From Vezdaea acicularis (lineage: Eukaryota), in NCBI GenBank assembly GCA_026025075.1, contig JAPEUI010000029.1, forward strand, positions 62,001 to 126,000: a DNA stretch of 64,000 nucleotides, read 5' to 3'. Made by a program: the position numbers and the translations under genes. Below are positions 1 to 64,000 of the stretch, piece after piece. Numbering within the stretch: position 1 is the first letter of the stretch; each line of letters opens with the position of its first letter. The notes under the pieces are model-generated. The model was given only the letters and a program-made list of their open reading frames with translations, ran no database searches and was not told the DNA's origin.

Positions 1-1081
1 CTCCCCTTCACCGCCAGATCACGCATCTCATCCATGCCAAAAAACGTACCGCGAACCCGGTGAGAGAGCTCAAACACAACACCACCACCACCCCGCCGCA
101 AGAAAACCCTTTCCGCGCATCCCCTACGCCCCACGAAATAGACACGTTGCTGAACCCTTGAGGGGGTGTGTCATGGGAAGGACAACCCGAAGCCACGGCC
201 CAGGGACTCTAACAACGGGAAAGGCACGGACGCCACGAAACGTCCAAGGCGGCCATGTTATGTATGTCTTTTCTAAGCTCCTCTCCGGCAGCACCGCCAG
301 TTGTTCCGATCTGCCAATCAGACAGCCGATCCACCACCCACCGCACATCATCGCGGAAGCTAGAATATTCCGGCTTGCAAGTCCTGGGCTCAGCGTGCAC
401 TATCAAGACACACGAGCAACCGGCGGACGCCCTTTCTGACCGCTACTGCTGTGTCACCGCGGGGCGAGTCGTCGCGCGATGCAAGCGTGGTGCGCTGCCC
501 AAAGTCCGCCTCTTTTTTTCTCTGGTGTCATGCACCCACGCTTTCGTCAGTTCGCGCCCTAGCCCGTCTGGCCCGTCTGGTTGGTCGCAAGAGGGCTGTT
601 CGGTGGAGCACACCAAATCGCTTTGGTCCGGCGGGAGGCAGGCTACTGTAGGCCCCCCGACCCTCGTCTTCTGAGACCCCTCCCATCAGCGCGGTCCGCC
701 GCCTACCCTGGCGCGAAGACGTGGGTGTCGCGACCAATCACCCGCAGCAGGCGGTCTCTACACCCAACAGGGACTGACTGGTGGAGAATTGAAACCCTAG
801 ACGAGGCGGCGTAGCCTCTCTCGTCCCCCAGTTCGAGAGGGAGGGGGCGGCCTCGCAGCGCAACTACCGCTACGCCTTTCCCTAACGCTGGATGAATTAC
901 CGGGTTGATCCTGGGAGCCTCGATGTATGTTTCCCTCCCTCCATCCCCTCATCATCGCTCTCCTAGCGCTTTGACCATTGCCCTCCTCCCTCGCACGCCT
1001 CTTTCCGGGCCCATCGAACACTGGCGGCGACGCCGCAGCATCTCTTTCGGCTCGAAGAAATGCATGCACGTCCGTTGCTGT

Positions 1082-1098
1082 GCAGCAGCAGCAGCAGC
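1082..1098. repeat. (GCA)5 microsatellite
   Basis: gcagcagcagcagcagc read directly. Confidence 0.85.
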
Positions 1099-1825
1099 GA
1101 CATTTCGTTCGCCCTCAAACCCTGCATTCGAAGCCCTCGTTGTGCACGACAGGCCCAGAGGCCATGTGTTTCGCATCCACCCAACCCAACCGTTCCAGCG
1201 AGCGGCCAGCGCCGGCTTGTGTCGTCCTCATCGTCGTCGGTGTTGTTGTTTTCCTACACACGCCCTGCAGCGGCGGACCCGGTTCATGCGGTTGATCATG
1301 CACTGATAAGCAAGATAGGATAGCAGGTTGTCGTCCAAGGCCCTGCTTGCACTGCAATTAGCTTTGTTGGCTGCCCTGATCAAGCCCTCGGTGAGGCCCG
1401 ATGCAGAAACATACCCCCTCCCCTTCCTCGTGTTGTTGTTCCTCCCCCTCGCACCCCCGGAAGTCCCAACCGAATCAACACTATCGATCTGAGTCTGTGC
1501 CTCGTCCGCCTCTGTCTCCTGAGGGGTGATGTCGCTATCGCCGGCGCGCATACCGCTGATCGATGGGTGCGTGAGGGATTCCCTCGCTATTCTCCTCGTT
1601 TTTTTTTCTTGTCTCCCGCGAGCGTGCCTTGCGTACTGTAGCGGCGTACCACCTCTGTCTTGCTAGAAGGGGGACGGGAACCAGCTTCGCTTGGAGCACG
1701 CGTGAAGCTTCGCTGCTCGACCGACTTTACCTCCCAGCCAGACCCTCCGATCTCCCAAGTCGTTCCGCCTAACCGAGCTTTTTCGCTGCCCAGCCCAGCA
1801 CCGCACCGCAGCCCAGCGTCCGTGA

Positions 1826-1861
1826 CCCAGCCCAGCCCAGCCCAGTCCAGTCCAGTTCCAG
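1826..1861. repeat. Degenerate CCCAG/TCCAG pentamer tandem repeat (about 7 units)
   Basis: cccag x4 followed by tccag tccag ttccag. Confidence 0.8.
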
Positions 1862-2704
1862 CGCCCGTCGCTCCTCCAGTGTTCGTACGTACTGTCATAG
1901 CAAAACGAGAACCCCTTCATGACCACCAGTCCCTCCTCCGTTTCACACCCTGCCCTGAACAAGCCCCCTCCTCCGCGACTGGCCCGCCCCGCCGGAGCTC
2001 TTACGCTCTTGAGAACGGGATATTTCGTCACGCTCATCTGTTCTTTGCTAATAGCCTCTCCTCCCCACTATTTTCTCGGACGTTGGCCTAGCTGGGAGAA
2101 CGGTCCGTGGAGGGCGTGGGTTTTGGTTGGGTGCGTGGTCGGCTGGAGTGTGGGAGGCTGGGGCGAAGACTGGCGGGCGGGATGGCTTGGGCGAGGCTGG
2201 ATAGGGGGGTGAGTCAGGAGGAGGGTTCGGCTGCGTGGCGAGGTGAGGTGAGGGGATGGGAGGTGTAGGTGTCTATTGTGAGTTGAGCAGAGGGAGAGGA
2301 AGGAAGGTTAGAGCCGCATCCTCGTGAAGCCCTTCTCGTCGTGAAGATGGATGCAGTTTTGGGTCATAAGGGAGGATGGGGATGATGAGGATACTTCGAT
2401 CTGTGAGAGTTAGCTAGATGGAGGAACGTCCCCCTTTTTCCCTTTCCCTTTCTCTCCTGCTCTCTCTCGCTCACCTCGGTTGCCTTCCCCCCCTTCTGAA
2501 AGTCCTATTGGTCATGAGCGCGCCCCCTTGGGATCAACCGCGCGTGCGTAGAGAGGGTGTGTTTAGATAGATCTTTGTTTATTCTAGTATCTGGTAGGAA
2601 ATCTAGCTAGGACTTCACGACGGACAGTGTTAGCTTGGATCCCCTGAGGTCGTGCGGGTGAAGGGGGGTTCCGTCCTGATGGTCATCGTCGCGACAGTGT
2701 CATC

Positions 2705-2722
2705 GTTGTTGTTGTTGTTGTT
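2705..2722. repeat. (GTT)6 microsatellite
   Basis: gttgttgttgttgttgtt read directly. Confidence 0.85.
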
Positions 2723-2919
2723 GTCGTTATCATCGTACTCGCCCTCGTCATCATGACAACTTCTTCATGCCTCAGACCCTCCTCACCCTCTGAGCAAGAG
2801 CCGCCGCGCACGAGACTTAACAACAACAAGCCAAAGGCTTCATCGTCCACCTACAGGGAAAAAGGAGCCCCCTCCCGGACAGACGAAGGAACGAAACGAA
2901 CAGAAAAACAAAGACTCAC

Positions 2920-4779
2920 TCACAGCTTACTCCCCACCTCCCGTACCACTCCCTCCTGGCTCTGAGCGACATCCTGCTGCGCGGCCTCTTCGGCGAACTG
3001 CCCTTTCTCCCCCTCCCAGATCGCAATGACTAACTTCCCAAACTGTCTTCCGCTCTTCATGACATCCCAGAGGGCATCCAGCGTCGCCAGATCTTCCAAC
3101 TGCCCGCCCTCTTCTTCTTCGTCTCCGCTCGTACGCTTCCCGGGTTTGGCTGCGGCGGCGGTAGGGTTGACGACGCGATCGACGACTGGCCTTATGCGGG
3201 AGGCGCGGACGAAGGCGAGCATGGCACGGAATTCGGCGCGGGAGCCCATGGTCGTGCCGCGGATGTCGATGTTTTTGAGGATGCAGGATATGGGGATGGG
3301 GAGGATGGGGGAGGTGGTCAGGCCGTAGATTACGAGGACGCCGCCGGGCTGTGGGGGGGTTAGTTGGTTTTGTGCTGAAGGAAGAGAGAGGGAGGAAAGT
3401 GAAGGATGGTTGGGTTTGTGGCGGTGCTTGGGGAGAAAGAAAGGGGGGAAGTAGTCGATTGAGATGATGGGGTTTGCGCTGGTTATTGCAGAAGGAAACG
3501 GTGTGGACGTTCGAAAGAAATGAATGAGGTGAGATATGCTTGGATAGAGAGAGAGAGAGGGATAGAGAAGATAGCGGAAACAGGATAGGACGACTGCGTT
3601 CGAGGGAAGGAAAGGGGTTGTGAATAAGTGGAGGGGTGAGAAGGAGCTGAGTGAGTCCGAGACTCGAAGGGAAGTAGCTGGAGCGCTGACTGTAATACAG
3701 ATCAAAGTGAACAAGCTCCGACGCCCGAGGTAGAAGGATGCGCCAGCTGCAAAAACATCGAGGGATCCTAGGTACAAGCCTGACCTATCGAGGCAATGCT
3801 CAGGAGTAGCAAACGACGTTCAGAGAGAAAAGAAATTGATGCTTAGATGTGACGGCGATACTTAAAGAAGATTTCACATACCTTCAAGAGCTTCGCGGCC
3901 TTCTCCCCAATGTTTCCACCAGCTCCGTCAATAATGGCGTCGACATACTTTCGTCCCTCCGGCAGCATGGCCGTCAGCGTCTTTTCCCACTTCTCATCTT
4001 TGTAGCTCACACCGCCCTTCGCGCCCAGCTCCATCGCCTTGTCGATCTTCTCCTGGCTACCACTACTCACATAGACATTACACTCCTTGGACACTCCAAA
4101 GATCAAAGCCATCAGGGCCACGCCCCCGCCGATACCGGTAACCAAGATGTTCCGTCCCTTCTCTGCATTCCCGCTCTTCGTCACGAGGGCGCGCCAAGCC
4201 GTCAGTCCAGTCAAAGGCAGCGCCGCTGCTTCAGCAGGGCTCAGATGCTTTGGCGACTCCTCGACCTCGTCCGCAGGGACGCATACGTACTCCTGGAGCG
4301 TACCAACGGGCGTCGCCTTTGTGCCTCCGAGAATAGCATACCTCTTCTCCGGCGCGATTGGATCAGACTCCCAGCCCACTCCCGGGCAGAGGATGACACG
4401 CTTGTCTAGGAAGGCTTTAGCATGAGAGGCCAAACCAGTTGATACGACGATTCCGTGGCCGTCGGCAAGGAGGGGGACGTCGAACGTCACTCCAGGGTAG
4501 AGGGCTTGTCGGATGAAGAGATCACGGTGGTTGAGGGCCGCATGGGTTAGGCGGATGAGCACTTCATCCTCTTTGGGGGTCGGGAGCGGGACTTGGGTAA
4601 GGGACAGGCTAGGAGCTGGTCAGCGGAGGACTCCTGGGAAGGGGTAGAATGCAGGGGCGCGTTGCGCTCAAGGTAAGGGGTTCCCTTTGTGACGCGATAC
4701 GATAGTAGAACAATACTTACGGATAGTAGACCTGTCCAGGTTTGCCCTCAACATGGCTTATAGTAATAGCCTTTGGCAT
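2920..4779 (-). CDS. Medium-chain dehydrogenase/reductase (alcohol dehydrogenase-like/quinone oxidoreductase-like), 3 exons, C-terminal SKL (PTS1)
   Basis: Exons 4779-4721 (MPKAITISHVEGKPGQVYY), 4608-3882 and 3348-2920. Motifs AALNHRDL, AAALPLTGLTAWRAL, TGIGGGVA and RQFGKLV. GT-AG introns with CTGAC/CTAAC branch sites. Confidence 0.9.
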
Positions 4780-5704
4780 CTTGTTGATTGTTCAAGAAGA
4801 TGTATCAATTGCAAACGGCCGCGAGAGACGATTGGATAAGTATGAAGAGCATTGAAGATTCGGGGCGTCTTCAATGGGAAAAGGAAGAACCAGTCATTGT
4901 ACGCCCATACAATTCCTTTAGTCAGAACCCGAGAAATTCCTCGACGTCAGAGCTCCTGCAGGTCTGCCGTTATGCCGAGTCCGTCGATCGGAAAAGCCGA
5001 AATGGGCGGAATCGCGGGGTAGCTTCGGAGGTGCCATAATCTCCTGCAAAGCTGCCAAAACTCTGTATTAAATGGAATTGAAAGGCTTTTTGAACGAATT
5101 GAGAAATGCTTGAAGAGAGGAATTGACTCCTGAGCAAAGGGACACAGCTTAGGTTTCCGTCGTGACAGTGCCACGTCAGAGATTTTCCGCTTAGCCACTC
5201 AGGACGACATCGGAGTCTGACGTGCAGCGAATGCTCATTTGACTTTAGACTAATAAATACCATGTCCATTCATCGCAGTCATATTTTCTATTTGCTGGCA
5301 GCATATTGAATTATTTTTAGATACAAGTAGTGAACGCAGGACATGTTTTGTGAATTTTTAATGCTACTATACGCTTCCCAGGTTCACCCTTATTTACTTT
5401 TGCTCTTCAAACATGCCGCATCGCTCGGAACAACTTAATCCCTGGTCGTGGAACTTACGTAGTTCAGTCCTCATAGTCTGTGCCACTTCCCAGCACTAGT
5501 ATCCAACCATTCTCCGCTTTTCAATTGGCTGGTAGTGCCTTCTGGATGTGGGGAACATCATATTCCGGCCAAGTCTTCTGACTTATAAGTCCGAAAGCCT
5601 TGACAAGGGCAGAGTGCCATCCGCACCACTGAACTTCATGAGATCCGCGAGGTTTTTCATATCACGCTAGCAACTAACGTTTTCTGCTCTTGAATTTACC
5701 CTCA

Positions 5705-7905
5705 ATGGCTACTGCTGAGGCGATAACTTCTCCAAGTCTCCGGAGAGAGCCCGGTTCATTTTGCATTGGCGCTGCTTGCTATCCCCAGAAGACACTGAAT
5801 TCCGATATTGACGCCGAAAAGGTCGTTAGCAAATGGATCGACTCTTTCATTGGGGCTTTGAATAGTACAGACTATTCCAAGCTTTCGAATCTCTTTCTGA
5901 AAGAATCATACTGGAGAGATCAACTTTCTTTATCATGGGATTTCCACACTCTTAAGGGGCCGGAGCATATCATCTCTTTTCTTAAAAACAACAAGAATGG
6001 AGGCCGGCTTGAGAAGATTTCAATAGACAGTTCCAGTGCTCTTCGGAGCCCCAAGGTTGCTCCATTCGACTTTGGCGGGACTATCAAAGGAGTACAGTCC
6101 TTTCTGACAATCGAGACAGACATTGGTAGAGGCCGGGGCTTAGTAAGGCTGATGCAATGCCCAGTGGATGGTGCATGGAAATCATATACCCTCTTTACCA
6201 CTATACATGAATTTAAAGGTTATGAGGAATTAGTGGGTGGTCGGCGTCCCTTAGGCGTCAATCACGGAGGTCAGCCTGATCGTATGAATTGGCAGGAGCG
6301 GAGGGAGAGTTTGCAGAACTTTGAGGGTGGCCAAGAGCCGACAGTTCTGATTGTCGGTAAGAATCAAACGTTCTGTATACTACTGCTCTTATCATACGAG
6401 CGATGCATGATCAAATATGCCCCTTTTCGCTATATGACCCATTTCTCGCATTAGGGGCATTGGCCGGACGAGTATAAGCTAATCTAATGAATAGGGGCTG
6501 GGCAAGGTGGGCTCACAATAGCCGCCCGGCTTAAAGTGCTTGGAGTAGAATCCTTGATCGTTGACAGGAACGAAAGGGTCGGCGACAATTGGCGTAACAG
6601 ATATCACCATTTAGTCCTCCATGATCCCGTTTGGTACGATCACATGCCGTACCTCAGCTTTCCGCCTCATTGGCCAGTCTTCACACCGAAAGACAAACTC
6701 GGAGACTGGTTTGAATCTTATGCCAGTGCCCTCGAACTGAATGTTTGGATGAAGACGAGCATCAAAAGCTCAGTCTGGGAAGATGACAAGAGGCAGTGGA
6801 CAGTGGTTTCTGAGCGTGTACGAGATGGCAAGACGGAGACTCGTAAGTTCAGTACTAAACAAGGGGTCCTTCAGCTATTAACTTTATGCAGGGACCATAC
6901 ATCCTCGGCACGTTATACAGGCGACAGGCCATTCCGGCGAACCCTATTTTCCGTCACATATCAAAGGAATCGAAAGCTTCAAGGGCGACTTGCTGACACA
7001 CTCCTCAAAGTTTGTAGGAGCGAAAAAGGACGGCAAAGGCAAGGGAAAGCATGCCGTTATTGTTGGCTGCTGCAATTCAGGACACGACATTGCGCAAGAC
7101 TACTACGAGAGCGGCTATGAGTCGGTGACTATGGTCCAAAGATCTTCAACCTATGTGATCAGCAGTAGTGGAGTCACAGATGTCCTTCTCGCAGGGCTCT
7201 ACGTAGAGGGCGGAGTAAGACCCTTAGCCCCTTTGACAGAAGTTCGATCCCTGATATTTCCTAGCCACCTACCGAGGATGCGGATCTGATCAGCCAGTCC
7301 ATCCCTAACCACGTCATCAAGCGTATGCACCAGGACGCCACTGCCGAAATTGCCCGCCGGGACAAGCCTTTGCTTGACGGACTCACCAAAGCCGGGTTCA
7401 AGCTCAATTCCGGACCCGACGACTCAGGTCTGTTCAACACGTACTTTCAGGTATTCACAATCCCATCTTGCCCATCCAACGGCTATGTATCTAACCATTG
7501 CAACAGCGTGGTGGCGGGTACTACATCGACGTCGGCGCCTCCCAACTGATCGTAGACGGGAAAATCAAGATCAAACAAGGCCAAGAAATCACATCCGTGA
7601 ACGCACACTCCCTCTCCTTCGCCGACGACACCGAGCTCCCAGCCGACGAGATCGTCTTCGCCACCGGCTACAAGAACATGCGCGAGACCGCCCGCGCCAT
7701 CTTCGGCGAAGCCGTCTATCGCCGCACGAAAGACATCTGGGGCTACGACGAGGAAGGGGAGCTGAGGACCATCTGGCGCCGCTCCAGCCACCCCGGCTTC
7801 TGGTTCTTTGGCGGGAATTTCGCGCTCTGTAGGTATTACTCGCGTTTGCTGGCCTTGCAGATCCTGGCGCTGGAGAAGGGGCTTGCGAAGTGGGAAGATC
7901 AGTAG
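5705..7905 (+). CDS. Flavin-containing monooxygenase (FMO-like) with N-terminal SnoaL-like extension, 5 exons
   Basis: Spliced LIVGAGQGG FAD motif (intron 6357-6494), GDNWRNRY..L.LHDPVW, HSS, VGCCNSGHDIAQD, MVQRS, GGGYYIDVG, VFATGY. Stop at 7905. Confidence 0.92.
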
Positions 7906-8242
7906 GCTGAAGTATAGGGTGAGGGCTTCTATGTATAGGTTCAAATTGTTTGTGATGGGAAGATATGGAGCTGATCTATGCTTACTCGTGGGACTAGAAA
8001 GTAGTGTGATACTGTCTGGACAATAAGTTCTAGCCTCTCGGGAGAGAAGAATCGTAAAACCTGGACAGTGCAAGAGTGTCACTCCTTCCAAGCAGCTCGA
8101 AGAAGCACGAGTGCCGAAGAAAGCACATCGTACATCCCCCATCCCATCACACCCCGTTTACCCAAACCAGTATGTTCATCCAAACCATCCCCACCCCACC
8201 TCCTCCTCACCTCCCTCCCTCCTTTCGCCGTCCCATACCACT

Positions 8243-11059
8243 CTAAACCTTCAAACCATCCAACCTATCCCTCAACCTCCCCCACTCCTCCGTCTCCTCA
8301 AACCCCTCGGCCCTGCCCAGTACAGACCTAACCGCACTCCTCGCCTTCCCCCTCCAATCCTTCGCAACCAATTTCTCCCCTGCCTCTGCACCCTCCGTAT
8401 CTCGCATCGGGCCCAAAGATTCATACGCATCGACAAGCTCCAGCGTTGCTTGCGCAACAACCTTCCATTGTGTATCCCCATCAGCGGGATCGGCCCAGCC
8501 GGAGCGCGTGAGTGTGCGCCAAGCCTTCTCCTCAGCGAGAAGGGCGGAGGCGGGGCGGTTGCGCCAGCGGGCGAGAGTAGCGACGGAGTGGTAGAGGGCG
8601 GGGTTGTGGGAGATGAGGGGGGAGACTTTCGTGTCGACTAGCTGGACGACGAGGCGGTCGAGGCCTGGGCGGGTGGGGTTGTAGGGTTGCGGGTCGTTGT
8701 CGGAGGAGGAAGAGGAGGAGGAGGTGGTGACGTGGTGGACGAGGCGGGCGAGGATGTCGGCGTCGATACAGGCGTCGCCTATGCTGGGGCCGCGGAGGTC
8801 GATGATGCGTGTGAGGGCGGTGACGACGTGGGGGTAGGAGGGGAGGGAGGCGGCGACGAGGAGGACGTTTTCCCAGATTTTCCAGCTGTCGCGCTTGAGG
8901 GAGGCGGCGCGGGCGAAGGCGTGGAGGGCATCGCGTTTGTAGCGGTTGGGGTCTTCCGGGTCGGAGTCGGGGATGTGGTCGTCGAGGGAGGTATTCTCGG
9001 GGAGGGGAGAACCTTGTGGCCAGTGGTTGGAGTCGGCTTTGCGTTTGAGGATGGCGGTCGCGAGGTTGCTCCAGGATTCGGCGTCAGTGTCGTCGAGCTT
9101 GACGGCGCGGGAGAAGGCGTCGGCGGCAAAGTCCCACTTGGCCAGTTCGAGGTAGCAGCAGCCGAGAGCAAAACAGGTCGTTTGGTCATTCCGCTGGATG
9201 CGGAGGGAGAGCTTGTAGGCTGTGGCGGCTTTGTCGTATTGCTTCCTGGCAAAGTAGTGGCGGCCTAGGGAGCGCTGTGCGCGTGAATATCTCCCCTCCG
9301 AGATCTCCCAGGCGCGTTCGTAGAATGCTGGCTCGGCGTCCATGTCTCCTAGTATGCAGAAGAGTCTCGCGGCATCTGCTGGTAAGGGGGACCGTTCTTC
9401 TCCCTCCCACATTTCAAAGTCTTCGTTTATCTTCGCAGCAGGGTTTATTGGGTGGAACAAGAGTTTTCTGATGATCTTTCGACCTTTATCCTCTTGGTCC
9501 ACTCCTGCCCAGCAGAGTGCAACTTCTGCCCACATCTGCAGTCGTTCATAGATCTCCAATGCCGTTCGCAGTCCTCCAAGGCTGACCCATCGCGCTGCCA
9601 GTTCGGCCTCGAGCTCCCATCTCGTAGGCGAGCACAGCATATGGACATAGAAGAGCCGTTCCACAGCGCTTGCCGATTCCGATTCCTTTAGCCTGGGGAG
9701 AAACGTGGCGGATTCCGAAGCCTTCCCCTGTGTGTCTGCAATGATTTGATCTACCAAGGCCTGCAACTGGAGTACCCCTCGCTCGACGGTCCGAGCCCGG
9801 TACCCTTCGATTCGGCTTCTCACCAAGAGGGCCTGAGTGTAGATTTGCCAGTTGCTACTCCCGCCTTCAAGAACACGAGTTGCATACGGAAGTGTCTCCT
9901 CACGGGTCAGTCCATCTGCTGGGGATTGGTTTGTGATAGACGAAGCGAGTAGTAGTAGGATTATAGAATCGTGAGGGCTTAGCTGTGGCTGTGCGGATGG
10001 ATCAAGAGACTTTAGTGACTCTGGGAGAGCGGACTCATCTTCGATAGGTTTCGGTAGGTTGTTTGCTCCCTTGTTATATGCTATCGATTCGAGGAGAGTA
10101 TCATCGTTCAGATCTAGTGTCTTGGGTTTCGCCGCATTTTCCGTAGTCTCGTCAGGCGTAGCAGTCTTGACGCTTTCCACATGGGCTGTAGAAGTTGTAT
10201 GGTCATCGCTGGGTTTGCTCCGTGCGAGAACGACAAGTTGACTAAGGTCCCGGTCCTGGAATTTCGTCCGTTTTCCGAGAAGTCCGGTGAGAACAAAATC
10301 AAACCCTGAAAGTTCCCTCGCCCTTTCCAAGTCAGCTCGCGCTTTGGTATCATGTCCGTAGTACAAGTGAATCGTTGCCCTTTCCAGCAAAAACTCAATA
10401 TAATTTTTGGTGTATTGTGGGGCAGCATCCTTCAATTGCTCCTCACCTGACTCTAGGCTTGTGTAAATTGATGACTCAAGAGATGAAACAGGCTCATTCA
10501 GTAAGCGTTGATGCATGAAATCCACTCTAGCCTTGTGCTCTAGAGCGGAGGTACTAGTAAGGATGCCCGGATGATCAAATATAATCTTGGAAAGCCAAAA
10601 TAGCGGAAGGTCAGGGATGAGCGGGTACGCCGCCACGCCGTCCACGGCCAAGCTCTTCACGTTATGCCTTCGAGTAGCATCGTTCCTGTAGTATTTAGGA
10701 AGAACTAGCTCCTCTACTGAAAACGGCAGAGGTGGCCCGGTGACATTGCTCTGCATAAAAGCGAGGAGTGCTTTTATGCCCAGCGTTTCAATGCTAGCCC
10801 GGATGGCGGAAAAGCTCGTTGAATCAACCAACTCCAGTAAGAGGAGAATGTCTAGTCTGTCCCTAACAAGCTGGATCCATGGTACCTGAGCACTGGATGG
10901 TTCTTTTTCTCCGATTTTGTAGCCACAGATAACCCGCCCCATACGATATCGGGTTTGGATTTCTGCGTTACTGGTTTCTGCGTCACCATCGGTACTGGAA
11001 TTCTGGTGGAAAAGGTAATCTATAAAGCCCTCATACTCAGAATCTGATGGTGCGTCCAT
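8243..11059 (-). CDS. EMW1: TPR protein, essential for maintenance of cell wall (Emw1/TTC27 ortholog)
   Basis: 938-aa intronless ORF with LTGLLGKRTKFQ, NWQIYTQALLVRSR.E, ERGVLQLQALVDQ, YSRAQRSLG, ESWSNLA and WKIWEN TPR motifs. Confidence 0.88.
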   Translation of the reverse strand: MDAPSDSEYEGFIDYLFHQNSSTDGDAETSNAEIQTRYRMGRVICGYKIGEKEPSSAQVPWIQLVRDRLDILLLLELVDSTSFSAIRASIETLGIKALLAFMQSNVTGPPLPFSVEELVLPKYYRNDATRRHNVKSLAVDGVAAYPLIPDLPLFWLSKIIFDHPGILTSTSALEHKARVDFMHQRLLNEPVSSLESSIYTSLESGEEQLKDAAPQYTKNYIEFLLERATIHLYYGHDTKARADLERARELSGFDFVLTGLLGKRTKFQDRDLSQLVVLARSKPSDDHTTSTAHVESVKTATPDETTENAAKPKTLDLNDDTLLESIAYNKGANNLPKPIEDESALPESLKSLDPSAQPQLSPHDSIILLLLASSITNQSPADGLTREETLPYATRVLEGGSSNWQIYTQALLVRSRIEGYRARTVERGVLQLQALVDQIIADTQGKASESATFLPRLKESESASAVERLFYVHMLCSPTRWELEAELAARWVSLGGLRTALEIYERLQMWAEVALCWAGVDQEDKGRKIIRKLLFHPINPAAKINEDFEMWEGEERSPLPADAARLFCILGDMDAEPAFYERAWEISEGRYSRAQRSLGRHYFARKQYDKAATAYKLSLRIQRNDQTTCFALGCCYLELAKWDFAADAFSRAVKLDDTDAESWSNLATAILKRKADSNHWPQGSPLPENTSLDDHIPDSDPEDPNRYKRDALHAFARAASLKRDSWKIWENVLLVAASLPSYPHVVTALTRIIDLRGPSIGDACIDADILARLVHHVTTSSSSSSSDNDPQPYNPTRPGLDRLVVQLVDTKVSPLISHNPALYHSVATLARWRNRPASALLAEEKAWRTLTRSGWADPADGDTQWKVVAQATLELVDAYESLGPMRDTEGAEAGEKLVAKDWRGKARSAVRSVLGRAEGFEETEEWGRLRDRLDGLKV

Positions 11060-11539
11060 TCTTTATGACATGATTTTTCTTGATGTGCGATCTTGTACCA
11101 ACGAGCTGCGTAGGTTCTACAGTTCTACGCCACTCGAGGTTTTGGAACGGCAACGGTCGACGAGAATTGGTAGATTTCACAACATCGTGGCGAAAATTAC
11201 GCGGGGGGCGTGTATCGTCAACTCGCGCTTTTTAGGCGACCTTCACACATCACACAGCCAGTGCTACATAGCATTGTTCCATATAGACTATTCATTTGCA
11301 AACTATCTATTCTATCTGCAGAACTCAGCAATCGAAAGCAAAACACCCTTGATGCGCGGAGCATAAGCCGCTATTTGAATGCACATTGAATGGAATCGCA
11401 AAGGTATTGAAGTCAAAGACGGCCCCCACAAGAACACCTCGTGCTACTTCATTAAGCTTTTCCCGTTCCCTTGGCCCCGCCCCGTAAACCCAGACGATTA
11501 TAAGGAAAGAACAAAGGAAATGTGGTTCCGAATGTGCAT

Positions 11540-14500
11540 TTATTCCTCGTCCGAGAAGACTTCCTCGCCACGCTTTCGGCGGGCCATACGATCCTTCTTC
11601 TTCTTCCTGAGTTCCGCAGACGAAAGCTTCTTCTGTTTCTTGTTGCCATCGATCTTGTTACCCATCGCATCGAATCGCTCTTCCTCGTCATCCTTGTCAG
11701 TCAATCGTGGGCCAGAGCCTTGACCTTGGACCCAGTTATGGCCGGATGGAGTCATCTTGCCATCCATCACAGCCCACACTTCCTCAGTCAAGTCCTTGGT
11801 GAACTCGGCAGAGTGAGTGATGATGATTACACCACCCTCGAAAGCCTTGAGCGCCTTGGAAAGAGCACCGAGAGAATCGCGATCGAGGTAATTGGTGGGT
11901 TCATCGAGAACGATCAAGTGAGGTCGCTGCCAGGAGCAAGCAGCAAGGACGACCTTGACACGCTGACCACCCGAAAGGCCCCGCATACGAGAGTGAGATA
12001 CGAGCTCGGCATCTAGACCAAAGTGGGCGCAATGCTGCTCAATCTCCTTTCGGACAAGAGGACGGAATTGGCCGCTGGCCAATGCCTCCTTCTGATCAAC
12101 CTCAGAAACCATCTTTTGATGGGAAGCGAGGATCTCTGTACGGGGGATCCAGGCATTGTCGGCTGTCATCATCGGGGTCCACTTCTCGTTCTTCTGCCCG
12201 ACGTTCTCACCGAGGACGAACGAGCACTCATATTCGTAGGAGTTCTTGAACTTTCTCCGCGAGTGGATACCAATGACACGTCTCTGAGATCCCTCGATTC
12301 TGTAGATCTTGTCCATGGCCTTCTCATCATCATCAGTGATGATCTTGTTGGCACGATCCATGGTCTCCCTGTCCTCGCCCGTCTGGAATCGCCATTGGAT
12401 GTACTCGGATGGTGTCAGGTCCAAATGGTGATCAATGTGAGCGAAAGCGTGCTGCTTGATGTAGGCGATACGGATATTCTCGTGAGTGTACACGTTTCCG
12501 GAAGTTGGGATGAGTTCACCGGTCAGTACGTTGATCAAAGTGGACTTGCCAGCACCGTTGGGACCAATAACGGCGATACGAGAGCCAAGCGAGCACTGGA
12601 AAGAGATGTCGGAAATTTGAGGCTTCGATGTGCCAGGATACTGGAAAGTCATATCGCTGACACGAACAATGGCCTTCGCCTTGGTCTTGACACCCTCGAG
12701 AAAACCAGGCTCTGGGAACTTGAATTCCATGTCGGAGGCACCGAGCTCATAGTAGGAGCGAGCGGATGGTACCTTCTTGACGAACTCTGCGAGGTTACCG
12801 CGGTAACGCCTTAGCTTGTAACGCTCGTAGTGGATGACATGTTGAACAACGTTGTCGAGGAATTTGCTGTCGTGCGAGACGATGATCGATGTGCATGGCG
12901 ACTCTGTAAGGTACTTCTCCAACCACTGGACGTTCTTTACATCAAGATGGTTAGTCGGCTCATCGAGCAGGAGGATATCGGGTTCCTCAAAGACGGCACG
13001 AGCAAGCGCAAGCTTCATCTTCCAGCCACCAGAGAGGGAGGTAATGGGACCTTCGAATTGCTCTTGGAGGAAGCCGAACTCGAGCAGCTTCTTCTCGATC
13101 TGAGCCCGCTCAATCTTGACGCCAACTGCCGCAAGCCTCTCCTCGGTCCAGCCGATGACAGTCTTCTCGGTATCAGCAGAGTCGAGATCGTGCTCAACGA
13201 AGACAGTCTTGACTTCGTCCTTCTTTGGGAATCCCTCAACTTGCTCATTGTTGATAGCGCGCATCAATGTAGACTTGCCGGAACCATTAGGACCGCAGAG
13301 ACCATAACGCTGGCCACGCTTTAATCGAAGATGTGTCTGGTTGAGAAGAATCTTAGCACCATATGCCAAGTTGAAGGTGCAGTTGCAAAGATCCTCGCCC
13401 TCCTCGTCGTCCTCTTCAGACTCATCCTCATCAGCGGCGCCTGGAGAGGCACGCTTTCGGAGGGCGTCGGCAATCCCTCGAGCATCACTCTCACCAACAA
13501 CGGCAGTTATGTATGGCAGAGTGTTTTCGGTCCAGAGGGTGGTGTCATTGTCCTTCTCATCGATGAGTTGACCAGCAATGGCGGAAATGTAAGTGAGGCA
13601 AGGCTCGAATTTGGTGATAGCATCCTTGTGCTTGGGGCCGAAGACCTGCTTGAGAATAGCAAGCACAGTGGTGAGGTCACCAGCGTGCGAGACCTCCGGG
13701 ATCTTCCCGTCTTTGACGTTGCCAACGCGGATGAGCGTATCAAGACCCTGCCTGGTCTTTTCACGGGCTTCGGGATCAGCCAAGTTATCGTAGTTCTTCT
13801 CGAGGGCAGGCATCAACTTAGGTAGGAAGGCGGCGACGATCTGAGGATCCTCGACCAACTTGCACATGTTGTCCACGATGACAGCAGCCTTTCGCTTGAT
13901 TGCCGTCTCTCGCTCAGCAAGACCACGATCAAGAAGCGGGACCATGATGGCCAAAGTGGGCTCATGCACATCAGTGACGAAAGTGGTCGCACCGAGTAAG
14001 TGAACCGTCTCGGGGACGTGTTCTGGTTTCGCGATACACTTGATCAGTTCTGGAATGAAGCGCTCGATATCCTTGTTGACGATGAGGCCACAGACTTTTT
14101 CCATCGTGCCGAAAGCGTACTTCTTGACCTCTGGCTTGGTATCCCACATTGACTCAGAGACAACGGGAATGAGATCTGGGACTCGGAATGCGAGCTGTGC
14201 GGGTGCACTCTCGACCAGAGCCTCGATACACTTGAGACCAGTCAATTTCTCGGCCCACTTGTTGGCAGTGAGGATTGACTTGATGATGGCAGGAAGGACA
14301 GCCTTGACGGCGTTAGCGTTGATGGCCTTGACGATCGAAAGTGCTGCATCCTGTGCTGCGTTCTTGACTGAGGTGATCTTGTCACCAACGGCAGCAAGAG
14401 CAGACGGGAGAAGAGCGACGAGATAAGGCTCGACGACAGGGGAGACGGAGGAGTGCTGGGCGATGGCCGTGATGGCGTGGAGAGCACGTTCCCGAGCGCC

Positions 14501-14875
14501 GGCATCCTTCTTGTTGGCGAGTTGTTTCTTCAAAGCCTCGATGGTTCTGCAAATTACAATGTTAGCAACTAGATGGTTCGGAAGGTGGGCTCTAGTAGAG
14601 AACGAAATCTCGCCGGTCGCGTGCCGAATCGAGTGAATGGCACGCAGAGGGAGATGCACGGGGTATACTGACTTTGTGGGAGCATCGTGTTCTTCGATGG
14701 GACCGTTGATGAAGGTAGCGATACTGCCAGTGGCTGCGTTTGTCTCATCCTGGGACTTCGAGATGGACAGTTTGCTGAGCAGTTCGTCAAGCACTTTGAC
14801 GGATTGCTTGTTCTCTTTTGCCACAGCGGCTCCAGAGGAGTTGGCGGCTTCCATCACGTCGAGAGCGGGAGCCAT
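11540..14875 (-). CDS. YEF3: Translation elongation factor eEF3 (HEAT repeats, two ABC domains, chromodomain insert), one intron 14547-14672
   Basis: [65 protein letters not shown]-terminal [19 protein letters not shown]. Strong codon bias. Confidence 0.97.
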
Positions 14876-17683
14876 GAGTTCTGTCGGTTTCGGAGTGGAG
14901 ATTTTAGATGGCTGAGAGATGGTTTTTGAAGGTGGTGGATGGAGGGTGGAAGGTTCTCGAGCGGTGAAAATGCTGATGAATTACTCAAAAATCTAGTCTC
15001 GGGTATGGAACACAAGGCCACGGACTGTGTGCAGTCCGTTCTATGGTGGCTTCTCTATTCTATGTAGCCGGGTACGAGCAAGAAATCTATCGACTCTTGG
15101 ACAGAAAGAGAAAAAAGGTCGCAGAGAGCGTAGACGGTTGGTCAGGAAGGAGAAGGAGAGAGGGGGCCCGGAGTGAGGCGTGGAGCGAGACTTATATCAA
15201 AGGCGGCGCAGAATTTTTTTCCTTCGGTCGGCGGCGCGTCTGTGTGGGTTGGGGGGTTGGCCGGGAAGGGGGATTTGATTGGGATCGGCCGCGGACGCGG
15301 ATTGGTGGAATGGGCCAGGGCGGGCTGCTCCTGCTCCCCCAAATAGGCGCAGTGCGTCCCTTATCAACCGCGGCCAGGGGGTGGGCCCAGGCGTGCCCTC
15401 TGCCTCACCGACACCTCCTGTGCCTGCGCCCGGCAGCCTTGCAGCCCGTCGCCGGTGACAGCCAGCCATGGTCGATCGCCCTTGGGCGCTTTGACCAGCG
15501 TCGCACGTATTTTTATCGAACTCGAGGCCAGACCGCAGATTGAGCGCGAGATGGGTCAAGGGAAAGGTCCATCGTCTCTGCTCTCTTCGAGTGCAAGGAG
15601 CAGTAGCGTTCAAGACCACCACTACTCGATGAACATCCCCGAAGAGTGCTCGACCGCAGCCACCGTCATCATTGAGTTCTGACCTCCCCTCCACGCTTCT
15701 ATTTTCCGCCACCCTCCGCCCGCAACCCGAGGCGACGCCCATTACTCATGCGGTGATGCGCGCTGATTGTCAGCACGACACGACCGAAACGAGGAACGAG
15801 GAGGACGACGAAGGGCCGCTTCTACGCGCACGTTGCGGTGCCTCCGTCATCGTTACACATCACTCATCATGGCTGATGACTGGGATTCTGGGACGATTGG
15901 ATCGAGTCACGAAATGGACGAGGCCTCCTTTGATACTCGCCGCCTTCACAAACGCACGCTGTACGGACTGTCTGTGTACTTTCCAGACCAACTCCCATCT
16001 ACGCGCCTGCGTCGAGACTTCCCCCGTCTTGGCCACCCTCTTCTCCCAACGGAGACCGCTCCCTTCGAGAATGGGGCAGGGCGGTTTTGTCTCGAACGGG
16101 CCGTTCCACGACCACCCAATCCACTGAGATGAGACAGCGCCGTGTCTGGCGGGTGGCTGGAACGTCCCAATCTCGCTCGACCCTCTGGCGCGTATCACAT
16201 TCCCAGCTCCTATCCCCTTTCTCCACGACCCGCGCAAAAACCCCTCCTTCCCCTTCTCAGCTCCATCGCATCCAACTGGCGGCGAGCGGTTGACAGACCG
16301 TGGCCTTTCATTGCATGTATGCCCGACGCGGGATGGTCCTGACCGACTGGCGAAACCCATTCAATACCTCCATGCCCGTCACCTCAACAGATTCGGGTTG
16401 CGGAACGGCGTGGATCAACGTGCAGCGCGTGGGGTTGGGCCATCCACGGACTCAACGGGGACCAAGTCACCGCCTCTTCCACCGGATCCATCATCCATCA
16501 TCCAGTAGTCAGCCTTAAGTGCGCGCTAATGCACCGGGCGTCCCTTCAGAGATTTCATCCGAGCCGAAGCCGGAAAATCCGCATCTTCCTCGTCGTCGCT
16601 CCCGACCAAACTTCACCTGCCTCCACCTTTATCACTTATCAGCAACTTCCCCGGATTCTCGTTTACGCGCTCCACTTTTCTTGATAAAGCTCGAGCTAGC
16701 TTACCTGCTCTTCTCCGCATTTCACTAGGCCGACTTGGGTGCAGCGCCGGGTGCCTTGGAAGTCACGTGGGCTGCGCTTCCGCGTGGGCATTTTAAAAGC
16801 ACAATTTTGCATTGGGGACTCATTCATGTGGCCTATAAACTATTATTTACAGCTATAAAAGTCGTCAGATGCTTCATTTGAGCGTCTGTATTGCATGTCT
16901 TGCTCTTCCGTTGTCGCTGTCCGTCCGGTGCTAGCGGCTTTCCACGCACGAAGCGCCCCAAAGATAGGGCAAGGCCCCTGACCACGAATTGAAATCTCAA
17001 ATGAAGATCAAGCAGCCGTCGAGAATCTTCTGGACTGGGAAAACCTTGGGGCACATACTGTGTCCCATCTTCCACCCCTCAATACTGCGTGGTGCGAGGG
17101 GACCCGCCGAAGCAGCAATGTCTGGCGATGGTGACCACTCCTCTGCTAGCTCATAGCCATACCCTATCTTATACTTCCCTTCGTATTCGTCGTACCCAAG
17201 GTTGTCGCCGCACTGTTAAATCGCGTCTGTCAAGTCTTCGTAGTGAGCTCGACTTAAACTAACCAAGTCGAACCCATTTAGCGACGATGCTCCATCTCAT
17301 GAAATCGATTCCAGTCGACGAAGTCGCTCCCATGTGATGAAGCCGAGTGTATGTAACGAAATTGGTTTCATGTCGCGACGTCGATTTCATGGGAGGAGGT
17401 CGAGTGAAGCTTACAAAGGAAGAGCACTTCCACGCGGTGCTGGATGGCTCGCCCAAAGGCGTACAGCTCCGACCGTCTAGCCTTCCCAGCTTGGAGTCTT
17501 ACGGTCCGCGGCTAGATTGAAGTTGGATTGAATATGATATATCTGCAATTGCTGTAGGACCAGGCTATATCCATCCCTAGGTAAATGCTAAGGGAAAAAA
17601 GGGGTCATGCTATCGTCCATTGTGTAAGCCGTCGCCAACTAATAGAATCGGGTTACTTTTCGTCCAGTCTTGCATCCAGGACT

Positions 17684-18739
17684 TTATAATTCCCCCAGTT
17701 TCGCAGAGAGATCCTCCCAGATGAGCCCATCACGCGAGCCGCAGCATGCTATAGAGACATATGTCGCGTTACATGGACAGGCCATGATTTCCATATCCTG
17801 TGCACTGCGTTTGCCCATCAGACTGCTGCTCCTCGAGCGCGATACGCAGCTCGCTCCAAAAAACAGGTTTGTAACCCCCAAGATCAAATTCCCAACATGC
17901 TGAGCTTTGCAAAGGCACTGAAAAGGGCATTTTCGCGGGTTGGAGCATTCTCCACCACACGCCACGGGCTCGGGCTCAAACCCCGCTTTTCGTCGTGGAA
18001 CGGGGGCGGGCATGACCCTTCTTGGTTGTGGCGGTGGCGTAGCTATTGGACCCAGACGTGCGAACCATTTTTTCGAAGTCTGAGATACGAGGGTTTGCAC
18101 CATCAATCCAGCAACGCCTGTATGGGTCACGATGAGACCTGACGACGCTGTGTTGATGATGTACTCGGTACCCAGCACCTCTTGCGGAAGAGTGACGAAA
18201 CCCTTACGGGAATGAAACTTCAGCTCCTCTTCGGGCTCAATACATTTGCATTTGAGTATGCAGTACAGCAATGTCGGGAAAGGCCGGATTTCGATCCGTC
18301 CGATAGTCAGCCATGGCGCCCATTGGACGAATGATGGGCGTGAAGCCTTGCAACGCATTCGAGCGTTCGCCTCTGGGTTTCCGTGGTAGGCGCACATGTT
18401 CGTCAGGTCACTGAATCGGACATCCCGCAGTCGACGGTCTGATCGACTGCCATAGGGATCTTCCCACCATGGTAGTGGCCCGCTGCAAGTGATATGATCG
18501 CCGCCATGATCACGAGCTTCCAGCCCGTTTGGGGTAGCCCGGGCTTGTCGAGAAAAGGTCGTATGTGTCGGCTTCGCCGTTATCTCGTGGGATGATAGCT
18601 GGCATAAAGCTGGTGTTGTATAAAGGGCAATCGTCCACAGGACAAAGCAGAGTGAGAAGCCGCTGGCTGGACGCCTAAGGGCATGGCGGGAACAAAAAGA
18701 TACAAACGCTAGAAACGAAGAGAGAATAAAAAGCACCAT
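17684..18739 (-). CDS. Putative secreted cysteine-rich protein with two Cys-rich modules, function unknown
   Basis: 351-aa intronless ORF with hydrophobic N-terminus. Module 1: TCSGPLP...C...C...YCILKCKC. Module 2: CGGECSNPRKCPFQCLC...KR...CPCNATYVSIACC..DGLIWE. Confidence 0.75.
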   Translation of the reverse strand: MVLFILSSFLAFVSFCSRHALRRPASGFSLCFVLWTIALYTTPALCQLSSHEITAKPTHTTFSRQARATPNGLEARDHGGDHITCSGPLPWWEDPYGSRSDRRLRDVRFSDLTNMCAYHGNPEANARMRCKASRPSFVQWAPWLTIGRIEIRPFPTLLYCILKCKCIEPEEELKFHSRKGFVTLPQEVLGTEYIINTASSGLIVTHTGVAGLMVQTLVSQTSKKWFARLGPIATPPPQPRRVMPAPVPRRKAGFEPEPVACGGECSNPRKCPFQCLCKAQHVGNLILGVTNLFFGASCVSRSRSSSLMGKRSAQDMEIMACPCNATYVSIACCGSRDGLIWEDLSAKLGEL

Positions 18740-19919
18740 CGTGCTTAAGTATCAATGATGACGATCTGTGAAGGAAGGCATCTCTCCAAAGATCAGGCCT
18801 GTTCTTCACGAAATAACGCAAGGAAATTTGACAGGTGGGAGCAGAATTAGATGATGGCCGTAAAGTCTTATCAACCGAGAACCCTGAGACCTAGAAACGC
18901 GCACGTCCCTATTGTTTCAAGTATGATCGCGAGAGAGAAGCATTCATGTCTTAAAAAGTCGGCGTGACAGACCTCCGCGCCGACGACATCAAAGACGAAG
19001 TCGAGGCCGAAGCGGTTAAGTGAGGAGAACCTGTTACGAGCACGCAGCTACGCGCCTCCGCCCAGGATCACCATAAAACAAGCAATACCAAGCTTTACCA
19101 AGCTTTCTCTGGCGTTCTAGGACCCTGTCACAGTCAAGGGTGATCTTCCATCAGCGGACGAATAGAGCCAAAGGTTGGATGCAATGAGATGGTGAACTCT
19201 CCAATGAATGGTTGGCCATCCTTTGGCGCTGAGGGCAAACGTTTCAAGCAGGTGGGTCCCAGCGCCGTGACGCGGCCGGCATCTCTTCGGATCCCTCCCC
19301 TTCGAGCAGCCTCTGCCTCATCCAGAGACTTCTGCAGAACGTGTCACAAAGCCGTCTGCACATGGGGGCTGCCGCCTATGACTCGAAGGGCGACCGATCA
19401 CGCATTTCCAGATGCCGATGGACGTCGATTGGTGCCTTATGCGGCTCCGTGAAACGCGGTCCCACCAATCCTGCGCTAGAGTTTTCTCCTGATTGCGTGT
19501 ATCTTTTTCTCCTTCTTCATCTTTCGGCCCATAGAATTTTTCTATGCTGGCGTGACGCGCGCAGCAGGAGAATATGAGATCGGCGCTGTTTCTTTCCTGT
19601 TCTTGGCGCTGTCCTCGCGGCTCTATGGGCGTTTCATTAGGGGAGAAGCTTGCCGATGTTCAACAGGTTTCCATATAAGAGGCATTCACCTCTTCTTTAC
19701 TTTTCATTCAACACACACTCCTTTCAGAAGCAGGCTCTTCTCGTTCACGTTCTTGAAAGCCTAACACATTGCTCAGCTTTCAACGCTTTCGTTGTCAGAC
19801 CATTCACTTCCCTCCTTATAAATATTCTGCTGGCAGAAATCAACTGTTTCCACAAACCTTCCTACAACATCAACTGAACTCGCATTGCCGGCGTTCAAAA
19901 GTTTATCACAGTCATCAAC

Positions 19920-20462
19920 ATGAAGCCATCTTCAGCCGTCATTCTTCTCCTTTCTTTCCTCGGACCGTCCGTGGTCCTTGGCGTTCCCCAAAACTATTGT
20001 TGGACTACCCCTCCTTCCCTTCCATATGCCCACTGACATTCCTCAGACGCCGCGCCAACCTCCACCTTGGATTCTGTGGCAAGCTCCACCGCTGCAGGCT
20101 CTACTGCCATCTACACTCTCCCCGACCAAAGCCCAGGCGCCGTCCCAACCCCACCGCCCGAAGTCTATTACCCGTCGAACGGCAACGTCTCTCATCCCTC
20201 GCACCATGGGAACGGGACACACCCCCACCATCACCACCAAAACGGCACCTACGCAGATTACGAGCACCACAACGGGACTTACGCACATCACGTGAACGGT
20301 ACCGAATTCGAATATACCCATCACAATGGGACGAACGGGCATCACAAGAATGGGACGGAGCTCGAACATCACCATCATCTTCACAATGGGTCCAAGCCGA
20401 TGAACTTCACTGGCGCTGGTGAGGATCCGAGTGGTGCGGACGTGTATCCCACGCCGTATTAG
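19920..20462 (+). CDS. Secreted His-rich protein with repeated NGT N-glycosylation sequons, 2 exons
   Basis: Signal-like MKPSSAVILLLSFLGPSVVLG from ATG 19920. A predicted 48-nt intron 19999-20046 (GTTGGA...CTGAC...CAG) removes an in-frame TGA and joins to ORF 20067-20462. TATA-like element near 19817. Confidence 0.75.
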
Positions 20463-20889
20463 TAGGGGTTCTCTAGATCCGAGAGAGCTCGTGCATGTGC
20501 GTGATATATGGGAAGGGAGTGTTGATGTAGGAACTAGCTGCCGGCCGGTGCAAGCCTACGAGATACTGGAGTTTTAGAGCTGCGTGAGAGGGCTTCAGTG
20601 AAAACCAGCAGCGTGCTCAATAGATAGGAATACAAGAGGCTCTCACACATCCATTTTCAGCACGAAGGAGTGTAATACTTGTGAATGGAATGATTCGCGT
20701 AATTCCTAACAGCTCATCAAGAGTAATCTGTACTGTTCTCCCAGCCACCAGCTAGCTTCTAAGATAATCGCATAAAACCCCACTTCATAGGCATTCCTCG
20801 CATCAGCCAAAGCCCCGAGCGTTCTTGATATCGTAGTCGTTGTCATTTTGGTCAGATGCCGTAATGCTCGTTCTGTTCAAGTTCTGGTT

Positions 20890-21261
20890 CTAGCAGCATC
20901 GCTCCGAGCAGCCGCAACCGCAGATATCGCAACTACAGTATTCCCTATTTGCTCGTGGTCAGCCCTTATATGTCCTATCAACCGTCCGTTGCATTGCCGT
21001 CGGTAGCGATATGTGTGTGTGAAGCCTTGGGACAGACAGGGCAGTAGCAAGGTGGACTCACCCGCCACGAAGGCTCATCTGTGGTTGTGGTTGGGCCTTC
21101 TGGTAGGTCGTCAGTATCTATTGATAGTATGTAGATGGGAGGAGGTGAGAAGAGAGCGATTTTAGGGCGGAGCTTACAGGCTGGTCCATCTCGATGCGCT
21201 CACCCTCCGGCTGAGCGGTCATCGGCGTCGGAGTTTGAGGTTGAGACTGTTCAGGAAGCAT
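20890..21261 (-). CDS. 58-aa Pro/Gln-rich protein with SLRGG motif and 7-Cys C-terminal tail (CYSTM-like or metallothionein-like), 3 exons
   Basis: Exons 21261-21178, 21099-21062 and 20944-20890. Donors GTAAGC/GTGAGT, CTGAC branch sites, acceptors CAG/TAG. Product MLPEQSQPQTPTPMTAQPEGERIEMDQPKAQPQPQMSLRGGEYCSCDICGCGCSERCC. Confidence 0.8.
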
Positions 21262-22293
21262 GATGAAGTGGGTCGTGGTTGACAATAGCTCAGGCTTAAA
21301 GCGGGATATTCAATTGGTAGAATTGATGCTGCGAGTACTGGTGTTGAGCGGGAGTCAGGAGAATGAAAGGGGGGGCTTTCCCACCGTATTTATGTGGTGG
21401 CTGCACGCAAACCGGAAAAAGCTTGGATTGCTCCTGGGGCTGATCCCGTCTCGCTTGTTCGCTGCTGCCCCGCCAAGACCGCCAATGGGCATGCGCATCG
21501 CAGGCACCACCACGGGAAAAGGGCAATCGCATTCGAGCGCCTGCGCCACCCTCACTCGCTTGTGCCCATCCCGCAACTGCTTCAGCTGGAGGTGTAGCGT
21601 AGCGCGGTGTACGCCGAACGATGGTATTGCTCCGATCAGATCAGGTGGGACGGTTGGCGTGAACTTGTCCCGCATGCGATTCCCAAGGACCATGGAGCTG
21701 AAGCTTTTGGTTCAGGAGGGAATGTTGGTGGAGTGCCGTTCTAACTAGTTTAGGGCAGGAGATTCTCTTGGCGGTGGCTTGCTATCTGTTGCGAGTAATT
21801 TACTTAGCCGCTTCCTTTTTGGTGCGTTCGCGGTGAGGGCAGGCTTGACGACGTCGGATAATTTGGACGGCCCATGTGACGTGCACGCAGGCCGTGGTCT
21901 TGAGATAGGCTTTTGCCAAGGCAGTCCGCTCATATACACTTATACAGCTCTAACCCTTTGAGCTTTCGACGCTGCTCCGCACGGGTCGAATGAGCCACGA
22001 CTAACGTTACTTCCGGCGGGACGAATGTCATATCGGCCTAATCTGCTTGTACCGGGCCATTTGGCAAAGGAAAAGAGGTATACTCAACACGTTCTGGCTA
22101 CTGGATGCTACGCCTCGGACGTCACAAAAGTAATGCAATAGGAAGGATACCGTACAGTCGTATGAATCATGAGCTACCTCTGCCTACAAGCAATGTACTC
22201 CCCATTCCTAATTCCCCGTATCCTTCAATAGTAACACAAGAAATCACAGTCTTTGAAGAACCACGACTCATCTGACCAAACTATGCTGCCATC

Positions 22294-23207
22294 TTAATCG
22301 GAATCAGAGCTGCTACTACTACCACTCTCTAAGCCTCGGCTACGGCTACGGCTTCCATCACGGCTGCGATGGTGTCGGTGCTTCTTATGCTTTCCATGAG
22401 CACTCAACATCCCTGAAGCGCTGCCACCATACAAGCCGCCAAGCGCTCCGGAGCTGGCACCCTCCGAGCCTCCACCCCAGCTTGAGCCGCCGTATGAAGA
22501 TGCATCTTCGGAGTGCTTGTGATGTTTATGTTTCTTCTCTTTCTTGTGGTGTTCGGACAGCGCGTTTGCACCAAGAGCCCCGGCTACGATGCCGCCAACT
22601 GTTGCGAGTGGACCATGACCAACTTTGTGACCGAGAAAGCCGCCCTATTCATGAAAATTTGGATTAGGCTATGTCGCTCAGCTAATATAGAGTAACTTAC
22701 ACCTGCAGCACCTAGCAAAGCTGAGCCTAGACCCCTTTCTCCCTCTGCTCCTGGCGCTCCCGGCTCTCCTGGAGCACCGCCAGGACCGCCTTGGCGGTCG
22801 TCAGTTCCGTAGCCTGGACCATAACCTGGACCGTAACCTTGTGAAGTGGCGTTTGCCTGGTGTGAAGACGGATACTGCTCGCCATATCCTGGCGCACCAT
22901 ATTCTGGTTGGGCTGTGGGGTTGTGCTGCTGATAGGGAACCGGCGCATTGTAATCGGCCTGCTGGGGCGGATAAGTCGGCGCGCCGTATTGTTCCTGTCC
23001 TGCGTAGCCATGTTGAGGGGCACCGTACTGTCCGGCGTCTGGCACACCATGTGGAGGCTGCGGCGATGGAGTGCCAAATGCTGGCTGTTGTGGGGGAGCA
23101 CCGTATTTACCTGGGTCGGGACCACCATACGCGCCGGCTGGCGGCGGAACGTGGCTACCTTGAGGCTGGTAGCCTTGGTTGGCGCCGTAGTATCCGTCGC
23201 CTGACAT
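22294..23207 (-). CDS. Low-complexity Gly/Pro/Tyr/Gln-rich protein with glycine-zipper segment and His/Lys/Arg/Ser-rich tail, 2 exons
   Basis: Exon 1 23207-22701, intron 22700-22645 (GTAAGT...CTAAT...TAG). Exon 2 reads GGFLGHKVGHGPLATVGGIVAGALGANAL...HKKHRHHRSRDGSRSRSR...SSSSDSD*. Confidence 0.85.
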
Positions 23208-24695
23208 GTCGATGAGTGATTTCGAGGGGGCTGATATAGATAGAAATGGAGGTTGGTGGGAGATGGGGATGCAAACTGTGCACGGTCAAGTGAATATGTA
23301 GAGATGAAGATGACGCGGATGCGGGGGTGGTCTGTGCTCAGTGAACGAGGCAAGTGGGGCAGTCTTTAGCGATGGGTAAGGGTACAGTAGTATAAGGCTG
23401 CACAAATATCGAGACATCCATCCCAGTTATATATGATATTCATGGAGCCTCGCTCCCCTCGTGCTTACGGTCCTACGCGGACCCGTCAGCTTGGGTGGGA
23501 ACTTAGTTGACTCGCCACGTCATGGCAGATCGCTCGGAGCAACGAGAGAACATTCCTACACTGCCTCCAGCGAGCGCAGTTGCAGAGAACCCTTGTGGTC
23601 AGGAAGCCCATTTCCTTGTACAGTATGCAATTCGGAAATCCGACGGAGCCATAGAGGGACTTCTGACGGCTCTCGGTTGCGTCAGAGGGGTCGACCGTGT
23701 TGTAGCAGCCTAAACCCCGCCAAGCCGGAAGCGAGGGCGAGGGCGAATCCGGGCCGTGAATCGTATGTGTGGAAGCCACGACTCAGCCCTCCGAGGTCAT
23801 GATGGAAATGTAGATCGGGAAGTCAATTACCGCGCGCGCCACAGTTTAAACATGCCATGCTCTCCTCTATGGAAAGCGAATGGCAAGCTGGTGTGGCGCT
23901 TGTTGCCCTGTCGCACGACAGCAGGGTCTCACCGCCCTACACGCCTTGCAGTTTCCTAAACCGGTTACCGCCAATCACGAGCCAGTCCATCAGCTGGGAA
24001 GAGCTCCAAGGCGGATATGTCTAGCTATGCTGAGAAACGCCCGATTTCACTTTGATGGCAGAGGCTGGAACGAAGCCTTAGGCTCCACATCCATTCCGGC
24101 GTTACTCTGTACGAGTGAAGCTGCTCTTCAGAAGGAGGGCAGCGCCATGACTGCTATGCGGTATCCTTTGATTGTCCATTCGTTCGTCTTGACTTCTAGG
24201 GGATAACTGGCGTGTGCTTCTCGTGACTGTTTCGGCCGTGAAACCGTCAACGATCTTTGGATACGCCTGTGCAAGGACGTCTTGCAAGGTGTACTGTTTG
24301 TGGCGCCAAGCGGTTCGTGCACCTGCGGGGTTTTAAGGCAAGAACTTAAAATGCGATCCAGGCTGTACTGGTTCTTCCATATGCAGCGCTTGCGTGGTAT
24401 CTAATGATGAATATTAGCTGGATATGGCAAATTGTATGGAATTGAACTGACATGGAATGTCCTAGGGACAACACTTTATCTGCTATCATTATAGGTCACT
24501 CTTGAACGCATTTGATGTTTAACGAGCAACTGTAGCTTTGCCTTAATCGTTGTCTTCTCGAGAGTCTCTGTACGGCTGCTCACTCGAAGGCCCCTCGGTA
24601 TCTTTTCGAGCCAACAAACCATCCAACTTCCGAAGAGACCGGAGTAGCCTCAGAGCGAAAACCAAGCCGGTGTTAATTCGAATGATATTCAAGGT

Positions 24696-26620
24696 TCAAT
24701 TGGCTCCAAATGGCCCACTCAAGATTCTTGGCTCTCCTAGCTTTTCCAAGAAGTCCAAAGTTAGTATCTCGTTCACAGAGGGTAAGGCCGTCATCTCTCC
24801 ACGTTTGGAGTCCTCCCAGATGGAAAAGCCCCCCCTCCGTCGCTTTTTTGGGGTCGATAGAGCTTCAGCTGCTCCGCCTACATTTGTTATTGTTTTCCTT
24901 TTGGAACGAGAGTAAACTTGAGAGACTTCGTCGCTTCCATCGCTATTTGGCGGTGTATATGAAGGGAACCCCATCAAGGGGGGCTCGACCGGTAAACCCT
25001 TTGGAAAGGGAGGTTTCCAGTGGACAGGAGTAGGTAGATGGTATTTTTTAACACAGTGGCTATGGATTCCATCCCTCTGCTCATACGCTTCTCCTTCGGT
25101 TGATAGATCTTGGAGATTCATCAATGGAGTTCTATTCGGATCCAAGTTACTGGTTGCTCCTGAAGTTTGCTGCTTCGGCGCTTTCGAGAGGTTCCGACGC
25201 TTTCTTACTCCATTGTTCTCTTTGTTCTCATTAGCGTCCACAGACAAACTACAAGCCTGCGTTGTATCTGCTCTCGGAGGTTTGGGACCTTTAAGGATTA
25301 GTCTCTGGATTTTGGGTATAGCTTGGCTTTGTTTATGCTCATTTTCAGGGCTAGACACTTGGACACTTGGGCCAGCCCTTTTCGTTGTGGGCTCTCCTTG
25401 TTTCTGCCACAGCGCCTGCTTTCGATTCTTGAGATCCTGGACCCATTCATCACAATCCATCTTGACCCAATAGTCGATCATGTCACCCCAGACACTTTCT
25501 GGTGCCTTCGTTTGATTGACAAAGATGACCTTTCCCTTACCGCCTGGTCGCGCGTGGACTGCTCTGGCAAATTCCCGAACTAGGACCTTAAGGCCATGTA
25601 CACGCAGTGATGTACCCATGATGAGGAGAACATCAGGGGCGACCTTGAGATCTGACTCTGTCATCTGTGCTATAGACTGTTCGCATGGATGTTGCTCGCC
25701 ATAGAGAACAACATTCGGCCTTAGCACGCCAACAGAAGTGCCTCTTCTACCTTGGCCTTCTCGGTGTTCATTCTTATCAAGGCAAGCCCTACAAGATGGA
25801 GCACTTCCTTTAATCAGATTATCTTCGCGGTCGCCGTCTTCCCAAGAGGTTTGCTTATTGCATAGCCCACACCGAAGATCACTTAGGTCTCCGTGCAACT
25901 GAACGACTTCACATCCACCGTCAAGCTCACTCCCAGCGATAACTTCTTCATCCCTAGGTTTGGCAACAACCTTCCTCGTCAGCCTTGCTTGATTTCCTCT
26001 GCCTCGCGTTAGATCAGTGCACAACCCTTCTCTTGCTTCTAAGCCATCGATGTTCTGGGTATAACAGCGCACGAGACGGCCGCCATCACGTAATACCCTT
26101 ATAAACTTGTGTGTAAGTGTTGTATTCGCGACCTCATTGCGGATCTTGCTCCGCAAAGATGCTATAAATGTGTAAAAGACAGAGGTGCTGACTGGATCCA
26201 TCCAAATGAGAGAATCAAAAAGATCTTTGCCTTTCATATTCAATGAGCGTCTACTTGATGAAGATGTGCTGGAGTTTGGTAGGCCCTCAGTAGCCTCAGA
26301 TTGGGATAGATTGATATTTCCTTTTCCTGCAGAACACTGACTGCTCGCCGAAGAAGCACGGGGAGCTCCATCCTGTACTTTGCAGCGATGCTGGGACTCA
26401 ATCAATGCGTATAGACCGTTTTCTGACCGGAAGTCCTGGAAGCAGAACTTGAGTCAGCATTTGAAACTCGATGACACTGAATTACACCTACTGGAATCCC
26501 GCTGTTCGTGCTTATGCCCGCGCCCGTAATCACTATAACTTTTTTCGAACTCAGCAGAATTTCGGCAATGGATTCTAGTGTGGAACAGTCCTCTGACCGC
26601 ACCTCAGTTGTTGGCATCAT
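24696..26620 (-). CDS. HST3: NAD-dependent histone deacetylase, Hst3/Hst4-type sirtuin, 2 exons
   Basis: ITGAGISTNSGIP|DFRS, YTQNIDGLE, VQLHG, CGLC/CRAC zinc site, LRPNVVLYGE, MGTSLRVHG. Confidence 0.9.
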
Positions 26621-27386
26621 GGAAGTTGTCACTTGAATCCCACCTCCCAACCGCCGTGACAAGAATTAGGATCCAGAAAGGCTAGCGCCCAGCCAGGCTA
26701 TCATTATAGGTTTGAACTTGTAGAGTGTGTAAGATGCGAGGGATTCTGAAGTTCCCTCAGCATATCAAAGTAGAATGTTGAGCGCTGGAGAGAACGCGTC
26801 TTGGGCGTACGAGTAGGTGAAGCGCCCGCTACATAGAAGGCGCGTCAAAGCTCTATGAGGTCCAAGGACTGTCGTGTCATCAGATGGACAAAGTCAGAAA
26901 TATGAGATGACGCATGTATTTGTTACAGGACGCGCAAGCAAAGGCCTCACAAGCTCAATTGATACTGCTTGAGCTGGAATGGCCTCTACTAAAGCTCATA
27001 CACAAACAGAATAGGATTGTTGACGGAATATCGGTCTACCGCGGGCGCTCCGTCACGAGTGTGACTCGGTACTTGCCGCAGGAACGATCGACTCAAACAC
27101 TATTTCAACTAACAGTTCAATCGACAATAAGCACCGAACTGTTTTGCTTCGTCAATCTTTAGTCGAGCATTCCATAAAACTCCATTGAATGGTTTCCCTA
27201 TTTTGACCAACTTCATTGCAGCTTCCCCGCATGCCTAGTCATGAGTTGAGAACTCGTCCAGAGAGGAACTCAGCCCTTTCCTATGGACAAAGCAGGCTAT
27301 TGCCATGCTTCATAACGGAGATGAAGCTTGCTTCTTAGTTTTTACTTTTCACTCTCCATGGCATAAGCCCGTGCTTTCATCTACTT

Positions 27387-28435
27387 CTATAGCATTCGCA
27401 TTTCAATTGCGACGCCTTCCACGGTTCTCCGTTGTTGCCTCCGATATTTCTCTCGAGCTTTATACCTCCCAGAAAGGCCAAAAAGATTGATGACAACAAT
27501 GAGAGCTGCCCATATCCCTACTAGGAGTGGACCGCTCAGATCGTATTGTCCGTCTGTTTTAGGCCATTCGAGGTCATCCTCCGAAGGGGTTGTGAGTACA
27601 CCGTTCAAGAATGAAGCATTATCTGGAGTCAGGGCGCTTTGAATATCCAATCCGAGCGCACTTATGGCTATTAGAGTCACCACAGGCGTCAGAGAGGAAC
27701 GAATCTCTTTTCTAGGATTCATCAGCTCAGATTCACCACTTCCTCCTAGTACAAAGCTCACCTGCCAAGTGAAGTCACGGAAATATTGCTACTCAGCTGA
27801 GCAACTAAACTCAGAATATGAAGCGTCTTAGGGGGCACACTTCGCACGGTGGCCATCTTGCCCAAAGCTCCCTGCATCGTAGCTGCAGATGAAACCAATA
27901 TGGTCGCATTCGCGAAGCCCAAGCTCACGCCGACACTTTGGCTTGGAATGCCTAGCCAAATCCCACTTGGGTCTGAAACCCGGAATAAGCGAAGGTCTGC
28001 TTGGAAGATGCCAGTGCTGTTGTCAAGATATGCGACGTTATAGCATGTTGCAATCCCGGCCGGACTAGCTTCTGTTTGTTTGTGATCTAGAGCGTTGATA
28101 CAAGCACTTTGGGTTTCCTTATCCCATTGTGTTGAGTTCAGTCCTGAGGTAAGATTCGAAACTGACCGCAAAAAATGCAATCGCTCAAAGGAATCGTGGT
28201 CTAGTGATAATCCAGTACTTGGATTCTCAGAATCGAGCTTCCAAGACTCATCTGTAAATGCCTCACCGCTATTGCTTGGAGCCCCAGCAGTGCGAAGCGG
28301 CTTACTAGCCACCGTCTGCAACTCTTCTGACTCACAGATATCTAGAGCTTTAGCTAGAGCGATCATTGTAAGAGACGCGCCGTCCATTTTGAAAGACTGA
28401 AGAAGTATGGTGATGGGTCTCAGCATTGCAATCAA
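27387..28435 (-). CDS. Fungal hypothetical membrane protein (luminal domain, C-terminal TM helix, basic tail), 2 exons, start codon uncertain
   Basis: WDKETQSAC...PAGIATCYNVAYLDNSTGIFQADLRLF. Intron near 27707-27762 joins to a hydrophobic LLVGIWAALIVVINLFG followed by RYKAREKYRRQQRR. Confidence 0.7.
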
Positions 28436-29001
28436 AATAGGCGAGAGAGAAGCTGATACAAATGCCTCCTTCCATTCCCAACTATCAGAACCTAGGTTCA
28501 GGGCCCCTTCTACACTTGGAACTCTTTAAGCTATGCATCCCAATGTCCACTGCTAATACAGCACTTATTGACGGACTCTAGTTTGTGGAAACAAAATCAT
28601 CAACGATGAAATCATGACCGTTTAGCCTCGATTCTGAGCCTAGGGGTTGTAGTTGCACTAACGTGTTTCTAAGCGCGCCATTTGCGCGAGCCCTTCAGAC
28701 TTCATCATTAAGGCACGAGCATCTTCACGGAATGCGAAAGGCCCCGTGCCAAACGAGGCATTTCAGAGACCCTCCGCTGTTCCCGGTCTTGTCGACCAAC
28801 TCACTCTTTAGCGAATTGAATATCTGCAGCTTGTCGCCCCTCTTGGTCAACCTTGGAGTTCACTTTTTGTTTTTGAGTATACTACTTAGGGTGGTAAAGC
28901 TGAGCTATAAAGGTATGACAAGACTCCTCTCTTGTAACATCATAACGTGCCCTGTCTAAGCCACTTCAGTCCTGATCCGTAAATGATTCGCCTATATCAA
29001 C

Positions 29002-29388
29002 ATGATATCATGTCTTCACCTAATTCTCCTCCTCACTCTATTCACCTCCCTCACCCTTGCAAGAATGACCTGTAGCGGTCCGATCCCGAGTGCAAGACAT
29101 TTTCCGTCTGGAGGATTAGGTCCTACGCAAAGAAGGTCCAGAGACTACAATAAACTCGAGGACCTATGCATCAACCCAAGTTTCTCGGCACAGGGGATGG
29201 GCTTAGGTTGCTATTGCGATTCACGACCAGGTCGGACCCATATATTGTGCGCTAACTTCGAGCTGAGCCCTCAACTTGCCGAATACTGTGCCGCACACTG
29301 TAAGTGTACTAAATTCAGTAGCAGTGCCTTGGGTCGTAAGGACAAAATCCGAACGCTAGGCATAGCTGCAGAATATAATCATCGATAA
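29002..29388 (+). CDS. Small secreted cysteine-rich protein (128 aa), effector-like
   Basis: Signal peptide MISCLHLILLLTLFTSLTLA, mature region with 8 Cys: TCSGPIP...DLC...GCYC...C...YCAAHCKC. TATAAA upstream near 28906. Confidence 0.8.
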   Translation: MISCLHLILLLTLFTSLTLARMTCSGPIPSARHFPSGGLGPTQRRSRDYNKLEDLCINPSFSAQGMGLGCYCDSRPGRTHILCANFELSPQLAEYCAAHCKCTKFSSSALGRKDKIRTLGIAAEYNHR

Positions 29389-29494
29389 AGTGGGTATGAG
29401 ACTACCGGAAGAACGTCTGAGCTTTGCGTGAGAAGATAAGGGAGGTACAAGAGATATGAAAGCACAAGCGAACAGAAGCAATTCATATATTCGT

Positions 29495-29522
29495 GACAAC
29501 GGACAACGGACAACGGACAACG
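29495..29522. repeat. (GACAACG)4 heptamer tandem repeat
   Basis: gacaacggacaacggacaacggacaacg read directly, downstream of the small secreted protein gene. Confidence 0.85.
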
Positions 29523-29755
29523 AACAAAATCCCGTGCAATCGACATAGGCAATGTGTTTCGTCGGGCCTTTGGTCAATTTTCTACACTACAAACCCTTCG
29601 CCCCTAATGACCTAGCTGTGGACGCCCAACCTCATAGCCTACTAAGTAGAGGTGTTTACCGTGTGATGCTCCACCTGTTTACCAACCTCACAAATGCAAT
29701 AACCGAAATCCATTTTCAGCGCCAGGTCCAACGAAGGAATGCAGATCCCCGGCCA

Positions 29756-31958
29756 TCACCGGCCTTTTGTAGCCACTTCACGTTCATATGCGCCCTTAAA
29801 GTCTAGTTGCCCTAGCATGCCATTGAGCTGATCTATCTCCTTCGACAAGTCTTCTACGTTGACAGCCAATGAACTGACTTCATCGAATTTGCGCCGTTTA
29901 GTAGCATCTGCGATCATCTCCGTCACGAAAAACTTTTGTTCTTCCAACACCATGAGCCTCTCTCGCAACTCCTTCTCTTCCGCTTCTAGCGCCGATACAG
30001 CGCTACTACTGCTAACCTGGGAGGCACTCTCGATATCATTGAACTTAATCGACTCCAGAGCACCACTCAGGCGAACACTGTTTGGTCGACGGTTCAAGGC
30101 TGGCCCATTGCCATGCCCATGAGGAGTCGCATGTTTGAGTAGCTTGGGTAAATGCTTGAGAGGAAGCATGTTTAGATGGAGGAAATTTGTAGCTTGTGCA
30201 TATACACTAGCCTGAAGTTTCAGCTGGGTCCGAGAACTACTTGGTAGATCACGAATTCGCCTGGCTGCTACATCGTATTGAGTAAAGGAGTCAGTCAATC
30301 TTTTGCGGGTCCTTTTCGCATCGGCAATTTGAGCAGCAGTAGGAGGGTGATCAGAGTCCCTGAAATACATTTAGCCAAGATCGTACGATTCAATCTAATA
30401 GCTTACTGTAGCGCAGCGATTAGGCGTTGCAACTTGGGCAGCAACAATCTGATACCTCTCTCAAACTGTTTAAGGTTTTCGTAGGCTAGTAGATCTGCTG
30501 GTTTCTTCCGGAGCTCTACCTCAAAATCTCTCTTACTAAATAAGGTGGATTGACAGTCTCGGCACATCCGGATATCGATGCCGATCTTTCCAGGGTTTTT
30601 CTCGTCTATAGCTCCGTTGACTAGGGCAGCGTCAGCTTCCAAAGATTAGATGTAGCAAGATCTGCCCGTCTTACCAGCCGCAACATTCAGCCCCACTTCA
30701 GTTGAACAGTCCGTTCGCGAGTCAGCACAAACAACTCGACCACATATCCTACAGTGATGCCTCCGAAATGTATAATTGTTGAAGTCTTGCTGACAGAATG
30801 GACACCTTAATACTTTGAGATCTTCCTCCCATACGACCACAGATTGTTCCACCAATTTTCGTTGAGCTTTATTTCCCGTTAGGTTGCCGAACAATCCGAC
30901 GCTTCCCGCCCCTTGACTTGACGGCAGTGTTGCCAAGGCTTGGGTGAGCTTCGACAACCTTTTCTCGAGTCGAGATACCTCTAGGTACTGTTTATCAATT
31001 ACCTTTCTTCGAATCTTCGCAAACTCGCCAAAGTCGTTACGTTCGGGTCCTATTCACCAGATCAGCGAGATAGGAAAGCACCACTAGACCAGCCGATCAC
31101 GCACCGTGAAGATCGTTATAACCCTCCCTCGACTTGTAGCAAGTCTCGCAGCACCTACTCCAATAGCCGCGAATTGGTTCATGTTGTGCAGATCTGGATA
31201 GTTTCATCTGATAGAATGTATGTTCCTCGCAAAATAGCCGCCCACATTTGCGGCAGTTTATACTGCCATTTATTGGGCCGAGACCCTTGCCGCACATAGG
31301 TTCCGAGCACACATCGTTTACTCCAGATCTTTGCCAGTGTTTCCTTGTCACGACTTCATCTGCATCTGGTCGGACTGATTGAGGCGTCGAGGCTCCATTT
31401 GAGACCAGGGGTATGGTTGCAGGCACATCGTTGGACTCAAAGACTTCAAGCCCTTTTAGCTTTTGGTTTAATACCGCTAGAGGTTGGAAGCGTTTCGCCC
31501 TAACGACTTGTGTTTTGAACCAATTCTTGATTTCATCTTGTTCCACCTCTTGCAGATTCTGATGGTCGTCATCCAGGTGCCTTGACAGACGTAAGCGCTT
31601 TACAATTTCGGTTCTGAGGCATTAGAACTACCTATTCAGCTGTAGGAGAGTAACCTACAATTCAATTAGCAAGGGCCTGTGGAGGTATGAGGACTTACTT
31701 GATTACCATATCTTCGTTACATATTGGGCATACAAGCCTTGAGCTTGCAGCTGCGACAGCTGCAGCGTCGCTAGTCTCTAAAGATACCCTTGAGGTGAGA
31801 TCCTGATCGTCGCCAGAAACCTGTGAATTCGAAAGAGATGCCGAGCTCTCAGATGGCGATAAGATTCTCGCATTATGCGGCCGCTGAGGTTGGGGAACCT
31901 TTAAGCTGGACCTTCCGCCCCCTAGTACTCGACCTCTCTCATTCTGTCGAGTAGCCAT
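29756..31958 (-). CDS. PEP7: Vacuolar segregation protein Pep7/Vac1 (rabenosyn-5): C2H2, two FYVE domains, Rbsn domain; multi-exon
   Basis: CPICNEDM|VTLLQLNR|HLDDDH, HWQ...NCRKCGRLFC, RRHHCRICGRVVC, LEEQKFFV...RRKFDEV. Confidence 0.93.
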
Positions 31959-32191
31959 TTTGAAGGAGGTCCTGGCGAATCCTCTACGTAAGTTCACCTC
32001 CAAGCATCGGGGATTTATCGAATAGCGCGGATGGGGCAACATTTTGGCGGGGTGCGCGTCCGCACGTGGCTCGGCGATCGCCGAATTTACTGACTTGTCT
32101 CTCGCAACCTTTCCTAGTTGAAGCTTCTACATGAATCATAATCCACCGCTAGATATAAAATGATAGCTCCCAGAGAAGATTGAGGCTAGCC

Positions 32192-33049
32192 ATGAGTCAC
32201 AACTTTCCGGACATTCAAGGAGGTGGCTCGCTCATTCTTGCCTGGCAAATCAAAAGCAAAAGGGTTCTTGTTGTTGGAGGGGGAGAGGTCTGTAGTCCAG
32301 AACCCTGACTAGTCGCTTGGTAGAGTACCACTGATATCAATTGAAGGTAGCGGCAGGCCGAATCCTTAATGTTCTGAACGCGGATGCGAAAGTCACAGTA
32401 GTATCGCCTCGCAGTGGTCTCAACGAGGAGGTTGCGTACCGGGTGGACCAAAAGCAAGTTGACTATGTCGACAGGAAATTCGAGCCATCCGATCTTGATG
32501 GCGCCGATATGGTCCTGACGGCTGTGGATGACCCCGAAGCCTCTTCTCAAATTTACAAGCTCTGCAAAGAGCGGAAGATAGCTGCAAACATTGCAGATGT
32601 ACCACCTGAATGTGATTTCTACTTCGGCAGCGTACATCGAGACGGCCCTCTTCAGATCATGGTTAGTACCAACGGCAATGGCCCGAAGCTAGCAAGCATA
32701 GTCAGAAAGCAGATTGCTTCCAACCTTCCCCCAAATATTGGCGATGCAATTGCAAAGGTCGGACAGCTTCGCAAGAAGCTGAGGAAGCTAGCTCCTGATA
32801 TAGAGCAGGGGCCCAAACGAATGGAATGGTAAGAACACCCCCAAGACGTGGTTCGCGTTCTGTAGCCAATCTGGTGTTAGGATGTCGCAAGTATGTGAAT
32901 CTTGGAGCTTAGAAGAGCTATGTGATATGGACGAGGAGGATATGGAGAAGCTGCTCGAATACTTCAAAACAGGTGAAGTCCCAGGGTTCTATGAGGTTCG
33001 GACAGGGGAGACACTGGGTGCATTTGACGGAAGTTTTGGGTGGATGTAG
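32192..33049 (+). CDS. MET8: Siroheme biosynthesis protein (precorrin-2 dehydrogenase/ferrochelatase), 3 exons
   Basis: GGGSLILAWQIKSKRVLVVGGGE|VAAGR, NIADVPPECDFYFGS, QIMVSTNGNGPKLA, RMEW|MSQVCESWSL. Confidence 0.93.
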
Positions 33050-33251
33050 ATATCAAAGCGCGATCTGAGCGGCATATACGTTGTACTTGAGATTGAATAC
33101 CGGCATTTTTTTTCTGCATGGTAGCCTGCATTAGAATGCTTATGCATCCAGTTTTTATGAAGGGGGGATATTCGATTATCGATCAGTTCAGATCTGCTTC
33201 ATGCGAGCCGCCCCCCTCGCCTTTATTATTTACCCCACACTCCAGTATTCA

Positions 33252-34971
33252 ATGGTCGATTCATCATCTACCAGAAGAAATATCTACGAAGAAGGCGTTG
33301 ACTTTAGCGCCCTCGCACTTCAAAGCCCCTCCTTTTCAAGTTTGTAGGTTTTATTCTCGTATTAATTCACAAGACTTAACCTAACCCTGAGTTGCTAGTC
33401 TGAAACCCAATGGGCAGCTCGATTTCAGCAACCCGAAAGCAGTGAAGTGTGCTAAGAAGCGACCATTTCAGTAATAAATAGCTAATAAAACTTCCAGAGA
33501 GCTCACTCAGAGCTTGCTTAAACGTGACTTTGCCCTGGAGATTGATCTCCCTGATGACCGTCTATGTCCACCCGTGAGCCCCTCTCAATGGTGAGCATAT
33601 ATTGGTCTGAGCATATATTGATTGGTAGAAGGTTCCGAATCGGTATGAATGATGGCCTTTGTGACAGAAATTTGCTTATTGGCCTTTAGTTTGAATTACA
33701 TCCTCTGGATCCAAGATCTTCTAGATTCTACAAGCGATGATTACCGGCAACGTTATGACCCGGAAAGGGATGTAGTCGGATTAGATATGTATGCAACACT
33801 GCTCTATGCATGACACTTACTGACAGATAAATACAGAGGAACTGGTGCGAGCTGCATCTATCCATTGCTTGGGTGTGCGTTAAGGCCAAAATGGATCTTT
33901 GCCGCAACTGGTACTGGAAGTCCAGTCAGATTCATGTCTGGTGGCTGACCTGTTCCCAGATATTGATGATGAGAGCCTTGAATACGCTCGTAAGAACATT
34001 ACGAGTAATCAGCTCAAGTCTCGGATCAAGCCTATCAAGACGACCTTGGAGGGCCCCCTCATTCCTCTGGAGGAGATTGGTATGGAAAGGTATCTTATTG
34101 AAAATGAAGCTTTTGATGAGCTCTTTTCCTAATCCATGAATACAGCCTAGATTTCACTATGTGTAACCCTCCTTTCTACAGATCAAAAGAAGAAATGCTT
34201 GCATCCGCAAGCGCCAAGAGTCGTCCACCATTCTCGGTATGTTTGCCCCCATCTCTTTCCTACCCGGAGCACTGCTCACAATATCAGGCATGTACTGGCG
34301 CCCTTGTCGAAATGGTTACACCAGGCGGAGAAATTACGTTCACAAAGCGCCTTCTCGCAGAATCCCTGGTGCATCGAGAGCGCACCCAATGGTACACCAC
34401 CATGCTTGGCAAACACTCTTCAGTCCTAGAATTTCTTCCATTATTGCTATCTTCAGGTGTGACTAATTGGGCCGTTACGGATTTTGTGCAGGGGTCCCAT
34501 ACCCGGCGCTGGGGCGTGGCATGGTCGTTCGTCGACAGGAGACCTCCCAGTGAGGTTTCTCGAAAAGTTGACGGTGTGCCGAAAAGACTACTGCCATTCC
34601 CGCCGGAATTCACTTTTGTAGTGAAAGTGGAACCGATGGAACTGGTGATAGCTTGCGTGGATACTCTCATGACTGAGCTTGATATTCCGTGGCGTTACAA
34701 GCCGCAGATGGGCGTAGGGCTTGGATTTGCGGCGAAGAATGTTTGGGCGAGGGGGGCTCGACGGAAAGCTATGCGTGGCGAGGAAGAGGAGGTGGATTCT
34801 ATCACGCTCAATGACGCAAAGTTGGTATTCAAGATTCATTTGAAGGCTGCTAGCAACCTGGTAGGTACTGAGACAAAAGCTTGCTGGCTAAAAGGGGAGG
34901 ATGTCGTACTATGGGAGAGTTTCTGTGCTATGCTGAAGGACAAACTTGAGAAGGCGGTTGCGAATGGTTAA
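33252..34971 (+). CDS. METTL16: U6 snRNA m6A methyltransferase METTL16 / DUF890 family, about 9 exons
   Basis: LDFSNP, LLKRDF...DDRLCPP|VPNR|LNYILWI, GLDI|GTGASCIYPLLG, catalytic MCNPPFY, EMVTPGGE, WYTTMLGK, TRRWGVAWSF. Confidence 0.9.
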
Positions 34972-35140
34972 AAGAATATCAGTTATCACATTCAAAGAGA
35001 GCTTATCTTTCAATGGCCCGAGCCTGCAATCTCTAAATCCCTACCGAGCCTACCATTCAGCACTAGAGAGAAATACATGATCTCTCAGCCCTCGTGAGAC
35101 GCGTTCGAATCATCACATGAAATAAGGTCGTTGAGAAGCC

Positions 35141-38137
35141 TCACGTGTAGATGCTCTCAGTATAAGCGTTCACCTGCAAGCCCTTCTCTGCCATCTCGGC
35201 ATCCTTCAAGAACTCCAACGGGAACCAGACAAGATGCCCCTTTATCAAATCGAGCTTACTGCGCACGTCGGCAACAGGTATGAATTTGTCGTAAATGTGG
35301 CCTGCGGGTATCCCTTTTCTCGGTAAAAAGTCGTTATACTCATCGAAGGTTTTGACTATAAACATATACGTCAGCACTTCCCAGTACAAATATACAGAGG
35401 GGAAACTACCATTATCATCTGGATCCGCATGAAAGAGATGTCGGAAGATCTCTGTATTTGTCGTTGCACGCTCCGTCCACATCTTCCATACTTCATCGCT
35501 AAGGGGATCTGCCACAAATTCGTATTCCTTGTTTTCAGAAATATCGTTTGGTACATCTGGTGGCTGCGCGTTCGGGTCTTCTGTAGCATCCATACTCTGC
35601 ATAGGTAAGAGCCCAAGGTGCTCACGCCATAAGTATCTTCGAAGGGTCGCCGCGTGATAGCCAGCTTCAAATTCTTTCCCGTCCATCTTGGAGGTAATCT
35701 TGTTCTTATCTTCCATCACAATTGCCAGCTCACTATCGTGGTATCCTAATTGGGACTTTTTCTGAATCAGCATTGCAAAAGAGAAACTTAGAGATGTGAA
35801 CTTACCCGATCATTGATATTGGAACTACCGCATATCACAATGCGATCATCAACAATTATAACCTTTAAGCTGTTAGATTCAGTGATTTCTAAATGGTGTG
35901 ATCACATACCTTTGCATGGATATATAACTCTTCTTGAACGAAGTTCGTCTTTTCGCTTTCTGGATCCCCCTCCCATGGCTCTTCGGAAACTTTAGCCCCA
36001 CCGAGCATGGCGTCCTTGGCTATGCTGTCGGTGCTTGTTGCCTCTTCATGGAGCCCAGCATCCTCTCGTTTGTCTTCAAATTGCCTTTTCTGGTCCACTT
36101 GATGCTCCTGCTGCTCATTACCGCTGTTATCTTTGAGTTTTTTTGGTTTCTTTATTTTCTCATCGCCGCTTGAGTCATCATCATCGTGTAATCCGCTCCC
36201 CATTATCTCCTCAGCTTCTGCGCGCTGTACGTCGATATATTTGATCCCCGATATCTCTTCTTGCTTCTTCATAGCGGGTGTTAAGTTTATCCTGTCATAG
36301 GACCGAAGGTTGAATACAAATACATGATCTGTGGGGTTCACCCCTTGAGCAGAAATCTGCCCCATGATTGAGTGTTCTCCACGATTAATTGACTTGTACT
36401 GATAGTCCATGATTGCCCGTGTTCCCATAGCAGCGTCCTCTCTAAGATCACCGGCGAAACCTGGGATCGCAGGTATGACGATGATAACTTTGAACTTCCG
36501 GCCTTCTTTACCTGCACGAACGCAGGCATCAACAATAGCTTTGCCAATCTGGTTGTGGACTGGCGCTTGCTCTTCCCCAGTTGCTGTGATGAAAAATTGA
36601 TTTTCAATATAGACAAAATGCTCTGCCGACCGAATGACCTCGCAATAGGCATTTTGAATGCTATGCTCTACGAGTATACCGCTACTCCAGTCTGCACTGC
36701 TCCTTACAATCTGCGCATGGACCGATCCCTGATTTCCGCGAGCTTTGGTATTCATAGGACTCAAAGGGTGATGAATGTAATTTCCCACTGGATGCTTAGG
36801 ACGCTGTACAGCTATGAGATCCTCATTGTTCTGATCGAAACCCTCCATAGTCAACCAATCGAAGCGCGCATCGCGTTTGTACTTGTCGCGCTTTACAAAG
36901 TTCCACCTCTATGACATAGTGAGCTAATGAACTTATCCAGCATTGAACGCAACCTACCAGGACGAAGTGTTCAGCAATATCATAAACACAATCGCCGATC
37001 ACTCCCATGGCCACATCATGCCATGGCATACGGCCATATTCCGCCTTACTCAGTTCGTTAGACTTCCAGTCTTGTACACTTTGAAAGTCCATGACTCGAT
37101 TATTATTGAAGTCCTGACCAGGGAAAATCTCGTTCCGGACCCCGGAAGGAGCGACATCAGCCAAGGGATGCTGATGACTGTCCCATCGTCCAAAGCAGAG
37201 ATCAAGCCCTCCAATGAAAGCGACATTGTAGTCAATCACAATGAACTTCTCGTGATGTGCCCAGTAAAATGTCATATCCGCAGCGTTTTCAAAGACATTG
37301 TGATCTGGATGTCTCATAACTTTAATATTGCCATGTCCAGGGGTACCCTCCGGGCAAAGGTCGCGCAGCGCGTTCTTGGTATGGGCCGAATTGCAGGTCA
37401 AAGCACGATCAACTTCCTTGTAGACTATTATAAAAATCTTGACCCCGGCTTCTGCTCTCCGCTTAAGCACTTGGTCTAGTCTCCACTCCTGGTTATAGTA
37501 TGGTGGCCGCCTGAGAAAGAGTTCCGGAGAAAGCCACCAGTCGGCAATATAAATAGTTTCTTTCGCCTTTTCAAGAGCTACGGAGACAGCCTTGAAGAAA
37601 TCAGTATTAGGCACGGACCCTTTGCTCGGAGTTCGAGGCTCACCCAGAAGTAGTTACGCCCGTCCACGTACCACTTGATCTTGTTGCCCTCGCGCTCAGG
37701 GGCAAAAGATTCAAAACGATGGCTCTCCGCAACCTTTGTGCGCTTTTCATCGGTCTCTTTCTCATGCTGCTCGTCGTGGCCTAAAAATGGATCAGATTTG
37801 GCTCTTTGGCCAGGAGGGTCCGTACTAACGGTGATTCGGGTTGAAGATGTTTGCTAGCTTCCCTATGCCGTGCTAATCCGGGCCATCTCAGCATGGAAAG
37901 CATGCTGATGGTACATAATAACAGCTTTACCTTCTTCTGGATTGCTTGGACTTTCAAATCATATAGTTTTGTATCTACCAGTGTCAGCCGAAGGAAGCCG
38001 TAGTGGGGCAGCCCCTCCTTACCCTTGAGCTTCTCGCGAAGGTGGGGAAATGGATGCTTCAGTCTCGACTCTATCGTTCGATCTTTCCCATGAGAGTCGC
38101 CAGCAGGGTTACCAGGATCTGGATTGGAGCTACTCAT
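35141..38137 (-). CDS. Phospholipase D with two HKD motifs and no obvious PX/PH domains; multi-exon
   Basis: WYVDGRNYF, IYIADWWLSPELFLRRP, WAHHEKFIVID, GRMPWHDV, YIENQFFI, YIHAK|VIIVDDR...GSSNINDRSQLG..DSELA. Confidence 0.93.
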
Positions 38138-38411
38138 TTTGGGCTGCTTTCTCGTAGACGGAAGGAATGATCCACTGTACGGCTGCTTTGATCGGGGACT
38201 TAACCTTTAAGACTTGCTCTTCTGGGTCCAACCTTCAGGTAGCCTTCGTCACTGTGCATGGTCCGCCAAGGCCCCGGCTCTTAGCATTCTGCAGATCGGG
38301 CGCCCCGCAATCCAGCCCCACTGTAACAGGAGAGATCTCACAACCCTGTTTTCAGATCACGGAGCTAGAATAGAATCACTGCCCCAAAGCCCCCCGAATA
38401 GGCTTACTAAA

Positions 38412-39153
38412 ATGGCGTCTACAACACCATATCCGAAAGGAGGCACTTTCTTCGACACCCTCAAGAGGTCTTTTTGGGCTGTGCCTGTTGATGCGTCCAA
38501 TGGGAATGCCATTGCAACCTCAGAGTTTCTTGAGGCCGCGGAATCGCTCACAACCCTTTTCGGTGAGGCAGGACCGCTCGTCCTGACTCAAGCTGATAGC
38601 TGACGGTATTTGGAAGACGTGCTTGGCTCTGTAGCGTTCACACCAGTCAAGAGTGATATGACAGGAAATATCAAGGTGGGCAGTCTGGGAAGGGAAGGGG
38701 ACCAGGAGTATGGATGGCCGATGCTAAGCCTTATCTTAGAAAATCCGCGATCGCCAGCTTGCAGCTCCTCTAGACTCAGCAACTCTTCAATCTCTTGTCA
38801 TTAACGAACTGAAAACTAAGAAACATACTGCAACTGAAGGTCTTCTGTGGTTGACGCGTGGTCTGGATTTTACGGCCTCCGCTCTGGCCCAGAATGTTGC
38901 CGCTCCCAAGGACGAGCTCTCGACATCCTTCCGCAATGCATATGCGACCACACTGAAGCCTCATCATAGCTTCATGGTCAAGCCAATCTTCAGCGCGGCG
39001 ATGGGTGCTACCCCTTACCGGAAGGACTTCTATGAGAAGCTGGGAGATGACCCTGCAAAGGTTGACGCCGAATTGAAGAAGTGGCTAGGAGCTCTAGAGT
39101 CTCAGGTAACTATTTTGAAGTCGTTTATGGACAGCAAGGACGCCAAGTGGTAG
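38412..39153 (+). CDS. het-c2: Glycolipid transfer protein (HET-C2/GLTP), 3 exons
   Basis: TFFDTLKRSF, FLEAAESLTTLF|DVLGSVAFTPVKSDMTGNIK, ATEGLLWLTRGLDF, LKPHHSFMVKPIFSAAM..PYRKDFY. Confidence 0.92.
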
Positions 39154-39432
39154 AGATATCTCATGCGTTGCTCGAGCATTGCATTCTGCAGAGTAAGCCT
39201 TTGATGAAATGGAATGAGCAGCTACAGCCAATCATATTACTAAACTAGCCACAAAACATGATGCAAGTTCCAATGTTTCATAAAACCTCTATTGTCACGG
39301 AACATGCGCACATATTGCCTCCTTGTAGAAAGAAGAGCGCCGGCAATGACCCTCGCTGATGCATTTGACCTGTACAAGAACGCGGAACCAAGCTATACCT
39401 AATGCATAGGCACGCACGCACCAGCTTCTCTC

Positions 39433-42290
39433 TCAAGCTTCATCGGCCCTTTCCACTCGTCTAAGGAACTCTCTAACCCTAGCCTCGTCCATCTCTTCCC
39501 CCTTTTCGCTATCGATTGCCTTGATGAGCTTCTCCAGATGCCCTTCCACATGATCTTCCTGCACACCCGTACAAACACTAACGATTTTGCGGTAATTGGC
39601 CTCAAGCTCTAAGCTCTGGCCTTTGAGTCTTGCCACGTGATCGCGGAGATTAGCGTTGTTGTTTTCGTATGCAGTGGCGCGTGCTTTTAGGACAGAGATA
39701 GGTGGTAAAGCGTTGACCAATTCATACTCTTTTTGCGTTATCTGCTGATTACCCAAAGCCGGCAAGTTTTCTTCTCGGATCTCGTAGCCCCGATCTGCAT
39801 CCCCTACTGTGGCATGATATGGAGTCGAACTTTCACTATTCAAGCCATGCTGGGCGAGATTGAATCGCTGCTCTTCAGCTGCAACGCGTAGGTTAGAGAT
39901 TTTTCGTTTTATGACTGCACGTTCGGCCGCATCCCGTTTTAGAGCTTCAAGGCGTCGTCGTTCGTCTGCAAGGCGAGTAGCAGAATCGCGAAGCTCGGCG
40001 TGAGTTGCATCGATAAGATCCTGCTTTGCTCGAAGCTCAGCACGGAAGTCCTTCTCGGTCTGCGAAAGTAGAGCCGAGATTGCTTGTTTCCGTTAGTAAG
40101 AGTCAATTTCTGAAAGGTGAAGATTATTACATGTCATGATTTCTCGACTTGTTTCCCCAACTGCACGACCCACGGCTCCATCTTCAGCCGCTTCCTGAAT
40201 AGATATGGGGCGGAATTGACCACTAGGATCTGTCTCTCCTTCAACACCAATGCCAAAATCACTAGGCTTCAGTCCCGCTCGATTGGCTATAGTAGCATCA
40301 GCACGGACTTCGATCAGCTGCTGAATAATGCTTCGATTCCCAATCCTAGCAGCAATGTTCAGGGCAGTGTCACCCGACTTATCCCTGGCGTTGACAATTT
40401 CATGCATGAAACTTGCAAGCCCAATTGTTTTGACGGCCATCGGAGCAATATTAGACGAGAAAGAATTTTGCTGACTGCTGGGCGCACTCCCTTGACGCAC
40501 AACGAATTCCAATAAGGACTCTAGGTAGTACTTGCTGGCGGCGCTTCGACCTTTGACAGCAGAGGACACGGCAATATGGTGAAGGACAGTGCGACCACGC
40601 CCATCTCTCATCTCTATAGTCGGCCCGAGCATCTCCAGTAGCTCTGGAAAGCTGCCTTGGTCCAGATTATTTGTGACGACACAGGCCCTAATCAAGGCCG
40701 TCTCGCCACCCATGTTGACCCTGTAAATGCTCGCACCTCTCGCAATCAACATCTTCAAGAGCGGCAGCCGAGCGAGTGTAGCAGCCCAGTGGAGTGCAGT
40801 GTGCGCAGTGTTGTCAAGTGGAATATCCAAGTCATCACCACACAGGCGAGTAAGGGCGGGATGTCGAGAGAAGTCGGTTTGAGAAGGGTCAAGGAACAGT
40901 GAGGTCAATAGTCGTTGCTTCTCCAAAGCTTGCTGGGTTCTAGGTTGAGGCATTGGTTGGAGAGCCATTGCAGAGCTGTCCTGTGGACTGTTATCCTGGT
41001 GCTGGCGGTAAATGAAGGAATCATTAGGCTCAGTTGGAGTGCCTTCTCTCATAGATAGATCGTAGATACCCTCGTGCGTTGACATTTGAAAGTCTTGTTG
41101 TGCTGATGAACGCATCCTCTTGAGTGGAGGCTCTTGGGCGTCTCCATTTCTTGTGTCCATGAGCCCGTTGAGGTAGACTCCATTTTGGGTTCCATACGAG
41201 GGGTCAACCTGTCCACTCATGCCATAGCTACTCTCCGAAGCGAGGCTGTGCATACTCTGCTGGCTACCTCCAGGGAATGCCGACTCTTGACTTCCCAGGT
41301 TCTGTTGAGAAGATTTTCGAGCGCTGTTCGGATGGCGATGCCCGCTTCCAGGTCTTGGAGCAGGAGAGTCAAATCTTGCTTTGCTAATTGCCGCAACGGC
41401 GTTCGAAGCTGTGGCCGATATGTTCTTGAAGAAAGTGCCATTTGGAGACTGGCCGTTCGGTCTTTGGTTTTCCACGCCTGCATTGTATAGACGTTTCCTT
41501 TGAGCAGCCATAGCTTGCTCCTTGGTAGGTGTTTCTACGCCGCCCGCACCAGCTAGGCTTGTGCCGTCTTGACCCATATCATGCTCAAGGAGTGGTCGGA
41601 GGAGCTCTTCTACGCCATATTGACGGCAGAACTCAACACCTCTGTTGTAATTTATCCATGTGCCCTGGTATTTGCCATAACCACCTTGAACCTTCTCGTG
41701 TTCGCCAGTCAGAATTTCCTTTTCAAGAACCTTCGTTCTCTTGCCCTTTTCTATTCCGGCTACCTTCAAGATCTGAGTGGCATTGAGCCATGAATCAGAG
41801 CGGCGACGCATAACTGCCACACGGTTCACTTCCATCTCATACACTGGCACACCCGAGTAGATAGCCTGTAGCATTAGAAAATACATCAGCCTCGCCATTT
41901 TTCATGATAAGGTCTAATTCAAGAGCAGTACTCCACATGAAAATCAAGGTACCAATCCTATGGAAGCAAACTTACTGTGTAAATTTGTGGTCTTGCCGCA
42001 GAGGGTGAGGAATGGCCGTTGACATGATTGAACCCATTGAATGAGTTCTGTTGCATCATCGTTCCGTTCGATGACCCTCCGGTCTGACCGAAATATGACA
42101 TCTGCGGGCGTGATACTTTTGAAGGAGGTGTAGACAGTATCTGCGACGAGACAGGCGTTGCACTGGAGCCGAATGAGGCCGATGGCCCAGTCGACTGAAA
42201 CTGGAAACCGGCGCTCGATGAAGAAGTGCTATTACGAGAGAATGAAGGGATAGGATGTGTTAGGGAACCGACTTGTATGGTCGAGGCCAT
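39433..42290 (-). CDS. SWI6: APSES/KilA-N and ankyrin cell-cycle transcription factor (Swi6/Cdc10-like MBF/SBF subunit), 3 exons
   Basis: IYT|AIYSGVPVYEM...WLNATQILKVAG...EKVQGGYGKYQGTWI, ankyrin motifs HTALHWAA, GETAL, GDTALNIAARIG, C-terminal coiled coil with YRKIVSVCT. Swi6 versus Mbp1 assignment is by recalled pattern. Confidence 0.85.
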
Positions 42291-43054
42291 ACAGGGCTGT
42301 CGCTGAAGAGCCGCGAGTTTTGCAGATGGGTGCCGCGGATTGCGGGAGCGTCGCTCACAATTGAGGTGTCGAAATGAGATGAGAATGTGCGTCGGCTCGT
42401 GGCGCGACGCTTGGGTGAAGCGGAGAACGCGAGGACGTAATTATGGGCGTTCTTCTATTCGAACTTTGACTCACGACAATCTCTTGAATTGTGGGCCATG
42501 GAGCGGGCGAACGTTGGGTCTGCAGGTATCACTCGCCGAGGGAGACGTGTCGCAGGTGTCGCGTTGCCCGAAAGTGGTAGGATGAGTGGTTCGATAAGTG
42601 GGCCACCCGTGGAAGCAAGGTGATGGAGGCAGCGGGCACGCCGTGTGGAGAGGGACGCGACCACCTTGCATATGTTAGGCGCGAAGCCCCACGGCGCTTT
42701 CTCACAAGACAGGGAGCACTCTTCATGACATGTTGAAGCTCATGCGATAGGTTCAATGATCCCAATAGGTGGTGATCGAGCTTTGCTACAAATTTGCGGC
42801 TCTCTGAACACGTTAGAAGACTTCTGTTATGTTCCCATGGCCTCGCGACGTTGACTTTTCCCCGCAGCGCGACGTGATTTGTGTGGTCTCGCGTAAAGGA
42901 GAGGATGTGGCGGTGTTACGCCTCTCACTGTGGCTGTTGGGGCGTGGGCGAACCACTACACACTTTTCTGCTCCACGGATGAAACGTTTTTAAGGTCTTT
43001 GCATGAGCCCAAAGAACTCCCCTTTGGTGCTTACCGTACTGCTTTGAAACTCTC

Positions 43055-44107
43055 ATGAAGGTGTCCAGTAGGAACATTACCCTTCCCAGCCACCTTGCCA
43101 CGAAGTCTATCAATGGTAACCCGATTCATCTATATAGAGCACTGCTGCGACAATGCACATATCTACCAGACTCTTTCGCGCGAGATTGGTGCTCGCGCCA
43201 CTTGAGGAAACGGTTTAGGGATTATCACCCTCCCCCGGCACATGGCAAATGGCATAACAACTATCCCCCAAGTCCGGAGAGACTACAAAAGCTACTCCAT
43301 GACGCCCGACGATGGGTTAGAAGGCTCGAACATGCCAATGCTGGCTGTATCAAGCCGTTGATGGACGTGCTCTTGCTAGCATATGGAAGAAAGGGCCCAA
43401 GACGGCATGAGTTCCTCCGCCAGCTTCGGAAGCCTAATATACCGTCTAGCAGTGCAGAGACGGAGGCGCTCCGTGATAATCTCAACTCGCTGAAGGGGGA
43501 AGCTGCGCCATCTGCAGTCTCAGTCCTGGTAAAGAGTCAGCACAAACGCCAGAATATGGCAACGGATCGAAGTCCGATCAAGTCCTTGAAACCCAAGATT
43601 CCAGAGACGAACGCTTGGGGCCGCCCTTTACCCCGAGTACGGTATAAAAACCAAGTTCGAAAGCATGAGAAAATGCTCCTAGATCGCATTCTTCCCCCTC
43701 TACCCGAGCATGAATGGACCCGGTTGCAAGCTCTAGCCTGGGGCATAGAGGCAGATACCAAGCCGGTAGGGAAAAGATCGAATAGCTCAGGATCAATTGC
43801 GGAGAGGCTGCCCACAGGAGGCGGGCGCACCAGGCCATCTGTATCTGATGAGCGGCCACATAGAATTACGGCAAGATTCATGAGGAGACTTTGGGGCAAA
43901 GTGCTTGTACAATGTCCTTTGATGAAGTTTGACTTTAATACTCGGAGATGGACCTTGACATGGTCTCCTGCTCATAGCCCAGCAAAAGACCGCCAAATAA
44001 AAACTAAGAAGGAAACGGCCCTAGGAAGCTCGGGGATCACCAATTGCAATTTGGCACTTTTCAGCGGTGTAGATCAACGTGGACGCTTGGTGGCAACCAA
44101 CACCTGA
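43055..44107 (+). CDS. LYR-motif protein, probably mitochondrial
   Basis: 350-aa ORF with HLYRALLRQCTYLPD, LLLAYGRKGPRRHE, IPETNAWGRPLP..R..N, ILPPLPEHEW, HRITARFMRRLW. Confidence 0.8.
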   Translation: MKVSSRNITLPSHLATKSINGNPIHLYRALLRQCTYLPDSFARDWCSRHLRKRFRDYHPPPAHGKWHNNYPPSPERLQKLLHDARRWVRRLEHANAGCIKPLMDVLLLAYGRKGPRRHEFLRQLRKPNIPSSSAETEALRDNLNSLKGEAAPSAVSVLVKSQHKRQNMATDRSPIKSLKPKIPETNAWGRPLPRVRYKNQVRKHEKMLLDRILPPLPEHEWTRLQALAWGIEADTKPVGKRSNSSGSIAERLPTGGGRTRPSVSDERPHRITARFMRRLWGKVLVQCPLMKFDFNTRRWTLTWSPAHSPAKDRQIKTKKETALGSSGITNCNLALFSGVDQRGRLVATNT

Positions 44108-44186
44108 TCTATGTACGCTCTCTAAAGCATGGATACACGAATGTGACGTTCAGCCGGATTCAAGAGAGCCTGCGCCTTTTCTGATA

Positions 44187-45227
44187 TCAGTTACGCCCTG
44201 AGTAAGAAGACATTGTGTCCCATTCACCGCCCAGCTGCGACTCGGATTCGCTCATGACGCTCCAGCCGTCTGCCTCGGCCTCCCGTCTCGCCCGCTCGCG
44301 GTATTCGGCTTCTGCCGCACTGATGAGGTACTCCGCATTATCCCTTCGCCTCCAGACGAGTGCGTCTTCAATGTATTCCTCATCGTCTTCCCCATTATTC
44401 CCTTCATCATCCATCTTGCTCCCACGGCTGGGTGCAGGCATTACAAAGTTCTTCACCCTCCGGTTGCTGTGGTTGATCCGAGCGTTTTCTTGGCCTTCAA
44501 TTTTCTCAAGTCGTCGTCTCTGATGTGCGTATTCGCTCTTTGCCCAGGGGTTCCTCTCAAGAGCATTTTGTCGTGCATTGTTATAGACCTCTCTTTTCGT
44601 AAGAGGAGCTGCCGGCTGTGCACCCGGATAATCAGGGCTTGTGCTAAATGGGTTTCGGCCATCTGAATACAGCGATGCCTGGTATTGAGGTTGTTCGATT
44701 CCGTTTGAATTCATGCCTGGGTAGCTTTGGTATGTGTGGTGGTACTTCTCGTTACTAGCGGCATAGCGCTTCCTGTCTACAGCTTGCGATCGGAGGTCTC
44801 CATAGTCGCGATTAGCGTCGGTCCAGGCAGCTTCTCGCTCTCGAAGAGCCTCTCGCCCGGCCCTGCGGCCGTGGGCGCTGAAGCGGTTCTGGAAATATCT
44901 ATCTTCCTCCATTCTGTCTTTAATACCAGAATCAGGCCAACCGCGGAATCGATTCTTCTCACTGAAGTGTCTTTCTGGTGGTCTTGGATAGCCAAACGAG
45001 TTCTCAAAGAGGTCTTTCTTCGTCCAAACCTTGAATTTGGTCGCCTCGGAAAGATTGTTCGAGGAGTCGAATTGACCAAATGAGTCGTCAATCGCTTGGT
45101 GGTGCTTTTGACCTAATTGGCCGGGATGGACTGCTAAAAAGTATCCGTATTTCTGTTGTCGTCTGTCGTATCGAAGCTGATCCTGAGATGGGGTGCGGAA
45201 GTCTTTGTATTCATCGGAGCTCTCCAT
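44187..45227 (-). CDS. Hypothetical hydrophilic protein (346 aa)
   Basis: Long intronless ATG-started ORF, charged and disordered composition, no recognised domain. Confidence 0.6.
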   Translation of the reverse strand: MESSDEYKDFRTPSQDQLRYDRRQQKYGYFLAVHPGQLGQKHHQAIDDSFGQFDSSNNLSEATKFKVWTKKDLFENSFGYPRPPERHFSEKNRFRGWPDSGIKDRMEEDRYFQNRFSAHGRRAGREALREREAAWTDANRDYGDLRSQAVDRKRYAASNEKYHHTYQSYPGMNSNGIEQPQYQASLYSDGRNPFSTSPDYPGAQPAAPLTKREVYNNARQNALERNPWAKSEYAHQRRRLEKIEGQENARINHSNRRVKNFVMPAPSRGSKMDDEGNNGEDDEEYIEDALVWRRRDNAEYLISAAEAEYRERARREAEADGWSVMSESESQLGGEWDTMSSYSGRN

Positions 45228-46427
45228 GACTCAGTACGGTCAAGGGTGATAACTATCATGAAATGAGGCTGAGTCACTGGTAACTTTAGCGTAAGGCGTA
45301 TTTCGGCTGGAGGCCACCGCAAGATATGAGAGTCCCGAACGGGAGCTTAGCAGGTGGAGAGCTTGCAGAGCTTCTCCTGAATTTTGCGGTCATGGAGTTG
45401 ACTTTATAAGCTCACTCAGTCGTCAGGCGTTCTATAGCTTAGGCTCCAATAGTGAACCGCCCCAAAAACCTGAAGCTTGGTCACCAGTAATCCGAGCAGC
45501 GTAAGGCTTTCACAGCATGACGCATTGAAGCTGCTGGAGAAGCTCTCCGATGTGGGTGAGCACATCCGCTAAAGCGCTCGTCCTCGTGAATTCCATAACA
45601 GATGCTCTCTCTAGAAAGTTGAGTCACTCTAGGTGACGCCCCCCTGCCCCCATTCGCCAATTGCGAAAGCGAGACTGCACCAGGCGCACAGCGCATTCTC
45701 GTATTAGGTTGCGGACCCCGTCAGCCTGGAAGCTTAATTTCTCACATCTGATCTTTTCCTCATGCTGCCTTGTTCTTCAGTGGGCTCTGATCCGGCAATT
45801 GGCAGAATAAGTCGATGGAAGGTGGTGAAACCCTATCGAAGCTCGGATGCTTAAGCGAACTTTGGAGGGCGGTGCGTGCGGGCATCAAGCCACGATACGG
45901 CGTGCTGCATTTGCTGAATCAGTTCACTCAATCGGGAGAACAGGGAAAAATGAACAGATTTCGAGCGTTCAGTTAAGCCTAGATTCTGCAAGATCCGGAA
46001 ACTTCACTTTCGCAAGGCACAATCGATGGAGAGATCCTACCTTGAAGGTTGGAGAGACTTGATCAGATCCAATGGCCAACAAAGTTCACTCATTCCCCAA
46101 TGGACCGGGTAATTGATAGGGCGATCGCAGCCACGCTGGCGTTGTGCTAATGCAGGGAAGTCGCCATGCAGCCCCGCAGAAACTTCGATCTTGGTGGCGG
46201 AAAGAACCGATGGTGGCCGAGGGGCGTTCTCTACGAAGTCTTGATGAAAGCGAAAAGACGTAATTAGTCTGCAGTCAAAGAGCTGTCTTTTCGTAGCCAT
46301 CCCAGTACTCAATCACGTACAATACCTTTGTAAAAGGGTTTGTTTTAGAAGCAAAGCCGGCACAAACGCGACAAAAAGCAGGCTGGCTTTCCGGCCTTCA
46401 TTCCCTATATCTTATCTACGCAGCACT

Positions 46428-47146
46428 ATGGTCCTTCAAGAATGCACCGTCCGGCACGCCGAGGAAACAGGTGAGAGATACCCTATCCCCACACCGAGCC
46501 TCCCACCACATACTCATCCAGGTGCAAATAGATGTCGGGACAATCCTCGCTCTGATCAAAGAACTCGCCCTCTACGAAAAAGAGCCCCATGCCGTCGAAG
46601 CCACCGAGCAATCCCTCCTCCAAACTCTTTCCTTCGCCCTACCCTCCCATCCCGCCGCCAGCCAGCTCTCCTCGAGCAAGACACTAGAAGCGCATACAGC
46701 CTGGTCGCACGGCTACGCGCGCACGCTCTTACTCGAGGTGGAGGAGGAGGGAAAGGTGGAAGTCGCGGGGATGGCGCTGTATTTCTTCAACTACAGCACC
46801 TGGCGCGGACGACAGGGGATCTATCTGGAGGATCTGTTCGTGCGGGAGAAGTTCCGTAGGAGGGGGTATGGGGTTCGCTTGTTTAAGGAACTAGCGGGGA
46901 TTGTGAAGAGGATGGAGGGGGGGAGGCTGGATTGGAGCGTGTTGAAGTGGAATGAGCCAAGTATCAAGTTCTAGTGAGTAAATTGTTCATGGATGGTCCG
47001 CTGGATAAGGAGGCTGACGAATCCCCTTTAGCGAGAGCTTAGGCGCAAAAGCGCAGACGGAGTGGATGACCATGCGGCTCGAAGGGGCTGATCTCGACAA
47101 GCTTGCAGAGACGGGTAACGTCACGGAAGGAAGGAAAGAGGCATAG
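46428..47146 (+). CDS. GNAT N-acetyltransferase (spermidine/diamine acetyltransferase-like), 3 exons
   Basis: VRHAEET|DVGTILALIKELALYEK, YFFNYSTWRGRQGIYLEDLFV...RRRGYG, LDWSVLKWNEPSIKF|YESLGA. Confidence 0.92.
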
Positions 47147-47455
47147 AGTGCCAAAGCAATGAAGGTTTTAAGCCATCAAGAGTGTTCTACTATTATTCTC
47201 GCAGTACATATGTTTACGCTGAACAGAGAAAGCCTCCGAATAGTTAATCAACTTAGCAGCAGGTATGGTAGGGCAATCGCCGCCTCTTAATACATTTAGC
47301 AAAATCCTCCTTCTCTATCATTGCGTTAAGGTTGAACTCTAGTCTAACACTGCTTCCTTCATAAAGGCCCAATTCGAATCTTCAAGTCTTTTAGAGTGTG
47401 TATATTGCAAGAGCTCCTTTCCCCCCCTTGAAAACTCCGACCACACGCCATTCCC

Positions 47456-48431
47456 CTAATCTAGCTGCATGCTGTCATCCGCCATATCTTTGCGGCTTCG
47501 CGGCTTCACCTGGCTTGGATGCTCAACATTAAAAAGAACCATGACCGCCAACATCAGTACGGAATCGAAGAGATACAGGAAGACCTCGTGTGTTAAGATG
47601 TTACCCCTATTTCCTTGGATATATTCGATGATCCTGACCACGGAACGGACCATGATAAGCGCGCTTGCTACGTAGAGGACAATGAGCCGCCTTCGCCAGG
47701 GTGCGTTGGGGTCTAAGGATTTGTTCGTCGGAGCCTTTCGAAGGCGGATATGAAAGACGACCGCGACGAGTACGAATAGGCCGAAGAAGATGACCTGCAG
47801 GAATAACCCGAGGAGGATCAAGCGCTGCCCGTTGGTAGCGGCTTTTGCGGTGCCACCAGCCAAAACGCCTCCGCCTATACAAATTTTCAGTAAGGCGGAA
47901 AGTGCAATGCAGGAGTACGGCCTTACCAGCAGCCTGGACTAGAAACGATAGAACGTCCCCACAGACAAACACTTTCGTTAGCCATTTCTTACGGATCAGC
48001 GAGACGCTTTCACCATCCACTGATAGAATGATGTGGCCGAGGCTCATGTATATGGTAGCGGCGAACAGTGCAGGAGCGACTAGGAGGAGAACGATCTGAA
48101 TGATGAAGGGGCCCAGCGTCCAATCCGGTGTCTCTTTAGATCCTATTGCTCGTCCAACATATCCTACGCTCTCAACTTGGAGAGCGTTAGCTTTCGAGAA
48201 CACTTGATGAACTGCTTCATTGGACCACTTACACACGCCTCCAATTGCTAGGGGAATAAAGTACCAAATTCGCCTTCTGATGAGTTGGAAGACATGGCCT
48301 CCCGTGGTGAGGGAAAAGAGAATGATGAATATGATAGCGGCTGGGAGAGACGGCTTGTACCGGTATTTCGAATGAGGAGCATTGATGACGGTATTGAAGT
48401 CTGTGTGATCGAGAGTGTGATTCTGATCCAT
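47456..48431 (-). CDS. RTA1-like 7-TM protein (lipid-translocating exporter family), 3 exons
   Basis: YRYKPSLPAAIIF, ESVGYVGR, LLLVAPALFAATIYMSLG, TKVFVCGDVLSFLVQAAG, RSVVRIIEY.QG, EVFLYLFDSVLM...HP. Confidence 0.92.
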
Positions 48432-48903
48432 TTCAACGGACGGAGCAATTTAATGGGGGAAAGCACTGAGATGGACAGAGCACGGATGGAATCTGAACTT
48501 TGTCAATAAAAGTCCGAGTATTTGTATGTTCCATTTTTTCAGGGTCCACACGTAGGTGCGGCATGTTTGTACCAGATAGATATTAAACCGTGTGCCTGTC
48601 TCCTGATAATTAATATCTATGTAGATATTTATTCGCTTCGCTAAATATATGCGGTTCCCGCCTGCCTATTGGCCAATGGGGCTGCACGAACGGGGGTAAG
48701 CTCCCGACGTCACACCAATTCCACGGTTGGAGATCCATATGACCAATCCCTGACGCGGCTGAGGCTTGCATATGACGCGGCGTTTTAAGATTCGCGTGTT
48801 GGAGTGCAGTATAAGCTTTCTGTGTTCTATTATCAAGTCAACCTCGTGGCCAGAGTAGAATTAAATTCGTGAACGCTCCGTACAATCCATAGCCACTCAC
48901 CAA

Positions 48904-50016
48904 ATGCCAGCTGGGCGTCCTCGACTTCACCGTACTAGAGAGGAAGCTCTGGAGGCGCAACGCGCGTCCAAACGCCTACATGCTCGGCGGCTTCGGAATA
49001 AGAGAGCCCGACACGAATCAAACAGCACACCCCCCTCAACGGTAGCAGAAGTGGCCGTATCTCGGGCTCCACTTGACCTTGTTCCTGCGCACGCTGTTGA
49101 ACCAGCGATAGCACGTGTACTTGACCTGGAACTCATCCATCATTTCACAACGGAAACATGCTTCACGCTATCGGACCAGTCCCGCGCGCATCCGGTATGG
49201 CAAGTTGTGGTCCCAAAGGAAGGTTTCGCCCATCCCTTCTTACTACGGGGTATCCTCGCACTTTCTGCACTCCATCTGGCATTTCTTCGGCCCGAAAATG
49301 CTCATCTCTACGAAATGGAGGCGACGATCCACCAAGACGCTGCTTTGGGCTTCTTTCGCACGGCCATGGCAAACGTCACGCCGACAAACTGCGACGCTGT
49401 TTTTGCCTTCTCTTCAATACTTGTGTTGCTAGCGTTCGCTTCGCCAAAGCCTCGTGGGATTCTCGTGCTTGTAGATGCTAAGCTGAGTGGCACGGAGTGG
49501 TTTGGATTAGTGAGAGGCAGTCGCCCTTTACGTGCCAAGATTTGGGATTGGCTCGAAGCCGGTGCAATGGCTCCGATGTGCGTAATTGAGCAAGTCGAGA
49601 ACATCAACTTCTCCGGTACAGGAGCTACCAAGCATCTTTCCGCTTTCTTGAGGTATTGTGATGAATCCGAAGATGAACCGTTTGTCAAAGCTGCCTGCGC
49701 TTTGGCTATAGAGGATCTTGAGGTCTGCTTTGCGCGTTTGGCTTCAAAAAACGCGACAGCGAGCAAGGTGAATTCAGTGATAGCATGGCCAAATGGGCTG
49801 ACCCAGGGCTATATGAGTCTGCTAGAGCAGAAACATCCAAAGGCTTTGGTCATACTAGCATTCTATAGCCTCGCTCTGCGCTATATAGATAGCTACTGGT
49901 GGGTCAAAGGTTGGCCAGCTCACATTCTATCAACTGTACATCAATTGGTAGACGATTCGATGCAACCTTGGCTCGAATGGCCATCTCAGGGGATTGGAAC
50001 AGACGAAACTCGATAA
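48904..50016 (+). CDS. Fungal transcription factor with Upc2-like C-terminal domain but no Zn2Cys6 cluster
   Basis: DLELIHHFTTETC.TL, FAHPFLLRGILALSALHLA, NCDAVFAFS, WFGLVRG, ALVILAFY, WWVKGW, W..WP. N-terminus is GRPR plus a basic helix with no Cys. Confidence 0.85.
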   Translation: MPAGRPRLHRTREEALEAQRASKRLHARRLRNKRARHESNSTPPSTVAEVAVSRAPLDLVPAHAVEPAIARVLDLELIHHFTTETCFTLSDQSRAHPVWQVVVPKEGFAHPFLLRGILALSALHLAFLRPENAHLYEMEATIHQDAALGFFRTAMANVTPTNCDAVFAFSSILVLLAFASPKPRGILVLVDAKLSGTEWFGLVRGSRPLRAKIWDWLEAGAMAPMCVIEQVENINFSGTGATKHLSAFLRYCDESEDEPFVKAACALAIEDLEVCFARLASKNATASKVNSVIAWPNGLTQGYMSLLEQKHPKALVILAFYSLALRYIDSYWWVKGWPAHILSTVHQLVDDSMQPWLEWPSQGIGTDETR

Positions 50017-50461
50017 GCCCGTACCTATTTTGCTCTTCATCGATCTTGTGTAATGAATTCTTATAACAAGAGCTTACTACCCCCAAAAAACCCCTTCACG
50101 TTTGCGAAAAGTGTTCCACTCATTAACAGGACTCGACTAACAGAAAAGCGTTCTACTCCGTTTTCATAGTGAGCTTTTCGAACACCAGGCTAATTATTGC
50201 AGTAAGACTTACACGGCTATTTGGACGTCGCATCTGGTATAGAATTCTTCTGGGTGCGTGATCTTTGCCAAATGATGAAGAATCTCAAAGTCTACTTCAA
50301 GATTACTAGTGGGCTAGAACAGCTTGTTCTTGGAGTTGAATAAATCCACACCTATGACTTCATCTGTGGTCATTGGCGTAATACAAATTATAACACGATA
50401 CACGACTAAGAGGCCTCGCTTTGTGCAAGCGTGTATATCTAGAGACTGGTCAGATACAGCG

Positions 50462-53400
50462 CTAGGCCTGCTGCCGTTCGGGCCTATCTCGGGCCGGTCT
50501 CTGCTTCTTGAAGCAAGCACTAATAAACGGTTAATCTTATGAAAACACAAGCACATAGACACGTACAATTCTGCTCTACTAGTTTCACGAAGTGTCCTCA
50601 ATACCTGCCGCATCTCGGGCAGCTCTTTTTGCAGTCGCTTCCGCGCATCTTCGTCGGTTCCTCGATCCAATTCCGTATAAATCTGGGCTTGCAGCTCAGA
50701 CGCTCTCTCAGAGGTGTATTGACTTAAGGTCTGCGCGATGAATTCGACATCTAGTGTTGCTTGCATCAGGGCCGAAAGTGAAAAGCGACCACGGGCTTTG
50801 AATGCTGCGAGTAGAAGAGAGGAGAGCTGCTCAAGTAAATGGGAGAGAATTTGCGACGTCAATGAGGGAGCAGTCGTAGATACTTGCGTATGTACGAGAA
50901 CAAGGGTCAAGAGTGCCTCGTAAACATAAGGACGCACTTCTGCAGGCCTTGTGCCAATTTTAGGCGCCCAACTTGGATCTTGAATGCCTTCACGCACAGT
51001 TCTTGAGAGCTTATCCACTGTTGCCCGGTTGACAGATGCGAACAGCCGCGCATCTATCTGTCCAAGGACGTCATGAATGGTTTTACTTTCATCTGTGAGC
51101 GTCACACTGAACAGGGTCTCAAAAGAAGAGATAAGGCCCGGGACGATATCACTTCTCAATGCCATAAGATTGGCGAGAGTGAGCAGCATCCTCCGACCCT
51201 GGAATGATGTAAGAAACGGTCTAATGACAAGCTCAAAGAGTGAAATACCTTGTCTCGTGCATTTATAGGATGTGCGATGATTATTCCTTTTGCGTTTCCT
51301 GCGATTGGGTTTGCGATACCATCAGGGTCATCGTCCCAGTGATTGGTAGTAAGCACCACAGGCTTCTCTGCATTTGAGACCATCCCGCTGAACGCTTTAT
51401 ACAAGCTTGTCACAAACTGGGTGCGGACCATTTGTAACAGCTTGGTGGGAGGGGGGAGAACGACTTCGGCTGAGCCAGCCTTAGTCATTGCCTCCGAAAC
51501 ATACAAGACTTTCTGCATTCCTGAGAGAACGCCAGTCTCGAACGCTCTAAAATGCGAGGGCATTTTCGTTAAGCTCGTGTTCTCATTCGATTTGGTCCAG
51601 TCCTCCAGTACTTTACAATTCTCCGCGTCTCTGTTCCATGCAGCGCATATGGCTTGCACGCATCTCTCCCGCGTCCCTCCAACAAAGTTTTTCATGCGCT
51701 CGAGATTGCCCGTTTCGTGATTGACCCCAGAAATTCCGGCCATTTCACTAGCAGCAGTACCAATAAGAACCAATGCCTTCCCAAGGTAATACACGCCACT
51801 CAATGAATTCGAGTACGGAGGCCAGAACGCGAACTTTTCCCAGGACTCACCTAATTTTGGCGAAGGCGGTGGGGGATTGTTTTGATCAAACTTGAAGCGA
51901 GGATCCTGGAAAGCTCCCGGTGCGAGATTAGCTGATCGCGGTGTATGGGGTGTACGAGGTGTGCGTGGTGTATCTGGAGTCTGCGGAAGTGGGGAGAAAA
52001 GGAGAGATATGTCCTCGATAGGAGGATCAGCAAAGAATGAGAAGACGTTATCTCTTATCAAATTCACCAGCTCGCTCGCCCCACTTTGAAGATCCCTAAC
52101 ACCATCAGAAGATAGACGATGGTGCTGCCGACTTTGGCCGTCGAAACCAACAGGAAGTGTCCTTTGTGTCTTTCCATCAATGAACGCGCGAGCTGTATCC
52201 CAAAATTCAAGAACTTCTCCCAGTATACCCCCTGATGAAGCTAAAAGCAAGTTCAATGATGAGTACGTCAGATCCCACATCTCGATTACTTCACTCTCAT
52301 CCAAGCATTCGGGCTTGTGCTTCAGGCCCTGATGGACCGAAGCTCGTAGATTTGACGCGATTAGTTGAGGACCTGGAGGTGTCCTTACCGCTAAGTTTCT
52401 GCGCAGAACTTCGACTTGCATCTTCAACCTCTCAGAGGTCGAAATGATCTTACTTTTCAGGTGATCGTATCGACTCAGGAGCCATACCCAGATGGGATTA
52501 TCCTGGACTCCCAACTCCAACAGAATACTGATGAGCTCCATATGCTCCTCTGGTTGGCCTGCTGAACCCATACCACCTGACTGAGTACTTGGTTGAATAC
52601 CGACGAGCCTCCTCCACATATCTCTTTTGAATCCTTCGATCTGGTCTTCTACATCTAGCCACATACGTGCCGTCACAATGATTTGGTGGATTTGAGCATC
52701 ACTCAAAGAAGTGCCGCCATGAGCAGCATTCTCTACGACGATACCAGCCCCCTCCTTGAATTTCCTCGCACGCCCATACTCTTCAACTAGAGCCTCATAA
52801 TCTTTCCGCTTTATGCAATCAGCAATGCTCGGGCTAACTTCGTAGACACCAGTGTAATTATCGACAGCGGCTAATGCGGCCTTCAACCCGCTTTCACGCT
52901 CTCTTCCACCTAGTGCAGGTCCCCAAACTTCCTCAGCTTTGACCGCGACTTCAATAAGTGGCACCTTGATTCCAGCTACACCATACTCAGCCTCTTTAGT
53001 CAACGCATTCTTTTTCCTATCGGGCGCGCCTTCTGGTGGCAGACCAGGACTCAGGGGGCCTCCAGCACTTGTGGTTCTGAAATGTGTACTGTTCCGGCTC
53101 CCGTGCCTTGAGTGCGGGCCAATCCCCAATTTAGTTTTCGACTGAGCTGCAGGAGCTCCTTGCTGCCGCATCTCCGTGTACACATTATCAATGGTAGCTT
53201 TAGCCCTTACGAATCGCTCGAAGTTCGACTCGACCAGGACTTTCAAGGACGCGGACTTCTGGTCAATGGATCGTGACAGGAACTCGAGACCATCCAGAAG
53301 AGATTGATTGGAATCAGCTGCATGAACTTGGGCAAGAAACATAGTGGGTGAAAAACTCGTTGATGAAAGTAAGAAGCGATTTCCTAGAGCAATGTGTTAG

Positions 53401-53777
53401 TCACCGAGGTTGAACTTGAGTATGAGTATGAGCGTACGAAGCTTGGCGTTGTCATCCACTGGAAGACCCTTGCTCCTCAACAGCTGCACGACACTTCCTG
53501 AAGATCCCAGTGGGTCGGCCTCATCTTTCTGAACTAAGTTCTCGACCCCATCTCCACCTCTTTCAGAGCCTGGCACAGACCGACGTTCACTGCCCTGCCG
53601 ATCGAGGTGCGCGTACTTGGACTTTGACCTTCGAACCAGTGCCCCAGCTTTTGTTCGAGAAACTTTAGGATCATCGTCTCCAGACCCATCATCTACGTCC
53701 TTCTCGGCTGGCCATTCCTCTGGGAAAGGGTGATTTAAATTGTAGTGGCCGAGGACAGCTCGCTCAAAATCCCCCAT
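50462..53777 (-). CDS. SEC5: Exocyst complex component Sec5, 4 exons
   Basis: DEADPLG, FLLSSTSFSPTMFLAQVH, LKVLVESNFERFVRAKATID, LLELGVQDNPIWVWL, MLLTLANL, LMQATLDVEF, last exon ACFKK. Confidence 0.93.
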
Positions 53778-54204
53778 ATTGGCCTCCGGGCAACCAATTA
53801 CGGTCGACTAGGTTTCGAAAGGCCCAGGTCAAAGTCTGCACCAACATCAAGTTTCATCTTCTATATCTCGTGTCTTGGTTTCCGCGGGCGATTTGAAGCT
53901 GGTTCCATATTTGCCAGTGGTTACGAACTGGATTTCCAAAGTTCCAAGGAATAATTTCCAGCGCAACTGACCCGAATAGCTTGCAGTATCTAGTCCCTCA
54001 CCAGTGATTGGCCACAAGCTCGAATTGAATCTCGGCTGAAGAAGCTCATGCTTAGCGCGTTGCTTCTTCCTAGGAGCCATTTACTTATCACCTCCCACCT
54101 GGATCGCGCTGCCACCACTCTTTCGTACCGTAATATGATCAACAACTTTCCCGCTGCATCTCTCGAACTCCCCTGTACTTAAAGACTGGATCAGCCTTAG
54201 AGCC

Positions 54205-55650
54205 ATGCTAGTCACTCGCTCAATTCCTGCTCCGGCGCGGCAAGTTTTGCGCAGATGTAATGCTGATCGCCGATGGTTACCAGTATTAACCCCGGTACGA
54301 GCAACAACTCCTTCCACACTTCCATAAATTATGGCGAACTAAAACACTAATGTCAAACATTTGAAGACCCAATCAAGGTTCTATTCCGTTCCTGAGGCAG
54401 AGAAAGTGGCAAAGTTCAAGGGTAAAAAAGGCTCAACTGTAAGGCTTGCTCTCCAAGTCGGAGGTCTACAACGACACTCTCCGAGACCTTAAGGTCAAGA
54501 TTTGCGTTCTGACGGGAATTACAATCTCAAGGGCAAATATACTGTCACGCTGATCGAAGGAGATGGTATTGGGCCGGAGATCTCACAATCAGTCAAGGAC
54601 ATATTTGCTGCGGCTAAGGTACCAATGAATTGGGCACGGACTTCAATGGCCACAACATGCTTACGAACTTATCAAGGCACCAATTGATTGGGAACCGGTC
54701 GATGTTACCCCTCACCTCAAAGATGGCAGAACTGTCATCCCTGATGAAGCAATTGAAAGCGTTCGCAAGAACTTTGTCGCCCTCAAAGGTCCATTAGCCG
54801 TAAGTGCCTCGCGCGACCCCTCCTCGCGCGGAAGCCAGTGCCTGACTTTGCGCGCCAGACTCCTATTGGAAAAGGACATGTCTCTCTAAACCTCACTCTC
54901 CGCCGAACGTTCAATCTTTTCGCCAACGTCCGCCCGTGCCGATCTATTGCCGGCTACGAAACCCCGTACAAAAATGTCGATACAGTTCTCATTCGTGAAA
55001 ACACAGAAGGCGAATACTCCGGGATCGAGCACGTTGTCGTCGATGGCGTGGTACAGAGTATCAAATTAATCACACGAGCGGCAAGCGAGCGTGTGTTACG
55101 CTTTGCATTCCAGTACGCTGAAGACGTAGGCAAACGGAAGGTCACGGCCGTTCACAAGGCAACAATCATGAAGATGTCGGACGGGCTTTTCCTAGGGACG
55201 GCGAGAAAGGTCGCCAAAGACTTCCCGCAAATCGAGTATGCGGATGAGTTGTTGGACAACGCATGCCTGCGGATCGTCACGGACCCAACGCCATATAACG
55301 ATAAGGTGCTCGTTATGCCAAACTTATACGGTGATATCCTGTCCGATATGTGCGCCGGCCTTATCGGTGGGCTAGGTCTTACACCATCCGGGAACATTGG
55401 CGACGAGTGTTCTATCTTCGAGGCTGTCCACGGGTCAGCACCCGATATCGCAGGCAAGGGTCTCGCGAACCCAACAGCCCTGCTTTTGAGTTCAATCATG
55501 ATGCTGCAGCATATGGGTCTGAACGAGCATGCAGACAACATCCAAAAGGCAATCTTTGACACGCTCGCCGAGGGCAAGTTCTTGACAGGCGATCTAGGAG
55601 GGAAAGCTAAGACCCATGAGTACGCTGAGGCTATCATTAAGAAGCTGTAA
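54205..55650 (+). CDS. IDH2: Mitochondrial NAD-dependent isocitrate dehydrogenase subunit 2 (catalytic), 5 exons
   Basis: Arg-rich presequence [89 protein letters not shown]. Confidence 0.95.
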
Positions 55651-56100
55651 ATATGGGATTAGGTTCGGCTGGGAACGGTGTATGAGGGGGGCATGATGAA
55701 CGAGGAATGGGCGAAGATGATATCCTGAATTTGCATAGTCATATATTGTAACAATATGCATGAACCTTACGGCACTTCGGTCCTTCATGCTTGCTGCGTA
55801 TTCCATCCCCCATACCCATGCTCGCGTGTATTCTGAGGAGCATTCCTTTTACTAGAGTTTGCGTTGTCTCTTGTCTTTATCGGTGTCAAAGAAGTCTATC
55901 TGAATGCTCCTTAACAGAAGTGTGGGGTCCTTGGCAGAATATGATACGATTATGATAAAAACAAGACCCAAAATATCCAGTTAAAGAAGTAAAACGATCA
56001 CCTAACTAACTTCCAAACCCCATCAGTACTTCCACACAAAACAAGAATCAAACTTCAAGTCTTCAAACTCCAAGTCTTCTAACCATCTAAAAACAAATAC

Positions 56101-56105
56101 AAAAA
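56101..56105 (-). terminator. RNA polymerase III oligo-T terminator of the tRNA-Leu gene
   Basis: TTTTT on the minus strand, 7 nt past the tRNA discriminator base. Confidence 0.75.
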
Positions 56106-56158
56106 GATTAATTGATGGGAGTGGGACTCGAACCCACGCTCAGTTTCCCGAACCAGGA

Positions 56159-56177
56159 GATCTTGTTAAGATTGAAA
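56159..56177 (-). other. 19-nt canonical (TSEN-type) tRNA intron at position 37/38
   Basis: TTTCAATCTTAACAAGATC, one nt 3' of the anticodon; contains CTTAA, complementary to the anticodon loop TTAAG. Confidence 0.85.
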
Positions 56178-56185
56178 CCTTAACC

Positions 56186-56238
56186 CTGCGAAGTTGATTA
56201 GTAACAGAAGTGAGGTCCATGGCATCGGATATACTAAC
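56186..56238 (-). other. 53-nt spliceosomal-type GT-AG intron inside the tRNA anticodon stem (between positions 29 and 30)
   Basis: 5' GTTAGT, branch ACTAAT (56202-56197), 3' CAG. Precise excision restores CCAGG, which pairs with CCTGG. Confidence 0.85.
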
Positions 56239-56962
56239 TGGCGCCATAACCAACTCGGCCATCCCACCATAAGGTAAGATTGGAGGTGAAATTAAAATAT
56301 ATATATCTCAGACAAAAGGATTTCAGCAGAATAGGAGATGCTTGAGGAATTTTTGATGCCTGGATATCGTTACTGGTGAATAAGCTAAAGCGCCGGGCGG
56401 TAGACCCGACAATGCGACAGCAGTATTCTGTATTCACAAGTAATCTTAGGCAGTTTAGTCTTCCTTGATTCGGAGATTTTCATTGCAGCCAATGCCCTGT
56501 GTTCATTTGATCTACTCGGCTTGGGTCTGAAATTGAGGAAGAGCGGCTCATAACGGTGCTTCGGCCATACTCCACACCAACAGCACCTGCAGACAAATCA
56601 GATGTAGAAGTGCATTTTTCATAGGGGGTCTATTGTACTCTACAGTAGGCCTGCTACCCACTCCTCAATTAGTATCTACGATAGTCTTGCTATAGTATAT
56701 ACAGACCCTATTAATTCCCCCTAACAAAAGCGCGGGGCCCTAGTTTCTGCGCAAGTCACTGCCGCAGTCCCTCCATTCAGTATCCCGAATCTACTCTATA
56801 ACCACAGCGCTCAAGTGCGAGCAGGCGAAGGAAAAAAGGAGGAATGCAAAGCGCAATGCCCGTCGCAGAGATGCAGCAAAAAAAAAAAGAAGCCAGCAAA
56901 AGGTAAAGAAGTAACCCAAAGTGAAGAACATAGTGGTTGGAGTAACGGAGACGCAGTGTCCC

Positions 56963-59900
56963 TCATGGACGCTTCTTGCTGCTGCCCTGATCGGCTTCTC
57001 CATCGTCAACCTCGAGCATTTGGCTCAACCCCTTGAGCGTTATCGAGCTTGACGAGAAGTGGAGGACTACCAGCCATAAGGCAACAAGGTTCACAAGGTG
57101 GTGAAGGATGTATGCATATGTGACGCCGTATACGGCAGCGTAGACAGCGAGGAGGAAAAGAGAGGTGTTGGTGATGTAGCTCAAGCGGCTAGTAATTCTT
57201 GGTACCATCTTTCCACTCGTGAGGGTCTCCACGAGAAGAATGAAAGGCATGATAGACAGGACATTATGGTGGGAGGAGAATGGCGTGAGCCAGTGGACGG
57301 AGAGATTATGAATCCAGACGACGAGAACAGGGAGATTTATCGGGAGGATCCAAAGCATTAGTATGAGGATGGAGTGAGCATAGTTGTAGAAATTATAATG
57401 GGACCCAGTCCGCTGCATCAGTGGAAGCATTAGCGCATTGGTTGGTGGTGATGGAAGAGGGATATTAACTTACGGACTCACGAGTGACCCGAAGGGCACG
57501 GGTACAAGTTGCTATTTGTACAATGCAAGCTACCAGGTATGCGAATTGATAAGGAATCAAAGTCGATACTAGAATTAGGAGAACAAACGTCGTGACAATC
57601 CGTCGGCGGGGAGTAGGTGCCGCAAACGCAGGCGAAGAAGCCCTCCTATAAAAAAGATTAGCAAAGAATCTGACCGGGCTTTTCGAAGCAGTTACCTTCT
57701 ATCGTCTCGTTGCAACCAAGCCGGCCTCGCAGTAAGAATGCTTAGTAGGAAGGAAAGAATATAGGTTACGCCGAGCGCGATGTAATTGAGCACAACGCAG
57801 CCGCCAACACTAACAAGTCCAAGGGTCGGCACGAGAAACCAAAAAAATGAATCTTGCGACCCAAGCAACAGGTCATTCTTCGTGTAGTCGGTCAAGGTTT
57901 CAGTTGCGTTCCTTCGCCACGGTAGGGGTCCAGATTGCGGTCTTGACATGTGTGAACTCGAATTGGCCAATGAAATGGCCAAGAACGATAGGGCAAGTAG
58001 CAGTATTGGTAGCGACTTGCGTAGGCAGAGATCCATTGCCTCGGAAAAAGGTACAAATACTCCCTGTTCATCATAAACCTTGAATTGTTTGCGTAAGACA
58101 AGGGCGACGACCAATAGCGGGAAAGCTGCGAAGACAGTCATGTAGCGCATGACCAACTTCCCCATACTACCCGCAACATCGATTCGTAATGAAACGTCCA
58201 TTGAAGTATTACAATTGGAATCTGACCACAGCTGTAACGATACGCCATCAACGGCACTCTTAGCTTTGAGAGGCGGTGGCATGAATGGAGCTACTCCATG
58301 TAAGTTGATACCAGCTTGCTTAACATTCACGAAGTACTTTGACTCATACGGATCGGACAAGTATTGGCGTAGTAAGGGAGAAAACAACTCTGAATCTTCG
58401 CCGCAAGCTTGGTTGCCGATGACAAGATTGTAAGCGAGTAGGCTGGAGTGTATGGCTGGTATCTTGATCTCTGTGACCATGGGTCTATTTGCTGGTAGCC
58501 TCAGACGTAACCCTGATGTAAGGAGCCGGCCAAGTCCAACACTAGGTTCTATCACGGACGCTCCGTGATCGTTAAATTCGGCAACCACCCATCCTGACGT
58601 GAAGTTGGTGGCCTTATCGATGATTGCAACAAATTGGTGATCGGAGATATCTTCAAGATCATACTGGAGGTAAGAGAATGCCGATCCTTCCTCAAAAGGA
58701 TACTTGGACGTCCTCGTGGATGCAGGAAGAGAAATCACGTCTTCTGCTGCATTTTTGCAGGCCAGCCGAGTCGATCCAGAGCTATTACCTGAAAGATCCA
58801 TGTTCATGGAGAAGAGGGTAGCTGACTGACCAGCCTGAAGGGGGAAGACGCTACAGAAGAGAACCTCGAGATTCCCACCATGGCCTGGCGGATCAAGCTT
58901 TTCGTTCGAAAGGAGAGTGAACTTTGATCCTTCCGCTGTACCCCGAGGGGGGACAGGCAGCAGATACGCCTTTGGCTTTCCTGCTTGACCGAAACTCCTC
59001 AACGTGAACCGTGTGCCTTCCTGAATGATCGAATTAGAGTTATCCTCAAGTGTAAGAAGCGTAGTAGGCTCTTGATGGGGAAGCGTCTTTTCTGCTACTT
59101 CCTCCATCCCTGTCAAATACCACTTCTTAAATATTCGCATCCGGTCTGCCCGTGGCTTTGTTTGTCCAGGTCGATGTACATCTACAACATCCATCAACGA
59201 TCGCACTATGATCTTTCGAAATTGATCACACCATAGAATAGCCTGATGATCCATTCCCGTCCACACGCTTGGTACAGATGAAGTGAACACCGTAAAGCCA
59301 TGAGTATCCGGAACTAGGGATGAAAGACTTGCGTAATCTGACGGCACCACAGTATCCAACCCACCCCCTGCAATCGATATCAAGGTCACATGCCAAAGTG
59401 GGTTGTTGTTTGCCCATTTCTGCGAGTAGGCCTGCCTCCAATATTCATTGATTCGTTTATAAGTTCGTACCATTTCGGAATCAAAAGAGACTGGGGGTCT
59501 AGCATGTGGAGCTGACATCGTAATAATTGTGTTGATCGAATTCGATTGGTAATTGGGCATTGTGAGCATCGTCCGTGCGACTATGCCACCCATCGAATGG
59601 CCTACCAATATCACAGAGCTTGGATCTGGAAGATCTGGATCCTGCATGGACCTTCGATCTTCATGATACAAAGACAAGATGTATGCCACAGCTTCATTCA
59701 AATACTCGGCCTGATCTAACATTGTCTGTCCATGAAATGCAGTGATATCTTCGTTGAAGTCGACTGTAAAGAAGTCAAGGCTTCTCGTCCCGCTCTTGAG
59801 AGCTTCAGCATTGAGTTGTACGGAATCGTGGAAATACTGTGCCGCCTCGGCCGCTATGGGTCGAACTTGTTTATAGCTTCCAGCATTTCCAGGTATAAAT

Positions 59901-60546
59901 AGCACTGGCACTCCCTTGACCTAGATATGCTTAGCGCAGCTTGCGTGTACAGATCTAAGAGTCAACATACCTTTGTATCCTCATCGATGCCGCTTTCCCT
60001 ATACAGGTAGAGCGAATACTTGCTTGCAAAACGCGTGTGCTCTGTATCAAAGTCCTCAAACTTGGCGAAAGCCGGGCGCATGTAGGACATGCGGCAGCCC
60101 TTCACATCCAACTGTCGCGATACGAATGAGTGAAGAGTTGTGAGGACAAGGAACGCAGCGAGAGCAGTAGCGAGTAGCGTTGAGGGCGAACATGACCACG
60201 GACTACGCATTCGTGACCGACGGTGACGGGCAGAGTGCTGCATCTCCGTATTCGCAGCCTGCTGCGGGGGCAAAGATATCACAGCGTGCTGCTCCTTCGC
60301 CGGGGATCCATTTATAGGGGAGAGGGATTTCCAGATCTGGGAATGGCCGGGCTGTATTCCTGTATCAGCCTTCCGCCGGTCGAGGGTTTCGGAAGTTGCT
60401 CCAGTTGCTATCGTAGTGGGCTTTCGAGCGGTCGGAGGGCCGTCTCTCTCGTCGCCGCCAGGGGGTGAGGCAGGAGCAGACGAAGGCTCTTCTTCGTTGT
60501 TATCGTCGTCGTCCTCGGCGGCGGAATTGGAGGGCCGTCTCCTCAT
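56963..60546 (-). CDS. BST1: GPI inositol-deacylase (Bst1/PGAP1), 4 exons
   Basis: GCRMSYMRP, ASKYSLYLYRE, GVPVLFIPGNAGSYKQVR, lipase motif GHSMGG, DHQAILWC, multi-TM C-terminus. Confidence 0.95.
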
Positions 60547-61725
60547 TTAATCCACGATGAGCCCGTCGCAGCTCAGAAAGTCCTCTCGGGCGTGCGCTCG
60601 GGGGCTTCAATGGGAGAGTCAACTAAGGCGACGGGTGAGGTCGAGGAGGGTGGTGAGCGCCAAGAACGTGATGACGGGAGAGAAACAAGGGTACCGAGCG
60701 AAATTGGGCCTCGTCGCTTCCTACAGTGCACACAGAGCGCTGAGCGAGCTGAAGACCATGGCCACGCGACACAAGAGGAAGGTAGAGGAAGGTTGAATCT
60801 GAAACGAGCGCAAGGAGCCACGGCAATGCCTCACCAATGCCAACGGGTCAGTCGTGGCTCCAGCGTTCGAACCTCGATCGAATTCCGTATAGGGGACGAC
60901 ATATGCGTAGCCTAGCGGGATACTTGGTTCTACAGCATAGTGCAGCTGCAGCGTGCGCGTACCGAAATTTGCCGGTCGGCGGATGGCGCTCAGTCGCTTC
61001 GAGCTGTCCGTCACCTCCTTCGGAACCCTCGAATGGAGGAAGTCTGGTGGTTGCTTTTTTGTAGCGTCTTCCGCGACCATCGAAGAAAGCGAGCAGGCCC
61101 ACGGCGCAGGTTGGCAATGGAGGAAGACGATACGAAACAATCTATTGTGTCACGTCATGGAGCAATGAGCAGCACGGAAACTGAGCTAAAATGAATCCAG
61201 CCGGTCAATGCTGATCGGCCGCATGCGACGGTGACAATGCAATACTAGGGGACAAAGTTCATGCCGGGATCAATAGATAGGCCGTGGAAGTCAAGATCCT
61301 ATCAATGTCACTGACTTCGAGATGGGACGCCTTCTCGAGCTACCACAAGAAGCTAGGCTCTGTGCGATAAGACAAAAGCTTCTTGAGCATGCTAGCTGCA
61401 TTGCCTTTGACATCTATGCATGCAGCTTTGCATAGTATGCGTTCTAGTGTCTTCATAGAGCCCCTCAAGCCCATTTCATGCTTGGGCTCACTTGCCATTC
61501 CAGACTCGCTCCACCGACGTCACTGAATTCGCATGACTTACTGAACTTGAATTTCTGAGCTTGGAAGCTTGAGGCTATCCGGCCAACTTCTAGAACCCCA
61601 GACTCCAAGGAAAAGCATGCCCGAATCTTGCGGCTAATCGGCCTGCGATTGATCATTATTTCATCTAGCACACAATCCTTTTACCACCTAAGTCATTCGA
61701 CGTAGGCAAATGGCGGCGCCATCTG

Positions 61726-63806
61726 TCAAGTAAGCAATGGACCTACAGTGACCCGCTCTCGGTGTTTCATGGTCTCCATCTGCTGAATCTCATTTCTTGC
61801 CTTTTCCTCTTTCCGCTTTCCCGCAAGAATCTTCTCAAATCTACCCCGGGCACCATGCTTGAGCTTTGTGATCATATCGCCTGCCTTTCCTTTAGTGATA
61901 TCTCCTTCCGTAAGCTGATCATCTTTGGTTCTGAATTTGTTCAGGAAGGCAATTTGGTTCTCTGATGCCGGTCGCCGCCTCCAGGCTTGGTCTTTAGACA
62001 CTGAAAACCAAGGATAAGCTTCTTGAGCGTAGGTGTCCGCCGCATGAACAGCGTCAGCGAATGTCTGTGCAGTAGCAAGCTCTCTAGGCGGCATAAAAGG
62101 GGCTTTCGTTTTAGCAGTAATATGACTGATTTTGCGTGTCTCACGAATGATATAAAGGGATTCCTTCTTCTCCATTGTGAGATAGTGCCCCGCCTGTGTT
62201 GAAAGAACGTATTTCTCTTTCGCTACCTCAACCCAAGCAAGGGGGCTCAAGGCGCGTATATGTCTCTCGCCTGAAGTATCCTCGATCAGCTCGAACACGG
62301 AATCATAATCCGTGAAGGTGACAGTGCTGCTAATGGATTTGGAATTCATCACTCGATTCTTTGATGTTGACGAGACCTGCTGCTGCCGCTCCTGCTCTGC
62401 TTTTTTGCGTTCTAGGGCTTTCAAATCTCCAACCTTGGCTCCATCAACAAGTACTGACGGGTCTAATCCAAAAAGCGTCGGTATAGTAACAATGCCAGTC
62501 TCCAGTGAAGCAACCATGTCAATGATATGGCAGTCCTTCTTCCCGGGGTACAAGCGCATCCCTCGGCCAATCATCTGTACGAGCAGGTTTCTTGACTTAG
62601 TAGGGCGAGCAAGCAATACGCAGTCGATGTTTGGGATGTCTGTGCCTTCGGTAAACACTCCGCAGTTGATGATGACGGGGTATTCCCGCCTTTTAAAGGC
62701 GTCAAGCCGTTGGCTCCGTTCTGCTTTTGGAGTGTCTCCCGTAACGAACCTTGCATCAAAGCCATGGTTGCGAAAAGCATTTGTCAGTCCTGCTACATGG
62801 GCAAGATCTACACAAAACACGATTGTCGATTTCCGTTCACCAGCCCTAGATATCCATGCTCGAACAGTCAAGTCATTTGTCTGATCCGTGTTGATGGCCC
62901 TTGAGAGATCAGAAGGGTTGAAATCTCCGTTCACGCCGTTCTTGACCGCTGAGATGTCCGCTTTTGATTGTACAGTAGTGAAGAGCACATCTGCGAGCCA
63001 CTTTTCTGATATCATATCCACATAATCCCTGAATAATCAGTTTAGAGAACGATTAGATGATCTGGATGATTTTACTTATGATAGACGATGTGATCTATTA
63101 CCACCCCAAGTTTGACACCATCAAATCGTGATAGGGTAGCGGATACGCCGACAAGTGCTGGCGAATTGCTAGAAGGTTTCAGCAAACCGAAATGATCAAG
63201 CGTTCGCATGTAACCAGGCGTGACTGCATGATGACACTCATCAATAAGGACCAGTTTGAATCTTGTCCTATCAAACTTCGCCAGTCGATCACCCGAATTG
63301 ATGCTCTGAATCGATGCTATTGTGATGTCGGCGAAGCCAGAGGCATGCAAGTTTCCCATTTCTATCTCAATGGTTTTATCGGGGTACACCCTGCTGCAGT
63401 GGCTTGCAGCTTGCTCGACAAGTTCCCGGCGATGAACGAGGATAAGTGTCTGGCTTGCATTTTGAACAGTGTGAGGTACTTGCTCAATCAGGTGCGTAAA
63501 GATGACCTATAAAGAGTCAGCTTGGTATAGTGTATAGTTCGACGAGCACCTCCTGACCGTCTTGCCACTGCCTGTAGCCAGCGATATGCCAAGCCTCCTC
63601 CTTCCTTTCTCTAGATTTGAAAGGACTGATTGGATACATTCCTCCTGATACTTCCGCAACCTGGTCTTTATTGCTTGGCTCGGCGGAGACCCGAGAGCGT
63701 TAGGGGAAACATGAGGTGTTGTTGCTAAAAATGCCAAGGACTGGCGAGCGAACTGCTTTCTGGGGCGAACAAGGGCGCAAGATAACTTTAGGGATGTAAA
63801 ATTCAT
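61726..63806 (-). CDS. IRC3: Mitochondrial SF2 (DExH) helicase Irc3, 3 exons
   Basis: Presequence-like N-terminus, [79 protein letters not shown]. Confidence 0.92.
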
Positions 63807-64000
63807 CCCATAGCACGAGGGAGACTTCAGTGCGTAGTCTCTTCAGCTTAGGGCTCAAAGCTAAGCCTCATTGAGCTTATGAATGAAGTGAAAGAGCGAA
63901 CTGACTGGCCTGTGTGGTTCAACGGATTGGAAGTTCATCGCTTAGCAGGCACCCCACCTATGACGGAACTCCTACTGGACAGTCCAGCAAACGTTCCCTA

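Follow-up and report, generated by a model that had tools for sequence, protein, structure and literature searches.

Can a nuclear tRNA gene take up an intron of the spliceosomal type, next to an ordinary tRNA intron, and still yield a working tRNA? The question is raised by a tRNA-Leu(AAG) gene in the window, by which we mean the whole stretch of 64,000 nucleotides that was analysed. The preliminary description of this locus had reported two inserts, one with GT-AG splice signals in the anticodon stem and one at the canonical place, and had proposed that both the spliceosome and TSEN are needed for maturation. A direct re-reading of the minus strand at 56113-56268 agrees with the sequence given there to the base. 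The parts of the gene and its surroundings are as follows, from 5' to 3' on that strand:

56291..56307, minus strand: A/T-rich TATA-like stretch, spanning -39 to -23 relative to the start of the tRNA (direct reading)
56113..56268, minus strand: tRNA-Leu(AAG) gene, 156 nt with the two inserts and 84 nt without both (Rfam and ARAGORN)
56239..56268, minus strand: 5' exon, 30 nt, with the 5' strand of the acceptor, the D arm, then G26 and the anticodon-stem letters C27-C28-A29
56250-56261, minus strand: A-box region in the 5' exon (placed by the familiar consensus)
56186..56238, minus strand: 53-nt insert of spliceosomal type at tRNA position 29/30 (borders from the ARAGORN deletion)
56233..56238, minus strand: donor GTTAGT of this insert, after the exon letters CCA
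56197..56203, minus strand: branch-site motif TACTAAT, its branch A 12 nt from the insert's 3' end
56186..56188, minus strand: acceptor CAG, the first AG 3' of the branch motif
56178..56185, minus strand: middle exon GGTTAAGG, 8 nt, with G30, G31, U32, U33, AAG and G37
56179-56181, minus strand: anticodon AAG, in the middle exon
56159..56177, minus strand: canonical tRNA intron, 19 nt, at position 37/38 (ARAGORN intron call)
56113..56158, minus strand: 3' exon, 46 nt, with U38, the 3' strand of the anticodon stem (CCTGG), the T arm, the 3' strand of the acceptor and discriminator A
56138-56152, minus strand: long variable arm, in the 3' exon
56124-56134, minus strand: B-box region in the T arm, 3' exon (placed by the familiar consensus)
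56101-56105 and 56089-56093, minus strand: two T5 runs, 8 and 20 nt past the discriminator, resembling Pol III terminators

The Rfam tRNA family (RF00005) matches the minus strand over 56113-56268 at model positions 1-71 with 38 bits, where 29 is the gathering score; its alignment leaves out 81 nt within the anticodon arm. No RNA family besides this tRNA was found when the whole 64-kb window was compared with Rfam at E values up to 0.1. If both inserts are deleted in silico, ARAGORN returns an 84-nt Leu(aag) cloverleaf in which every stem is paired: the acceptor has 7 bp including one G.U, the anticodon stem consists of five Watson-Crick pairs and the variable arm, of class II, has 4 bp. The anticodon loop then reads TT-AAG-G-T, with U33, the anticodon and a purine at 37 all present. 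Damaged stems, lost invariant bases and a lost promoter or terminator, by which a tRNA pseudogene can be told, were all looked for; the 53-nt insert is the sole lesion. In the minimum-energy structures of RNAfold the 19-nt insert forms an 8-bp helix with the anticodon region, and this pairing together with its position at 37/38 identifies it as an intron of the tRNA type.

Transcription signals are present as well. The A-box and B-box regions are in place, the claimed oligo-T terminator corresponds to the T5 runs, and no run of at least four T occurs inside the gene, either insert included. The intact boxes, the terminator and the lack of an internal T4 predict transcription by Pol III, and the TATA-like stretch at 56291..56307 may have a role in Pol III initiation. 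With a fully paired cloverleaf and both box regions present, the earlier impression that the arms are intact and the gene does not look decayed is borne out.

It had also been suspected that tRNA scanners may miss or miscall such a gene, and ARAGORN does both. On the native sequence it calls zero genes in default mode, and in intron mode it reports Pro(cgg) with an 83-nt 'intron'. We rejected the latter reading: the hairpin of the Leu variable arm is taken as the anticodon arm, and the 83-nt 'intron' is placed between stem and loop. After deletion of 56186-56238, which is an exact excision from GT to AG, the program gives Leu(aag) with the 19-nt intron at its canonical place, just as the preliminary description had predicted. 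As ARAGORN either misses the gene or names it Pro(CGG), counts of fungal tRNA genes could be biased.

What kind of intron would the 53-nt insert be? Our reference set consists of seven homology-supported introns of three flanking genes (PGAP1, Sec5 and IDH), which measure 50, 50, 61, 54, 50, 58 and 59 nt and thus enclose the length of the insert. Their branch motif CTNAY lies 10-17 nt from the 3' end, a range that includes the 12 nt seen here; two of the seven use the same CTAAT motif, and their 3' ends read TAG, CAG or AAG. The donor GTTAGT agrees with the general consensus at +1, +2, +4, +5 and +6. At +3 it has a T, where 7/7 local introns have an A, and the exon letters CCA in front of it depart from the usual exon end. 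Competing donors may exist among further GTs of the D arm, such as GTTGGT at nt 15-20 of the gene. The insert lies in sense orientation with respect to the tRNA. Overall, the claimed resemblance to the mRNA introns of neighbouring genes holds for size and signals, with the donor T at +3 as a deviation. A wider set of 95 candidate introns, obtained by ORF-joining rules, was discarded; its +3 position is flat (C 28, A 25, G 23, T 19), which suggests that most of these candidates are false positives.

For a null count we took all 127,896 53-mers of the 64-kb window, both strands included. GT..AG borders are found in 429 of them, 21 of which also have GT at +5/+6, and 10 of those end in YAG. When a CTRAY motif 8-20 nt before the 3' end is added, the full set of signals is left in 2/127,896 53-mers, and the insert is one of these. 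The other, at 56706-56654 on the minus strand, shows no more than a weak likeness to the insert. An introner-like element would have several near-identical copies in the genome; within the 64 kb a second copy of the insert was not found. Searches in public collections gave no further case. The 19-nt pattern of exon 1 plus GT occurs at four loci in public metagenome contigs, none of which is a tRNA; a gapped pattern of exon, insert and anticodon occurs at two bacterial loci in public genome contigs, with 0 tRNA genes called there by ARAGORN; and the open frame across the tRNA gene, compared with a protein collection for called ORFs of relatives, yielded no candidate.

Six public runs were found, moss metagenomes among them and with no RNA run listed, and the DNA contigs of four were compared with the locus. 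The insert is in place in contigs of runs X1, X2 and X5 (two studies), whereas the contigs of X6 do not cover its interior and are hence uninformative. Its presence in independent contigs of three runs argues that it is no assembly artefact. Contigs without exactly the 53 nt are found in 4/4 runs, so intron-less Leu-AAG copies, a point that the preliminary description had marked for checking, probably exist. Other copies would then probably supply the tRNA, and the insert-bearing copy could be dispensable. In X5 one contig without the 53 nt continues into a different 5' flank, which indicates that it belongs to a separate locus.

X5 is also the one diverged lineage available for comparison. 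Its flanking contigs differ from the window in 189/3524 and 232/4253 letters (approximately 5.5%) and run up to the tRNA gene on either side, which points to synteny. Between PGAP1 and the tRNA, X5 shows skips of 112 and 200 letters, and this spacer is therefore poorly conserved. A 132-letter contig of X5 over 56136-56267 holds an insert of equal length; as a whole, this contig differs from the window at 14 letters plus 2 indels. Among the differences listed (56215, 56206 and 56210), all three are in the interior of the insert, outside donor, branch and acceptor; the splice signals and the exons appear to be conserved in X5. The contig starts and stops at identical places in X1 and X5, as is expected of a k=31 assembly graph when another Leu-AAG locus of the same run has an identical exon 1 and 3' exon. 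These break points suggest that the exons of X5 equal those of the paralogue, and that exons would have remained static while the insert drifted. With exons that appear identical, the mature tRNA would be the same from either locus; the 19-nt intron of the insert-bearing gene differs from that of the paralogue at or near 56166. Judged from these contigs, the insert is older than the split from X5. Since that split approximately 3-8 changes would be expected under neutrality in the 84 exon letters of the window (hand arithmetic), and these show damage at neither a stem nor an invariant position.

The explanation we put forward, and to which we give an even chance of being right, is that of two splicing systems in series. 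A live nuclear tRNA-Leu(AAG) gene of a filamentous ascomycete (Pezizomycotina) would have gained, on the 5' side of the anticodon stem, an intron of the U2-type GT-AG class, to be removed by the spliceosome before TSEN acts. Pol III would transcribe the 156-nt body from internal A and B boxes to a T5 run, as is suggested by the intact boxes and the lack of an internal T4 run. The nuclear spliceosome would recognise GUUAGU as donor, UACUAAU as branch site and the next AG after it as acceptor, and the 53 nt would leave as a lariat; for this step the U6 snRNA of S. pombe, which is made by Pol III, serves as the precedent. Joining of A29 to G30 would complete the CCAGG/CCUGG stem. The resulting molecule would be an ordinary pre-tRNA, of which TSEN and tRNA ligase would remove the 19-nt intron at 37/38. 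The undecayed exons favour a live gene, and the fact that the insert was kept in X5 at approximately 5.5% divergence, while the insert region changed, leans the same way.

Exon integrity could in principle also reflect gene conversion from a paralogue, a possibility that counts against reading the gene as live.

The main rival, which we rate clearly below an even chance, is that we are looking at a young disabled copy. Among several Leu-AAG genes, one would have received a spliceosomal intron sequence, either because the intron was reverse-spliced into a tRNA, which was then reverse-transcribed and recombined, or through some other form of intron transposition. The transcript would be spliced too rarely to be of consequence, or not at all. 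Such a copy could persist because paralogues supply the tRNA, with its exons kept intact by youth or by conversion from a paralogue. The contigs without the 53 nt in 4/4 runs and the separate locus in X5 fit this course of events, as does the donor T at +3 that is unlike all seven local introns. In addition, an insertion by reverse splicing is exactly excisable on paper, whether it is spliced or not. Among eukaryotic tRNA genes with many synonymous copies, an insertion confined to one copy is generally read as the mark of a pseudogene, according to PMC4090602. However, the insert predates the split from X5 and has itself changed, at up to 14 letters plus 2 indels, yet the exons of the window are undamaged. 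To keep them so by conversion, the 30 nt of exon 1 between the unique flank and the insert would have to be covered by a very short tract that spares the insert, and the contig break points, which point to X5 exons equal to those of the paralogue, likewise speak against a disabled copy.

Could the spliceosome act on a Pol II transcript instead? Read-through or a long 3' UTR of PGAP1 would then provide the substrate, from which the 53 nt would be spliced co-transcriptionally and the tRNA freed by RNase P and RNase Z. PGAP1 does lie on the same strand, with its stop at 56963-56965 and the tRNA approximately 700 nt downstream, and the other 53-mer with the full set of signals (56706-56654, minus strand) lies in the spacer, which hints that spliced transcripts may reach there. 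We nonetheless regard this route as improbable: the Pol III features are complete (A-box and B-box regions, a T5 run 8 nt past the end, no internal T4), the spacer is poorly conserved in X5, and nothing indicates that the PGAP1 transcript extends to 56268. Very improbable in our view is that the 53 nt form a non-canonical tRNA-type intron cut by TSEN, as in archaea, Cyanidioschyzon merolae and nucleomorphs. Introns at unusual positions, and more than one per tRNA, are known; PMC4090602 describes them as dependent on a bulge-helix-bulge and lists archaeal ones at 29/30 among them. For the 53-nt insert, however, the best bulge-helix-bulge has 7/10 pairs over 16 registers, which is reached by 889/2000 shuffles. 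The minimum-energy folds are without such a structure, the insert alone folding at only -3.8 kcal/mol (RNAfold). We rejected the bulge-helix-bulge reading, as the pairing is no better than in shuffled sequence and position 29/30 is non-canonical; a TSEN intron would also leave the set of GT, TACTAAT and CAG (2/127,896 53-mers) as a coincidence in need of explanation. In fungi, TSEN is assumed to measure from the mature domain. To an assembly or chimera artefact of the window we attach practically no probability, since the insert is in place in contigs of three runs from two studies (X1, X2 and X5) and no supporting point was found.

The preliminary description knew of no tRNA precedent, and none turned up here either: no published spliceosomal intron in a tRNA gene was found in the literature and reviews searched, among which subscription journals are thinly covered, and the phrases 'spliceosomal intron(s) in tRNA' have 0 occurrences in that literature. 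If the reading of two splicing systems in series is true, spliceosomal introns would be able to colonise tRNA genes and to persist there, and standard tRNA scanners would systematically overlook or misname such genes. Both eukaryotic splicing machineries would meet on one small RNA. The gene would then offer a natural substrate that sets the spliceosome, on an uncapped and fast-folding Pol III transcript, against tRNA end-processing and export, as well as a clear instance of an intron gained by an abundant RNA outside the spliceosome. What determines the insertion of introns into non-coding RNAs is described as an open question in PMC5855946, and the tRNA case would bear on it.

Among known systems, the single U6 gene of S. 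pombe is a Pol III transcript from which the spliceosome removes an intron (Tani and Ohshima 1989, 1991; Canzler 2016, via PMC5855946), and mRNA-type introns in U6 of other fungi are mentioned in the same section of that source. U6 and tRNA-Leu(AAG) are alike in that each is a small, highly structured ncRNA gene of the Pol III type in an ascomycete, holds a short insert with GT-AG borders and a canonical branch site, and needs its exact removal for a working RNA. Reverse splicing with reverse transcription is the favoured origin of the U6 intron, and it would be the same for the tRNA insert. Unlike U6, the host is here a tRNA and no component of the spliceosome, so that closeness to the catalytic centre cannot account for the insertion. 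It also has a second, tRNA-type intron that needs a different enzyme system. Splicing has been demonstrated for U6 of S. pombe; for the 53-nt insert it is a prediction.

Spliceosomal introns are further listed, in that part of PMC5855946, for fungal U1, U2 and U5 snRNA genes and for ascomycete rRNA genes, with Rhodotorula hasegawae as a case where U1, U2 and U5 carry them (Takahashi et al. 1993, 1996, via PMC5855946). The R. hasegawae introns resemble the tRNA insert as mRNA-type introns that colonise conserved parts of fungal small ncRNA genes; their hosts, unlike tRNA-Leu(AAG), are Pol II transcripts and belong to another class of RNA. The rRNA genes of ascomycetes share with our case an mRNA-type intron in an abundant structural RNA not made by Pol II, in Pezizomycotina including lichen-formers. 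Spliceosomal introns in these rRNA genes were reportedly described by Bhattacharya et al. in 2000. The best named protein matches of the window are to fungi of this kind, namely Pleopsidium, Sclerophora, Chaenotheca and Thelocarpon. In contrast to the tRNA, the rRNA hosts are Pol I transcripts and have no second splicing system on the same RNA. Finally, tRNAs of archaea, C. merolae and nucleomorphs can likewise have two introns of which one is non-canonical, and 29/30 is listed for archaea (a section of PMC4090602). According to the same section, these introns form a bulge-helix-bulge and are cut by the tRNA endonuclease, whereas the 53-nt insert has the signals of a spliceosomal intron instead.

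The letters at 56113-56268 on the minus strand, described preliminarily as a tRNA-Leu(AAG) gene, agree exactly with the window sequence. The Rfam tRNA model RF00005 matches the entire interval (model positions 1-71, 38 bits against a gathering score of 29) while skipping 81 nt inside the anticodon arm; Rfam gives no other match over the whole 64-kb window at E up to 0.1. The parts of the gene are listed below.

Parts of the tRNA-Leu gene
56239-56268, minus strand: 5' exon, 30 nt
56186-56238, minus strand: first insert, 53 nt
56178-56185, minus strand: middle exon GGTTAAGG, 8 nt, contains the anticodon AAG
56159-56177, minus strand: second insert, 19 nt
56113-56158, minus strand: 3' exon, 46 nt

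A-box and B-box regions can both be read from the sequence, an A/T-rich stretch lies at -39 to -23, and T5 runs are found 8 and 20 nt past the gene end. There is no internal run of four T, and neither insert carries a Pol III stop signal.

ARAGORN in default mode called no tRNA in the whole window. With introns allowed it reported the native sequence as Pro(cgg) with an 83-nt intron, a call we rejected as the printed structure takes the Leu variable-arm hairpin for the anticodon arm. Standard scanners can thus both miss and mis-call this gene, as had been anticipated. Once 56186-56238 had been removed in silico, ARAGORN returned Leu(aag) and placed its 19-nt intron canonically, so the deletion test gave the predicted result. 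Removal of both inserts left an 84-nt Leu(aag) cloverleaf with all stems paired, in line with the claim that exact GT..AG removal restores the anticodon stem.

Only the shorter insert resembles a substrate of the tRNA splicing endonuclease (TSEN). In the predicted fold the 19 nt pair with the anticodon region in the expected 8-bp helix, so this insert is an ordinary tRNA intron. For the 53 nt, the best bulge-helix-bulge over all 16 registers reaches 7/10 pairs, equalled by 889 of 2000 shuffles, and the insert by itself folds weakly (-3.8 kcal/mol); its reading as a tRNA-type intron was therefore rejected.

As a local reference we fitted homologous proteins to three neighbouring protein genes (PGAP1, Sec5 and IDH) and chose the GT..AG excisions that best restored the alignment, which yielded seven introns.

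Local introns obtained by protein-homology fit
59970-59921: PGAP1, 50 nt
57695-57646: PGAP1, 50 nt
57473-57413: PGAP1, 61 nt
53437-53384: Sec5, 54 nt
51248-51199: Sec5, 50 nt
54619-54676: IDH, 58 nt
54800-54858: IDH, 59 nt

Their branch motifs (CTAAG, CTAAT, CTAAT, CTAAC, CTTAC, CTTAC and CTGAC) stand 10-17 nt from 3' ends that read TAG, CAG or AAG. The 53-nt insert has TACTAAT 12 nt ahead of its CAG, the first AG past the branch, and falls inside this distribution for length (50-61 nt), branch and acceptor; the preliminary description had already held its size to be like that of neighbouring mRNA introns. Its sole off-type feature is in the donor, GTTAGT: positions +4 to +6 are on-type, and a T stands in place of the A that all seven local introns have at +3. 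The combination of GT..AG, GT at +5/+6, YAG and CTRAY at 8-20 nt occurs in 2 of the 127,896 53-mers of the window, one being the tRNA insert. Given this rarity, the two possible excision registers set by the tRNA and the sense orientation of the insert, chance is no credible source of the intron signals.

The other 53-mer (56654-56706, minus strand; GTCTGT .. TACTAAT .. TAG) shares the strand of PGAP1 and the tRNA gene and sits between them, ~260 nt past the PGAP1 stop and ~390 nt ahead of the tRNA gene. It could be a 3'-UTR intron or belong to a transcript that is not annotated. Compared globally, this 53-mer and the tRNA insert are weakly alike (score 5, matched by 10/2000 signal-preserving shuffles; the insert and an unrelated PGAP1 intron score 4). 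In local comparisons within the window the insert matches best at 55912-55936 (minus strand), ~180 nt beyond the end of the tRNA gene; over 23-25 nt this stretch resembles insert nt 15-37 (56202-56224), the two differing by 2 mismatches and a gap of 2 nt. This match was reached by 0/200 shuffles within +-1 kb and 2/60 over the whole window, and may be due to chance or hint that the insert interior arose locally.

DNA contigs of four sequencing runs (X1, X2, X5 and X6) were compared with the window. The insert is contained in contigs of X1, X2 and X5, which rules out an assembly artefact. X5 represents a diverged relative: its flanking contigs differ at 189/3524 and 232/4253 letters (~5.5%), with large skips in spacers (one, 55808 to 56065, takes in 55912-55936), and they reach the tRNA gene on both sides, hence the locus is syntenic. 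Within 51500-61000 several indels relative to the window are common to X5 and X6 (+12 after 56748, -2 at 56830, -5 at 56885, +1 after 57461), and these two runs seem to contain one same second lineage, ~5.5% from the window's fungus. Over 56136-56267 a 132-letter X5 contig keeps the insert length unchanged and shows 14 substituted letters as well as a deletion and an insertion of one letter each; at least three of these differences (56215, 56206, 56210) fall inside the insert and clear of donor, branch and acceptor. At 56215 (insert nt 24) the window plus strand has G against A in the X1, X2 and X5 contigs (X1/X2 contig depth <5), so that the window letter looks derived or private.

All four runs also contain a contig joining 56184/5 to 56238/9 without exactly the 53 nt; the skipped piece has the ends CT..AC when read on the plus strand, hence GT..AG in the direction of the gene. 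One X5 contig ending in exon 1 continues into another 5' flank. Leu-AAG genes free of the insert are therefore present elsewhere, which bears on the earlier question about such copies; they very probably sit within the same genomes, other organisms being possible in metagenome runs. In X1 as in X5 the insert-bearing contig runs from 56267 to 56136, limits that would fit a k=31 graph if exon 1 (plus the G opening both insert and exon 2) and 56135-56165 are common to another locus. We infer that the X5 exons equal those of the paralogue, as in the window, and that the two loci differ within the 19-nt intron at 56166.

The genes at 48865-63842 encode a Fungal_trans_2 factor, Sec5, an NAD-type isocitrate/isopropylmalate dehydrogenase, a PGAP1/Bst1 GPI inositol-deacylase and a helicase, the neighbourhood of an ordinary chromosome arm in an ascomycete. 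Among named homologues the best are 74-77% identical for PGAP1 (Pleopsidium, Sclerophora, Chaenotheca, Thelocarpon, Pycnora, Sarea, then Leotiomycetes) and ~61% for Sec5; because they are no closer, the fungus, a filamentous ascomycete, is placed in a poorly sampled Pezizomycotina lineage. The runs containing this DNA are labelled moss metagenome. One full-length PGAP1 homologue (P0004, Chaenotheca gracillima MAG) bears the source name 'NADPH-adrenodoxin reductase', which probably reflects either a mistaken name or the fusion of gene models in that record.

The insert predates the split of the window and X5 lineages and has altered since, the insert region having diverged by nearly 20% if the 14 substitutions fall in ~72 non-shared letters, or ~11% if they are evenly spread. 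By our arithmetic ~3 to 8 changes would be expected in the window's 84 exon letters free of selection; in the ARAGORN cloverleaf none is visible in stems or invariant positions, and the exons look selected. Active tRNA genes are described as combining strongly conserved exons with fast-changing flanks and introns (PMC6130373), a pattern that the locus shares. On these grounds we lean towards a gene under selection, with one other lineage compared. The earlier view that the locus is not decaying stands as regards the undamaged exons and the insert kept in X5, but a young disabled copy of a Leu-AAG gene is still a serious, if less probable, rival. Paralogues exist, the donor is atypical at +3, and the case for selection draws on that single lineage, with at least three of its differences located. 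Gene conversion from a paralogue could also mimic intact exons, although exon 1 offers just 30 nt between unique flank and insert and a tract across position 29/30 would erase the insert.

If the gene is under selection, the 53 nt must be removed, and the signals they carry implicate the spliceosome. IDH, on the plus strand, ends near 55650, and PGAP1, on the minus strand, has its stop at 56963-56965; the tRNA gene occupies the space between these two 3' ends. A Pol II read-through transcript from PGAP1 as the spliced precursor is an unlikely variant. In the proposed Pol III route the tRNA-Leu gene would be transcribed by Pol III; in the nucleus U1 and U2 would recognise GUUAGU and UACUAAU, the lariat would leave and A29 would be joined to G30; TSEN and ligase would then take the 19-nt intron from the resulting ordinary pre-tRNA. 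We infer that the spliceosome acts first, because the anticodon stem is interrupted until the 53 nt are gone and because the TSEN step in yeasts is cytoplasmic, following export, in a compartment without spliceosome. The preliminary claim of a pre-tRNA in need of both machineries is partly supported, in that the tRNA gene carries an insert with exactly the anatomy of a spliceosomal intron, present in real DNA and inherited over a species-level split.

Our full-text literature search, which took in a minority of subscription journals, listed no paper that describes a tRNA gene with a spliceosomal intron, consistent with the initial statement that no such example was known. A review of tRNA processing sets the spliceosome against tRNA splicing and mentions no overlap (PMC10275265), and a 2025 study of how tRNA introns are lost regards the three classes of intron as unrelated (PMC12530127). 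Spliceosomal introns in fungal U6 and rRNA genes, invoked from the start, are confirmed by a review of U6 (PMC5855946): the single U6 gene of S. pombe is a Pol III transcript whose intron is removed by the spliceosome, many fungal U6 genes have up to four such introns, and U1, U2 and U5 snRNA genes and rRNA genes contain them as well. That review calls the rules of intron insertion into non-coding RNAs unclear, and its roster of intron-bearing non-coding RNAs does not include tRNA. If real, the present case would extend a known phenomenon to a host class for which no report was found. Like the U6 introns of S. pombe and other fungi, it would be a spliceosomal intron within the gene of a non-coding RNA, whereas the host here is a tRNA.
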